Source of the DNA: Vicinamibacterales bacterium
GTDB taxonomy: Bacteria > Acidobacteriota > Vicinamibacteria > Vicinamibacterales > UBA8438
Assembly: GCA_965261285.1 (NCBI GenBank)
Contig: OZ253457.1
Span: 605,221-669,220, forward strand
Length of the DNA: 64,000 bases
Reading direction: 5' to 3'
This document shows, piece after piece, positions 1-64,000 of this stretch. The notes beneath the pieces are model-generated. The model was not told the origin of the DNA, did no database searches, and saw only the letters and a list, made by a program, of their open reading frames with translations. Both the position numbers and the translations under genes were made by a program. Position 1 is the first letter of the stretch. Every line of letters starts with the position of its first letter.

Positions 1-1
1 C

Positions 2-2335
2 GTCGACGCAACGAACCTGGTGCCCGAGGACCGGCGCCGCTTCATCGACCTCGCCCGCGACTGCCACGCGCCCCTGACGGCGATCATCGCCGATCCGGGC
101 GAGCGCGCCTGCCTCGAGCAGAACGGGCAACGGGTCGACCCCAGGCCCCGGCACGTCATCCAGCGGCATTGCCGGGCGGTCAGACGCTCCACCAAGAGCC
201 TCCGGCGGGAGAGCGTGCGCCGCTGGTACCGACTCGCGTCCCCGGAGGAGCTGCGGGAGGCCACCCTCGAGCGGCAGCCGCTCGCCTGCAACCGCCGCGC
301 CCTGTCCGGACCGTTCGACATCGTCGGCGACGTGCACGGCTGCTTCGACGAACTGCTGGAGCTTCTGCAGAAGCTCGACTACCGGGTCGACCGGCACGAC
401 GAGGCCGACGGCGACCGCCGATTCACGCTCGATCACCCCGACGGCCGTCGCCCGGTCTTCCTGGGGGACCTCGTCGACCGGGGGCCGGAGAGTGCACGGA
501 CGCTCCGGCTCGTCATGGACGCCGTCGAGCACGGCGGCGCGCTGGCGGCGCCCGGCAACCACGACGCGAAGCTGGCGCGGGCCCTGAGCGGCCACGACGT
601 GCAACGCACCCATGGGCTCGACCGCACGATGGACGAGCTGGAGAAGCAGCCCGAGGCGTTCCGGGAACGGGTGAAGGCGTTCGTCAAGCGCCTGCCCAGT
701 CACTACGAGCTGGACCGAGGTCGGCTGGTCGTCGCCCACGCCGGCATGAAGGAGGAGCTGCAGGGGCGCATCTCGCGCGAGGTGCGGGACTTCGCCCTCT
801 ACGGCGAGACCACCGGCGAGACCGACGAGTTCGGCCTTCCCGTCCGACTGAACTGGGCCCGCGACTACCGGGGCCGACCGTGCGTCGTCTACGGCCACAC
901 GCCCGTGACGACGCCCGAGTGGGTCAACAACACGATCTGCATCGACACCGGCTGCGCCTTCGGCGGGCGTCTGACGGCGCTCCGCTACCCCGAGCGCGAA
1001 ACCGTTTCGGTCGACGCCGGCCGGACCTATTGGGAACCCGCGACGCCTCCGGCGGAACCCGCCGGCGACGCCCGCACCGCGCAGCAGCAGAGCGACGAGC
1101 TGCTCGACATGAAGGACATGACGGGCGCGCTCTCCAGCCATACCCGGCTCATGGGGACCGTCCGGGTCGGCCGCAAGAACACCGCCGCCGCCCTCGAGAC
1201 GATGATCCGCTTCGCGATCGACCCGCGGTGGCTCATCTACCTGCCGCCGACGATGGCTCCCTGCGACGCCTCCCCGGGGCCCGGCCTGCTCGAGCGCCCG
1301 AAGGAAGCCTTCGACCACTTCCGCACCCGGAACGTGCGGCACGTCATCTGCGAAGACAAGCACATGGGCTCCCGCGCGGTCGCGGTGCTGGCCGCCGACC
1401 CCGACGCCGCCCTCAGGCGGTTCGGGGTCACGAACGACGCCGCCGGCGTCGTCTACACCCGCACCGGCCGCCGGTTCTTCGACGACCCCGCGTTCGAGGT
1501 CCTGGTCATCGACCACGTCCGCCGGGGCGTCGCCGACGCCGGGCTGTGGGCCGAGCTCGACACCGACTGGATCTGCCTCGACTGCGAGCTGATGCCCTGG
1601 TCGGCGAAGGGCGGCGGGCTGGTAGCCCGGCACTACGCGCCGGTGGCGGCCGCCGCCGCCACCGGCCTCGACGCCGCCGTCGACGCCCTCGCGGCCGCGT
1701 GCCGTCGCAACCCCGACAACCGGGAGCTCCTCGACCGCTACCGCCGGCGCCGTGAGATGGCCGCGGCCTACGACGCCGCCTACCGGCGCTACAACTGGCC
1801 GGTCGACTCGGTCGAGGACCTCGAGATCGCCCCCTTCCACATCCTGGCCAGCGAAGGGGCCGTCCATGTCGACCGGCCCCACACGTGGCACATGGGAATC
1901 GCCGCCCGGCTGGCGCGGGACCACCCCGTCCTCGCCGCCACCGAGCACCGCACCGTCGACCTCGACGACGCCCGCCAGGTGGAGGACGCGACCCGGTGGT
2001 GGGAGACCCACACCGAACGGGGCGCGGAGGGAATGGTCGTCAAGCCCCTCGAGTTCGTCCCCCGAACCTCCGGCTCCCCGGTGTCGCCCGCGATCAAGTG
2101 CCGGGGCGAGGATTACCTCAGGATCATCTACGGCCCCGAGTACACCGAGCCCCGGAACATCGACCGGCTCCGCCGGCGCGCCACCGGCTTCAAGCAACGG
2201 CTCGCCCTCCGGGAATTCGCCCTGGGCATCGACGCCCTGGAGAAGTTCACTCAGGGCGCCCCGCTCCGGGAAGTGCACCGCCGCGTCTTCTCGATCCTCG
2301 CCCTCGAAACCGAGCCGATCGACCCCAGGCTCTGA
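2..2335 (+). CDS. pnkp: Bacterial polynucleotide kinase-phosphatase-ligase (Pnkp), 5' truncated by window edge
   Basis: Frame is open from base 2 (VDATNL kinase motif). Metallophosphoesterase motifs GDVHG, GDLVDRG, GNHD, GHTP, IDTG. Adenylyltransferase motifs EDKHMGSR, EGMVVKP, KCRG. C-terminus EPIDPRL. Confidence 0.95.
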   Translation, partial: VDATNLVPEDRRRFIDLARDCHAPLTAIIADPGERACLEQNGQRVDPRPRHVIQRHCRAVRRSTKSLRRESVRRWYRLASPEELREATLERQPLACNRRALSGPFDIVGDVHGCFDELLELLQKLDYRVDRHDEADGDRRFTLDHPDGRRPVFLGDLVDRGPESARTLRLVMDAVEHGGALAAPGNHDAKLARALSGHDVQRTHGLDRTMDELEKQPEAFRERVKAFVKRLPSHYELDRGRLVVAHAGMKEELQGRISREVRDFALYGETTGETDEFGLPVRLNWARDYRGRPCVVYGHTPVTTPEWVNNTICIDTGCAFGGRLTALRYPERETVSVDAGRTYWEPATPPAEPAGDARTAQQQSDELLDMKDMTGALSSHTRLMGTVRVGRKNTAAALETMIRFAIDPRWLIYLPPTMAPCDASPGPGLLERPKEAFDHFRTRNVRHVICEDKHMGSRAVAVLAADPDAALRRFGVTNDAAGVVYTRTGRRFFDDPAFEVLVIDHVRRGVADAGLWAELDTDWICLDCELMPWSAKGGGLVARHYAPVAAAAATGLDAAVDALAAACRRNPDNRELLDRYRRRREMAAAYDAAYRRYNWPVDSVEDLEIAPFHILASEGAVHVDRPHTWHMGIAARLARDHPVLAATEHRTVDLDDARQVEDATRWWETHTERGAEGMVVKPLEFVPRTSGSPVSPAIKCRGEDYLRIIYGPEYTEPRNIDRLRRRATGFKQRLALREFALGIDALEKFTQGAPLREVHRRVFSILALETEPIDPRL

Positions 2336-2922
2336 TGAGAGACACCGGTTCGGAAGCGACAGTCAGTCATGGGCCTTGCGGTCCGGCCCGGGGGCGTCCC
2401 GGCCGCCTCGTGAGATCGCCACCGTTTCTACCGCGCCGGCCGAGCACGGAGACCTCGGGCAGGGTGCACGTCAGATTCGTTGCAGCCTTGGCGGCTCTTC
2501 GTTCCCGGAAGTCTCGAAGCAGCCGCGGAGCTTCCGGCCGTGCAGGGCGATGTCGGCGTCGGCCTCTGCAATGGTCCAGCCCATGCCGGTCCCAACAATG
2601 CTGACGTGCACCCCCTCGGGCACGCTCCTGCGGTGCTGTGCCGGCCGGCCGAACGGGCCCTGCCGAGCGTTGACAGCCCCCGGTCCGCCCCATACGCTAT
2701 GGGAATTCGTGTCAGGTTCCGGCACCGGCAGGCGCATGGCCGCGGCCCGCGAGGGTCGCTCCGCCCGCCCGTGCCGGGACACCGAGTGCTCTGGCGGCCC
2801 GTGGCGGAATCCCGAGTGGCGCCGAGACCGCCGGTCCAGCGCCCGGGCGTTCCGTTTTGGACTGCTCCAGTGCAGATTGCGGGATCTCGCACGCCGCGGG
2901 GTCCGGTCCGAAAGGAGCACCG

Positions 2923-4158
2923 ATGCTCGAGCGTGACACCCCGTCCCCGTCCCGGCGGAGCCGCCGGGGATTCCTCAAGGCCGCCGCGCTCGGGTCCGCC
3001 GCGGTCGCCCTGCCCGCGTTGCCCGTCTCCGGCCAGGAGCGCGCCGGACGGAGGCTCGGGGCGGGGGTCAGCGGCTACGGGGCCCGGTCCCGGTTCGAGG
3101 TCGCGACGCGCCGGGTGCGCGGCGCGCGCTACGACCAGGCGGCCGGCAGCCTGACCCCGCTGCAGGACCTCGACGGCGCCATCACGCCGTCGGCCCTGCA
3201 CTTCGAGCGGCACCACGCGGGCATTCCCGACATCGATCCGGCCGAGCACCGGCTGGCCATCGGCGGCCTCGTCGACCGACCGCTCGTGTTCACGATGGCC
3301 GAGCTGCGGCGTCTGCCGGCTGTCAACCGCGTGTACTTCATCGAGTGCTCGGGCAACGGCCGAGTCAAGTGGTCGCCCGCCCAGCCCGACACCGACGCCC
3401 AGGGGGCGTTCGGCATGACGAGCTGCAGCGAGTGGAGCGGCGTGCCGCTGTCGGTGCTGCTGCGCGAGGCGGGGGTCAGGCCCGAGGCCCGCTGGCTGGT
3501 GGCCGAGGGGGCCGACGCGTGCCGCATGACCCGCAGCGTGCCCCTCGACAAGGCGATGGACGACGTGCTCGTCGCCTGGGGCCAGAACGGCGAGGCCCTG
3601 CGGCCTGCCCAGGGGTACCCGCTGCGGCTGCTGATTCCGGGGTGGGAGGGCAACATCTCCATCAAGTGGCTGCGGCGGATGCAGCTCGTCGACCGCGCGT
3701 GGCAGACCCGCGAGGAGACCTCGAAGTACACCGACCTGATGCCGAACGGCGAGGCCCGGCAGTTCACCTTCGTGATGGACGCCAAGTCGGTGATCACCCG
3801 GCCGTCGGGCGGGCAGCGGCTCGACGGGCCGGGTTTTTGTCAGATCTCGGGGCTCGCGTGGTCGGGGAGAGGCCGGGTGCGGGCGGTCGAGGTTTCCACC
3901 GACGGCGGCGCGTCGTGGACGGAGGCGCAACTCCAGGATCCGGTGCTGCCGCTGGCCCACACGCGGTTCCGCCTCGACTGGCGCTGGGACGGCTCGCCCG
4001 TGACTCTCGTCTCGCGGTGCGTCGACGAGACCGGCGACCGGCAGCCGACGCGCGACGCGCTGATCGCGGCGCGGGGGCTCCGCTCGAGCTACCACAACAA
4101 CGCGCTGCAGGCCTGGCGCATCCGGGCCGACGGCGGAGTGGAGAACGTCGATGTCTGA
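2923..4158 (+). CDS. soxC: SoxC-like molybdopterin sulfite/sulfur dehydrogenase, Tat-exported
   Basis: RBS AAGGAG before ATG 2923. Tat motif SRRGFLK. TPLQDLDGAITPSALHFERHHAG, Mo-ligand IECSGNG, QGYPLRLLIPGWEG, GLAWSG. Confidence 0.9.
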   Translation: MLERDTPSPSRRSRRGFLKAAALGSAAVALPALPVSGQERAGRRLGAGVSGYGARSRFEVATRRVRGARYDQAAGSLTPLQDLDGAITPSALHFERHHAGIPDIDPAEHRLAIGGLVDRPLVFTMAELRRLPAVNRVYFIECSGNGRVKWSPAQPDTDAQGAFGMTSCSEWSGVPLSVLLREAGVRPEARWLVAEGADACRMTRSVPLDKAMDDVLVAWGQNGEALRPAQGYPLRLLIPGWEGNISIKWLRRMQLVDRAWQTREETSKYTDLMPNGEARQFTFVMDAKSVITRPSGGQRLDGPGFCQISGLAWSGRGRVRAVEVSTDGGASWTEAQLQDPVLPLAHTRFRLDWRWDGSPVTLVSRCVDETGDRQPTRDALIAARGLRSSYHNNALQAWRIRADGGVENVDV

Positions 4159-4411
4159 ACGGGCTGACGCGGCTGGCGCGACGGCGGGGCGGAGAACGCT
4201 GATGTCTGAACGGGCTGACGCGTCCGGCGCGACGGCGGGGCGGAGAACGTCGATGTCTGAACGGGCTGACGCGTCCGGCGCGACGGCGGGGTGGAGAACG
4301 TCGCCGTCTGGATGGGCTGACGCGTCCGGCGCGACGGCGGGGCGGAGAACGTCGACGTCTGGACGGGCTGACGCGTCCGGCGTGACGGCGGGGTGGAGGT
4401 CGATGTCCGGA
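4128..4411 (+). repeat. ~5.5 tandem copies of a 51-bp unit spanning the soxC stop / cytochrome start
   Basis: Unit CGACGGCGGGGCGGAGAACGTCGATGTCTGAACGGGCTGACGCGTCCGGCG starts at 4128, 4179, 4230, 4281, 4332 and 4383 (degenerate). Confidence 0.95.
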
Positions 4412-5491
4412 TGGCGCGTGCGGGCCGCTCTCGCCGGCGTCGCGCTGCCGATGATCTGCGCCGGCGCGGTGTGGGCGCAGACGCCGTCCGGCGGCGCGAG
4501 GCTGACCGACCTGGGCACGCCGGCGACGGTGGAGGAGCTCGCGGCCTGGGGGCCCATCGTCGGGCCGGACGGCGAGGGGCTGCCGGCGGGCGGTGGGACC
4601 GCGGCCGAGGGCCGGGCCCTCTACGACGCTCGGTGCGCCGCCTGCCACGGGCCGACGGGGCAGGAGGGGCCGGACGACCGGCTCGCCGGCGGGCAGGGGT
4701 CGCTGGCCGGCGACGGGGCGCGGAAGACGGTGGGCAGCTACTGGCCCGCCGCCACCACGCTGTGGGACTACGTGAACCGGGCCATGCCGTTCAACCAGCC
4801 CGGCTCGCTCGCGCCCGACGAGGTCTACGCGGTGGTCGCCTACGTGCTCTACCTCAACGACCTCGTCGGTGAGGACGACCCCGTCGACGCCGACACCCTG
4901 CCCCGGGTCGAGATGCCCAACCGCGACGGCTTCGTGCCCGACGCGCGCCCCGACGTCGGCGTGGCGTCCGGCGCCGCCCAACGCTCGCCGGCCGCGGCGG
5001 GGGGGACCGTCGCGGCGGTGGGGGCGTCCGAATCGCCTGTCGCCGCGAGGCGTCCGGCCGCGGCGGCGGCGGAGCCCGACGCACCACCGGCCCCTGCCGA
5101 ACCGTCGGCCGTAGCGGTGGCGACGTCCGCCGGATCGCCGTCCACGGCACCGTCCCCGGCCGCCTCGGTGCTCGACGGGATCTTCACGCCGGCCCAGGCG
5201 TCGCGCGGCGAGCGCACGTTCAGCGACGTGTGCGCCGCCTGCCACGACACCGGGGAGTTCTCGGGGGGCCGGTTCCGAATAAGCTGGGTGGGCCGGCCCG
5301 TCGGTGAGTTGTTCGAGACGATCTCGACTCTGATGCCCGAGGCCGATCCCGGCAGCCTCAGCCCCGCCGAGTACGCCGCCATCGTCGCCTATCTGCTGCA
5401 GGTCAACAACTATCCCGCGGGAGACACGGACCTGCCCACGAACGTGCGCGCGCTCGGGCAGTTGGAGATCGTCTCGCCGCCGGCGCAGTAG
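4151..5491 (+). CDS. SoxD-like di-haem cytochrome c (alternative start 4403)
   Basis: Two CAACH haem motifs. SoxD-like GLPAGGGT, KTVGSYWP, DYVNRAMP, MPNRDGF. Ala/Pro-rich linker. Signal-peptide-like sequence after ATG 4403. Confidence 0.85.
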   Translation: MSERADAAGATAGRRTLMSERADASGATAGRRTSMSERADASGATAGWRTSPSGWADASGATAGRRTSTSGRADASGVTAGWRSMSGWRVRAALAGVALPMICAGAVWAQTPSGGARLTDLGTPATVEELAAWGPIVGPDGEGLPAGGGTAAEGRALYDARCAACHGPTGQEGPDDRLAGGQGSLAGDGARKTVGSYWPAATTLWDYVNRAMPFNQPGSLAPDEVYAVVAYVLYLNDLVGEDDPVDADTLPRVEMPNRDGFVPDARPDVGVASGAAQRSPAAAGGTVAAVGASESPVAARRPAAAAAEPDAPPAPAEPSAVAVATSAGSPSTAPSPAASVLDGIFTPAQASRGERTFSDVCAACHDTGEFSGGRFRISWVGRPVGELFETISTLMPEADPGSLSPAEYAAIVAYLLQVNNYPAGDTDLPTNVRALGQLEIVSPPAQ

Positions 5492-5563
5492 GAGGCGCGC
5501 GGTCGTGGCGCTTGGCCGCGGCCGGTTGTCGGAGCGGAACGAGCGAGAGAAGGGGAAAAGCGG

Positions 5564-7597
5564 ATGAGAACCACTGCGCAGCCCGGCCGTGGACTGCTGA
5601 CCGGCATCGTCGTCGCGGGTATCCTGCTGGCCGCGTCTCCAGCCCTCGCCCAGGACGCCGGCGAATGGCGCTACATCGGGGGCGACGCCGCGCATACCCG
5701 CTACTCCGCCCTCGACCAGATCACCGCCGACAACTTCGACGACCTCGAGGTGGCGTGGATCTGGCGGGGCGACAACTTCGGGCCCTCGCGCCTCGGGGTG
5801 TCCCGCTCGACCCCCATCTACGTCGACGGCACCCTGTACACGGTGGCCGGCGAGCGCCGCACCGTGGTCGCCATCGACCCCGCGAGCGGCGAGACCCTCT
5901 GGACGTTCCGCGAGCCGCACACCACCCGGTTCGACCGGGGCATGCGCAACGGCTACGGCAAGGGGGTCGCCTGGGGCGAGATCGACGGCCGCGGCGTCAT
6001 CTACACCATCAGCCCCGCCTTCTTCCTCTACGCCCTCGACGCACAGACCGGGCTGCCCCTCGAAGACTGGGGGACGGCGGTGCCCCTGCCGGGGTTCCCG
6101 TCGACCGGCGTGGTCGACCTGCTGCCCGACCTCATCGCCGACTGGGGGCCGTGGCTGAGCTGGGACGGCGCCTACGACCCCGACTTCGGCATCCCCCGCG
6201 AGCTGGGCTACGTCACCAGCTCGTCGCCCCCGATCGTCGTCGACGGGGTGGTCGTGGTGGGCAACTCGGCCGAGCAGGGCTACAACCAGACCCGCATCGA
6301 GAACGTGCCGGGCGACATCCTGGGCTACGACGCCCGCACCGGCGAGCACCTGTGGAAGTTCCACGTCATTCCGCGGCCCGGCGAGTTCGGCCACGAGACG
6401 TGGGAGAACGACGCCTGGGAGTGGACCGGCGACGTGTCGTCGTGGGCGCCGATGTCGGCCGACCCCGACCTGGGGCTCGTCTACATCCCGACCAACCCGC
6501 CCACCATCGACTTCTACGGCGGATTCCGGCCCGGGGACGGGCTCTTCGGCACCAGCGTCATCGCCCTCGACGTCCGGACCGGCGAGCGCCGCTGGCACTT
6601 CCAGACCGTGCACCACGACATCTGGAACTTCGACAATCCCACCGCCCCGGTGGCCCTCGACGTGACCGTCGACGGGCGGCCGCGCCGCATCGTGGTGCAG
6701 GCCACGAAGCAGGGCTGGGCCTACACCTTCGACCGGGCGACGGGCGAGCCCGTCTGGCCCATCGAGGAGCGGCCGGTGCCGCAGTCCGAGGTGCCGGGCG
6801 AGCGCCTCTCGCCCACCCAGCCCATGCCCACCCGGCCCGCCGCCTACGAGATGCAGGGGCTGACCGAGGACGACCTCATCGACTTCACGCCCGAGCTGCG
6901 GGCCGAGGCGCTCGAGATCACGCGCAACTACCGCCTCGGGCCCATCTTCAACCCGCCCATCCAGCGCGGCCACCCGTCCGGCCTCCGGTCGTTCGTGAGC
7001 TGTCCGAGCGGGGCGTCGAACATCTTCGGGCCCACCTCGGCCGACCCCGAGACCGGCATCCTCTACGTGTCGACCCGCCGCGGCTGCCGCTCCGAGAACA
7101 TCGTGCCGGGCGCCCTCATCGACGTCCCCGAGGACATCAAGACCACGGGCCGGACCATCGCCGAGTACGCGGTGCTGAACCGCGGCGACTTCCGGGGGCC
7201 GCAGGGGCTGCCCATCTTCAAGCCGCCGTACAGCCGCATCGTCGCCATCGACATGAACACCGGCGAGCACCTCTGGGAGACGCCGAACGGCGACACCCCC
7301 GAGCGCATCCGCAACCATCCCGCGCTGCAGGGGGTGGACCTGCCCAACACCGGGCTCCTGTCGCATCCGGTGACCATGGTCACCCGCACCCTCGTCGTCA
7401 CCGCCGAGGGCACGGGCGGCACCCCCCGCCTGCACGCCCTCGACAAGCGGACCGGCGAGCGGGTCGGCACCGTCGAGCTGCCCGCCTCGGGCCAGTACGG
7501 CATGATGGGCTATCTCCACGAGGACCGGCAGTACATCGTCGTGCAGGTCGCCGGCCCCGGCCTCCCCGGGGCGCTCGCGGCGCTGCGGCTGCCCTGA
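5564..7597 (+). CDS. PQQ-binding beta-propeller, quinoprotein glucose dehydrogenase-like, secreted
   Basis: Signal peptide. WRYIGGD..HTRYSALDQI, WHFQTVHHDIWNFD, GEPVWPIEERPVP, KPPYSRIVAIDMNTG. Confidence 0.9.
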   Translation: MRTTAQPGRGLLTGIVVAGILLAASPALAQDAGEWRYIGGDAAHTRYSALDQITADNFDDLEVAWIWRGDNFGPSRLGVSRSTPIYVDGTLYTVAGERRTVVAIDPASGETLWTFREPHTTRFDRGMRNGYGKGVAWGEIDGRGVIYTISPAFFLYALDAQTGLPLEDWGTAVPLPGFPSTGVVDLLPDLIADWGPWLSWDGAYDPDFGIPRELGYVTSSSPPIVVDGVVVVGNSAEQGYNQTRIENVPGDILGYDARTGEHLWKFHVIPRPGEFGHETWENDAWEWTGDVSSWAPMSADPDLGLVYIPTNPPTIDFYGGFRPGDGLFGTSVIALDVRTGERRWHFQTVHHDIWNFDNPTAPVALDVTVDGRPRRIVVQATKQGWAYTFDRATGEPVWPIEERPVPQSEVPGERLSPTQPMPTRPAAYEMQGLTEDDLIDFTPELRAEALEITRNYRLGPIFNPPIQRGHPSGLRSFVSCPSGASNIFGPTSADPETGILYVSTRRGCRSENIVPGALIDVPEDIKTTGRTIAEYAVLNRGDFRGPQGLPIFKPPYSRIVAIDMNTGEHLWETPNGDTPERIRNHPALQGVDLPNTGLLSHPVTMVTRTLVVTAEGTGGTPRLHALDKRTGERVGTVELPASGQYGMMGYLHEDRQYIVVQVAGPGLPGALAALRLP

Positions 7598-7894
7598 GCG
7601 CGGGCTCGTCGGCGGCCGGCGATGCTCTGCGGTGGGGCTTGTGCGGATCGGGATCGATACTCCCGAATATCCATGCAAAACGGGAGTACGTGTCCCGGAA
7701 TGCCGCCGGTTCAAGCGTCGTTGCCTCGATCGCCCCGATCCGGCCCGCGGCCGCTTCCGCGTCGTCGGGAACCGGATGCGGGTCCGATTGCGTCTTATCG
7801 ATCAGGCCGACGACGCGGTGGACTCCGGAATGCGGGTTTCACGGTCCCTTGCGAAGCGGCCGATACGATGGGTGAGGACACGCGGAGGCAGGGC

Positions 7895-8122
7895 ATGACC
7901 AATCTGGAAATGTCGGCGGACGCGGAACGGCGGTCTCGCGGTTCGAGAACCCGCACTTCTCGGCACGGCAGGCTGTGCCGCCGTTGCGGCAGGCGCGACG
8001 CGTTCTGCACGCGCTATACCCGGAAGCGACGGGTCAACCGGGAGCGGCATCACGACCTCTGCTTCAAGTGCCGTCGCGCGGCGCGCGACGCGACGCGGAC
8101 CTGCCGCGCCCGTGTCTCGTAG
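7895..8122 (+). CDS. Small basic Cys-rich, putative zinc-binding protein (75 aa)
   Basis: GGAGG RBS before ATG 7895. Two CxxC pairs (CRRC, HHDLCFKC). Confidence 0.5.
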   Translation: MTNLEMSADAERRSRGSRTRTSRHGRLCRRCGRRDAFCTRYTRKRRVNRERHHDLCFKCRRAARDATRTCRARVS

Positions 8123-8284
8123 TCGGACCACCGCACTCTCGCGAGGAACCACCGTCGGGCAGGCTGTCACGAGCACCTCCCCGCCAGCCGTACCGCCATG
8201 CGGGTCCACCGCAAGTCGGGCCGGCCCAGGTGGTCCTCGTCGGCGACGCAGCGTCGGGGTAATACGAAACATAGGCACGTTCGG

Positions 8285-8302
8285 TCATATCGATGGTATG
8301 AT
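8285..8302 (+). promoter_or_regulatory. Putative extended -10 promoter and operator of the mazEF-like operon
   Basis: TGG-TATGAT (8294-8302) overlaps inverted repeat TCATA-N7-TATGA. ATG follows 9 nt later. Confidence 0.5.
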
Positions 8303-8311
8303 TGTCGTTCC

Positions 8312-8581
8312 ATGCCGAAGAGTCCCCAAGATCATCCGAAGAGTCCCCAAGAACATCCGAAGTCCGCCGGTAGAACCCGGATGACCGTTTCCGTGCCAGT
8401 CGACATCGCCGAGTATCTCCGATCGACGTCCAATGCGAGCGCGGTGGTCTGCGAAGCCGTCGCAGTGTACCGGGCGCGCGAGCTCGACCGTCGCCTGGAA
8501 GAGGCCTATCGGGCGGACGGCGCCGAGGCGGAGCAGCTCAACCGGGAGTGGGAGGGTGTCGACGCCGAGGTCTCGGAATGA
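8312..8581 (+). CDS. Antitoxin of the MazF/PemK toxin (RHH-like), with N-terminal 21-bp repeats
   Basis: RMTVSVP beta-strand, acidic tail LEEAYRA...EWEGVD. ATGA overlap with toxin. PKSPQ(D/E)H repeat at 8315-8362. Confidence 0.75.
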   Translation: MPKSPQDHPKSPQEHPKSAGRTRMTVSVPVDIAEYLRSTSNASAVVCEAVAVYRARELDRRLEEAYRADGAEAEQLNREWEGVDAEVSE

Positions 8582-8934
8582 ACCCGCCTCTGGCGCGCGG
8601 CGTTGTCGTGCTCGTTCGTTTCGACCCTGCCGAAGGGCGTGAGATCAAGAAGACACGGCCCGCGGTCGTCGTATCCAACGACATCGCATGCCGTCATGAC
8701 ACGGTCGTGCAGGTCGTGCCCATCACGAGCCTGCCCGACCGGGGGCTGCGGCCGTACGAAGCGGGTTGCGGCTCGAGTTCGAGCGGTCTCGCCCACCCGT
8801 CGAGGGTCGTGGCCAACCAGATTCGTACCGTGGCGCGACATCGGATCGGCCAGTTGCTCGGGCACCTGACTCCGGATGAGACGATGGCTCTGGACCGAGC
8901 GTTGCTGATTCAGTTGGGGTTCGGCGCGTCGTAA
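8578..8934 (+). CDS. mazF: PemK/MazF family toxin
   Basis: RGVVVLVRFDPAEGREIKKTRPAVVVSND, VVPITS, ANQIRTV. Confidence 0.92.
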   Translation: MNPPLARGVVVLVRFDPAEGREIKKTRPAVVVSNDIACRHDTVVQVVPITSLPDRGLRPYEAGCGSSSSGLAHPSRVVANQIRTVARHRIGQLLGHLTPDETMALDRALLIQLGFGAS

Positions 8935-8948
8935 CGGCGTCGCCACCG

Positions 8949-9473
8949 TCATTCCGCGCAATCGGACGCGAGGGCCCGCTCGAAGGCAGCCTTCACGCGG
9001 GGCTCGAAGCAGACGAAGGTGACCTCCTCGATCGACGGGGCGTCGGCCAATGCCGCCCGGACCGCACGGACCGCAACGGTCGCGGCCTCGTCCGGCGGAT
9101 AGCCGTAGATGCCGCAACTGATGGCGGCGAACGCGATGGTCTTCAACCCGTGCTCGCCCGCCAGCTCGATGGCTTGGCGGTAGCAGCCCGCGAGCTGCGC
9201 GGCCTCGTCGCGCGTTCCCTCGTGCCAGACCGGGCCCACCGCATGGATCACGTGGCGCGCCGGCAGGTCGTAGCCGCCGGTGATCTTCGCGCTGCCGGTG
9301 GCGCAGCCGCCCAGGGCGCGGCACTCGGCGAGCAGGCCCGGCCCTGCCGCCCGGTGGATGGCGCCGTCCACGCCTCCGCCGCCGAGCAGGCGGGTGTTCG
9401 CGGCGTTCACGATGGCGTCGACCGCCAGGGTCGTGATGTCGGCGGTAGAGATGGCGAGTCGTGCGTTCGGCAT
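8949..9473 (-). CDS. Macro-domain O-acetyl-ADP-ribose deacetylase (YmdB-like)
   Basis: DAIVNAAN..LLGGGGVDGAIHRAAG, VIHAVGPVW, AISCGIYGYP. Confidence 0.93.
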   Translation of the reverse strand: MPNARLAISTADITTLAVDAIVNAANTRLLGGGGVDGAIHRAAGPGLLAECRALGGCATGSAKITGGYDLPARHVIHAVGPVWHEGTRDEAAQLAGCYRQAIELAGEHGLKTIAFAAISCGIYGYPPDEAATVAVRAVRAALADAPSIEEVTFVCFEPRVKAAFERALASDCAE

Positions 9474-9481
9474 GTTGCCGT

Positions 9482-9536
9482 GTTGCGGTGGGCGCCGCCC
9501 GGCGTCCCCGTTGCGGTGGGCGCCGCCCGGCGTCCC
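9482..9536. repeat. Direct duplication of a 27-bp unit (28-bp period)
   Basis: GTTGCGGTGGGCGCCGCCCGGCGTCCC at 9482 and 9510, just upstream of the macro-domain start. Confidence 0.85.
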
Positions 9537-9587
9537 TGGCCGCGGGCGCGGCGGCGGGGACGCCGGGCAGAGTATCGACGCCGAACG

Positions 9588-19305: not shown

Positions 19306-20400
19306 TCAGGCGTGCACCGGCTCGGGGTGGACGACGTCGAGCTGGTCGAGCCAGTAGGCCTCGTCGTTCCGGCGTCGGATGAAGAATCGTCCGAGGTCGC
19401 CGGGGAACTTCGCCTGGTGGTAGCGCAGGTACACGTGCTCGGCGTCGATGCCCAGCACCTCGACCTTGCCCCTCTCGTGCGACATGCAGTAGCGGGCCCG
19501 TCGCGCGAGGCCCGACCCGCGGGTCAGCGCCTGCTGGAAGATGGACCAGCCCTGGACGAGGGGCACCTCGTAGGGCTCGTTGCCGGCCGTCGGGCGGCCC
19601 TGGAACAGGTAGTACGGCGGGCAGCCGATGAAGGACAGCTTGCCGAACAGCTCGGCCAGCACCCGCGGGTCGTCGTTGATGCCGCGGATGAGGGGGCACT
19701 GGTTGACGCAGATGACCCCGTTGCGGATGCAGGCGTCGATGCCCTCGATCGCGAGTTCGGTCAGCTCGCGGGGGTGGTCGAAGTGGGCCATCAGGTAGAT
19801 GCGCTGCGTGGGGGTCGAGTACTTGCGGAAGGCGGCCAGCAGATCGGGGTCGCGGAGCACCCGGTAGGGGTCGAACGCGGGCATCTTCGACCCGAGGCGG
19901 ATGATCTGCACGTGGGGAATCGCTCGCAGCGCCTCGAAGATCTCCACCAGCCGCCGCGTGCTCATCAGCAACGGGTCGCCGCCGGTGAGCAGCACGTTGG
20001 TGACCTCGGGATGCTCCGCGATGTAGCGCAGCCCCTCGGTCACGTCGTTGGTGGCCTCGTCGTTCTCGTCCATGAAGAGGCGCTTGCGGAAGCAGTAGCG
20101 GCAGTACGCCCCGCACACCTCGTTGCACAGCAGCAGCACGGTGTCGAGGTACTTGTGCTGCACCCCGCGGGCGACGGTGACCGATTCCTCGTTGCTGGCG
20201 TCGAGCTTGCCCCACTCGGTCAGCTCCTCCTCGCGCGGGATGATGAGCTGGCGGATGGGGTCGTGCGGATCGTCCCAGTCGATGAGGTCGAGGTAGTAGT
20301 CGTTGGCGCGGAAGACGTAGCGGTCGGCCACCGGCCCCAGGCGGTCGCGTTCCTCGGCGGAGAGCTGCTCGATCTTGTCGAGCTTCCGCACGTATTTCAC
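19306..20400 (-). CDS. KamA family radical SAM protein (lysine 2,3-aminomutase-like), start uncertain
   Basis: HKY, CGAYCRYCFRKR, LLTGGDPL, HFDHPREL, NQCPLIRGINDD, PYYLFQ. Confidence 0.9.
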   Translation of the reverse strand: MKYVRKLDKIEQLSAEERDRLGPVADRYVFRANDYYLDLIDWDDPHDPIRQLIIPREEELTEWGKLDASNEESVTVARGVQHKYLDTVLLLCNEVCGAYCRYCFRKRLFMDENDEATNDVTEGLRYIAEHPEVTNVLLTGGDPLLMSTRRLVEIFEALRAIPHVQIIRLGSKMPAFDPYRVLRDPDLLAAFRKYSTPTQRIYLMAHFDHPRELTELAIEGIDACIRNGVICVNQCPLIRGINDDPRVLAELFGKLSFIGCPPYYLFQGRPTAGNEPYEVPLVQGWSIFQQALTRGSGLARRARYCMSHERGKVEVLGIDAEHVYLRYHQAKFPGDLGRFFIRRRNDEAYWLDQLDVVHPEPVHA

Positions 20401-20929
20401 GCGCTTCGGGCCGTCGCTCGCCGCCGAACCGCTTTTCACGTGAGTGGCATCGAGCACTTCTGGAGCCCTCCCGCGCCGGCCCGGCCGCCGGGCGGGAAAC
20501 CCGGCGCATCGACGGGACGTGCGGCGCAAAAAGGCGTCCGGTCCGGGGGGCCTCGGCTCCGCACGACAGGGAGCCGGTCAGGCCGCGTCCCGTGACCTGG
20601 GACGCCAGCGTTTCGACAATGCGTTCGCGTACGTGTCCGTGAGACGTGTCCCGGGCCGCCCACGGGAACCCGCGGGGGCTGGACGCAACGAGTCTTCACC
20701 GACTCGATCCGAACCCGGCAGGTCATGGGCGGGCGCCCGGCTGCCCCGCGTTCCCCGAGCCTGCGGGGGGAGATGCGGGTCGCCGGCGCCTGTCGGATCG
20801 GAGGCAGCCTCGGCTCGTCTCGGGCCGCCGGCTGCGCTCGTCAGGTAACTCTATCACTACTTCGGCCCTCCGGAGTCAAGAGCCCCCGGCGGGGTCGCCG
20901 CGCCCGCGATCCGCCGCGGATGGTCGGCG

Positions 20930-21215
20930 CGACCGGCGATCCGGCCGGGGCATCCGTCCTCGTTCCGCCACGGAACCGCCGCCCCGCCCCGGCCATCCGA
21001 CAGCGGTCATCCTGCCCGCCTCACGACGCGAAATAGCGGTCCGATCGGCGATCCGACGGGGCAACCCGCCCGCGACCCGCCGCGCACGGCCGTCCCGCCC
21101 CGGCGATCCGACAGCGGTCATCCTGCCCGCCTTGCGGCGCGAAGTGGCCGGCCCGACGGCGATCCGACCGGGGGCGTTCCGTCCTCGCGTGCCGCCGCGA
21201 AATGGCCGGCCCGCC
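20930..21215. repeat. ~2.5 degenerate copies of a ~111-bp intergenic unit
   Basis: CCCGCCCCGGC.ATCCGACAGCGGTCATCCTGCCCGCC at 20983 and 21094. CGGCGATCCG...CCGTCCTCG at ~20934 and ~21157. Confidence 0.8.
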
Positions 21216-21228
21216 GATCTGATGGAGA

Positions 21229-22629
21229 ATGGAGGAAGCCATACGGGGAGGAGAATCTGTGAATCTAGACCGAATCGAGCAACCGCGGCGCGGGCCGCGA
21301 GCATGGCACTCGGCGGCCGCGGTGGTGCTTCCGTTGGCCGCGATGGCGCTCCTGGCCGGCGGCGCCACCCCGGCGCTGGCCCAGGGCCCGGACGTCTACG
21401 CGCTGCGGCAGGCGGCCGAGGAGCGCGCCCGCGCCGTCGAGCCCCAGGTGGTGACCTGGCGCCGCGACATCCACCAGCATCCCGAGCTGAGCAACCGCGA
21501 GTTCCGCACCGCCGCCCTCGTGGCCGACCACCTGCGCTCGCTCGACATGGAGGTGCGGACCGAGGTCGCCCACACCGGCGTCGTCGCCACCCTGCGGGGC
21601 GGCCGGCCCGGGCCGGTGGTCGCGCTGCGCGCCGACATGGACGCCCTGCCCGTCACCGAGATGGTGGACCTGCCGTTCGCGTCGCGCGAGCGGGCCATCT
21701 ACAACGGCCAGGAGGTCGGGGTCATGCACGCCTGCGGCCACGACAACCACGTCGCCATCCTCATGGGGGTGGCCGACGTGCTCGCCTCGGTGCGCGACGA
21801 CCTGCCGGGCACCGTCAAGTTCATCTTCCAGCCGGCCGAGGAGGGGGCGCCCGAGGGCGAGCGCGGCGGGGCCGAGCTGATGCTCGAGGAGGGCGCCTTC
21901 GAGAACCCCCGGCCAGAGGTCATCTTCGGGCTGCACGTCGGCCCGAACCGGGTGGGGCAGTTGACCTACCGGGCCGGCAGCGCCATGGCCAGCGCCGACT
22001 GGCTCCGCATCGTGGTGCGGGGGCGGCAGACCCACGGCGCGGCGCCCTGGGGCGGGGTCGACCCGATCGTCGTCTCCTCCCAGATCGTGCTGGGCCTCCA
22101 GACCATTGCGAGCCGCCAGCTCCCGGTCACGCTCACCCCGTCCATCATCACCATCGGCAGCATCCACGGCGGGGTGCGGGGCAACATCATCCCCGACGAG
22201 GTGGAGATGGTGGGCACCATCCGCACGTTCGACGCCGAGGTGCGGCAGGACATCCACCGGCGCATCCGCCAGACGGCGGAGCAGATCGCGGCGAGCGCCG
22301 GGGCGACGGCCGAGGTGGAGATAACCCACGGCTACCCGGTGACCGTCAACGACCCCGCGCTGACCGAGCGGATGGTGCCGACCCTGCAGCGGGTGGCCGG
22401 CGACGATCCGGTCGTGGTGCAGGACCTGATGACGGTCGCCGAGGACTTCTCCTACTTCCAGCACGAGGTGCCGGGCATGTTCTTCTTCCTCGGGGTGACC
22501 CCGGAGGACCAGGACCCCGCCACCGCGCCGGTGAACCACTCGCCGCTGTTCTTCGCCGACGAGGGGGCGTTGCTCGTGGGCGTGCGGGCGCTGACCAACC
22601 TCACCCTCGACTACATGACGGCGCCCTGA
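21229..22629 (+). CDS. M20D family amidohydrolase, probably secreted (start uncertain)
   Basis: WRRDIHQHPELSNRE, LRADMDALP, MHACGHDNH, FQPAEEG, AEDFS. Confidence 0.92.
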   Translation: MEEAIRGGESVNLDRIEQPRRGPRAWHSAAAVVLPLAAMALLAGGATPALAQGPDVYALRQAAEERARAVEPQVVTWRRDIHQHPELSNREFRTAALVADHLRSLDMEVRTEVAHTGVVATLRGGRPGPVVALRADMDALPVTEMVDLPFASRERAIYNGQEVGVMHACGHDNHVAILMGVADVLASVRDDLPGTVKFIFQPAEEGAPEGERGGAELMLEEGAFENPRPEVIFGLHVGPNRVGQLTYRAGSAMASADWLRIVVRGRQTHGAAPWGGVDPIVVSSQIVLGLQTIASRQLPVTLTPSIITIGSIHGGVRGNIIPDEVEMVGTIRTFDAEVRQDIHRRIRQTAEQIAASAGATAEVEITHGYPVTVNDPALTERMVPTLQRVAGDDPVVVQDLMTVAEDFSYFQHEVPGMFFFLGVTPEDQDPATAPVNHSPLFFADEGALLVGVRALTNLTLDYMTAP

Positions 22630-22868
22630 GGCGGGCGGGACGACGGCCGCGCGAGGCCGCTCCTCGTCGGCGGAGGACCTGGGCCCGAGGGTGATGAGGG
22701 GCGCCGGGTCGAGAAGAAGCTCGACGAAGCGATCGCCGCCGCCATGCGACGGGTCGCGCTGCCTTTCGGTCAGCGTCGGCTGCCCGAACCGCCGGGCCAC
22801 CAGCTCGCTGAACACCGTCGACGTTGCGGAGTTCCCTGCAGCTGTCTCGCGACGGCCGATGCTCCGTC

Positions 22869-22990
22869 GTCCGCGCAAGGGCGCCGCGGCAGCGGGGACC
22901 GCGGTCGTCTCTCACGCCCAACCTCTGCGGCGGAACAAGTCCGTGCAAGGGCGCCGCGGCAGCGGGGACCGGAGCCGCCGGTCCCCGCCG
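22869..22990. repeat. REP-like direct repeat and hairpin between convergent genes
   Basis: GCAAGGGCGCCGCGGCAGCGGGGACC at 22875 and 22945. Hairpin CGGGGACCGG..CCGGTCCCCG. Confidence 0.7.
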
Positions 22991-23029
22991 GTAACCGCGG
23001 TCGGGCGAAGGGCTCAGGCCGCGGCGGGG

Positions 23030-23839
23030 CTAGAGCGCCGCCGCGAGGGCGATACCCGACGCCAGCGCGGTGATGAGCCCCACCAGCGCTATCCGGAGGC
23101 CGTGCCGCCGCTCGAACCAGTCGGCGAACGGCCAGAAGACCCATCGCACGGCCCGCCTGAATCCAGCGAGTGCCAACCCCAGCCCCAGCCACCACGTGCC
23201 CGCGGCCGCCGCGATCAGGAGGGTCGCGCTCAGCCAGAACGGGTCGGGAAGCCCCCCGAAGACGAAGCCGCGGGCCGCGAGCAGCTCCGCCGGCAGGTTC
23301 GGGTCGGCGGCGAGCGCCAGAAGGATGGCGGGAGGGAGGATGACCGCGACGATGGCCAGGTCGACGTAGATGAACACGAGCGGCGGATACAGGAACCACC
23401 GGCGGGCGCCGGCGGGTTCGCTCCGTTCGTCGAGCAGCGCCAGCCCGGCCCGCGCGACCAGGATGCTGGCGAAGAACGCGAGGGGAGCGACGGGGCCGAG
23501 CAGCGGACAGCCGACGAAGAGGCCCAGCGCCAGGTACGAGAGCCGCCAGTCCTCCTGCCCCGAGCCGAGCTGGAGCAGCACTCTCCGCCACGCCGGCAGC
23601 TCGTCGGCCGGCACCCAGTCGCCGGGGCTGCCGAGCCGGTCGAGGACGCTGCGCAGGCGCTCGGCCGTGACCGGCGCCGACGCGCCTTCCAGCTCCGCTT
23701 CGATGTGGCCCCGGATCTCGCGCTCGACGTCGTCGGCGTCGACCGACGGGTGCGGCCGGAGCGCGCTCTTCACGCGGCCGAGGTAGCGTTCGAGGTCGCC
23801 CTGCGCGTCCTGGGTCATGCTCGGTAGCGCGGTCATCAT
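23030..23839 (-). CDS. HAAS-like domain membrane protein
   Basis: ERYLGRVKSAL...EIRGHIEAEL...VLDRLGSP followed by several TM helices. ATGA-coupled to PadR. Confidence 0.75.
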   Translation of the reverse strand: MMTALPSMTQDAQGDLERYLGRVKSALRPHPSVDADDVEREIRGHIEAELEGASAPVTAERLRSVLDRLGSPGDWVPADELPAWRRVLLQLGSGQEDWRLSYLALGLFVGCPLLGPVAPLAFFASILVARAGLALLDERSEPAGARRWFLYPPLVFIYVDLAIVAVILPPAILLALAADPNLPAELLAARGFVFGGLPDPFWLSATLLIAAAAGTWWLGLGLALAGFRRAVRWVFWPFADWFERRHGLRIALVGLITALASGIALAAAL

Positions 23840-24177
23840 GATGGAACCTCCTTCTTGAGGGCGTCCATGCCCCGCTTCAGGACCTCCCAGTAGGCGTTCA
23901 TCTCCCCGCGCACCAGCTCGCCCCGGGGGGTGAGCTCGTAGTACTTGCGGGCCGGGCCCTCGGGCGATTCCTGGAGCGATGTGTTCACCAGGCCGTCTCG
24001 CTTGAGACGGCTGAGGATGGGGTAGACGGTGCCCTCGCGGATGACGAGGGCGTCGATGCCGCGGAGCCGTTTGACGATGTCGTAGCCGTAGACCGGCGCC
24101 TGGCCCACCACGTTCAGCACGCACAGCTCCAGCACCCCTTTCCTCAACTGCGTCGTCCAGTTGCCTGTGACGTCCAT
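23836..24177 (-). CDS. PadR family transcriptional regulator
   Basis: QLRKGVLELCVL, YGYDIV, EGTVYPILSRL, GPARKYYELT. Confidence 0.95.
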   Translation of the reverse strand: MDVTGNWTTQLRKGVLELCVLNVVGQAPVYGYDIVKRLRGIDALVIREGTVYPILSRLKRDGLVNTSLQESPEGPARKYYELTPRGELVRGEMNAYWEVLKRGMDALKKEVPS

Positions 24178-24183
24178 GGGGTC

Positions 24184-24212
24184 ACTATAGTTCCATGTAT
24201 GGTAGCTGTCAA
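24184..24212 (-). promoter_or_regulatory. Sigma70-type promoter for padR, likely leaderless mRNA
   Basis: Minus strand TTGACA-N17-TATAGT, 6 nt upstream of ATG 24177. CCAT-GT-ATGG palindrome in the spacer. Confidence 0.75.
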
Positions 24213-24513
24213 ACAAAGATATATGGCCGAGCCGGCGGCCAGCCGCGGGCCCGGTGGCAGCACCCGGCGCCGTTCTCGGGGTGAACGTGACTTCCGCGTT
24301 GCGATGAGGAGTTCCGGCCGACGCTACGGCCTCGCCGCGAGTCGACCGTGTGTCGCGCCGGACGCCGGTGCCGACTGCCGGCAGGGTTGGTTGGGCGTGG
24401 GGAATCGCTCGCGCCGATTGGCCGGGTCAGGAGCCCGTGCCGCCGGACGGGGCTGGCCACCGCGGCCGGTTGGGTGGCGATCTGAGCCGTGTCCGGGCCA
24501 GCATCCGCCGTCG

Positions 24514-25269
24514 TCACCCGGAGGGCGCGGCGGGGGCCGGGGCGTTCTCTTCCCGCACTCGCACGCCGGCGTGCTGCCGGCGGCGCACGATGCGGGCCAC
24601 GGCCGCGGTGCGTTCCTCGCGGGTCAGGCTGAGGTCCATGGCGTCGACGGCTTCACGGACGTCATCGGGCGTGAGGGCGCCGAGCACGGTGGAGGCGGCG
24701 AGACGGCGCGGGGCGGCTCCGGGCCGCAGGGCGAGAAACTCGACCTGCAGGTCTCGCGAACCCTTCCGGCCCCGCAGCCGCCAGAGCTCGCGGACGCCGA
24801 TCTCGCCGTAACGTTCGATCTTGCCCTCGTCGGCATGGGTGATCTCGGCCTCGACCACGAGATCGGGCGGCGTGCGCTCGAAGTAGGCTTCGGCCGCCTC
24901 CACGCCCTTCGCCCGAGCGGCGCGATAGCCGCGGGCGCGCTCGCCGACGTAGAAGGCGCAGTCCGGCTCCATGCCGGTGCCGGGAGGATCGTCGGGTCTG
25001 CGGAGACGGGCGCTGCGGAGGCCCTTCGCGGCGCCGGTGATGGTGCTGCCGGCGGCATCAATGATGTCGTCGAGGACATCGGCGAAGTCGTCGTGGAGGC
25101 GGGACGGGCTCATCAGGGTGATGAGCCCCCGGACGGGGTCGAGGCAGACCCGGCTGAACGACGCGCTCCAATCGACGGCGGCGAGCTCCGCCACGGTGCC
25201 GGGGTCGGCGCGGAGGACGTGGATGCGCGAGCCGAGCGGCCCCGTGTACGTCGTCGCATTATCGTCCAT
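24514..25269 (-). CDS. Uma2 (DUF820) family PD-(D/E)xK endonuclease-like protein
   Basis: LMSPSRLH, MEPDCAFYVG, PPDLVVEAEIT, YGEIGVRELW. Confidence 0.85.
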   Translation of the reverse strand: MDDNATTYTGPLGSRIHVLRADPGTVAELAAVDWSASFSRVCLDPVRGLITLMSPSRLHDDFADVLDDIIDAAGSTITGAAKGLRSARLRRPDDPPGTGMEPDCAFYVGERARGYRAARAKGVEAAEAYFERTPPDLVVEAEITHADEGKIERYGEIGVRELWRLRGRKGSRDLQVEFLALRPGAAPRRLAASTVLGALTPDDVREAVDAMDLSLTREERTAAVARIVRRRQHAGVRVREENAPAPAAPSG

Positions 25270-25518
25270 GGTGACGGGTTCCTTCGGCGCTGGAGAACGG
25301 CGCGAGCTCCCGGAGGGTCGGCCGGCCGGCGCCGCGGGCGACGTCGCGGGGCTGGCGGTGCGCCGGCCCCGAACTGTGCGCGCCGTTCCCGAACTGCCCG
25401 TGGCGGTCCCGAACTGCCCCGTGGCGTGCCGGCCCTGAACCGCCTGCCATTCATCATGACACGCCATGCCGATCGTGTCCTGGCCGACTACCCCGTCACC
25501 GTCTTGTGGTGAGGGGAG

Positions 25519-27000
25519 TCAGCGAGATGGCGGGTCGTCCGTCGCGGTGCGGGCGCCCAGCGCCCGGAGCAGGTCGCCGGTGCTCGACCGCGTGGCCGTG
25601 GTGGCGCTGCCGGCGCGGGACAGCTCGGCGACGTCGAGAGGCGTCCGGCCCCGCGCGTTCACCGGGTCGAGCGACGCGCCGTGCCCGACGAGCAGCCGCA
25701 CCATGGCGTCCGACTTGACGTGGGCGGCGCCGTGGAGGGCGGTGCTACCGGTCTCGTTCGCGGCGTCGACGTCGGCCCCGAGCTCGATGGCGAGGGCGGC
25801 GGCCTCGAGCGAGCGGGCCTCGGTGACGAGGGACTCGGCCAGGTAGCGGCCGAGGCCGGCGGCCAGCATCAGCGGGGTCGTCCCGTCGTCGGCGGCGAGG
25901 TTCGGGTCGGCCCCGGCGTCGGCGAGCGCCCGCATGACCTCGACGTCGGCGGCCATCGCCGCGAGCAGGAACGGCGTGGCGCCCGGAAACGGGCTCACCC
26001 CGGCCACGCGGTGCTCCACCCGCAACTGGCTGTACCCCGCTCGCGGCGGGATGCGCTCGAGCCGGGCGTCGGGGTCGGCGCCGTGGTCGAGCAGGGCGCG
26101 GACGAAACCGGCCCGGTCGCCGGGAACGCCGCGCAGGCCCCGCCACTCGTCGTCGCGCTCGATGGCGATGCCGTTGGGGCCGCTCAGCTCCGTCTGCCAC
26201 GACCCGGCCGCCCAGTGGAGAGGCGTGTAGCCGGGACCGGCCGCGTTGGGGTCGGCCCCGTGCTCCAGGAGGAGGACGGCGGTGCGCGCGTGGCCGCGCA
26301 GGGCCGCCACGTGGAGCGCGCTCGTGCCGTCCGGCATCGCGTCCTGGACGTCGGCGCCCGCGGCCAGGAGCCGGCGGGCGGTGGCGCCGTCGCCCTGCCG
26401 CGCCGCGAACAGCAGCGGCGTGAATCCCCCCGTCGAGCGGGCGACGACGTCGGCCCCCAGCGCGATCAGGCGCGCCGCGACGGCGGGGCGTCGGGCCGAG
26501 ACCGCCCACATGAGGGGGGTCTGTCCCAGCTCGGGGTCGGCGCGGTCGACGTCCGCGCCGTGCGCGACGAGGGCCTCCACCGCCCCGACGCTGCCGGTCC
26601 TCGCGGCCCGCATCAGGGGGGTCTCGCCGGTGGGACGCGCGCGATCGGGGTCGGCGCCGGCCGCCAGCAGCCGCTCGACCAGGGCGGCGCTGCCGTTGGC
26701 GCACGCGATTGAGAGCGGCGTCACGCCGTACTCGTTCGCCGCGTCCACGGTGGCGCCGGCCCGGAGCAGCCGGTCGACGATGGGAGCGTCGTCCAGGTGC
26801 ACGGCCCAGTGGAGGGCGGTCGCGCCGTCGGGTTGCGCGGCATCGACGTCGGCGCCGTCGGTCAGCAGCCTCTCGACGGCGGCGCGGTCGTGCCTCTTCA
26901 CCGCGTCCACCAGCGGTGTGTCGGCACGCGCCACGAGCGCCGGGCTCGACGCCAGCGCTGCCGCGCCCAGCATCACCAACGCGACGGCGTTGCGTCCCAT
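25519..27000 (-). CDS. Secreted ankyrin-repeat protein
   Basis: Signal peptide. Many GATALHWA / GETPLM / GFTPLLFAAR repeats. Confidence 0.92.
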   Translation of the reverse strand: MGRNAVALVMLGAAALASSPALVARADTPLVDAVKRHDRAAVERLLTDGADVDAAQPDGATALHWAVHLDDAPIVDRLLRAGATVDAANEYGVTPLSIACANGSAALVERLLAAGADPDRARPTGETPLMRAARTGSVGAVEALVAHGADVDRADPELGQTPLMWAVSARRPAVAARLIALGADVVARSTGGFTPLLFAARQGDGATARRLLAAGADVQDAMPDGTSALHVAALRGHARTAVLLLEHGADPNAAGPGYTPLHWAAGSWQTELSGPNGIAIERDDEWRGLRGVPGDRAGFVRALLDHGADPDARLERIPPRAGYSQLRVEHRVAGVSPFPGATPFLLAAMAADVEVMRALADAGADPNLAADDGTTPLMLAAGLGRYLAESLVTEARSLEAAALAIELGADVDAANETGSTALHGAAHVKSDAMVRLLVGHGASLDPVNARGRTPLDVAELSRAGSATTATRSSTGDLLRALGARTATDDPPSR

Positions 27001-27285
27001 CTGCGCGCTCCTTCCCCCTACCGAGAGGGGATGGTCCCGTGTCCTCTGATTCCTCGCCCGCGTCAGCTTCGCCCGCAGGTCGGCGGCTGCGGCTCCGATC
27101 CCGTCCCAAGCCAATCCTACAGGAGTCGGCGCCTGCTGCGAGGAGGCGCCGCCGTGCGCGCGGCACGGGGCTCCGGCCCTGCGGCCTGAAGAGCGCCCCG
27201 CGCGGCCGAGCGGCGCCTTGGCCCGCAGGTTGCCGTGGACACCGCCGCCAGGGGTGACTATCATCAGCGGAACCCCGCAAGACTC

Positions 27286-29733
27286 ATGCGACAGGCCGCT
27301 CGCAGGACCCTCCCGGCCGGCCTCATCGGCGCCGCGCTGATCGGCGTCTGCGCCCTCGTGCTGCCTGAGCCATCGTCCGCGGCCGCGCCGTCTTCCGCCG
27401 AGCAGTCCGCCGCCGGCACGCCGACTCCGGTCCCCGCGGAGCACCGCGCGTTGCTCGACCGCTACTGCGTGACCTGCCACAACGACCGGCTGCAGACCGG
27501 CGGCCTCTCGTTCAAGGCGGATGGCTTCCACGACGTGGGCGGGGACACCGAGGCGTGGGAGCGGGTCATCCGGAAGCTGCGGTCGCGGACGATGCCGCCG
27601 GCGGGGCGGCCGCGGCCGGAGCCGGCCCGATACGCGTCCTTCGCGGCGTGGCTGGAGGTCACCATCGACGGGGCCGCCGCCGCCGACCCGCGACCGGGCC
27701 GGCCCACGGCACGGCGTCTCAATCGGACCGAGTACGCCAACGCCATCCGGGATCTGCTGGGGCTGGATATCGACGCCCGGGCCCTGTTGCCGGCCGACGA
27801 CCGGGCGTACGGCTTCGACAACAACGCCGACATGCTGCCGATGTCGACGGCGCTGCTCGAGCGCTACCTGACGGCGGCCGCGCGGATCAGCCGGCTGGCC
27901 GTCGGCGACCCCGCCCTCCGCCCGTCGGTGACCACCTACGGCGTGTCGCGGCTCCGGTTGCAGGACGGCCGGGCCGGCCCCGACCTGCCGTTCGGGAGCC
28001 GCGGCGGCGCCGTCGTGCGGCATTACTTCCCGCTCGACGCCGAGTACGTCGTGACCGCGCGCCTGCGAAGGAGGCGGTTCCGCGAGCCCCAGCAGCTCGA
28101 CCTCCGTCTCGACGGCGAGCGCCTCGAGCTCTTTCGGCTCGGGGGGGCGCCCCGGCCGGCGTCGGCGGCGCCGCCGCCGCGGGGACCCGACGAGCCGCTG
28201 GCGGTCCGCCTCCGCGTTCCGGCCGGGTACCACCGTGTCGCGGCGACGTTCGTCGAGCAGATGGCGGCGCCCGAGGGGGTGAGACCCGCCTACCTTCCGG
28301 TCGCCAACATCGCCTTCGGAGGGGTCCGCGGGGCCGAGGCCCGGCTGGAGGCGATCGACATCGCCGGCCCCTACGACCCGACGGGCGCAGGAGACACGCC
28401 GAGCCGGCGCCGGATCTTCGTCTGCCGCCCTGCGGACGACGCCTCCGGCCGCGAGGCGGAGGCCTGCGCGCGCGAGATCCTGTCGGCCCTCGCCACCCGC
28501 GCCTACCGGCGCCCGGTGGCCGAGGGTGAGCTGGAGACGCTGCTCCGCTTCTATCGGGACGGGCGCGAGGAGGGCGGCCATCGCGGCGGGCGCGGGGAGG
28601 CGGGCAGGTTCGACGCCGGCATCCAGCTCGCGCTCGAGCGTATCCTCCTCGATTCGAGCTTCCTCGTGCGGGTCGAGCGCGACCCCGTCGACGCGCCGCC
28701 GGACACCGCCTACCGCCTCGGCGATCCGGAGATCGCGTCGAGGCTGTCGTTCTTCCTCTGGAGCAGCCTGCCCGACGACGAGCTGCTGGCCCTGGCGGCG
28801 GACGGGGCGCTCGGCGACCCCGCGACGCGGCGACGGCAGGTCCGCCGCCTGCTCGACGACCCGCGCTCGGCGACCCTCGTCACCAGCTTCGCGTCGCAGT
28901 GGCTGCACCTCGGCAACCTGCGGGCGGCGGCGCCCGACGTCAACGCGTTCCCCGAGTTCGACGACGACCTGCGGGACGCGTTCCGGCGCGAGACCGAGCT
29001 GTTCCTCAAGGCACAGTTGCAGGAGGACCGAAGCGTCCTCGAGCTGCTGACGGCCGACTATACCTTCCTGAACGAGCGGCTGGCGCGGCACTACGGCGTC
29101 GACGGGGTCCATGGCGGCCGCTTCCGGCGGGTGACCCTGGGCGGCGGCCGGCGGGCGGGGCTGCTCGGGCACGGCAGCCTCCTGACCGTGACCTCCTACG
29201 CCAACCGCACGTCGCCGGTGGTGCGGGGCAAGTGGCTGCTCGAGAACGTCCTGGGGGCGCCGCCGCCGCCCCCGCCGCCCGACGTGCCGCCGCTCGAGGA
29301 GGCCGACGTGAGCGGGGCGCGCTCGATGCGCGAGCGGATGGAGCGGCACCGCGAGCACCCGGCGTGCGCGAGCTGCCACGCGCAGATGGACCCGCTGGGC
29401 TTCGCCCTCGAGAACTTCGACGCCGTCGGGCGGTGGCGGGACGCGGCCGGGGACGGCGGCCCGATAGACGCGGTCGCCGCGTTGCCCGACGGCAGCCGTT
29501 TCGCGGGCCCGGGCGGCCTGCGCCGGATGCTGGTCGGCCGCGCCGACGAGTTCGTGGCCAACGTGACCGCCCGGCTCATGACCTATGCGCTGGGCCGAGG
29601 CGTCGGGGCCCACGACATGCCGGCCATCCGCAAGATCGTCCGCGAGGCCGAGCCGGGCGGGTACCGCTGGTCGGCGATCGTCCTCGGCGTGGTCGAGAGC
29701 ACGCCGTTCCTGATGAGGAGCACGGAGCCATGA
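27286..29733 (+). CDS. DUF1592/PSD-PSCyt domain cytochrome c protein
   Basis: CVTCH, RRLNRTEY, ASRLSFFLWSS.PD, RTSPVVRGKW, CASCH..MDPLGFALENFD. Confidence 0.92.
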   Translation: MRQAARRTLPAGLIGAALIGVCALVLPEPSSAAAPSSAEQSAAGTPTPVPAEHRALLDRYCVTCHNDRLQTGGLSFKADGFHDVGGDTEAWERVIRKLRSRTMPPAGRPRPEPARYASFAAWLEVTIDGAAAADPRPGRPTARRLNRTEYANAIRDLLGLDIDARALLPADDRAYGFDNNADMLPMSTALLERYLTAAARISRLAVGDPALRPSVTTYGVSRLRLQDGRAGPDLPFGSRGGAVVRHYFPLDAEYVVTARLRRRRFREPQQLDLRLDGERLELFRLGGAPRPASAAPPPRGPDEPLAVRLRVPAGYHRVAATFVEQMAAPEGVRPAYLPVANIAFGGVRGAEARLEAIDIAGPYDPTGAGDTPSRRRIFVCRPADDASGREAEACAREILSALATRAYRRPVAEGELETLLRFYRDGREEGGHRGGRGEAGRFDAGIQLALERILLDSSFLVRVERDPVDAPPDTAYRLGDPEIASRLSFFLWSSLPDDELLALAADGALGDPATRRRQVRRLLDDPRSATLVTSFASQWLHLGNLRAAAPDVNAFPEFDDDLRDAFRRETELFLKAQLQEDRSVLELLTADYTFLNERLARHYGVDGVHGGRFRRVTLGGGRRAGLLGHGSLLTVTSYANRTSPVVRGKWLLENVLGAPPPPPPPDVPPLEEADVSGARSMRERMERHREHPACASCHAQMDPLGFALENFDAVGRWRDAAGDGGPIDAVAALPDGSRFAGPGGLRRMLVGRADEFVANVTARLMTYALGRGVGAHDMPAIRKIVREAEPGGYRWSAIVLGVVESTPFLMRSTEP

Positions 29734-31088
29734 TCATCACTGGCAAGGCGCTGTCGCGCCGCACGGTGTTGCGCGGTATCGGCGCCGGCGTCGCCCTGCC
29801 GCTGCTCGACGCGATGGTGCCGGCCCACGCGGCGCTGCGGACCGCCGCGGCGCGGCCGACGCCCCGTTTCGCCGTCGTCTACGTGCCCATGGGCGCGGTG
29901 ATGGAGAACTGGACGCCGGCCACGGAGGGCGCCGGGTTCGCGCCGTCGCGCATCCTCGGCCCGCTCGCGGCGATGCGCGACGAGCTGATCGTGGTGTCGG
30001 GTCTCGACAACCAGCCGGCCGTCGCCCTGCCGGGAGAGCCGGCCGGCGGGCACGGCCGCATCGGCGGCGCGTTCCTCACCGGCGTCCACGCGAAGCCGAC
30101 CGAAGGGGTCGACTTCCGGGCGGGGGTGTCCATCGACCAGATCGCCGGCGACGAGCTCGGCCGCGAGACCCAGCTCAGGACGCTCGAGGTGGGGCTCGAG
30201 ACCACCGAGCTCGCCGGCGCGTGCGATGTCGGCTACAGTTGCGCCTACGTCAACACCCTGTGCTGGCGCACCCCCACCTCGCCGCTGCCGATGGAGAGCA
30301 ACCCGCGCGCCGTGTTCGAGTGGCTCTTCGGCGACAGCGAGAGCACCGACCCCGCGGCGAGGGCGGCCCGGCGGCGTCGCGACAGCAGCCTCCTCGACTC
30401 GGTCCGGGAGAGCGTGGCCGATCAGCGCCGCGATCTCGGTCCGCGGGACCGGGCCCGCCTCGACCAGTATCTCGAGGCGATCCGCGACGTCGAGGCGCGC
30501 ATCCAGAAGGCGGAGGCGCAGGGCGACCGCGAGCTGCCGGTGTTCGAGCGCCCCGCCGGCGGCGCTCCCGAGAGCTTCGAGGCCTACGCGAAGCTGATGA
30601 TCGACCTGCAGGTCCTGGCGTTCGAGTCGGACCTCACCCGCGTCATCACGTTCATGATCGGCAAGGAGTTGAGCAACCGCACGTTCCCCGAGATCGGCGT
30701 GCCCGACCAGCACCACCCCCTCTCGCACCATCAGAACAACCCGGAGAGGCTGGAGAAGCTCACCCGGGTGCAGATGCTCCAGACCGGGCTGCTGGCCTAC
30801 TACCTGGAACGGCTCGCGGCGACCGCCGACGGCGACGGAACGCTCCTGGACCAGGTCACGCTGCTCTACGGCAGCGGCATGAGCGACAGCAACCTGCACA
30901 TCCCGCTCGGTCTGCCGATCCTCGTGGCGGGCGGCGGCGCCGGCACGCTGAAGGGGGGGCGTCACCTCCGGTATCCGGCCGGCACCCCGCTCGCGAACCT
31001 GTACCTGACGCTGCTGAACAAGCTCGGCGTGCCGGTCGAGCGCATCGGCGACAGCACGGGGACGTTCAGGGAGCTGTCGGCGGTGTAG
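29730..31088 (+). CDS. DUF1552 (HXXSHH) protein
   Basis: LSRRTVLRG, SIDQ, HHPLSHH, YGSGMSDSNLH. ATGA overlap with DUF1592. Confidence 0.92.
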   Translation: MIITGKALSRRTVLRGIGAGVALPLLDAMVPAHAALRTAAARPTPRFAVVYVPMGAVMENWTPATEGAGFAPSRILGPLAAMRDELIVVSGLDNQPAVALPGEPAGGHGRIGGAFLTGVHAKPTEGVDFRAGVSIDQIAGDELGRETQLRTLEVGLETTELAGACDVGYSCAYVNTLCWRTPTSPLPMESNPRAVFEWLFGDSESTDPAARAARRRRDSSLLDSVRESVADQRRDLGPRDRARLDQYLEAIRDVEARIQKAEAQGDRELPVFERPAGGAPESFEAYAKLMIDLQVLAFESDLTRVITFMIGKELSNRTFPEIGVPDQHHPLSHHQNNPERLEKLTRVQMLQTGLLAYYLERLAATADGDGTLLDQVTLLYGSGMSDSNLHIPLGLPILVAGGGAGTLKGGRHLRYPAGTPLANLYLTLLNKLGVPVERIGDSTGTFRELSAV

Positions 31089-31503
31089 CTTCCGTGCGCG
31101 GTCTCGGCGCTCGCCGGCGTCTCGGCGAGCGACGCACTCGCGCACCGACCGCCTTGGGCGCCATGACCCGCGGCCCCACGCGGCGGGGCGCAGGACGGCC
31201 CTTGGACGACGCCGTCCCGCGTCGCGTAGTGCGTCGCTGGCATGTCGGCCAGCTTCAGGCCCGGGCTGACCGTCCCGCGCGAACTCGCGTGATCACTCCG
31301 TCTGGCAGGAACCGCGGCACGTCCGGGAACCCCAACGCCGAAAGGTCTGCCCCTGGTTGCCGGGACCATCCTCGTTCCAGGGCTGCACTCCGCGCACACT
31401 GCGTCGGACCTCCGGGCGCCTTGGACGCCTGGACGGGACGCGGTAGGATGGCGGCGAATCGCGGGCCGGGCACCAGATCCGGCGAACGAATGGACGGCCA
31501 ATC

Positions 31504-33675
31504 ATGCTTGAACGCTTCACATCGCGGGCCCTCGTTTCACTCGCGGCCGGCGCCGTTGCACTGCTGACTGCCTCGGTGGCGCCGGCCCAGCGCCTGACGG
31601 GGACCGAGAACGGGGAGTGGCGCTACCTCGGCGGCGACGCCGGCCACACCCGCTCGTCGGCCCTCGACCAGATCGACGGCGACAACTTCTCGGACCTGGA
31701 GGTGGCCTGGATCTGGCGGGGCGACAACTACGGGCCCAACCTCGACTACTTCAACCGCGCCACGCCGATCTACGTCGACGGCGTCGTCTACACGGTCGCC
31801 TCGCCGCGTCGGCAGGTGGTGGCCATCGACCCGGCCACCGGCGAGACGCTGTGGACCTTCCGCGAGCCCGAGACCGTGCGGCACCTGCGCTCGCCCCGGC
31901 AGGCCTACGGCAAGGGGGTCGCCTACGCCGAGGTGAACGGCCGCGGGGTGATCTTCGTCACCAGCCCCGCCTTCTTCCTGTGGGCCCTCGACGCCGAGAC
32001 CGGCCGCCCCCTCGAGAACTGGGGCCGCCAGATCCCCCTCGACGGCTTCCCGCAGTCGGGCGGCCTCGACCTCATCCCGCCCCTCGTCGAGGACTGGGGG
32101 CGCTGGCTCGACCGGGCGGCTAGCTACGACCCGGGCTACGGCATCCCCCGCGAGCTCGGCATGGTCACCGCCTCGGCCCCGCCCATCGTGGTCAACGGCG
32201 TGGTCGTGGTGCTCGTCGGCCACCAGCCGAGCTACGGGCAGACCCGCATCGAGAACGTCCCCGGCGACATCATGGGCGTCGACGCGGCCACCGGCGAGGT
32301 GCTCTGGAAGTTCCACACCATCCCCCGCCCCGGCGAGTTCGGGCACGAGACGTGGCACAACGACGCCTGGCAGTGGTCGGGCGACATGTCGACGTGGGCC
32401 CCGGCCTCGGCCGACCCCGAGCTGGGGCTCGTGTACCTCGTGACCAACGCCTCGACCGTGCAGAGCTACGCGGGCCACCGGCCCGGCGACAACCTGTTCG
32501 GCGGCAGCGTTCTCGCCCTCGACGTCGAGACCGGCGAGCGGCGCTGGCACTTCCAGATCCACCGCAGCGACCAGTGGAACTACGACCTGCCGACGCCCCC
32601 GATGCTGATGGACCTGACGGTGGACGGGGAGGAGATTCCGGCCCTCATCCAGAACACCAAGCAGGGCCTCGTCTTCGCCTTCAACCGCGAGACCGGCGAG
32701 CCGATCTGGCCCATCGAGGAGCGCGACGTCATCCAGACCGAGGTCCCCGGCAACTACACGTCGCCACGGCAGGCCTACCCGACCCGGCCCGAGCCCGTCG
32801 ACCCCATCGTGCTGACCGGGCTGACCGAGGAGTTCGTCATCGACTACACGCCGGAGCTCCGGCAGGAGGCGCTCGCCATCCTCGAGCACTACCGGGTCGG
32901 CGGCCTCTACGTCCCCGCGTTGCCCGAGAACCACACCAACGACTTCTACAACAACGTCGGCTGCCTCGGGGGCGGCAACGTCATCCCCCACCCGCCCGTC
33001 GCCGACCCGAGCACCGGGATGATGTTCAACTCGCACCGCCGGAGCTGCAACGCGCCGTCGTTCATGCGGCCCACCGGCGGCATCGACGAGGACAACCCCG
33101 ACTACGCGCGCCCCGGCCCCGGCGGCGCCACCCCCAACTCGACCCCCACCACCGGCACCACCGTCGCCGCGTGGCTGCCCGGCGGCTTCCGCCGGCCCAC
33201 CCCCGAGCAGGAGCCGTTCGTTTCGGTCTCGGGCCTGCCCCGCATCGACGGCCTGCGGCTCTACAAGCCGATGGACAACCAGCTCACCGCCTACCAGATG
33301 AACACCGGCGACAAGGCGTGGTCGCTGCCGGTGGGCGAGACCGCGCAGGTCATCCGCGAGAACCCGCGCCTCGCGGGCGTCGACATCCCGAATGTCGGGG
33401 GCGCCGGCTTCTCGATCCAACTGGTGACCGGCGACCTCCTCGTTCAGACCCGCTCGCTCAGCGAGGGGACGCGCCAGATCGTGCCCGACGCGCCTCTGCT
33501 TCTCCACGGCCGCGACAAGTACACTGGCGAGATCCTCGGCAGCGTCGAGCTCCCCGCTCCCGGCCAGTACGGCATGATGACCTACCTGCACGAGGGGAAG
33601 CAGTACATCGTCGTGCAGATCGGCAGCATCCAGACCGGGTTCCCGGGCTCGCTGGTGGCATACGCGCTGCCGTAG
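31504..33675 (+). CDS. PQQ-binding beta-propeller protein, paralog of 5564-7597
   Basis: EWRYLGGDAGHTR, FHTIPRPGEFGHETW, QYGMMTYLHEGKQYIVVQ. Confidence 0.9.
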   Translation: MLERFTSRALVSLAAGAVALLTASVAPAQRLTGTENGEWRYLGGDAGHTRSSALDQIDGDNFSDLEVAWIWRGDNYGPNLDYFNRATPIYVDGVVYTVASPRRQVVAIDPATGETLWTFREPETVRHLRSPRQAYGKGVAYAEVNGRGVIFVTSPAFFLWALDAETGRPLENWGRQIPLDGFPQSGGLDLIPPLVEDWGRWLDRAASYDPGYGIPRELGMVTASAPPIVVNGVVVVLVGHQPSYGQTRIENVPGDIMGVDAATGEVLWKFHTIPRPGEFGHETWHNDAWQWSGDMSTWAPASADPELGLVYLVTNASTVQSYAGHRPGDNLFGGSVLALDVETGERRWHFQIHRSDQWNYDLPTPPMLMDLTVDGEEIPALIQNTKQGLVFAFNRETGEPIWPIEERDVIQTEVPGNYTSPRQAYPTRPEPVDPIVLTGLTEEFVIDYTPELRQEALAILEHYRVGGLYVPALPENHTNDFYNNVGCLGGGNVIPHPPVADPSTGMMFNSHRRSCNAPSFMRPTGGIDEDNPDYARPGPGGATPNSTPTTGTTVAAWLPGGFRRPTPEQEPFVSVSGLPRIDGLRLYKPMDNQLTAYQMNTGDKAWSLPVGETAQVIRENPRLAGVDIPNVGGAGFSIQLVTGDLLVQTRSLSEGTRQIVPDAPLLLHGRDKYTGEILGSVELPAPGQYGMMTYLHEGKQYIVVQIGSIQTGFPGSLVAYALP

Positions 33676-34037
33676 GAGTCCAGCGCATCGATGGAGGCGC
33701 GCGGGGTAGCTGCGGAAACTGGGAGAAGGGTGGCGGAGGCGTTGGTCTCATCCGCGGAGGCAGCCGGTCTGTTGGGGGCGAGCGCCTTCGACCCAGACGC
33801 GCGCACCCAGCTCCTTGCGGGCCAGCGTTGAGTTGGCGGCGACCCTCGGCGTGCTCGATACCCTGATTCTCCGTTCGACCGGAGATCTCGACGACTTCAC
33901 GGGGGTAGTGAGCGTGGATCTCGCGCTCGCCGGCCTGCGTCGTGCGCGTGTTGGACGGCGATCGGAGCCGGCGGCCGATCCTGGGCTGCCAGTGTCGCCA
34001 GCAGAAACGGAATGTCGAATGCAGGAGCACTCCTACT

Positions 34038-35180
34038 GTGGCGGAACGAATCTACGTCATGAAAGACGCGGGAAGTCTGGAACCCCTCACCGAGAAGCCG
34101 TTCGACACCGAGGACATCCTGCAAGCGTTGATCGCCGACCATCCCGAGTTGCTGGACGGGGAGCAGATTCGCCCCGGCGACCCGCGGCGTTGGTTGCTGG
34201 TCACCCGGGAGAAAGGAATCGCTGACGCTCCGGACTCCGCCAACAGGTGGTCGGTCGACCATCTGTTGCTCGACCAGGACGCCGTGCCGACGTTTGTGGA
34301 AGTGAAGCGCAGCTCCAACAGCGAAATACGCCGGTCCGTGGTGGGCCAGATGCTGGACTACGCCGCCCACGCCACCAAGACGATGGGCATGGCTGCGGTA
34401 CGGCGGGACTTCGAGGCTGGTCGCGGCGCAAGTGCTGATGACGTCCTGCTCGATTTTCTCAAGCCGGGCGCCGACGGCGACCCGGTTGCCATGGTCGGGG
34501 CGTTCTGGGAGCGTCTTGCGACGAACCTCGCGGCGAAACGCGTCCGGCTCCTGTTCGTAGCCGACCGGATTCCTGACGAGTTGGCGCGGGTCGTGGAGTT
34601 CCTGAACGAACAGATGCCCGCCATCGAGGTGCTGGCGGTCGAAATCAAGCAGTTCCAGGGCGGAAACCTGCGTACTCTCGTGCCGCAGGTCATCGGACGC
34701 ACGGCCGCGTCGGATCCGCCGCCCCCGGTCGGGCGCAAGCGTTTGACAATGGAGCAGTTTTTCGACCGATTGCCCGACCAGGCCGCCGTTCAAGCGGCGA
34801 AAGACCTGATTGCCGCCGCCGAGGAACGCGGCGCGATTGTCAACCGCCAGCAGAGCGGGCTGACCATCAGCGTCCAATCCAAGCATCGCAAACCTCCGCT
34901 CACTGTAGCTTGGCTCTTCCCGACCATGAACTCGTACTGGAACCATCTCAAGGGATTCACGATCGGGCAGGTCAACTGGGTCAAACTGCCGGAGGAAGCG
35001 CAGGTCGAGTTCGACGAGCTGTATCGGCAGATGACTCGGGGCGGCTTTGCGGAAAAAGTCGGCAACGACAAGACCGGAGGAGCTCGAGGTTGGGCGGTGG
35101 CCCCCGCGGTGGTCGCGCAGCACATCGACGTGATGAAGGAGCGATTGACGCGAGCCATTGCCATACTTCAGTCCCTATGA
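34038..35180 (+). CDS. NucS/DUF91-like PD-(D/E)xK nuclease-domain protein
   Basis: EDILQALIADHPELL, VDHLLLDQDAVPTFVEVKR, VVGQMLDYAA. Lower GC than backbone. GTG start after AGGAG. Confidence 0.7.
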   Translation: MAERIYVMKDAGSLEPLTEKPFDTEDILQALIADHPELLDGEQIRPGDPRRWLLVTREKGIADAPDSANRWSVDHLLLDQDAVPTFVEVKRSSNSEIRRSVVGQMLDYAAHATKTMGMAAVRRDFEAGRGASADDVLLDFLKPGADGDPVAMVGAFWERLATNLAAKRVRLLFVADRIPDELARVVEFLNEQMPAIEVLAVEIKQFQGGNLRTLVPQVIGRTAASDPPPPVGRKRLTMEQFFDRLPDQAAVQAAKDLIAAAEERGAIVNRQQSGLTISVQSKHRKPPLTVAWLFPTMNSYWNHLKGFTIGQVNWVKLPEEAQVEFDELYRQMTRGGFAEKVGNDKTGGARGWAVAPAVVAQHIDVMKERLTRAIAILQSL

Positions 35181-35291
35181 GCCGTGGGGAACCCATCGTA
35201 ATGGCCGTTCGGCGGACGTCGGACGTTGAGCTTGCTGCCCCGGCGCCGGGAAGGGGCGTTACCAGGGAAGGCGGGCAGCGGAGAGAGACGA

Positions 35292-35804
35292 ATGCCGGAA
35301 GCGGCGGAAAACGACGTGGGCGTGGTCGGCAAGTCCGAATCCGTCGGTCTTGAAGAGTGGGCCAGGGACCAGCAGGAACGCCGCCGCCGGTTCGACGAAG
35401 AGGCCCGGGACTGCAGGCTGAAGCCGCCCGAGGCCTTCGGCGACGAGCCGGCCCCGGCGGAGGCGCTACGGCGGCTGTGTCCCGGCCTCGATCCCGCCCT
35501 GACCGGCCGCAGGAGCCATGCCGTCGAGTGGCGTATCGCCAGGAGTTGCTGCGGCTGGGGGCGGCCGCCGACGACCGGGGAGTTCTACGACGCCTTTCAC
35601 ACGGACGCGCCGGACCGGCGCCAGAAGAGCATCATCTTCATGTGGGGCACGGAAGCCACCTTCACGGAGCTTTTCGAGGCCTGGGCCCAGCGCGCCTACA
35701 CGTTCCGCGACCTCGTGCGCGCGCTGCACTTGGCCGAGTTCCCGTGGCCCGAGCGGATCGCCGAGATCAACCAGTGGGCCGACCCGCGTTACCCTGAGCG
35801 ATAG
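35292..35804 (+). CDS. Hypothetical protein, putative partner/antitoxin of the downstream AbiEii-like toxin
   Basis: Good codon usage. Ends 15 nt before the nucleotidyltransferase. No recognised motif. Confidence 0.6.
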   Translation: MPEAAENDVGVVGKSESVGLEEWARDQQERRRRFDEEARDCRLKPPEAFGDEPAPAEALRRLCPGLDPALTGRRSHAVEWRIARSCCGWGRPPTTGEFYDAFHTDAPDRRQKSIIFMWGTEATFTELFEAWAQRAYTFRDLVRALHLAEFPWPERIAEINQWADPRYPER

Positions 35805-35819
35805 CGACGGAAGGCCGGC

Positions 35820-36740
35820 ATGGAACGACTGACGCTTCCATTGCCCGCGAGGGGCATCTGGCTTAGAGTCAGGAGCCTGCTCGGGCCGGCCCTCGAGCGA
35901 CTCGGACCGGAGGCCGGCCACTGGAAGATCGGCGGCGGGACCGTGCTCGCGGCTCGCTGGCGCCACCGCGAGAGCGTGGATCTCGACCTCACGGTGAACG
36001 CCGCCGCCGCTATTCCCGCTTTGTCGGCCGGACCCGGGAACGACTTCGAGGCGGAGATCGGCCGGCGCGGCGGCTACGCCATCACCTTCGACCGCGATCG
36101 TTGCACGGTTCGGTTCAGCACGGGCAGGCTCGACCTGTGTGCGCTCGACCCCACGCCTCGGGAAGGCCACGCCGACGCACTCGTCGACGGTGAGCCGGCC
36201 GTCGTCCTGAGCAACGCGCAGATCCTCTGCGGGAAGCTCCAGCGCGCCACGCGCAGCCCGGTGCGCGACGTCTTCGACGTCGTGGTCGCCGGCAGGCTCG
36301 ACCCGCACGCTCTGGCGATTGCCGCGAACACCAGGACCGCACGCGATTTGGAGGCGATCGCGGCTGCCTGGAAGACGTCCGACCCTGTCTTCACGTACCA
36401 CGCACCGCTCGACCTCAACGGGGTTGGACCGGAGTTCACGGGCGACCTGACGAGGCTCGGACACGCGGCCGCCGCCGCACTCGCCGGCGCGCGTTATGAA
36501 CGGTTCAGGATGTACACCCGCGGGGACGTCGGCTTCGTAGAGACGAGAACCAGGAACGGGGTCGAGAGGCGGTTCACGGTGGAGCCCGCCCGCATCGACG
36601 AGATCTTCGAGGCCAACGGCCTGAACGACTACCTGCCGCAGACCGGGGTGCGTCCGGTCCACATCCGCGACCGCATGCGTGCCGCGCTTCGGGAAGGCGC
36701 AGAGTTCCGACACGACACCGCATCCGGCACGAGAACGTGA
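35820..36740 (+). CDS. AbiEii/AbiGii-like nucleotidyltransferase toxin
   Basis: WKIGGGTVLAARWRHRESVDLDL, GKLQR....RDVFD. Confidence 0.85.
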   Translation: MERLTLPLPARGIWLRVRSLLGPALERLGPEAGHWKIGGGTVLAARWRHRESVDLDLTVNAAAAIPALSAGPGNDFEAEIGRRGGYAITFDRDRCTVRFSTGRLDLCALDPTPREGHADALVDGEPAVVLSNAQILCGKLQRATRSPVRDVFDVVVAGRLDPHALAIAANTRTARDLEAIAAAWKTSDPVFTYHAPLDLNGVGPEFTGDLTRLGHAAAAALAGARYERFRMYTRGDVGFVETRTRNGVERRFTVEPARIDEIFEANGLNDYLPQTGVRPVHIRDRMRAALREGAEFRHDTASGTRT

Positions 36741-36787
36741 CCCATCGCGGGAGTGGTCCGGGCCGACGACCGGACTTTGGCCCGCTC

Positions 36788-37255
36788 TCAGATTGCGGGC
36801 AGCGCGGCTTGCTCCGGGGCCCGCTCACGCATCGCGCGGTCATCGACAACCAGCACCCGGCCAACGGCGCGCAACGCGCGCTCCACCTGTTCGATGTGCG
36901 ACCGATGCTGCGGATCGACGATTCGGCCGGCAGTCGTCACGCTCACGGCCAAGCGCCGCCCAAGCTCGACCCGGGTGATTCGATTCCGGCGCATCGTGGA
37001 GTACAGCGCCAACTTCCCGGCAACCAGAGCCGGCACGCGGATCAGGACCTCGCCGGGCGTGCGGGCGCCGGGCGGCGGCAGTTCCCGACGGCGTTCCACG
37101 TAGCAGCGGGTCAATGCCGTGACCAACGCGTCGGTGGCAAGCTCGACGGTCTCTCCGTAGTCGCTGTCCCCGGTGAGTGCCTCCGGGACGTCCGGGAAGG
37201 ATGCCACCCAACCGTCTCCATCGGGCTCGATGCGACAGGGGTAGCTGTACTCCAT
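36788..37255 (-). CDS. hicB: HicB family antitoxin (orphan)
   Basis: YPCRIEPDGDGWVASFPDVPEALT, KLALYSTM, C-terminal HTH with SHIEQVERAL. Confidence 0.88.
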   Translation of the reverse strand: MEYSYPCRIEPDGDGWVASFPDVPEALTGDSDYGETVELATDALVTALTRCYVERRRELPPPGARTPGEVLIRVPALVAGKLALYSTMRRNRITRVELGRRLAVSVTTAGRIVDPQHRSHIEQVERALRAVGRVLVVDDRAMRERAPEQAALPAI

Positions 37256-37287
37256 CGGAGTCGTCCTGCGCCGGGCCGACGGCCAGA

Positions 37288-38496
37288 TCAGACGCGCATA
37301 GCCGAGTAGACCGCCATGTGCGCGCTCACGATGAGCCGCATGGCCTCCTGGTTCGGCTCCCGCGACCAAACGCCCCGCTCCGACGTGCCCCCGAGGGCGA
37401 TGCCGTCGTTGCGCGGCTGCATGTGGACGCCGAGGACGCCGGGAGGCGCCCCGTCGGGCGGGCCGCCCTGGATGCCCCAGTCGACGTCCGCCTGGGGGAC
37501 GAGCACCGTGAGCTGGCCCTTCAACGGCATCATCTCGTCGTCGCGGAAGAGGTCGCGCGCGCCCAGTCCGGTGCAGTTGACGACCAGCGGCTCGCTCAGC
37601 GCTGCCAGCTCGCGGGGCTCGGTGAACTTGCGGATCTCGATGCGCCCGCCGAAGGCCATGAAATCGTGGACGAGCGCATCGAGGTAGATGGCCGGCTCGA
37701 TGCGCAGGCGGTTGCTTCGAACCGCGTAGCGGGTGGCGAAGGGGTGCTCCCCGGGCCCCAGCGTGACCTGGCCGGTGCGCAGGTGGGCGGGAAGCAGCGG
37801 CTCTTCGTCCTCGTCGGCATCGTCCCCCGCGTCGTGCGGGGGCGTGTCGCGGAGGCTGTAGCGGTCGATCCACGAGACGCCGAACCCGCGCCCCGCCAAC
37901 TGCTGCAGCTCGCGGTAGGAGATCTCGGCGGCTTCGCGGAACTGGGCGTCCCACGCCGGGGTCCTGAGGTCGCGGTCGATCAGCCCGGACGTGGGGGTGA
38001 ACCCCGCGAGCGACATGTTCGAGGTGGTGTCCGGCGGCACCGACATGGCGTAGATGGTCACCGCGAACCCGCGGCGCTGGAGCTGGCGCGCGGCGGTGAG
38101 GCCCACGGCCCCGCAGCCGACGACGGCGGCCCGGCGGCTGTCGTGGCCGAGGGCCATCTCGGCCGCCATCCGCCCCGTGCCCCAGGAGAGCGACATGCCG
38201 GAGCCGCCGTGGCCGTAGTTGTGGATCACGGTGGTGTCGTCGAGCCGGTCGGCGCGCAGCAGGAAGCCGGAGGGGCGGTGCGGGCGCAGCCCGACGGTGG
38301 TGCGGATGATCCGGTCCCACCCGGCGCGCACGGGCGCGAGCCGCAGGGGCGGCCGTTGCGGCTGGGGCGCCGGCCCCCGCGGGGCCGGCGCCGACCGTGC
38401 CGAGCAGCCGACCAAGCCGGCGCCCACGAGCCCCATGCCGCCCATCTTCAGTAGCGTTCTTCGGTCCACCTTCGCCTCCGGGTTCGTTCGTGCCAT
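37288..38496 (-). CDS. FAD-dependent D-amino acid oxidase-like Tat lipoprotein
   Basis: DRRTLLK + LVGC lipobox. GLRP, HNYGHGGSG.SLSWG, VVGCGAVG, VVNCTGLGA, PLKGQ. Confidence 0.85.
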   Translation of the reverse strand: MARTNPEAKVDRRTLLKMGGMGLVGAGLVGCSARSAPAPRGPAPQPQRPPLRLAPVRAGWDRIIRTTVGLRPHRPSGFLLRADRLDDTTVIHNYGHGGSGMSLSWGTGRMAAEMALGHDSRRAAVVGCGAVGLTAARQLQRRGFAVTIYAMSVPPDTTSNMSLAGFTPTSGLIDRDLRTPAWDAQFREAAEISYRELQQLAGRGFGVSWIDRYSLRDTPPHDAGDDADEDEEPLLPAHLRTGQVTLGPGEHPFATRYAVRSNRLRIEPAIYLDALVHDFMAFGGRIEIRKFTEPRELAALSEPLVVNCTGLGARDLFRDDEMMPLKGQLTVLVPQADVDWGIQGGPPDGAPPGVLGVHMQPRNDGIALGGTSERGVWSREPNQEAMRLIVSAHMAVYSAMRV

Positions 38497-38830
38497 GGCA
38501 CGCGACTTCGCCGATGGCGATCTTGGATCGTCCATCCATGGCGGGCAACTCCAAGGCGCACGTCAAGGTCGTGGTCGGCCGAGGCGAGGCCCGACGTGCA
38601 GGCATGGCGGGACGGTTCACTGAGCGAGTCCTCGGCTCGTGGAGGAGTGCGGCAGGGTGGGAGATTCGGCTCGGGCGGTGCCCAAACAGCCCGTGGAAGA
38701 AGTCCGGCCGCCGATCCGGCCCGTTCAGTCGGCCTGGAGGCAGAAGCAATCAAGTTGCCGGATGGGCGGACCGGGCGCGGTCGGCAACCGATCCGACCGT
38801 CCAACCGTCTTCGTAGATAGAGGAGGACCA

Positions 38831-39478
38831 ATGATGGAACGGCACCATCGAGGCGGCCTCGGGAGCGCCTTCATCGCCGTTTTCGCGCTCGCGGCGCTGA
38901 GCCCCCAGCCTGCCGGGGCCCAGCACTCGGACGCGGCCTCGGCGGCAGTCGCAGGCACGATGACGGATTCGGCGACCGGCCAGCCCGCCGAGGGGCTCGT
39001 GACGCTGATCGTCGGCCACCCCGACAACCTCGTGGAAACGGCGCGAACGCGCGGCGGGATGTTCCAGTTCGGCGATGTGCCGCCGGGGCCCGCCGTCGTC
39101 CTCGCCCGCGCCGACGGGTTCGCGCCGTACTTCGGCGAGCTGACGATCGAGGCGGGCAAGCTCGGCGACGTGCGGATCGACCTGCTGCCGGAGGCGACCA
39201 TGAGCGGTTTCGTCGTCGACGGGAACGGGTGCCCGGTTCCCGACGCGCGCGTGCACGTCGGCTACGGAAGGGCATTGCCGGGCGCCGGGCTCTTCTCGGT
39301 GCTGACCCACGGCCGTACCGTGACACAGTCGGACGGGGCGTTCACGATAGGCGGTCTGGTGCCGGCTACGCGCATCTCGCTCCAGGCCCAGCGGGGCGGG
39401 CGGCTGTCCGACATCGTGACTCTCGCCGTCGAGCCCCGCATGGAGCAGCCCGGGCTCGTCCTGCTGCGCCTGCGCTGA
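38831..39478 (+). CDS. Secreted carboxypeptidase-regulatory-like (beta-sandwich) domain protein
   Basis: AGGAGG RBS, signal peptide, two repeats (G.F.F.DVPPG, SGFVVDGNG.PVPDARV). Confidence 0.75.
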   Translation: MMERHHRGGLGSAFIAVFALAALSPQPAGAQHSDAASAAVAGTMTDSATGQPAEGLVTLIVGHPDNLVETARTRGGMFQFGDVPPGPAVVLARADGFAPYFGELTIEAGKLGDVRIDLLPEATMSGFVVDGNGCPVPDARVHVGYGRALPGAGLFSVLTHGRTVTQSDGAFTIGGLVPATRISLQAQRGGRLSDIVTLAVEPRMEQPGLVLLRLR

Positions 39479-39992
39479 GGCCGGGCAGTCGTCTCTCGTC
39501 TTCTCGGGCCGCGCCCCGCACCATCGGCGCTCGGCCTCGCTCACCGACTGCGGCACGGGCCGGCACGGCGCCGCACCCCGGGCCCCGCACGACGACATCG
39601 GACGGCGTCTCGAAGAAATCTCGCTCGCCATCGACTTCCCGCCCCCAATCGGTGCGGTCAACCTGAGTACCGACCCCGTCTGCTTTCCGGCTCGATACGC
39701 GCGGGCTCGGGACGCTCCACGATCCGACCGCGGAGAGGCGCGATGGCCCGGAACACGGCGTCGGCCTGCCGCCAGAGGCGCATTTCCGCCATCGACAGCG
39801 TGCTTCGCGCAGAGTCGGCAGCAGCCTCCGGCCGGCGTGGTCGTCGCGTTCCCGTCCAGATGGCGCCTTGGGGCTGCGGCAGAAGGTTGGGAGGCGGCGA
39901 ACTCTGTGGTTGAATTGGAGCGCGCCATGAGGGGAGCGGCCGGCGGGGCGTCCGATCGCCCCGCGACCGGAGACCGTAGAGAGGAGGGCGTC

Positions 39993-42053
39993 ATGCCCCG
40001 GCATCGTTCACTCGTCGTCACCGTCGCCTCGGCCATCGCGCTCGCCGTCCTCACGGCCGGCCTCGCCGCCCAGGCGCCCGAGCCGGGCCGCGGCTACCCG
40101 TCGACCGACTGGCCCTTCACCGGCGGCAACTGGTCCAGCTCGCGCTACACCACCCTCGACGCGGTCACGACCGACACCGTCGACCGCCTCGGCGGCGCGT
40201 GGGTGACGCCGCTCCCCGGCGGCGCCGCGTCGCGGGCCACGCCGGTGGTCGACGACGGCGTGATCTACCTGACCGGCGGCGCCAACGTCTTCGCGTTCGA
40301 CGCGCGGACCGGCGAGCCCGTCTGGCGCTGGGAGCCGGACCCCGAGGCGGGGCGCGTCCCCTCATGGCAGGGCGTGGGGCTGGACGACGACCGCGTCTTC
40401 TTCGGCACGCGCAGCGGCGAGGTCATCGCCGTCGGCCGCGACACCGGCGAGCTCGTCTGGGCGACCCGCGTCGGCAGCGAGGAGCGGACGCGGGGCGAGG
40501 TGGTGACCACCGCGCCGATGGTCGCGCGCGGCAGGGTGTTCGTGGGCCTCGCCAACGGCGACATCGGCGGGCAGGGCCGCGTGCTCGCCCTCGATGCCGC
40601 CACCGGCGAGGTGGCGTGGACGTTCTTCGTCGTCCCGCGCCCCGGCGAGTTCGGCCACGAGACCTGGCCGCAGGACAGCGACTCGTGGGAGTACGGCGGC
40701 GGTGGGGTGTGGCTCGTCGGCACCGTCGACCCGGACCTCGGCATGGTCTACTTCTCGACCGGCAACCCCGTGCCGATGTTCGGCGGCGAGCTGCGCGACG
40801 GCGACAACCTGTTCACCGCCTCGGTCCTTGCCCTCGACATGGAGACGGGCGAGCGCCGCTGGCACTACCAGGTCGTCCGCCACGACATCTGGGACGCCGA
40901 CATCGCCACGCCGCTCCTGCTCTACGACACGACCGTCGACGGCGAGCCGGTCAAGGCGGTGGCGGCGATGCGCGCCGACGGCTACCTGTTCCTGTTCAAC
41001 CGCGAGACGGGCGAGCCCCTCCTGCCTATCGAGGACCGCGAGGTGCCGCAGGACCCGCAACAGCTCACGGTGCCGACCCAGCCGTTCCCGACCCAGACCG
41101 AGACCATCCTCTTCGAGTGTTCGTACTGGCGCGACCGGGTGCCGCCGCCGTTCCAGCTCAACTGCAGCAGCTACACGCCGCCGTCGGTCGACGAGCAGAC
41201 GGTGGTGGCGCCGGGCGTGCCGATTCCGCTGGTGCGCGTCACGCCGCTGGCGTTCTCGCCCGACACCGGCTACATCTACGCGCAGGGTCGCGCCCACGTC
41301 GGCCGGGCGCGGCGCTTCGCCGACCCGTTCGTCTGGAACACCGCGCGGTTCCACCTCACGCTGCCCGACGCGGTCGGGGTGCTCGCCGCCGTCGACACCG
41401 CGACCGGCCGCGTGGCGTGGAAGAACGAGTTCCCCGCCGCGTTCCTCGGCACGAGCGGCCCCCTCGTCACCGCGGGCGGCCTGCTCCTCCGGGGCTCGCC
41501 GGGCGGGCAGGTCGAGGCCTACGACGTGCGCACCGGCGTTCGCCGCTGGGCGTTCCGGACGAGCGAGGAAGGCTCGCGGCTGCGCCCCGGTCCGGCCTCG
41601 GCCTACGAGCTCGACGGCACGCAGTACATCGTCATCCCGATGGGCCCCGCCCTCTGGGCGTTCACCCTCGACGGCGCGGTGCCGGCCCGCGGCGAGCCCT
41701 CGCCCGACCCGCCGGTCGACGACCGGCCGAGCGGCCCCGCCCCGCGCGAGACCGACGAGATCGAGACCGCGACCCTGCTCGAGAACCCCCGCGGCTCGGT
41801 CGGCGGCCGGCGCTACGCGTTCGACGAGTACAACTTCAACCCGGTCCGCGCGCGGGTCACCGCCGGCACGCGGGTCCGGTTCACCAACAACGGCGAGATC
41901 CCCCACACCCTGGCCGCGCGCGACGGAAGCTGGAGCCTCGGCACGCTGAACCCGGGCCTGTGGGACTTCGTCACGTTCGACGAGCCGGGGACCTTCCTCT
42001 ATCACTGCGAGGACCATCCCTGGATGGTGGGGGAGATCACGGTCGATCCCTGA
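39993..42053 (+). CDS. PQQ-dependent dehydrogenase-like protein with C-terminal cupredoxin domain
   Basis: GGAGG RBS. WHYQVVRHDIWDAD, GPLVTAGGL. C-terminal PHT...YHCEDHPWM type-1 copper site. Confidence 0.9.
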   Translation: MPRHRSLVVTVASAIALAVLTAGLAAQAPEPGRGYPSTDWPFTGGNWSSSRYTTLDAVTTDTVDRLGGAWVTPLPGGAASRATPVVDDGVIYLTGGANVFAFDARTGEPVWRWEPDPEAGRVPSWQGVGLDDDRVFFGTRSGEVIAVGRDTGELVWATRVGSEERTRGEVVTTAPMVARGRVFVGLANGDIGGQGRVLALDAATGEVAWTFFVVPRPGEFGHETWPQDSDSWEYGGGGVWLVGTVDPDLGMVYFSTGNPVPMFGGELRDGDNLFTASVLALDMETGERRWHYQVVRHDIWDADIATPLLLYDTTVDGEPVKAVAAMRADGYLFLFNRETGEPLLPIEDREVPQDPQQLTVPTQPFPTQTETILFECSYWRDRVPPPFQLNCSSYTPPSVDEQTVVAPGVPIPLVRVTPLAFSPDTGYIYAQGRAHVGRARRFADPFVWNTARFHLTLPDAVGVLAAVDTATGRVAWKNEFPAAFLGTSGPLVTAGGLLLRGSPGGQVEAYDVRTGVRRWAFRTSEEGSRLRPGPASAYELDGTQYIVIPMGPALWAFTLDGAVPARGEPSPDPPVDDRPSGPAPRETDEIETATLLENPRGSVGGRRYAFDEYNFNPVRARVTAGTRVRFTNNGEIPHTLAARDGSWSLGTLNPGLWDFVTFDEPGTFLYHCEDHPWMVGEITVDP

Positions 42054-42127
42054 CGCCGTATGCAGGTGCCCTCGCGGCAAGAAAGCGTTTCGTACGCGGA
42101 GATGACCGCGCGTGGAGGACGAAGAGC

Positions 42128-43564
42128 GTGCATGCGAGAAAACTGGCCGGATCGATGTTCTTGGCGACGTTGCTGGCCCTGGCCGGATCCGGCGCGGCCG
42201 CCCAGGACATGCGGTTGCTCGACGCGGCCCGGGCGGCCGACTCGGCGGGCGTCATCGCCCTGCTCGAGCAAGGCGTCTCGGCGAACATCCGCCAGGCCGA
42301 TGGCGCGACCGCCCTGCACTGGGCGGCCCACTGGGACGACGCGGCGATGGCGGACGCGCTGGTCCGGTCCGGCGCCGATGTCGACGCGACGAACGACTTC
42401 GGCGCGGCGCCGCTGTGGCTGGCCTGCCTCAACGGTAGCGAGGCGATGGTGGCGGCCCTGCTGGCGGCCGGTGCCGACGCCAACGCGGCGCTGCCCTCGG
42501 GCGAGACGGTGCTGATGACCGCGTCCCGCACCGGGTCGACCGAGGTGGTGCGCCTCCTCGCGGCCCACGGGGCCGACCTGAACGCCCGCGAGCACACGCG
42601 CGGGCAGACGGCCCTGATGTGGGCGGTGGCCCAGCGGCATCCCGAGGTCGTGGAGGCGCTCATTGCCCTCGGGGCCGATGTCCACGCCCGCTCCGCCCCG
42701 CAGCCGAGGCGCATTCACACGCGGACCGCCGGGTTCAACCCCAGCGGGGTCATCGACACCGTGCTGGGCAGCAACACGCCCCTCCTGTTCGCGGCCCGGC
42801 AGGGCGACCTCGCGGCCGCGAGACATCTCGTCGCCGCTGGCGCCGACGTGAACGACACGGCCGCGACGGGCACGAGCGCCCTGGTGGTGGCGGCGCACAG
42901 CGGCCACACCGCGCTCGCCCTGTTCCTGCTCGAGCAGGGCGCCGACCCGCTCGCGGCCGAGGCCGGCTACTCCGCCCTGCACGCCGCCGCCCTGCGCGGC
43001 GGCGAGACGCTGGCGGCGGCGCTGCTGGCGCGCGGCGCCGACCCGAACGCGCCGGTGGTCCGCGGCAGCCAGGGCCGGCGCAACAGCCCCGACTACGTGC
43101 TGCAGCACGACGTGGTCGGCGCCACCGCCTTCTGGCTGGCCGCGCACTTCGCCGAGCCCGGCGTCATGCGGGCTCTGGCCGACGGCGGCGCCGACTCGCG
43201 GTTCGTCATGGAAGACGGCACGACGCCGCTGATGGCGGCGGTGGCCGCCCGCCGCCGCCGGGAGCCGGGGCTGGCCCCGAACCCGGCCGAGGACGAGCGG
43301 CTCGTGCTGGAAGCCGCCAGGGTGGCGATTGACGCGGGGGTCGATGTCAATGCTGCGGGCGCCGGCGGAAACACGGCGCTGCACACGGCAGCCAGGAGAC
43401 GCCTCGACACCGTGGTCCAGCTTCTGGCCGACAGCGGCGCCGACCTCCATGCGCTGAACGGCAACGGCCAGACGCCCCAGGACGTGGCCGGCGGGCGCGG
43501 GGGCGACGGCAACAGCACTGTCGAGCTGTTGCGCCGCCTCGCCGCAGACGGTTCTGAGGGCTGA
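42128..43564 (+). CDS. Secreted ankyrin-repeat protein, paralog of 25519-27000
   Basis: GGAGGA RBS + GTG, signal peptide, DGATALHWAAH / GQTALMWA / TPLLFAARQG repeats. Confidence 0.92.
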   Translation: MHARKLAGSMFLATLLALAGSGAAAQDMRLLDAARAADSAGVIALLEQGVSANIRQADGATALHWAAHWDDAAMADALVRSGADVDATNDFGAAPLWLACLNGSEAMVAALLAAGADANAALPSGETVLMTASRTGSTEVVRLLAAHGADLNAREHTRGQTALMWAVAQRHPEVVEALIALGADVHARSAPQPRRIHTRTAGFNPSGVIDTVLGSNTPLLFAARQGDLAAARHLVAAGADVNDTAATGTSALVVAAHSGHTALALFLLEQGADPLAAEAGYSALHAAALRGGETLAAALLARGADPNAPVVRGSQGRRNSPDYVLQHDVVGATAFWLAAHFAEPGVMRALADGGADSRFVMEDGTTPLMAAVAARRRREPGLAPNPAEDERLVLEAARVAIDAGVDVNAAGAGGNTALHTAARRRLDTVVQLLADSGADLHALNGNGQTPQDVAGGRGGDGNSTVELLRRLAADGSEG

Positions 43565-43574
43565 TTTCGAACCA

Positions 43575-43700
43575 GGGTCTCGGGCGCGTGCCGGAGATCG
43601 ACGCGACGCCCGTTGGCGCCGTCGTCCGCACGGCGCTCGCCTGCGACGACGAGGCTGACTTCCTGGCGCGGCTCCGGCGTCGCCGCCGACAATCTGCGCC
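43575..43700 (+). pseudogene. Possible C-terminal remnant of a Uma2-like gene
   Basis: AVVRTALACDDEADFLARLRR resembles, from memory, C-termini of some Uma2-like proteins. No upstream body present. Confidence 0.3.
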
Positions 43701-43751
43701 GGAGACGACATCGTTCGCCAGTCCGCCGGCAACGGGGTCAGTCGGGAACAA

Positions 43752-44162
43752 TCAGGAGCGACGAGCCTGCCTGCGATACGCGGGCTCGATGCCGTCGAAC
43801 ATCGGGTAGTGCCTGACGTTGAGGGTCATCAACTCCGCGTCCTCCACGGCCGCGGTGGCCGCGATGATGCCGTCAGCCAGTCCGACGCCGTGCGACCCGC
43901 CGTAGTCGCGCTTGTAGAGCCCGCCGAGCCGGGCGATGTCGTCGCTGACGGGCACGACCCTGAACAGCGAAAGCAGGCTCTTGAGCGCAGCCTGCTCGGC
44001 GCCGTCCGCGCCGCCCCTGACGCCCGCGTACAGTTCAGCGACGCCGATGGATGACACCATCATCAGGCGTTCCGAGCCCGCGGCAACGAGGGACATCGCC
44101 TCTGCCTGCCCTCGCAGGAAATCGATCAGCACGTCGGTGTCGAGCAGGATTGGTTTGGGCAC
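43752..44162 (-). CDS. vapC: VapC PIN-domain toxin
   Basis: ILLDTDVLIDFLRG, AELYAG, LADGIIAATA, TLNVRHYP. Confidence 0.93.
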   Translation of the reverse strand: MPKPILLDTDVLIDFLRGQAEAMSLVAAGSERLMMVSSIGVAELYAGVRGGADGAEQAALKSLLSLFRVVPVSDDIARLGGLYKRDYGGSHGVGLADGIIAATAAVEDAELMTLNVRHYPMFDGIEPAYRRQARRS

Positions 44163-44165
44163 GGC

Positions 44166-44399
44166 TCAATCGCGGTCCCATCCGCGACGCAACGCGTCGA
44201 GGTCGGGGAGATCCGTTCGGTCACGCCAGAGGCCGGCCGCCTCCCGGAGTATCGCCTCGCGCCGGCCGCGGCTCTTCTGCTCGATGAAGCGGTCGACGGC
44301 CTCGCGAATGATCTCGCTCTGGCGCTTGCCGCTCCGGTCGGCGATCGCGGCGACCTCGGCGCGCTGGTCCTCGGTCAGGTAGATCTGCGTGCGAACCAT
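44166..44399 (-). CDS. CopG/RHH antitoxin (VapB-like)
   Basis: MVRTQIYLT...SEIIREAVD...AAGLWRDR...LRRGWD. Confidence 0.9.
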   Translation of the reverse strand: MVRTQIYLTEDQRAEVAAIADRSGKRQSEIIREAVDRFIEQKSRGRREAILREAAGLWRDRTDLPDLDALRRGWDRD

Positions 44400-44416
44400 G
44401 TCGGTTGTCCTCGATT

Positions 44417-44441
44417 GGTGTATACACCGGTACTATACACC
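44417..44441. promoter_or_regulatory. Palindromic operator / -10 of the vapBC operon
   Basis: Perfect palindrome GGTGTATACACC (44417-44428) plus half-site TATACACC. TATAGT on the minus strand. Confidence 0.65.
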
Positions 44442-44594
44442 GTAGCGTCCCGCCGTCGGAGGACCAGGGGCCCATCGGGTGGGACCGATCCCGCGGGCCT
44501 CTGCTTCGACGGTTCGGCGGTAGAATCCAGGTGTGGCTGATTCGAGGAGGCCGACCTCCTGGTGCGGCTCGGCAGCGCCGCTGACACATAGGCC

Positions 44595-47282
44595 ATGAAT
44601 CCTGTCTCTCGCCGGGCGTTCCTGAAGTCGAGCGCCGCCGTCACGGCGGCGACGACCCTCCCGTCCGCCCGGGCGCGGCCCGGCGCGCAGGGCCGCCAGG
44701 CCGGTTCGCCGCCGCGAACCGCCATCACGCTGACCGTCAACGGCGTATCGCGCACCATCGACGTCGAGGATCGGTGGACGCTGGCCGAGCTGCTCCGCGA
44801 CCACCTCGACCTGACGGGGACCAAGATCGGCTGCGACCGCGGCGAGTGCGGCGCGTGCACGGTGCACCTCGACGGCGTCCCCGTCTACTCGTGCAGTCAG
44901 CTCGCGGTGTGGGCCGACGGCCGGGCCGTCGAGACGGTCGAAGGGCTCGCCGACGACGGCCGGCTGGATCCGCTGCAGGCGGCGTTCGTCGCCGGCGACG
45001 GCCCGCAGTGCGGCTTCTGCACGTCGGGCCAGTTGATGGCGGCCAAGGCGGTGGTGTCGGCCACGCCGAACCCCACCGAGGACGAGGTCCGGCAGGGCAT
45101 GGCCGGCAACCTCTGCCGCTGCTCGAACTACAACCGCTACGTGGCCGCCGTCCTCGGCCGGCCGCCCGAGCCGGCGTCGGATCGGGACCCGATGAGCGTG
45201 GTCGGCCGGAGCCGCCCTCGCATCGACGCGGTCGAGCGGGTCACCGGCGCGGCGCGCTACACCGGCGACGTCAAGCTGCCGGGGATGGCTTACGCACGGG
45301 TGCTCCGCAGCCCTCACCCCCACGCCCGCATTCGGAGCATCGACACCCGGCGGGCCCGGGAGATGCCGGGCGTCCACGCGGTGCTGACCCGCGAGAACTG
45401 CGACACTGTCTGGGGGAGCGGCGACCAGCAGAACCCGCGTTACCTGTTCAACAATCCCGTCCGGTTCGTCGGCGACCCGGTGGCCGCGGTGGCCGCCGTC
45501 GACCGCCACGCGGCCGAGGCGGCGATCCAGGCCATCGAGGTCGACTACGAGCCGCTCGACTTCGTCCTCGATCCGGAAGAGGCCCTCCGGCCTGGGGCGG
45601 TCGAGATCCAGCCCGGGGGGAACCTCTCCCGCCGGCGCGACGGCGAGGCGCTGCCCGACGTCTACCAGCGCGGCGACCTGGCCGCCGGCTTCGCCGACGC
45701 CGCGGTGGTGGTCGAGGAGACCTACGTCTCCAAGCACCACAGCAACGCCCAGATGGAGCCCCGCGCCGCCGTGGCGCAGTGGGAGGGCGACGAGCTCACG
45801 CTGTGGACGCCGACCCAGGGCATCTCGAACTGCCGCGCGGACGTGGCGCGCGATCTCGACCTGCCGCCCGAGCAGGTCCGCGTCGTCTGCGAGTACATGG
45901 GCGGCGGGTTCGGCAACAAGAACCAGTGCCAGGACGCCGACCTCATCGCGGCCCTCCTCGCCCGCGAGGCGGGGCGCCCCGTCAAGCTGGAGCTGACGCG
46001 GAAGGACGACTTCCTCGGCGTCCACGGCCGTTGGCCGACGGTGCAGCACTACAAGGTGGGGGCGGGCCGCGACGGGACGCTGCAGGCCATCGAGCTCCGC
46101 GGCGTCAGCGGCATGGGGCCGCACCGCAAGAGCAGCGGCGGCATCGCCGGCATCGAGCTGTTCCGATGCCCCAACGTGCGCCGCGAGGTCTCGCCGGCCT
46201 ACACCAACATGACCGTCGCCGCGAACTTCCGGGGCCCCGCCTATCCCCAGGGGGTCTGGGGCATCGAGTCGGTCATGGACCAGTTGGCCCACGAGCTGTC
46301 CATCGACCCCGTCGACTTCCATCTCCGGAACCTGACGCGCGCCTACAACGACGAGACGCCCTACACGAGCTGGGCGCTTCGCGAATGCGTCACCGAGGGG
46401 GCCCGCCGGTTCGATTGGCCGGCGCGGTGGCGGCGGGCCGGGGCCGCGAGCGGTCCGCGCCGGCGGGGCGTGGGGATGGCGATCGGCATGTTCGCGGCCC
46501 GCCTCGGGCGCAGCAGCGCGGTGCTGCGGCTCGAGGGCGGCCGCCTGTTCCTCCACGTGGGGGTCACCGACATCGGCACCGCGGCCAAGACCGCCATGGC
46601 CCAGTTGGCGGCCGAGGCGATGGGGATGGACCTCGCCGACGTCACCGTGGTCTGGGGAGACACCGACCGCTGCCCGTTCTCGGTGGGCGAGTCGGGGAGC
46701 CGGACGACCACCCATACCGGGCAGGCGATCGTCGAGGCGGCGGAAGATCTCAAGCGGCAGATGGCGTCGGCCGGCGGCCCCCTCGAGAGCCGCACGCTGA
46801 TCGCGCAGGCGACGCCGCGGCCGGTCCTCGACGGGCTGGCGCGGTACGCCTCGGCCGCGCACTTCGTGGAGGTCGAGGTGGACACCGAGCTGGGCGGCAT
46901 CCGGGTGCTGCAGTACCTCGCCATGCACGAGAGCGGGCGCATCGTCAACCCGCTCACGGCCGAGAGCCAGGTGAAGGGCGGGGTCACGATGGGCATCGGC
47001 ATGGCGCTCCACGAGGAGCTCATCTACGACCGCGTCACCGGCGTTCCCGTCAACCCCGGGTACTACGGGGCCCGCGTCATGACCCACCTCGACGCCCCCG
47101 ACGTCGAGGTCCGGTTCATCGAGCCGGACGACGCGTACGGACCGTACGGGGCGAAGAACGTCGGCGAGCCGCCCATCATCCCGGTGGTGGCGGCCATCGG
47201 CAACGCCGTGTTCAACGCGACCGGCCGCCGGCTGCGGGAGCTGCCGATGACCCGGGACCGGGTGCTGGAGGCACTGGCGTGA
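44595..47282 (+). CDS. Xanthine dehydrogenase/aldehyde oxidoreductase family: Tat + 2x[2Fe-2S] + molybdopterin subunit fusion
   Basis: SRRAFLK. GCDRGECGACTV, QCGFC...NLCRC. GGGFGNK, FRGP, SQVKGG, GEPP. Confidence 0.92.
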   Translation: MNPVSRRAFLKSSAAVTAATTLPSARARPGAQGRQAGSPPRTAITLTVNGVSRTIDVEDRWTLAELLRDHLDLTGTKIGCDRGECGACTVHLDGVPVYSCSQLAVWADGRAVETVEGLADDGRLDPLQAAFVAGDGPQCGFCTSGQLMAAKAVVSATPNPTEDEVRQGMAGNLCRCSNYNRYVAAVLGRPPEPASDRDPMSVVGRSRPRIDAVERVTGAARYTGDVKLPGMAYARVLRSPHPHARIRSIDTRRAREMPGVHAVLTRENCDTVWGSGDQQNPRYLFNNPVRFVGDPVAAVAAVDRHAAEAAIQAIEVDYEPLDFVLDPEEALRPGAVEIQPGGNLSRRRDGEALPDVYQRGDLAAGFADAAVVVEETYVSKHHSNAQMEPRAAVAQWEGDELTLWTPTQGISNCRADVARDLDLPPEQVRVVCEYMGGGFGNKNQCQDADLIAALLAREAGRPVKLELTRKDDFLGVHGRWPTVQHYKVGAGRDGTLQAIELRGVSGMGPHRKSSGGIAGIELFRCPNVRREVSPAYTNMTVAANFRGPAYPQGVWGIESVMDQLAHELSIDPVDFHLRNLTRAYNDETPYTSWALRECVTEGARRFDWPARWRRAGAASGPRRRGVGMAIGMFAARLGRSSAVLRLEGGRLFLHVGVTDIGTAAKTAMAQLAAEAMGMDLADVTVVWGDTDRCPFSVGESGSRTTTHTGQAIVEAAEDLKRQMASAGGPLESRTLIAQATPRPVLDGLARYASAAHFVEVEVDTELGGIRVLQYLAMHESGRIVNPLTAESQVKGGVTMGIGMALHEELIYDRVTGVPVNPGYYGARVMTHLDAPDVEVRFIEPDDAYGPYGAKNVGEPPIIPVVAAIGNAVFNATGRRLRELPMTRDRVLEALA

Positions 47283-47437
47283 GACCCTTCGCGACCGGCC
47301 GCCGGCTCCGGGAGCTTCCGATGACGCGGGACCGGGTGCTGGAGGCCTTGGCGTGAGACCCCTCGCGACCGGCCGCCGGAGCCGGGAGCTGTCGCTGACC
47401 CGCGATCGGGTGCTGGAGGCACTGGCGTGAGACCTCT
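47216..47437 (+). repeat. Three tandem 74-bp copies of the Mo-subunit 3' end / FAD-subunit start, encoding two 25-aa mini-ORFs (47279-47356, 47353-47430)
   Basis: CGCGACCGGCCGCCGG...GTGCTGGAGGC...GGCGTGAGACC at 47216, 47290, 47364. Confidence 0.95.
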
Positions 47438-48413
47438 CGCCAACGTCCGTCCGGAGAACCTGGCCGACGCCGTCGAGCGCCTGGAGCGCGGCGGAACGCG
47501 GGCGGCCGCGGTCGGCGGCGGCAGCGACCTGCTCGCCATGATCAAGGACGACCTGGTCTCGCCCGACCTGCTGGTGAACCTCGGGACGATCGCCGCGCCG
47601 GACGACCTGACCGCCATCGCATCGGGGCCGGCCGGGCTGCTCGTCGGGGGGCTGGTGACGCTGACCCGGCTGAGCACCCATCCCGAGGTGGCCTCGCGCT
47701 ACCGGGTGCTCGCGGAGGCGGCGGGGTCGGTGGGGACGCCCCAGATTCGCAACGTCGGCACCCTCGCCGGGAACCTGTGCCAGCGGCCGTGGTGCTGGTA
47801 CTACCGCCAGAAGTTCCCCTGCCACAAGCACGGCGGCAACCGCTGCTTCTCCACCACCGGCGAGAACCAGTTCAACGCCATCTTTGGCGGCGGCCCGAGC
47901 TACATCGTCCATCCGTCCGACACCGCCCCCGCCCTCGTGGCCCTCGACGCCCGTTTCCGCCTCGTCGGCCCCGGCGGAGAGCGCGTCGTCCCGGCCGGCG
48001 AGTTCTTCACGCTGCCTCGGGTCGACGTGGCGCGCGAGAACGTGCTCGAGCCGAACGAGCTGCTGGCCGCCGTCACCGTGCCGGCCGCATCCGATCTGCG
48101 GAGCGTCTATGCCAAGGTCCTCGACCGGGAAGCGTGGACCCACGCCGTCATCAGCTTGGCCTTGGCGCTGCAGATGGACGGCGACCGCGTCCGCCGCGCC
48201 CGAGTCGTGCTGGGCGGCGTCGCCCCCATACCGTGGCGGGTCCAGGCGGTCGAGGACCTGCTGGCGGGGCAGCGGGTGACCGAGCCGCTCGCGGCCGAGG
48301 CGGGGCGGCTCGCCGTCGACGGCGCCCTGCCGATGTCCAAGAACCGCTACAAGGTCCCGATGGTCGAGAACCTGGTGCGCCGGACGCTCCTCTCGCTGGG
48401 GGGCAGCGGGTGA
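47427..48413 (+). CDS. FAD-binding subunit, PaoB/YagS-like, with [4Fe-4S] insertion
   Basis: GGGSDLL, QIRNVGTLAGNLCQRPWCWYYR, CHKHGGNRC, HPSD, LGGVAPIPW, NRYK. Confidence 0.92.
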   Translation: MRPLANVRPENLADAVERLERGGTRAAAVGGGSDLLAMIKDDLVSPDLLVNLGTIAAPDDLTAIASGPAGLLVGGLVTLTRLSTHPEVASRYRVLAEAAGSVGTPQIRNVGTLAGNLCQRPWCWYYRQKFPCHKHGGNRCFSTTGENQFNAIFGGGPSYIVHPSDTAPALVALDARFRLVGPGGERVVPAGEFFTLPRVDVARENVLEPNELLAAVTVPAASDLRSVYAKVLDREAWTHAVISLALALQMDGDRVRRARVVLGGVAPIPWRVQAVEDLLAGQRVTEPLAAEAGRLAVDGALPMSKNRYKVPMVENLVRRTLLSLGGSG

Positions 48414-48522
48414 TCGTGGTGAGCGGGCGGCGCGTGGTTGCGCTGGGGCAGCGGGTGACCGTGGCGAGCGGGCAGCGCGTGGTAGCGCCGGCCGGCAGCG
48501 CGTGAGCGGTGAACGCCGATGA
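48394..48522 (+). repeat. Degenerate ~45-bp duplication of the FAD-subunit 3' end, forming overlapping mini-ORFs
   Basis: GCTGGGG(G)CAGCGGGTGA.CGTGG.GAGCGGGC.GCGCGTGGT occurs twice plus a partial third copy. ORFs 48410-48505 and 48502-48522. Confidence 0.8.
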
Positions 48523-48788
48523 ATCGCCGCGACTTCATCCTGCTGGGCCGGGGCCGCACGCGGACCCTCGACGTCTCGTGCGAGCGGCTGTACATGACGT
48601 TCGTCGAGGCCCGCATGAGCGGCTCGACCGCCGCCCTCCTCGCCCGCCTCGCCGAGCAGTCGGCGCGGGCCCGCCGGGTGAGGCTGCGCGAGACGGTCTG
48701 GCTTGCGCGGGCCGACTTCCGCTCGGCCCTCCAGCCGGTGCTCGACGCGTTCGAGTCCCGTGGCGGGACCGTGGAGGTGGCGTCGTAA
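48519..48788 (+). CDS. Small hypothetical protein in the molybdoenzyme operon
   Basis: MNRRDFILL...SCERLYM, typical codon usage. Confidence 0.65.
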   Translation: MNRRDFILLGRGRTRTLDVSCERLYMTFVEARMSGSTAALLARLAEQSARARRVRLRETVWLARADFRSALQPVLDAFESRGGTVEVAS

Positions 48789-48920
48789 CTGCCGGAGAGC
48801 CGCCGCGGGGCGACCACGCATCTGGAGTTCGAACCGCCCGGACCGCCGGTGCGGCTGGCGGCGTCGATGCCGCGCCCGTGGAGCATCCGGTAACGAAACC
48901 GATTCGTCGAGGAGAGCAGT

Positions 48921-50351
48921 GTGAGCGACCAGCAGCGCGCCACGAGCGCGGTCGTGGACTTCGTCGGCCGGGCCCGCTGGGAGGACTTCCCGCAGGAGGC
49001 CGTCCGCATCGCGAAGCGATGCGTCATCGACGGGCTCGGCGTCATGCTGGCCGGGTCGACGCAGGACGCCGGCCGCATCCTGCGCGGCTACGTCCGGACC
49101 GTCGACGGGAAGCCGGAGTCGACCGCGTTCGGCCCCGAGCCGTTCAGGAGCGGCGCGTCCTCGGCGGCGCTGCTCAACGGGACGAGCGGCCATGCGCTGG
49201 ACTGGGACGACACCCAGCTCGCGACCAGCGCCGACCGGATCTTCGGGCTGCTGACCCACCCGACGGTGCCGCCGATGGTCGCGGCGCTGGCCATCGGCGA
49301 GCGGCAGCAGGCGTCCGGCAAGGCGTTCCTCGAGGCGTTCCTCACCGGCTTCGAGGTCGAGTGCAAGATCGCCGAGGCCATCAGTCCCGCCCACTACCGG
49401 AAGGGGTTCCACTCGTCCGGCACCGTCGGCACGTTCGGCGCGGCGGTCGCCGCCGCGAAGCTGCTGGGCCTCGACGGCGACCGGATCGCGCACACGCTGG
49501 CCATCGCGGCGAGCTCGGCCTCGGGCATCCGCGTGAACTTCGGGTCGATGACCAAGCCGCTGCACGTGGGCCGGGCGTCGCAGAACGGGGTGGTTGCGGC
49601 CGAGCTCGCGGCGAGGGGCTTCACGGGCGGCGGGGACGCCCTCGATCCGCCGTGGGGCTTCTTCCAGGCCTTCAGCCACGGCGAGGGCTTCGACGCCGAC
49701 CGCATCGTCGGCAAGCTCGGCGACCCGCACACGATCGTGTGGCCCGGGGTGTCCATCAAGCCGTACCCGTGCGGCGTGCTCGGGCATCCGACGATGGACG
49801 CCATGCGGCGGCTGGTGATGGCGCATGACGTGCAGCCCGAGGCCATCGTCGCCATTCGCGTGCGCGCCGGGTCCAACATCCTCAATCCGCTGCGGTACCC
49901 CATCGCCACCAACGAGCTCGAGGCGAAGTTCTGCCCGGCGTTCATGGTGGGCGCCATCGCGCTCCGGCGGAAGGCGGGCATCCGCGAGTTCAACGACGAG
50001 TTCGTCCAGAGCGCGCCGGTGCAGGCGATGATGCGGAAGGTGGAGCGCGTGCTCGACCCCGAGATCGATGCGCAGGGCTGGGAGAAGATCCGCAGCACCG
50101 TCGAGGTCGATCTCGACGACGGCCGCACCCTCGTCGAGCCGGCCGACGAGCGCTACCGGGGCGGGCCCGACCTGCCGTTCACGCGGGAGGAGCTCCACGA
50201 GAAGTTCAGCGACTGCGCGTCGCTCGTGCTGCCGCCGTCGGCCATCGACGAGACCTTCGGCATGGTCGAGGCGCTCGAGGACCTGCCCGACGTGAGCCGG
50301 CTCTCCCGCGTCCTGAGCGCCGCCCCGGCGGCCGTGGCGCTGGCGCAATGA
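48921..50351 (+). CDS. MmgE/PrpD family protein
   Basis: NGTSGHALDWDD, THP, GFHSSGT, TKPLHVG, IKPYPC...HP. Confidence 0.92.
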   Translation: MSDQQRATSAVVDFVGRARWEDFPQEAVRIAKRCVIDGLGVMLAGSTQDAGRILRGYVRTVDGKPESTAFGPEPFRSGASSAALLNGTSGHALDWDDTQLATSADRIFGLLTHPTVPPMVAALAIGERQQASGKAFLEAFLTGFEVECKIAEAISPAHYRKGFHSSGTVGTFGAAVAAAKLLGLDGDRIAHTLAIAASSASGIRVNFGSMTKPLHVGRASQNGVVAAELAARGFTGGGDALDPPWGFFQAFSHGEGFDADRIVGKLGDPHTIVWPGVSIKPYPCGVLGHPTMDAMRRLVMAHDVQPEAIVAIRVRAGSNILNPLRYPIATNELEAKFCPAFMVGAIALRRKAGIREFNDEFVQSAPVQAMMRKVERVLDPEIDAQGWEKIRSTVEVDLDDGRTLVEPADERYRGGPDLPFTREELHEKFSDCASLVLPPSAIDETFGMVEALEDLPDVSRLSRVLSAAPAAVALAQ

Positions 50352-51589
50352 CCCTTGCGTGGGCCTCGGTCGCGGCGCTCGTCGTGGCCGTCGCGCTGAG
50401 CGTCCTCACCAAGATAAACGTCGGCATCCTGTCGCTGGCCATGGCCTGGCTGGTGGGGGTGTACCTGGGCGGGATGTCGGTCAACGCCGTCCTGTCGGGC
50501 TTCCCCGTGCCGCTGCTGGTCACGCTCGTCGGCGTGACGCTGCTGTTCAGCATGGCCGACACCAACGGCACCCTGTCCCGGCTGACGGGGCGGGCGGTCC
50601 GGCTCTGCCGCGGGAACGCGGGGCTGCTGCCCCTCATGTTCTTCGCCCTGGGCGTGGTGGTGTCGACCATCGGCCCCGGCGGCACCCCGGCCAGCGCCCT
50701 GCTGGCGGCGCCCGCGATGGCCGTCGCGGGGCGGGCGGGCATATCGCCGCTGCTGATGGCGATCATGACCGGCAACGGCGCGCTGGCGGGCACGCTGTCG
50801 CCGTTCGCGCCCGGCGGCGTCATCGCCAACGACGTGATGGCGCGCATCGGCCTCGGCGGCCTCGAGTGGCAGACCTACGGGTACAACGTGCTGGCGCACG
50901 TGATCGTGGGATCCGGCGGCTTCGTGCTGTTCGGCGGCCTGAGGCTCTTTCGCAGGCGCGGGGGAGACGCCGCAGCCGCGGAGCCGGACGTCGAACCCTT
51001 CGAGCGCAGGCACTGGCTGACCATCGCCGGCATCTCGGCCCTGATCGTCGCGGTCGTCGGGTTCGATGCGCACGTGGGCCTGACGGCGGTCTTCATCGCC
51101 GCGATGCTCACCCTCCTCGGGAGCGTCGACGAGCAGCAGGCCATTCGGCGCATGCCGTGGGGCGTGATCCTGATGGTGACCGGGGTGACGGTGCTGATCT
51201 CGCTCATGCAGGAGACCCAGGGCATGGACCTGTTCACGAGCGGGCTCGCCGGCATCTCCACCTCGGAGACGGTGGTGCCGACCATGGCGTTCGGGACCGG
51301 CCTGATATCGGTGTACAGCAGCACGTCCGGCGTGGTCATGCCGGCGTTCCTGCCGATGGTGCCGGACCTCGCGCAGCAGGTCGGCGCCGTCGAGCCGGTC
51401 AATCTGGCGTGGTCGATCACCGTGGGCGGCGGGCTCGTCGATCTCTCGGCGCTCTCCACCGTGGGCGCCCTGTTCCTGGCCGCGGCGCCTCCCGGCACCG
51501 ACACGCGCGCGCTGTTCAACGCGCTCCTCGCGTGGGGGCTCTCGATGTCGGTGGTCGGCGCCGCGCTCTGCTGGTTGCTGTTCGGGTAG
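50348..51589 (+). CDS. SLC13/ArsB-NhaD superfamily permease (dicarboxylate-type)
   Basis: About 11 hydrophobic helices. INVG, NGTL, SP..PGG, YSSTSGVV.P, S.LST.GA. Confidence 0.8.
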   Translation: MTLAWASVAALVVAVALSVLTKINVGILSLAMAWLVGVYLGGMSVNAVLSGFPVPLLVTLVGVTLLFSMADTNGTLSRLTGRAVRLCRGNAGLLPLMFFALGVVVSTIGPGGTPASALLAAPAMAVAGRAGISPLLMAIMTGNGALAGTLSPFAPGGVIANDVMARIGLGGLEWQTYGYNVLAHVIVGSGGFVLFGGLRLFRRRGGDAAAAEPDVEPFERRHWLTIAGISALIVAVVGFDAHVGLTAVFIAAMLTLLGSVDEQQAIRRMPWGVILMVTGVTVLISLMQETQGMDLFTSGLAGISTSETVVPTMAFGTGLISVYSSTSGVVMPAFLPMVPDLAQQVGAVEPVNLAWSITVGGGLVDLSALSTVGALFLAAAPPGTDTRALFNALLAWGLSMSVVGAALCWLLFG

Positions 51590-51724
51590 GCGTCTGCGCC
51601 GTGGAACGGTGCCGGCTCCCGGCAGGGTTGGTCGGGCGGCCATCCTCGCGGCGCAGAGGCCCGCGCCAACGAGACTTCCGAGGCGACCGCAAGGTCGCCC
51701 GGCGACGATTGGGGGGGCTGACCC

Positions 51725-52720
51725 ATGCGCGTCGCGATTCTCGACGACATTCACCAGGCGTGGGAAGGTACCGAAGGCGTGCGCCGGCTGCGCGAGCGCG
51801 CCGAGGTGCAGGTGTTCACGGCGCCGTTCGGCGATCCGGCAGCGCTGCGCGGTTTCGATGCGCTGATTGCCAACCGCGAGCGGACGCGGTTCGACCGCAC
51901 ATTGCTCGAGCAGCTCTCGGACGTGCGGATCCTGGTGCAGACCGGCAACCACGCGAGCCATGTCGACTTCGCCGCGGCGCACGACTGCGGCATCCGCGTC
52001 GCCAGGGCGTCGGCCGGGTACTCGATCGGCGCCGCCGAGCTCACGTTCGGCCTGGCGATGGCGGTGATGCGGCAGATCCCGGCCAGCGATGCCGCCCTCA
52101 GACGGGGGGCGTGGCCGGCGCCGTCGACGCCGGTCCTGCACGGCAAGACCCTGGGGGTCGTGGGCCTCGGGAGAATCGGCCGGCACGTCGCGCAGCTCGG
52201 AAAGGCGTTCGGGATGCGGGTCGCCGCCTGGAGTCGCACGCTGACCGACGAGGCGTCGGCCGCCGCCGGCGCCGAGCGGCGCGAGCTCGACGACCTGCTG
52301 TGCGAGGCGGACGTCGTGACGATTCACGTGTCGCTGTCGCCGTCCTCGCGCGGCCTGCTCGACGCGCGGCGCATCGCCCTGATGAAGCCGACCGCGTTCC
52401 TCATCAACACCGCGCGAGGCCCGATCGTCGACGAGGCGGCCCTGGTCGACGCCCTCGCGGCGGGGCGCATCGCCGGCGCAGGCCTCGACGTCTTCGACCG
52501 GGAGCCTCTGCCGCCCGGGCATCCGCTCACGACGCTCGCGAACGTCGTGCTCACGCCCCACATCGGCTGGCCGACCGACGACGGCTACCGGCGATTCGCC
52601 GCGGCGGCATGCGACGTGCTGCTCGACTACATGGCCGGCCGTCCCGTGCCGGCGTTCAAGGACACTGAGACTCCGCGGTCGGTCAGGGCCCGGGCGCGTC
52701 GACGAGGCGGCCCCCGGTGA
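51725..52720 (+). CDS. D-2-hydroxyacid dehydrogenase family protein
   Basis: GVVGLGRIG, LINTARGPIVDE, GAGLDVF..EPL, LTPHIG. Confidence 0.93.
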   Translation: MRVAILDDIHQAWEGTEGVRRLRERAEVQVFTAPFGDPAALRGFDALIANRERTRFDRTLLEQLSDVRILVQTGNHASHVDFAAAHDCGIRVARASAGYSIGAAELTFGLAMAVMRQIPASDAALRRGAWPAPSTPVLHGKTLGVVGLGRIGRHVAQLGKAFGMRVAAWSRTLTDEASAAAGAERRELDDLLCEADVVTIHVSLSPSSRGLLDARRIALMKPTAFLINTARGPIVDEAALVDALAAGRIAGAGLDVFDREPLPPGHPLTTLANVVLTPHIGWPTDDGYRRFAAAACDVLLDYMAGRPVPAFKDTETPRSVRARARRRGGPR

Positions 52721-53146
52721 CGAACCTCCGGTAGTTCGAGAACTGCTGCGTGCGGAAGTACCGGGGAATGAACGCCCCACCCTCGATGGCCCAGTTGCGC
52801 TCGATCGACCGGGGGAGCATCAACGTCTCGTCGGGGTCCTCGAACGCGACGCGCTCGTAGCGGGTGGTGGTGTCGTCCCGCTGCAGCCGGCTCCAGCGTC
52901 GGCTGCCCTGCGGGCGGTCGAGCGGCTCGCGGAACTCGAACGGCCGGGTCAGGTGCTCGTCGAGGCGCAGCACGTCGCCCGAGCCCACGTCCACCCAGGC
53001 GTCGCCGCCGTACCAGCCCTCGAGATCGATGTGGGCGCAGTCGCCGTCCCACTCGACCTCGCCCGGCTGCGCGTCGATCGGCGTGAAGGACAGCCTCGCG
53101 ACGGGACGCCCGTCGACGACCTCCACGTCGCGCAGCCGGAAGTCGA
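52683..53146 (-). pseudogene. Orphan 3' copy (~153 codons) of the gene at 58385-59266, left direct repeat of the island
   Basis: Near-identical to 58385-58848 (offset 5702 bp). Stop TGA versus TAG. Confidence 0.92.
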
Positions 53147-53574
53147 CCGGTGCGGAGCACGCCTTGGACGGTCGACGGAGATGCGGCGGCAGAACCGCTT
53201 CGGGCAGCGGAGCCGGGGTTGGTTGACGCTCCACGGAAGAGCGAAAAGCCACGACGCGCCCGCGCACACTACCGGGTGCTGCGGCGGCTCTCGGTGCCTA
53301 CGTCGAGGCAGCCGGGCTCGAGGAGCGGGAGATGGCGCTCCTCCAGAGCGTGGAACCCGGCGGCGCGCCGGCTGCCGGGCCGGGCGCTCGATCGGCGGGT
53401 GGTGCTGGCGATGATCAAGCGGCGCGCCCCGGCGGCGGCTCCCGCCCTCGACACGCTGCCACACGTACCGCGCGACGGGGACCACGGGGGCACGCGTCGC
53501 CGAAGACGACGAAGCTCTACGACCGACCCGCAGACACCGTGACCGTCGACGAGATCGCGCGCATCGTGATCTGA
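53147..53574 (+). pseudogene. Tyrosine recombinase/integrase C-terminal remnant, multiple frameshifts
   Basis: Across frames: FGQRSRGWLTLH, GRALDRRVVLAMIKRRA, GHASPKTTKLYDR..DTVTVDEIARIVI (GH and catalytic Tyr box). Confidence 0.8.
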
Positions 53575-53660
53575 ACGGGTGCGAGCCCCGCGCGGTGTTG
53601 AGAGCGGCGGGAGGCCGCTAGCCGGCACCCGCCATCCGGTTCCCTGGGCTGCTGCCGGCC

Positions 53661-53697
53661 TTGACATCGGCGTCGGTGTTGCGCTATAAGTTAACAC
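53661..53697 (+). promoter_or_regulatory. Sigma70-like promoter and possible operator of the TAC operon
   Basis: TTGACA-N18-TATAAG. Inverted repeat GTGTT...AACAC straddles the -10. Confidence 0.6.
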
Positions 53698-53777
53698 ATT
53701 GCGTACCGCAACGCATTCCGAGGAGTGCTCTTCTGCGGCTGATTCGCACGCTTGGGCGTTCGGGGGATCGAGGTCGA

Positions 53778-54278
53778 GTGTTCATCTATGAGCGCCCGAA
53801 CGGGAGGCGTCCGGCAGAGCAGTTTCTGGATGGGCTCACTCACGGATTTCGGAAGAAGTTCTTCGGATCCTTCGACGCCCTCAAGCAGATGGGGCCTGAT
53901 TACCGGAACGCGCAGCGCTTCAAGGCGTTGCTTCGAGAAGGCAAGCCACTCTGGGAGTTCAAGGAATTCGACCATAGGCTCTACTGTCGCCGCCGCGTGT
54001 CGGGCGATCGGGTTGACGTCGTGCTTCTTCATGGATGGATCAAGGACAAGAAAGGTAAAACAAGTCGAGAACGCCGAGAGATAGACGTAGCCAAGCAGTT
54101 GCTGACGGAATTAGAGACTGGCGGTAGTTCAACACATGATATAGCGCAAGGAGGTTCACATGAACACCAAGTCGGTGTGGGATGCGCCGGACTTCGAGGT
54201 GCTTTCCGAGTCCGCTCTCGCACAGGCGCAGGCCGTCATTCAGAACGCGATGGATCAGACCTCCACCTCCCGGGCTGA
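53778..54278 (+). CDS. RelE/HigB (Gp49-like) toxin (start uncertain)
   Basis: YERPNGRRPAEQFLDGL, KPLWEFK, HRLY, VVLLHGWIK.K....REIDVAK. Confidence 0.8.
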   Translation: MFIYERPNGRRPAEQFLDGLTHGFRKKFFGSFDALKQMGPDYRNAQRFKALLREGKPLWEFKEFDHRLYCRRRVSGDRVDVVLLHGWIKDKKGKTSRERREIDVAKQLLTELETGGSSTHDIAQGGSHEHQVGVGCAGLRGAFRVRSRTGAGRHSERDGSDLHLPG

Positions 54279-54519
54279 CTTGGCCCGTGGCATGAAGAGG
54301 TCGCGGTCTTTTGTATCTCGCTTTCTGAGTGGTAGCCACAACTTGACGATTAAGACAATGGCTAGGGCGGCACTGGTATGTGGTTACGAGATCAAGTTCG
54401 GTCTCACGCCCTTACGACAGAGTCGGTTTATTGATGAACCGCAACATGACGACTGTTCGATGGAGATCGGAGGGGTGCCCGCGGAGGGCGCCCCTCGTTT
54501 TGCATCATGCCGAACATAA
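54160..54519 (+). CDS. XRE-HTH HigA-like antitoxin with C-terminal extension (putative ChAD)
   Basis: AGGAGG RBS. SRADLARGMKRSRSFVSRFLSGSHNLTIKTMA, then a ~35-aa tail. Confidence 0.85.
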   Translation: MNTKSVWDAPDFEVLSESALAQAQAVIQNAMDQTSTSRADLARGMKRSRSFVSRFLSGSHNLTIKTMARAALVCGYEIKFGLTPLRQSRFIDEPQHDDCSMEIGGVPAEGAPRFASCRT

Positions 54520-54538
54520 GCGTACGGGTGCTCCTAAG

Positions 54539-55054
54539 ATGACTAGCGATCCTCCTGTCGATCTCAAGGCTGTCGCGCGGGTGTCCACGCGGGTGCGCCT
54601 AAAGGCCATCCGTCTCACAGAAATCCGCGCTGCTCGTACGTCTAAGGACAGTGGCCCGCTGCAGTCTAGCCTTGAGCAAGAATGCACCCCGAGCACAATC
54701 ACAGATGATCTAGTTGAAGTTACCTGTTCTTATAGTTTCAAGTTCCGTTCAAGAGATTCTGATGTGGCGACAGCAACAATTGTGTACCACATCGACTACA
54801 CGCTAATCGGTGAGGCTCCCGTAGAAGAGTCCGACATTGAGCAATTTGCTCGTGCCAACGGCGCATACCACTCCTGGCCGTTCGTGCGCGAGGCGATCTA
54901 CGGTCTCACGTCCAAAATGGGGTTTAATGCGTATACGCTACCAGTGCTGTCGTTCTTAAAGAGCGAGCGACAGGTGCGACCGGAACGTCCTGATACAAGA
55001 GGTGCTGATCCTAAGTCGCCACCTTCCGGTCCTGGTGCTGAAAGCGACGAATAG
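54539..55054 (+). CDS. SecB-like chaperone
   Basis: FARANGAYHSWPFVREAIYGLTSKMGFNAYTLPVL matches the SecB C-terminal signature. Third gene of a toxin-antitoxin operon. Confidence 0.8.
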   Translation: MTSDPPVDLKAVARVSTRVRLKAIRLTEIRAARTSKDSGPLQSSLEQECTPSTITDDLVEVTCSYSFKFRSRDSDVATATIVYHIDYTLIGEAPVEESDIEQFARANGAYHSWPFVREAIYGLTSKMGFNAYTLPVLSFLKSERQVRPERPDTRGADPKSPPSGPGAESDE

Positions 55055-55194
55055 CCCCGCGTCCAGCGGTACGAACGTGGTGTGGGTGCCACCGGCCTCG
55101 CGGCGTAAAGAACACCATCGGACAGCGAAAAGGAGAGCGAGGTCACGGCTAGCAATCACACCGGAGCGGAGCCGAGAGCCCACTTGGAGACGAC

Positions 55195-55479
55195 ATGGCA
55201 GACGTTCAAATTACCTGTGTGAATAAACCCGATCGGAATAGCCCCCACGAGCGCATTACCCATGTTGGTGGAGCCGGTGGAGGTGGCTGGAAGTGGACCA
55301 CCGAACATGTCATCAGTAGTATCGAGAGCGGCACCAATACCTTCTTCGTCCGCGACGCGGTGGGACACCGGTCTAACGTAGCTATCGTTAACCCGGGCAC
55401 TGGCCGGCGGAAGTACCTGCGAACCCACGCAGATGGAGACTGGAATAATAACTTGCTTTCTCTGCCCGAATGTTCCTAA
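55195..55479 (+). CDS. DUF3892-like small protein
   Basis: QITCVNK...HERITHVGG, WKW, KYLRTHADG..NNNLLSLPEC. Confidence 0.8.
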   Translation: MADVQITCVNKPDRNSPHERITHVGGAGGGGWKWTTEHVISSIESGTNTFFVRDAVGHRSNVAIVNPGTGRRKYLRTHADGDWNNNLLSLPECS

Positions 55480-55780
55480 TCTAAAGGAGCACTGAGCTTA
55501 GCCGAAGAGAGCGTGGACCAGGCTTTCGGTGGCGCGTGGAGGAAGGGACGTGGGATTCACGAGGTGCCCCAATGGCTGCTGATGTGATCGCTATGGCAAG
55601 AGATTCTACGTACCGGAACGCATCCTCCGGCAAAGCTGTCGATTTCATGGAAGAGGGTGATCGTTTCTTGGTGCATCTGCGGAAGGAAGCGTGGCCGTTG
55701 GGTGCCAACGCAGGTTGTCGGTGTTGACGCCGGGGCCGGTCAACAACCAACCTGCCCCAAGAGGGAGGCGATGCGATCCA

Positions 55781-57195
55781 ATGCTAGTATGGGCCACCGA
55801 GTTTCCTGTCGCGTCGACTAGTGACTGTCGTGATGTGTTGAAAGTTGCGACGAATACCTTGGCTACGAGTCCGCACTCTCCTTGGCAGGCGGACAGTTTC
55901 GGTATCGGCGGGACCAATGAACTCAAGCGGCTGGAAATGGATGGCCATGTAGTCACTGTGGGGCATGGGGAATATGATTCGGGCGAGATAGCCGGTCTTC
56001 AACATCAGTGGGTTGAAAGATCGAGGCGTGAATGGGTAAACGAGATCGTCGGATGTGAGAATTCTGGCGGCACAGTGGTCTCAGTGCGCCTGCATTGCAA
56101 CCTATTGCGACCCGGTCTGCAATTCCCCGTACCAAAGAAACCGTTCGTTGTCCGCCGGCTTCTGAAGGACTTGGGCGGCGGCGACGATTCCTGGCTGGTA
56201 GTCCAAGACCAGCCGCATCGGCTAGCGGAGGCGGATGTAGACGATGCCGCAAGTTTGGTCAATGGAACTTCGCTCGTGCGGCTACCTGTTGTATACGTAA
56301 GTGCGGGACGGGGCTGGCAGCCCTTTGTCGACGCGGACGAGCTCGCGGCTTGGCTTGGCGGCATGGCGCATGTCGTAGTCGAGCCCTCAAGATATTTCTC
56401 ATTTGCCTTGGCACGGAACACGAGGCGGGCAAACGCATACGGAGGTGCGGTAAGTATCTATTGGCCGCGAGCCGCGGCAGCGCAAGTGAGATACTTGCGG
56501 CGTTGTTTCGAGATTCCGCTGAGATGCAGCGCGTAGTTGCTGCTCGTGTTCGACAGGCTCTGACGCAGATCAGACCAGCATCGCCTTGCACATTCCAGCA
56601 CCTACAAGAACTCACCTCTCGCGCTCAAGTGGCGCGATTGCGGGCGGAGGGCTCCACAGCTGTTCAGGACTATGTCGCGGCTTTCGATGCCGAAATCGCG
56701 GCTAAGGATGAGCGTCTGGCGGTTATGGAGCGGGAGTTGCAGCGACTGCGCGCAGAAATATGCAGGTACGAGCACTCGGGAGGAGAATTGGGCGACAGCA
56801 CTATCAGCATGAGCCACGGCGACGAGAGAGAGTTTTATGTCGGCGAGCGACGAGACGCGGTAATGGCTGCGCTAGACCGGGGTCGCCAGTACCTGACGGA
56901 GAATGGCCGGCGGGCACATTTGGTAGAGGACATTGTGCGCGCCAACGAAGCAACTGATGTTGGAGCGGATCTGGAGGCCAGTATAAAGGATACGTTTGCA
57001 AAGACCGGCGACCTTGGCCAAAGCCAACGCCGGACGCTGGAAGATTTGGGATTTGTAATTGAGAAGGCGGGTAAGCACTGGAAAGTAGTTTACCACGGCG
57101 ATGAACGCTACATGTTCGCGGTGGGATGCACAGGCAGTGATCATCGTGCGGGCAAAAACCTCGCGAGCACGATAGTTAAGAAGCTTCTCAAATGA
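55781..57195 (+). pseudogene. Frameshift-split hypothetical protein: N-terminal domain, coiled coil, HicA-like C-terminus
   Basis: ORF 55781-56536 (LPVVYVS, GMAHVVVEP, AYGGAVSIYWP) continues in another frame from ~56500 to 57195 (coiled coil, LGF...GKHWK...SDHRAGKNL). Confidence 0.7.
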
Positions 57196-57266
57196 TGCGT
57201 GGGGATGGTTGTTGGAAACGGGTAGTTCACGGTGCTTGTCGTCGAGGGCCAGCGTGTCCCAAGGCA

Positions 57267-57848
57267 TTAGTGCCGGCGCAAGAATAACTTCCCATTTGTC
57301 ACATGGGTTCGATGGTGTAGTTGCATTTCGGCATGACGTCGTTTGGTGTGATGCGCAGCTCTCGCATTTGGACGCCGGTGATCTTGACACCGGTCTCGTA
57401 GGTCTTCCGCACGACGTGGGCGCGGACCCGCAGTCCGGCGGAGGTGCGTGTGGTGCGCAGGTACTTCAGGATGGTCTCGAAGCTGTCGAGCGATCCGCTG
57501 GCCCAGTTCTTGCTGAGAACAGGCCATGTTCAATGGGGTTCCACTTCGAAGTGGCCGGCGGGTAGTGGGCCACGGTCACCGGCAAGCCGTGCTGGTTGCA
57601 GAGGCGATGTTGCGGGTTGAACTTCCAGGCGCGCGCCGTGCGGCTGTTGCTGCCGCCGCCGTCGGCCAGGATCTGCAGGGTCGTGGCGTCGGGATAGCGC
57701 TTGCGGCCCTTGGTGCACCACCACTTCTCGATGCAATTGACGGCGAACGCCGGGGTGTCGGCGGTTCGGCCGACGAAGACGGTGCCGGCATTGGCGCGGG
57801 GGGTCGTAATGCCGTAGGGGATGGCGACCCCTCGGCGTCGGACCGACG
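57267..57848 (-). mobile_element. ISAzo13-family transposase 3' remnant with probable terminal sequence
   Basis: AIPYGI, DTPAFAV..IEKWW, ADGGGSN, HYPP.TSKWNPIEH, YETGVK, NYTIEP. End GGGAAGTTATTCTTGCGC. Confidence 0.85.
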
Positions 57849-58384
57849 AAGGGGCCGGCGCCCCGCGAGTGCTCGTGGGCCATCAGCGTGTTCCAGATCC
57901 GGCACTGCTCGTCGGTCTCCAGGCGCAGCAGCACCAAGTCCCCGAGCTCGCCGACGGTGGCGGGCCTGTCAATCGCCGGCGGCACGGGGTGCGGAAGCAC
58001 CAGCGGACGCAGAGGGCCGCCGCGCGGGGACTGGCCCCGGGAGTGGCCCCGCGGCAGTGCGATGTGGCCCGGCGAGTCGAGGTCGGCCAACGGCGCACGG
58101 CAGCTCGCGCCCTGCTACGGGCGGCGTCCATCGCGGAAACCGAGCGCTTCGCAGACGCGGTCGGCGACCTGCCGATGCCGCAAACGCCCTGCGATGCCGC
58201 GCCGTCCAACGCGTCGCGCAGTTTGCTCAGGTCACCGCGCGGGCTGAGCCCAACTTGATTCTGAGTCTCCATGCCCGCCACCGTAGCGAGGTGGCTTCAT
58301 GAAGTCCAGGAAAATATGGGGCACGGGCAGTTCGCGGCGAGCGCGCGGCGCCTGCGCGCCCGCGATGCCTGGATCGGCTGGGAG
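57849..58384 (-). mobile_element. DUF4338-containing (IS4-type) transposase remnant, partly inverted
   Basis: Minus strand GHIALP...RIWNTLMAHEH.RGAGP.VG. Plus strand 58329-58384 FAASARRLRARDAWIGW. Confidence 0.65.
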
Positions 58385-59266
58385 CTAGGGCCCGGGCGCG
58401 TCGACGAGGCGGCCGCCGGTGACGAACCGCCGGTAGTTCGAGAACTGCTGCGTGCGGAAGTACCGGGGAATGAACGCTCCGCCCTCGATGGCCCAGTTGC
58501 GCTCGATCGACCGGGGGAGCATCAACGTCTCGTCGGGATCCTCGAACGCGACGCGCTCGTAGCGGGTGCTGGTGTCGTCCCGCTGCAGCCGGCTCCAGCG
58601 CCGGCTGCCCCGCGGGCGGTCGATCGGCTCGCGGAACTCGAACGGCCGGGTCAGGTGCTCGTCGAGGCGCAGCACGTCGCCCGAGCCCACGTCCACCCAG
58701 GCGTCGCCGCCGTACCAGCCCTCGAGATCGATGTGGGCGCAGTCGCCGTCCCACTCGACCTCGCCCGGCTGCGCGTCGATCGGCGTGAAGGACAGCCTCG
58801 CGACGGGACGCCCGTCGACGACCTCCATGTCGCGCAGACGGAAGTCGAACTCGACCTGCCGGGCGGGCAGCAGCACCGACAGCGGGTCGTCGCCCTCCGC
58901 TTCGGGGACCAGGCAGGCGTTCTCGTCCTCGGGACCGGGGGGGCGGCCGTTCACCGATCGGAGCTCGCGCATGACCCGCACCGACGGCACGCCGTCGGCG
59001 CCAGTAGCGTCCCACTCGACGCGCTGCTCGTACTCGAGCCGCCGCGGCCGGCCGCGCGGCCGCATGCCCCGGTCGAAGGAGCGCACCCAGACCGTCTCGG
59101 TCGACACGATGCTCTGCGCACGCTGGAAGTAGCGCTCGAGCCGGCCGCCGACCCGCCCCAGCAGCGCGTCGAGGTCGACCGCGGGCGTCTGGGCGGACAG
59201 CGCCACGGAGGCCAGCAGGAGCCCGGCCCACAGGAGGGCCGGCGGGGGCCGATGCGCGAACGTCAC
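58385..59266 (-). CDS. Secreted hypothetical protein (island target gene, start uncertain)
   Basis: Signal-peptide-like LLWAGLLLASVALSAQ. C-terminus FSNYRRF. Confidence 0.75.
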   Translation of the reverse strand: MTFAHRPPPALLWAGLLLASVALSAQTPAVDLDALLGRVGGRLERYFQRAQSIVSTETVWVRSFDRGMRPRGRPRRLEYEQRVEWDATGADGVPSVRVMRELRSVNGRPPGPEDENACLVPEAEGDDPLSVLLPARQVEFDFRLRDMEVVDGRPVARLSFTPIDAQPGEVEWDGDCAHIDLEGWYGGDAWVDVGSGDVLRLDEHLTRPFEFREPIDRPRGSRRWSRLQRDDTSTRYERVAFEDPDETLMLPRSIERNWAIEGGAFIPRYFRTQQFSNYRRFVTGGRLVDAPGP

Positions 59267-59522
59267 GACGGTGATCGTGCGCCCGAAACGGCCCGGCGTC
59301 AATGACTCCGGGCGCTTCGGTTCAGGTGACCCGGCCGGCGCCGGCCACCGCGTTCGAGTCGCGAGGCGAGAACTGAGCTCGGTGGACGATTGCCCTCGTC
59401 GACTCCACCGCGACCTCGGAGGGTTCCGGCGAACCAGAACCCGGGGCGGCAGTCCGTGAGTCCGACACGGAATCGTCACCGAGGAAAGCGATGGGTTGCG
59501 AGGGGGAAGCGCTGACCTGTTC

Positions 59523-59636
59523 TCCGGTCACGTCCAGAATATCGAGTTGAAGACGATGGTGCGTGTGGCCGACGTGCTGGACTCCGACCTCGAGCTCCTG
59601 ATCAAGCCGCGACCCTCTCTGCGCTCCGGCGCGTGA
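59523..59636 (+). pseudogene. C-terminal remnant of an XRE/HigA-like antitoxin
   Basis: SGHVQNIELKTMVRVADVLDSDLELLIKPR..* with no upstream HTH start. Confidence 0.5.
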
Positions 59637-60316
59637 ACGTGCGCGGACTCTGGCTGCCGTCCTGGCACCTGCGACCTGCCGCCGCGGGGCGGAAGGCGGC
59701 GGCGATCGGCTTCGAGTCCGGCGGTGGGGCTGGGGGGTGGCCGGCGCGTCCGCCACGGCGCTCCAGCCAACCTCGGCACCTGTTGACCACGCTTCCCGCA
59801 CGGGCTGAGGGCGGACGGCGCGTGCCGCCCCTTCGACAGGGGCCGCGGTGGTTCCCTGGGGCCCGGCCGCCCGGGCGTCCCGGCCGGCGTACAATGGCGT
59901 GGCGGCGAGGACGTGGCCGCGGGACAGCCGCCTCGCCCGGAGCCGAGCCCGGACGGGGGAACGGACGGCCCGGGTGCTCGCCGGGTACTCTACGGGGACC
60001 GCCACCGATCGCGACCGAATCGCGGCCCCCCGGCAAGCGCGACCGTCTCTGGTTCGGCGGACTTGGCCGCCGTCCTCGACCAGCTCGCAATCGACGGCGC
60101 ACGGCGAGTTCTCCGACGCCTGGAAGCCACCAGCCCCGTAGGTGGCACCAAAGGCCTCGACGTCGCACGTGCCGCTCCGGTCTGCCGGGGTCGGTGGCGC
60201 TGGCCCACCCCGGCGACGGGAGTGCTTGGGTCGGGGCGCCCATGAATCCGTTCCAAACGTGCAGGTACAAGGTCGTCGCCAAGTATAGTACAATTTCCGC
60301 CACAGCGAGCTACGAG

Positions 60317-60852
60317 ATGCCTACTAGAGGGTCGCCGACTTCAACAAGCCGCGACGACAGTCAAATCGATGATGCGCTTTCAACATTGGCAGGCCCCGTC
60401 GACGACTTGGACGACGCCCTTGCGGATCGTCTGAAACGGTCTGACAGCCGAGAAATCGTCCAAGGGATAACTGCCGCCATTTGCATAGAGGAACTGACGC
60501 GTGCGACAGTCACCAAGACTAAAATGGATGCCGGGATTCGGAGTGCCATAGACGCAGAGCGTGTTCGTGGTGACTGGCAGGTTCTCTGCCGACACTACGC
60601 AGGAGGAAAGCACGCGAGAATCCTCGATCATGGCGTTAGGCAGCTCGCGAAATTGAACCCAGAGCAGGCTGACGAGGTTATCTACGCGATCAGGCGTGGC
60701 TGCTGTTCGGCATTTCAAGTGGAACCGGCCGGCTTGAACCGGCAGCAAAGCTCCTGTTGCCGTTCTTCTTGGTTGGTGGCGCCATAGCGGCGTGGCTTCT
60801 CGGTCGGATATTCAGGGAGGGGGAGGAGGACGACAAGGCCGATGACGAGTAA
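60317..60852 (+). pseudogene. Lower-GC hypothetical gene, probably frameshifted, with C-terminal TM helix
   Basis: ORF 60317-60787. Alternate frame from ~60690 gives KLLLPFFLVGGAIAAWLLGRIFREGEEDDKADDE*. Confidence 0.4.
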
Positions 60853-61081
60853 ACCGGGTCTCTCTCGGCGATACTGACATCCTCTGCACTCGCGAAATGA
60901 CCTTGCGGGCACTCGATCCATGACGAAGCCCAGCGTCTACGTGGAAACCTCAGTCGTGAGCTACCTTCACAGCGCGCCCGTCGCGTGATCTCATTATTGC
61001 GGCGCAGCAGGCCATGACGCGGGAATGGTGGCGCGATGCGCCGGAGCGGTTTGTTCTTGTAGCTTCCGAGCTCGTGCTAAC

Positions 61082-63160
61082 CCAAGTTTAACAACTTGAC
61101 CCGCCATTCCGCGGATTTCGGGCGTATTTTGGGCAATGCCTGTCTGTAAGTTGTTGATTCTAAAGAATCGGGGTTCGGGGAAACTGAATGTAGTGCCATA
61201 ATTTGGTAATCAAGGTTGAAATAGGTGCCGCGACCGCGTATCGTGGCCCCATGTTCGTCCGGCGCACCCAAACCCGACGCACCGGGGCCGGAAAGCCCTA
61301 CTTCTCCCATCGACTCGTCCACGCAGAGCGCATCGGAAACACCGTCCGCCAGCGCACCCTCCTCAACCTCGGCCGCCACTTCGATATCCCCAACACGGAA
61401 TGGCCGCGGTTGTGCGCACGCGTCGAGGACATCCTGAACGGCCAGGCGCAGGTTCTCGCCGATGGCCCGCCCGACGTCGAGGAGGAAGCCCAGCGCATCG
61501 CCGCCCAGTTGCTCGCCCGCGGGGCGGGCGGGCCGTCCAACCGCCCGGCGGACGTGCAGCCGGTCGACGTGAGTTCGTTGCGCTTGGTTCGCCCCCGCAG
61601 CGTCGGCGTGGAGCAGGTCGGCCTGTGGGCGTTGGAGAAACTGGGCCTGCCGGCCCTGCTCGCCGACCTCGGCGTCAACGGCGCGTTGCGCGCCGCGGCC
61701 GCCGGCGCCATCATCGGGCGCCTGGCCCAGCCGGCCTCCGAGCGGGCGACGCACCGCTGGTTGCAGCACCGCAGCGGTCTCGGCGAGTTGCTCGGCACCG
61801 ACTTCGAGACCACCAGCGCGATGCAGCTCTACCGCGCCTCGGACGCCTTGGTGAAGCATCGCCAGGCGATCGAGGAGCGCCTGTTCGACCGGGCGATGGG
61901 GCTGTTCGACCTGCAGCCGACGGTGACCCTCTACGACCTGACCAACACGTACTTCGAAGGCGAGGCGGGCCAGCAGCCGCAGGCGCAGCGCGGGCACTCG
62001 AAGGAGAAGCGCACCGACTGCCCCTTGCTGACCCTGGGCTTGGTGCTCGACGCCAGCGGCTTCGTGCGCCGCTCGCAGGTCTTCGCCGGCAACGTCAGGG
62101 AACAACAAACGCTGGCCGGCATGCTCGGGGCGCTTCAGGCGCCCCAGGACGCCCTCGTGGTGATGGACCGCGGCGTCGCCACCGAGGCCTGCGTGACGTG
62201 GCTGCGCGACAACGGCTACCGCTACCTCGTCGTCAGCCGGGAACGCCACCGGCAGTTCGACGCCGAGGCCGCCGTGTCGGTCCGCACGCGGTCCGACCAG
62301 ACCGTGCATCTGCACAAGACGGTCTCGACCGACCCCGACGAAGTGCGGCTGTACTGCTTCTCGGAGGAGCGCGCCAACAAGGAACGGGCCATCGTCGACC
62401 GTTTCGGCACGCGCTTCGAGGCCGCCCTCGCCAAGCTCAACGACGGACTCTCGCGACCGCGCGCCCACAAGCGCCTCGACCAGGTCTGGCAGCGCATCGG
62501 GCGCCTGAAGTCCCGGCACACCCGCGTCGCCGCCCACTACCAGATCGACGTCACCGCCGACGAGACCGGCGAGCGGGCCGCCGCCGTCACCTGGACCCGC
62601 CGCCCCAAGGACGGCTCGATGCTCACCCATCCGGGCATCTACTGCCTGCGCAGCAGCGAGACCGACTGGGACGAAGAGACCCTGTGGCGCACCTACACGA
62701 CGCTCACCGACGTGGAAGCGGTCTTCCGCTCTCTCAAGTCCGAGCTCGGCCTGCGCCCCATCCACCATCACAAGCCCCGGCGGGCCGAAGGCCACCTGTT
62801 CATCACCGTCGTCGCCTATCAGCTCGCCCAGGTCATCCGCACCCGGCTGCGCACTCATGGTGAGCACGCCAGTTGGAGCACGCTACGCCGCATCCTGGAG
62901 GGCCAGCAGCGCGTCACCGCGACGTTCCGGCGTCCCGACGGGCGCACGCTGCACGTCCGCACGGCCACCCAACCCGAGCCCGAACAGCGGGCCATCTACG
63001 ACGCGCTCGGCGTCGACTCGCATCCGGGAGGCGTCCGCAAGACGACCATCTGAGGGTCCCCCTTCACGACTTTGCGCACGTTTGTAGTGCCACTCCAGTA
63101 TTTTCGTCAGCGTAAACTGCTGATTCTGCAATAGCTTAGTGAAAGGGCTGTTAAACTTGG
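61082..63160 (+). mobile_element. Complete IS1634-family insertion sequence
   Basis: Terminal inverted repeats CCAAGTTTAACA / TGTTAAACTTGG. 6-bp target duplication GCTAAC at 61076-61081 and 63161-63166. Confidence 0.93.
61251..63053 (+). CDS. IS1634-family DDE transposase
   Basis: RQRTLLNLG, LYDLTNTYFEG, GHSKEKR.DC, VVMDRG, VEAVFRSLKSELGLRPIHH. Confidence 0.93.
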   Translation: MFVRRTQTRRTGAGKPYFSHRLVHAERIGNTVRQRTLLNLGRHFDIPNTEWPRLCARVEDILNGQAQVLADGPPDVEEEAQRIAAQLLARGAGGPSNRPADVQPVDVSSLRLVRPRSVGVEQVGLWALEKLGLPALLADLGVNGALRAAAAGAIIGRLAQPASERATHRWLQHRSGLGELLGTDFETTSAMQLYRASDALVKHRQAIEERLFDRAMGLFDLQPTVTLYDLTNTYFEGEAGQQPQAQRGHSKEKRTDCPLLTLGLVLDASGFVRRSQVFAGNVREQQTLAGMLGALQAPQDALVVMDRGVATEACVTWLRDNGYRYLVVSRERHRQFDAEAAVSVRTRSDQTVHLHKTVSTDPDEVRLYCFSEERANKERAIVDRFGTRFEAALAKLNDGLSRPRAHKRLDQVWQRIGRLKSRHTRVAAHYQIDVTADETGERAAAVTWTRRPKDGSMLTHPGIYCLRSSETDWDEETLWRTYTTLTDVEAVFRSLKSELGLRPIHHHKPRRAEGHLFITVVAYQLAQVIRTRLRTHGEHASWSTLRRILEGQQRVTATFRRPDGRTLHVRTATQPEPEQRAIYDALGVDSHPGGVRKTTI

Positions 63161-63486
63161 GCTAACAGAAGCTGCGGAGGGTGACACGGACGCCGCCCGC
63201 GCCCGCTTGACAGCGTTGGAGATGGTCACGCGTCTCGATACTACCGAGGACGCCGGGGCGCTGACAAAGCGGCTGCTGGCCCTCGGAGCGTTTCCCCGCG
63301 AGGCGACAGCGGATGCAACGCACGTAAGCGTGGCTGCGACGAACAGGGTCGACTACCTGCTGACGTGGAATCTCCGCCACATCGCGGGTGCCGCCGCGCG
63401 GTCGCGGATCGAGCGAGCGTGCCGCAAAGCTGGGTACGAGCCGCCGGTCATTTGCACGCCTAACGAACTCATGGAGGAGCACGACC

Positions 63487-63699
63487 ATGGAGACCAGGCA
63501 GACGGATCCGATCCTCGCTGAACTCCGGGCCATTCGGGAGGCGTACGCCGCGCGATTCGACTATGACGTTGAGGCGATGTTCAGGGACATTCGAGCCAGA
63601 CAGGAGGCCTCGGGGCGCGAATACGTGCGTCTGCGGGCGCACCGTACGGCTGGCGACAGAAGCCCCGAGACGTCGCCACGGATGAAAGCGAGTCGGTGA
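63487..63699 (+). CDS. Small protein downstream of the PIN gene, putative antitoxin
   Basis: GGAG RBS. DPILAELRAIREAYAARFDYDV..MF.DI...QE.SGR. Overlaps the PIN gene 3' end. Confidence 0.7.
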   Translation: METRQTDPILAELRAIREAYAARFDYDVEAMFRDIRARQEASGREYVRLRAHRTAGDRSPETSPRMKASR

Positions 63700-64000
63700 G
63701 CGACCAGTTGGGGGGCGGGCGGTGCGTCTTCCCCTTCGGCCGGCGGCCGGGTCAGCCCCTGTCCACCGGCGAGAGCCGCCGCCGACCAGTAACAGCGGGC
63801 GCAAGCGCGATCGCGCCGATCAGCGGCGGAGCCGGCATCGCGGCGGTGGCCGCCTGGCTCCCGGCCCGGCGCCGCGCGCGTCGCCCCCCCCCCCTGACCG
63901 TGCTCCAGAACGAGTGAGCTCGCAGGGTTCGCGTGCCGATCTCCGCCCCCGGTCGCCTGATCCTGCCCATCGCCCTTGCGCGTGCTCTCCCAAGTTCATA

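Follow-up and report, generated by a model that had tools for sequence, protein, structure and literature searches.

The window, by which we mean the whole stretch of 64,000 nucleotides that was analysed, carries on its forward strand a gene for an 895-aa Mo/Fe-S subunit of the xanthine dehydrogenase family (44595..47282) and, downstream of it, a gene for a 328-aa FAD-binding subunit (47427..48413). The 895-aa protein is composed of a TAT signal and fused 2Fe-2S and molybdopterin-binding domains (TAT_signal, Fer2, Fer2_2, Ald_Xan_dh_C, and MoCoBD_1/2 in Pfam), and the second protein of FAD_binding_5 and CO_deh_flav_C domains, which together make up the domain set of the family (Fer2/Fer2_2, Ald_Xan_dh_C, MoCoBD, and FAD_binding_5/CO_deh_flav_C); the 895-aa subunit scored under every NCBIfam equivalog cut-off and thus reached no named equivalog. 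The two genes are joined by a tandem array (47216-47440), reported by TRF with a period of 74 nt, 3.0 copies, 88% matches, no indels, and a score of 359. Unit 1 (47216..47289) comprises the final 67 nt of the Mo-subunit gene followed by the initial bases of the FAD-gene start in its copied form, unit 2 (47290..47363) is a gene-type haplotype with five synonymous differences from unit 1, and unit 3 (47364..47440) is an older, copy-type haplotype with three amino-acid changes, at the end of which 3 nt are shared with the FAD gene as microhomology. Every unit is made of the end of the one neighbouring gene and the start of the other, i.e., the GTGA junction has copied itself in tandem. All three GTG starts (47279, 47353, and 47427) overlap the preceding TGA as GTGA, the first of these TGAs being the stop of the Mo-subunit gene, and each is preceded at a distance of 7 nt by a Shine-Dalgarno-like GGAGG motif, which lies within the end of the Mo-subunit gene (47267..47271) and recurs at 47341-47345 and 47415-47419. 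Two mini-ORFs of 25 codons result, the first of which (47279..47356) starts on the Mo-subunit stop and ends on the next GTG, and the second of which (47353..47430) terminates on the FAD-subunit start. A preliminary description of this DNA had reported tandem mini-ORFs that copy the C-terminus of the Mo subunit with a 74-nt period and are chained stop-to-start as SD(GGAGG)-GTG...TGA units; TRF and the sequence bear out the period, the peptides, and the chaining at all three junctions.

The same description had asked whether the units might have been joined from different strains during assembly. A 356-nt contig from run X3 spans positions 47177-47532 and a 262-nt contig from X1, which belongs to a different sample and study, spans 47274-47535, both with 0 differences, and either X3 or X1 may be the source sample of the assembly. 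The array is therefore real and not an assembly chimera, as far as these contigs allow. The runs that carry a habitat label are sponge, coral, and marine metagenomes, and a scan of metagenomes for the duplication junction motif yielded 0 matches. In an RNA library, one 164-nt contig runs across the junction between the gene end and copy 2, with 9 differences, and may reflect DNA carry-over. The mini-ORF starts are predicted to be paired at 7/9 (unpaired probability ≤0.02), and the RNA folds no better than shuffled sequences (z -1.3, -1.07, and +0.11). Between 44300 and 49000, a scan that is weak for this organism found neither promoter-like sites nor terminator-like sites on the + strand. When the genome was searched with each unit, only short chance matches and no distant copy appeared, by which a paralog was rejected as the donor of copy 2.

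A second junction duplication (48394-48522) follows directly after the FAD-subunit gene. Its relay (48410..48522, + strand) consists of a 31-codon ORF (48410-48505) and a 6-codon ORF (48502-48522) and ends on the start codon (ATG at 48519) of a gene whose 90-aa product has no Pfam match. In one relative (L033 in G009), an unrelated insert of ~100 nt past the FAD-subunit stop interrupts this second relay. Further tandem arrays in the window lie at 4113-4398 (51 nt), 16481-16809 (175 nt), and 20925-21173 (111 nt), the first two over gene ends. On the - strand, a PIN-domain gene and a short upstream partner (43752-44399), probably a VapBC-type pair, are divergent from the dehydrogenase operon.

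The locus was found in 14 genomes of the genus, five of which contain an array and nine a single copy. Three copies are present in the genome that contains the window (G000) and in G007, four in G009, and two in G001 and G002, the range of 1-4 being one observed between genomes of the genus. The RTGA overlap occurs at this junction in all 19 ortholog rows, from which L019 and L020 had been excluded because their downstream anchor failed. Four of the array carriers form one clade; G002 groups elsewhere by both flanks, yet shares the breakpoint, a pattern that would fit either an old duplication that collapsed repeatedly or a junction that recurred or was transferred.

The array is not special to this operon but is one among dozens in its genome. 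With gene calls made by a purpose-built hexamer caller and not by a standard annotator, a tandem duplication of 25-150 nt lies across the stop codon of 83 of the 4335 genes in G000 that are 300 nt or longer, and a looser scan counted 95 duplications at stops, 43 at starts, and five at 3078 internal control points. For 79 of the 83 units no distant copy exists, and homology at the duplication junctions is small (median about 0-3 nt, mostly 0-3 nt). Samples of other genomes gave 3/127 genes for G014, 3/122 for G028, 1/231 for G005, and 1/242 for G018, none in G010 (0/124) and G030 (0/129), and none among 360 genes of seven genomes from other genera or families, in which gene calling was poorer. 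The duplication habit is thus patchy and centred on the genus and its neighbours. Loss of repair genes was rejected as its cause, the genes for the Pol I 5'-3' exonuclease, MutS, MutL, and Ku all being present with open frames. Tandem arrays of G000 lie over stop codons in 102 cases and over start codons only in 24, an approximately four-fold imbalance (random placement: 36 and 40) for which start calls are approximate and which suggests possible selection against duplication of the 5' region. One stop-spanning unit, near 179628 of G000:C1, is a member of a dispersed family (about 196 distant matches) and possibly a REP- or MITE-like element.

What distinguishes the arrays at coupled junctions is their reading frame. 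When a duplication spans an overlap of -4 or -1, a period of 2 mod 3 would give a closed mini-ORF relay, a period of 0 mod 3 would allow in-frame read-through into the next unit or gene, and a period of 1 mod 3 would lead the ribosome past the true start out of frame. In G000, the periods of coupled arrays are distributed 8/5/0 over the classes 2/0/1 and those of uncoupled arrays 30/16/24 (Fisher p=0.016); the frame-breaking period is thus found at 0 of 13 coupled junctions versus 24 of 70 elsewhere. Twelve of 15 broadly coupled arrays are intact, and of the remaining three one stops 2 nt before the start, one has no canonical first start, and in one (58-nt units) the start was not copied; the corrected broad test gave 1/15 versus 24/68 (p=0.03), looser frame counts (0/19-20 and 0/15) having been discarded on account of mini-ORF anchors, one duplicate entry, and one mis-sized array. 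In a test that took no account of repeats, RTGA-bounded gaps with a length of 20-250 nt were distributed 42/74/40 by frame versus 45/40/40 in the control (p=0.010), so that 74 of 156 RTGA-flanked gaps versus 40 of 125 control gaps lie in the relay frame. This test superseded an earlier loose search for relay chains that required no repeat evidence and had no null (182/607 candidates). The excess of relay-frame gaps did not recur in four other genomes of the genus, of which a small sample totalling 1.2 Mb was covered (12/6/9 vs 6/11/7).

The chains are also kept in relatives. An unbroken stop-to-start chain is present in 48 of 53 genomes with extra sequence at one of eight junctions, or in 40 of 45 when G000 is left out, the counts being 5/5 at the junction described here, 8/8 between an MntR-like regulator and the next gene, 3/3 between a methyltransferase and a histidine kinase, 6/7 at nqrE-nqrF, 6/6 between a BtuC-like permease and its ATPase, 9/9 and 5/5 at two more junctions, and 6/10 at the FAD-subunit/90-aa junction, where relatives carry several different inserts. 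All eight junctions were chosen for an array in G000, seven of them for an intact one; at two of them, the best 10 of 19 and the best 5 of 18 matching relatives by match span were read, and at one G013 was dropped, as it had no anchor. Compared with the at most two thirds expected from frame alone, the retention has a nominal p=0.0006, which is overstated, since the genomes are kin and not independent and the junctions were chosen from G000. The five rows counted as broken are G017 at nqrE-nqrF and G017, G028, G009, and G006 at the FAD-subunit/90-aa junction. Inserts differ in length and breakpoint, and in several genomes their middle part resembles neither gene, with start, frame, and terminal stop-start being kept. 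In G009, a +1 insertion in copy 2 has fused two units into a 50-codon ORF that still terminates on the next GTGA. At the nqrE-nqrF relay (G000:C1:141275, L245) in the operon of the Na+-translocating NADH:quinone reductase, which is present in 7 of the 21 genus genomes read, four separate +1 insertions have occurred (G000, G001, G002, and G009), and every chain still reaches the gene. At another junction (G000:3733859, L297), a 4-nt duplication just 5' of the stop fuses two normally coupled genes of G002 in frame; this fusion, which may be real or an assembly error, was not counted as a junction insert.

We consider it rather probable that the array is a stop-start junction which duplicated itself and which has survived since its 74-nt period keeps the relay to the FAD-subunit gene in frame, each copied start running in frame into the next copied stop. 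A ribosome that terminates at each TGA would re-initiate at the overlapping GTG and be handed on to the FAD-subunit gene. The 1-mod-3 class would be removed by selection, as a re-initiating ribosome would overrun the true start and starve or occlude the start of the FAD-subunit gene. From then on, constraint would act on nothing but the start, the frame, and the SD-stop/start cassette at the end, and the peptide would drift. Through unequal crossing-over and conversion, the number of copies would shift and alleles of the gene end would become mixed into them, which would enrich synonymous differences, and diverged copies could no longer collapse precisely, so that the relay would be trapped as a scar that must be kept. 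As far as excerpts of the sources cover the point, coupling is most efficient at distances of -4 to +3 nt and drops with overlap or distance (PMC12548453), and it often needs an intragenic SD (PMC6728339). The translational-coupling relay of the preliminary description gains comparative support from the frame filter in G000 and from the intact chains in relatives; taken as a selective filter, the idea of a relay is upheld. A broader picture is possible, and we offer it tentatively: in this sponge- and coral-associated lineage, continual duplication of junctions may have produced obligatory relays, tens of spacer ORFs of free sequence that ratchet in, set subunit ratios through their copy number, swap alleles with the true gene end, and seed small genes and N-terminal extensions.

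Four of the findings described above would also agree with a fully neutral VNTR, in which the FAD-subunit gene uses its own SD, the mini-ORFs are irrelevant, and the frame bias reflects codon-phase microhomology at duplication: the copy number varies from 1 to 4, the array is absent from nine of 14 genus genomes, a good SD is retained in the last unit, and a broken chain is tolerated in five relatives. A model of codon-phase microhomology indeed favours periods of 2 mod 3 (0.43 at 3 nt and 0.67 at 8 nt), and at 8 nt the mutational bias alone would cut the missing class to 0.14. With 1-3 nt of homology, however, the missing class is predicted at about 0.29-0.32, and as the homology seen is mostly 0-3 nt, it is still expected at about 0.3. 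Since neutrality also leaves unexplained why the frame outlasts later indels and the divergence of the peptide past recognition, we regard it as unlikely. Slightly less credit is due to an adaptive rheostat, in which the copy number is selected to tune the subunit ratio and each unit acts as a re-initiation step or as an extra ribosome-loading site. Relays do occur between subunits of complexes (XDH family, nqrE-nqrF, and BtuC-like permease and ATPase), and at some junctions several different inserts are found across species, but duplications at coupled junctions (13/457) are not significantly more frequent than at other gene ends (70/3878, p=0.15), and most relatives have no relay.

The sequence differences between the copies bear on the remaining explanations. 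Over 21 codons, copy 2 differs from the gene end at exactly five sites, all of them synonymous (CTG>CTC, CTG>CTT, ACC>ACG, GCA>GCC, and CTG>TTG), and copy 3 by L>S, P>S, and M>L plus two synonymous changes. The preliminary description had called the former pattern unexpected for neutral slippage and had suggested either selection on the peptide or serial capture of allelic gene ends by recombination. Five synonymous differences out of five have p=0.004 if every change is neutral and p=0.03 when changes on the gene side are limited to synonymous ones; for the genome's 36 comparable copies (five or more differences), 0.11 all-synonymous ones are expected, and copy 2 is the sole case. The pattern is therefore exact as described, but weak once the whole genome is considered. 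Two of the five differences are derived in the gene of G000, one is private, and two are common to a copy in G009 and the gene ends of other species. The five differences are in part gene-side changes and in part variants common to relatives' gene ends, which fits shuffling of units by recombination.

In the comparison of each unit with orthologous gene ends, which the preliminary description had proposed, copy 2 indeed proved nearer to those of G001, G005, and G009 (three differences) than to its own (five). This agrees with serial capture, in which each unit would be an old gene end displaced downstream when the allele of a relative came in and replaced the gene, as do the presence of all 8 shared synonymous copy variants in functional gene ends and the occurrence of the same breakpoint in G002, both of whose flanks group it with another clade. 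The copy of G002, however, bears its own clade's variants, and because two of the five differences are derived gene-side, retention of the ancestral state explains much. Of 102 copies from 74 arrays genome-wide, 15 show no difference from the end of their own gene, and pN/pS pooled over the copies is 0.59, close to the 0.5 that a comparison of a selected gene with a neutral copy should give. Capture is therefore not needed as the origin, since these 15 copies still match their own gene end, and the idea gains partial support in the form of later shuffling; as an account of how the array arose, we rate it as improbable, marginally more so than the rheostat.

Selection on the peptide, the other suggestion, was not supported. 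Three of the nine extra copies in the five genomes show no change of the peptide across the 21 codons in common, whereas six show amino-acid changes (P>R, A>V, T>A, D>N, L>S, P>S, and M>L) or a frameshift. Variants private to the nine copies, i.e., absent from gene ends, comprise 3 synonymous and 7 amino-acid changes, a ratio indistinguishable from neutral, compared with 19 synonymous and 4 amino-acid variants in gene ends (p=0.006), and pN/pS is 0.05 for gene ends and 0.27-0.33 for copies. Purifying selection, as expected for a functional small protein or leader peptide, is thus not seen: with private changes at the neutral ratio, shared ones that recur in gene ends, and one frameshift, the copies are gene-end alleles plus neutral decay. 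That the peptides are functional, for instance as mimics of the C-terminal helix of the Mo subunit, is very improbable despite the three unchanged copies, the more so as units are absent from most orthologs. A chimera of strains is more remote still, since contigs of two studies cross the array without difference and the same junction occurs in four other genomes, even though the runs contain many related strains.

Taken as a single locus, the array is a tolerated repeat. Its wider interest is that dozens of spontaneous duplications sorted by frame provide a natural, genome-wide test, in an uncultured lineage, of whether translational coupling matters in native operons. The locus also holds a warning for annotators: a chain of very small coupled ORFs whose codons look gene-like can persist purely for the sake of its frame, and an excess of synonymous changes among such copies is no proof of a functional peptide. 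In the literature covered, from which subscription papers are mostly absent, MIRUs and coupling in general were found and no report of self-duplicated junction relays.

According to excerpts of two sources, termination-reinitiation coupling at ATGA/TGATG overlaps involves a -4 overlap and an SD motif in the upstream gene end (PMC6728339, PMC12548453). The junction described here shares the stop/start overlap (GTGA), the intragenic GGAGG, and the position between subunits of one complex, and differs from ordinary coupling in that the coupled junction itself has been multiplied into a chain of filler ORFs of free sequence. Short upstream ORFs, including engineered two-cistron designs, deliver ribosomes, as an excerpt of PMC12548453 states, and the mini-ORFs may likewise serve to deliver a ribosome and not to make a peptide; unlike such designs, they lie within operons, stem from spontaneous duplication, and vary in number. 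The closest known system is the MIRU (MIRU-VNTR), which the excerpted sources describe as 40-100-bp units between operon genes with an internal ORF coupled at -4 nt, as variable in copy number and proposed to leave downstream expression intact, and as a dispersed family with 41 sites in H37Rv that is thought to insert at start codons (PMC12548453, PMC2734929). The 74-nt unit lies within this size range, is likewise located between co-oriented operon genes, has an internal ORF coupled at -4 nt to the flanking gene, and varies in copy number. In contrast to the dispersed MIRUs, it has no distant copy, as is true of 79 of the 83 units genome-wide; it is a copy of its own junction and not a mobile element foreign to the site; and for junction arrays a constraint on frame is indicated by the comparative data. 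Judged by its sequence, the array would thus work like a MIRU but is not one, because its units are not dispersed and it shows neither the dispersal nor the mobility of that family.
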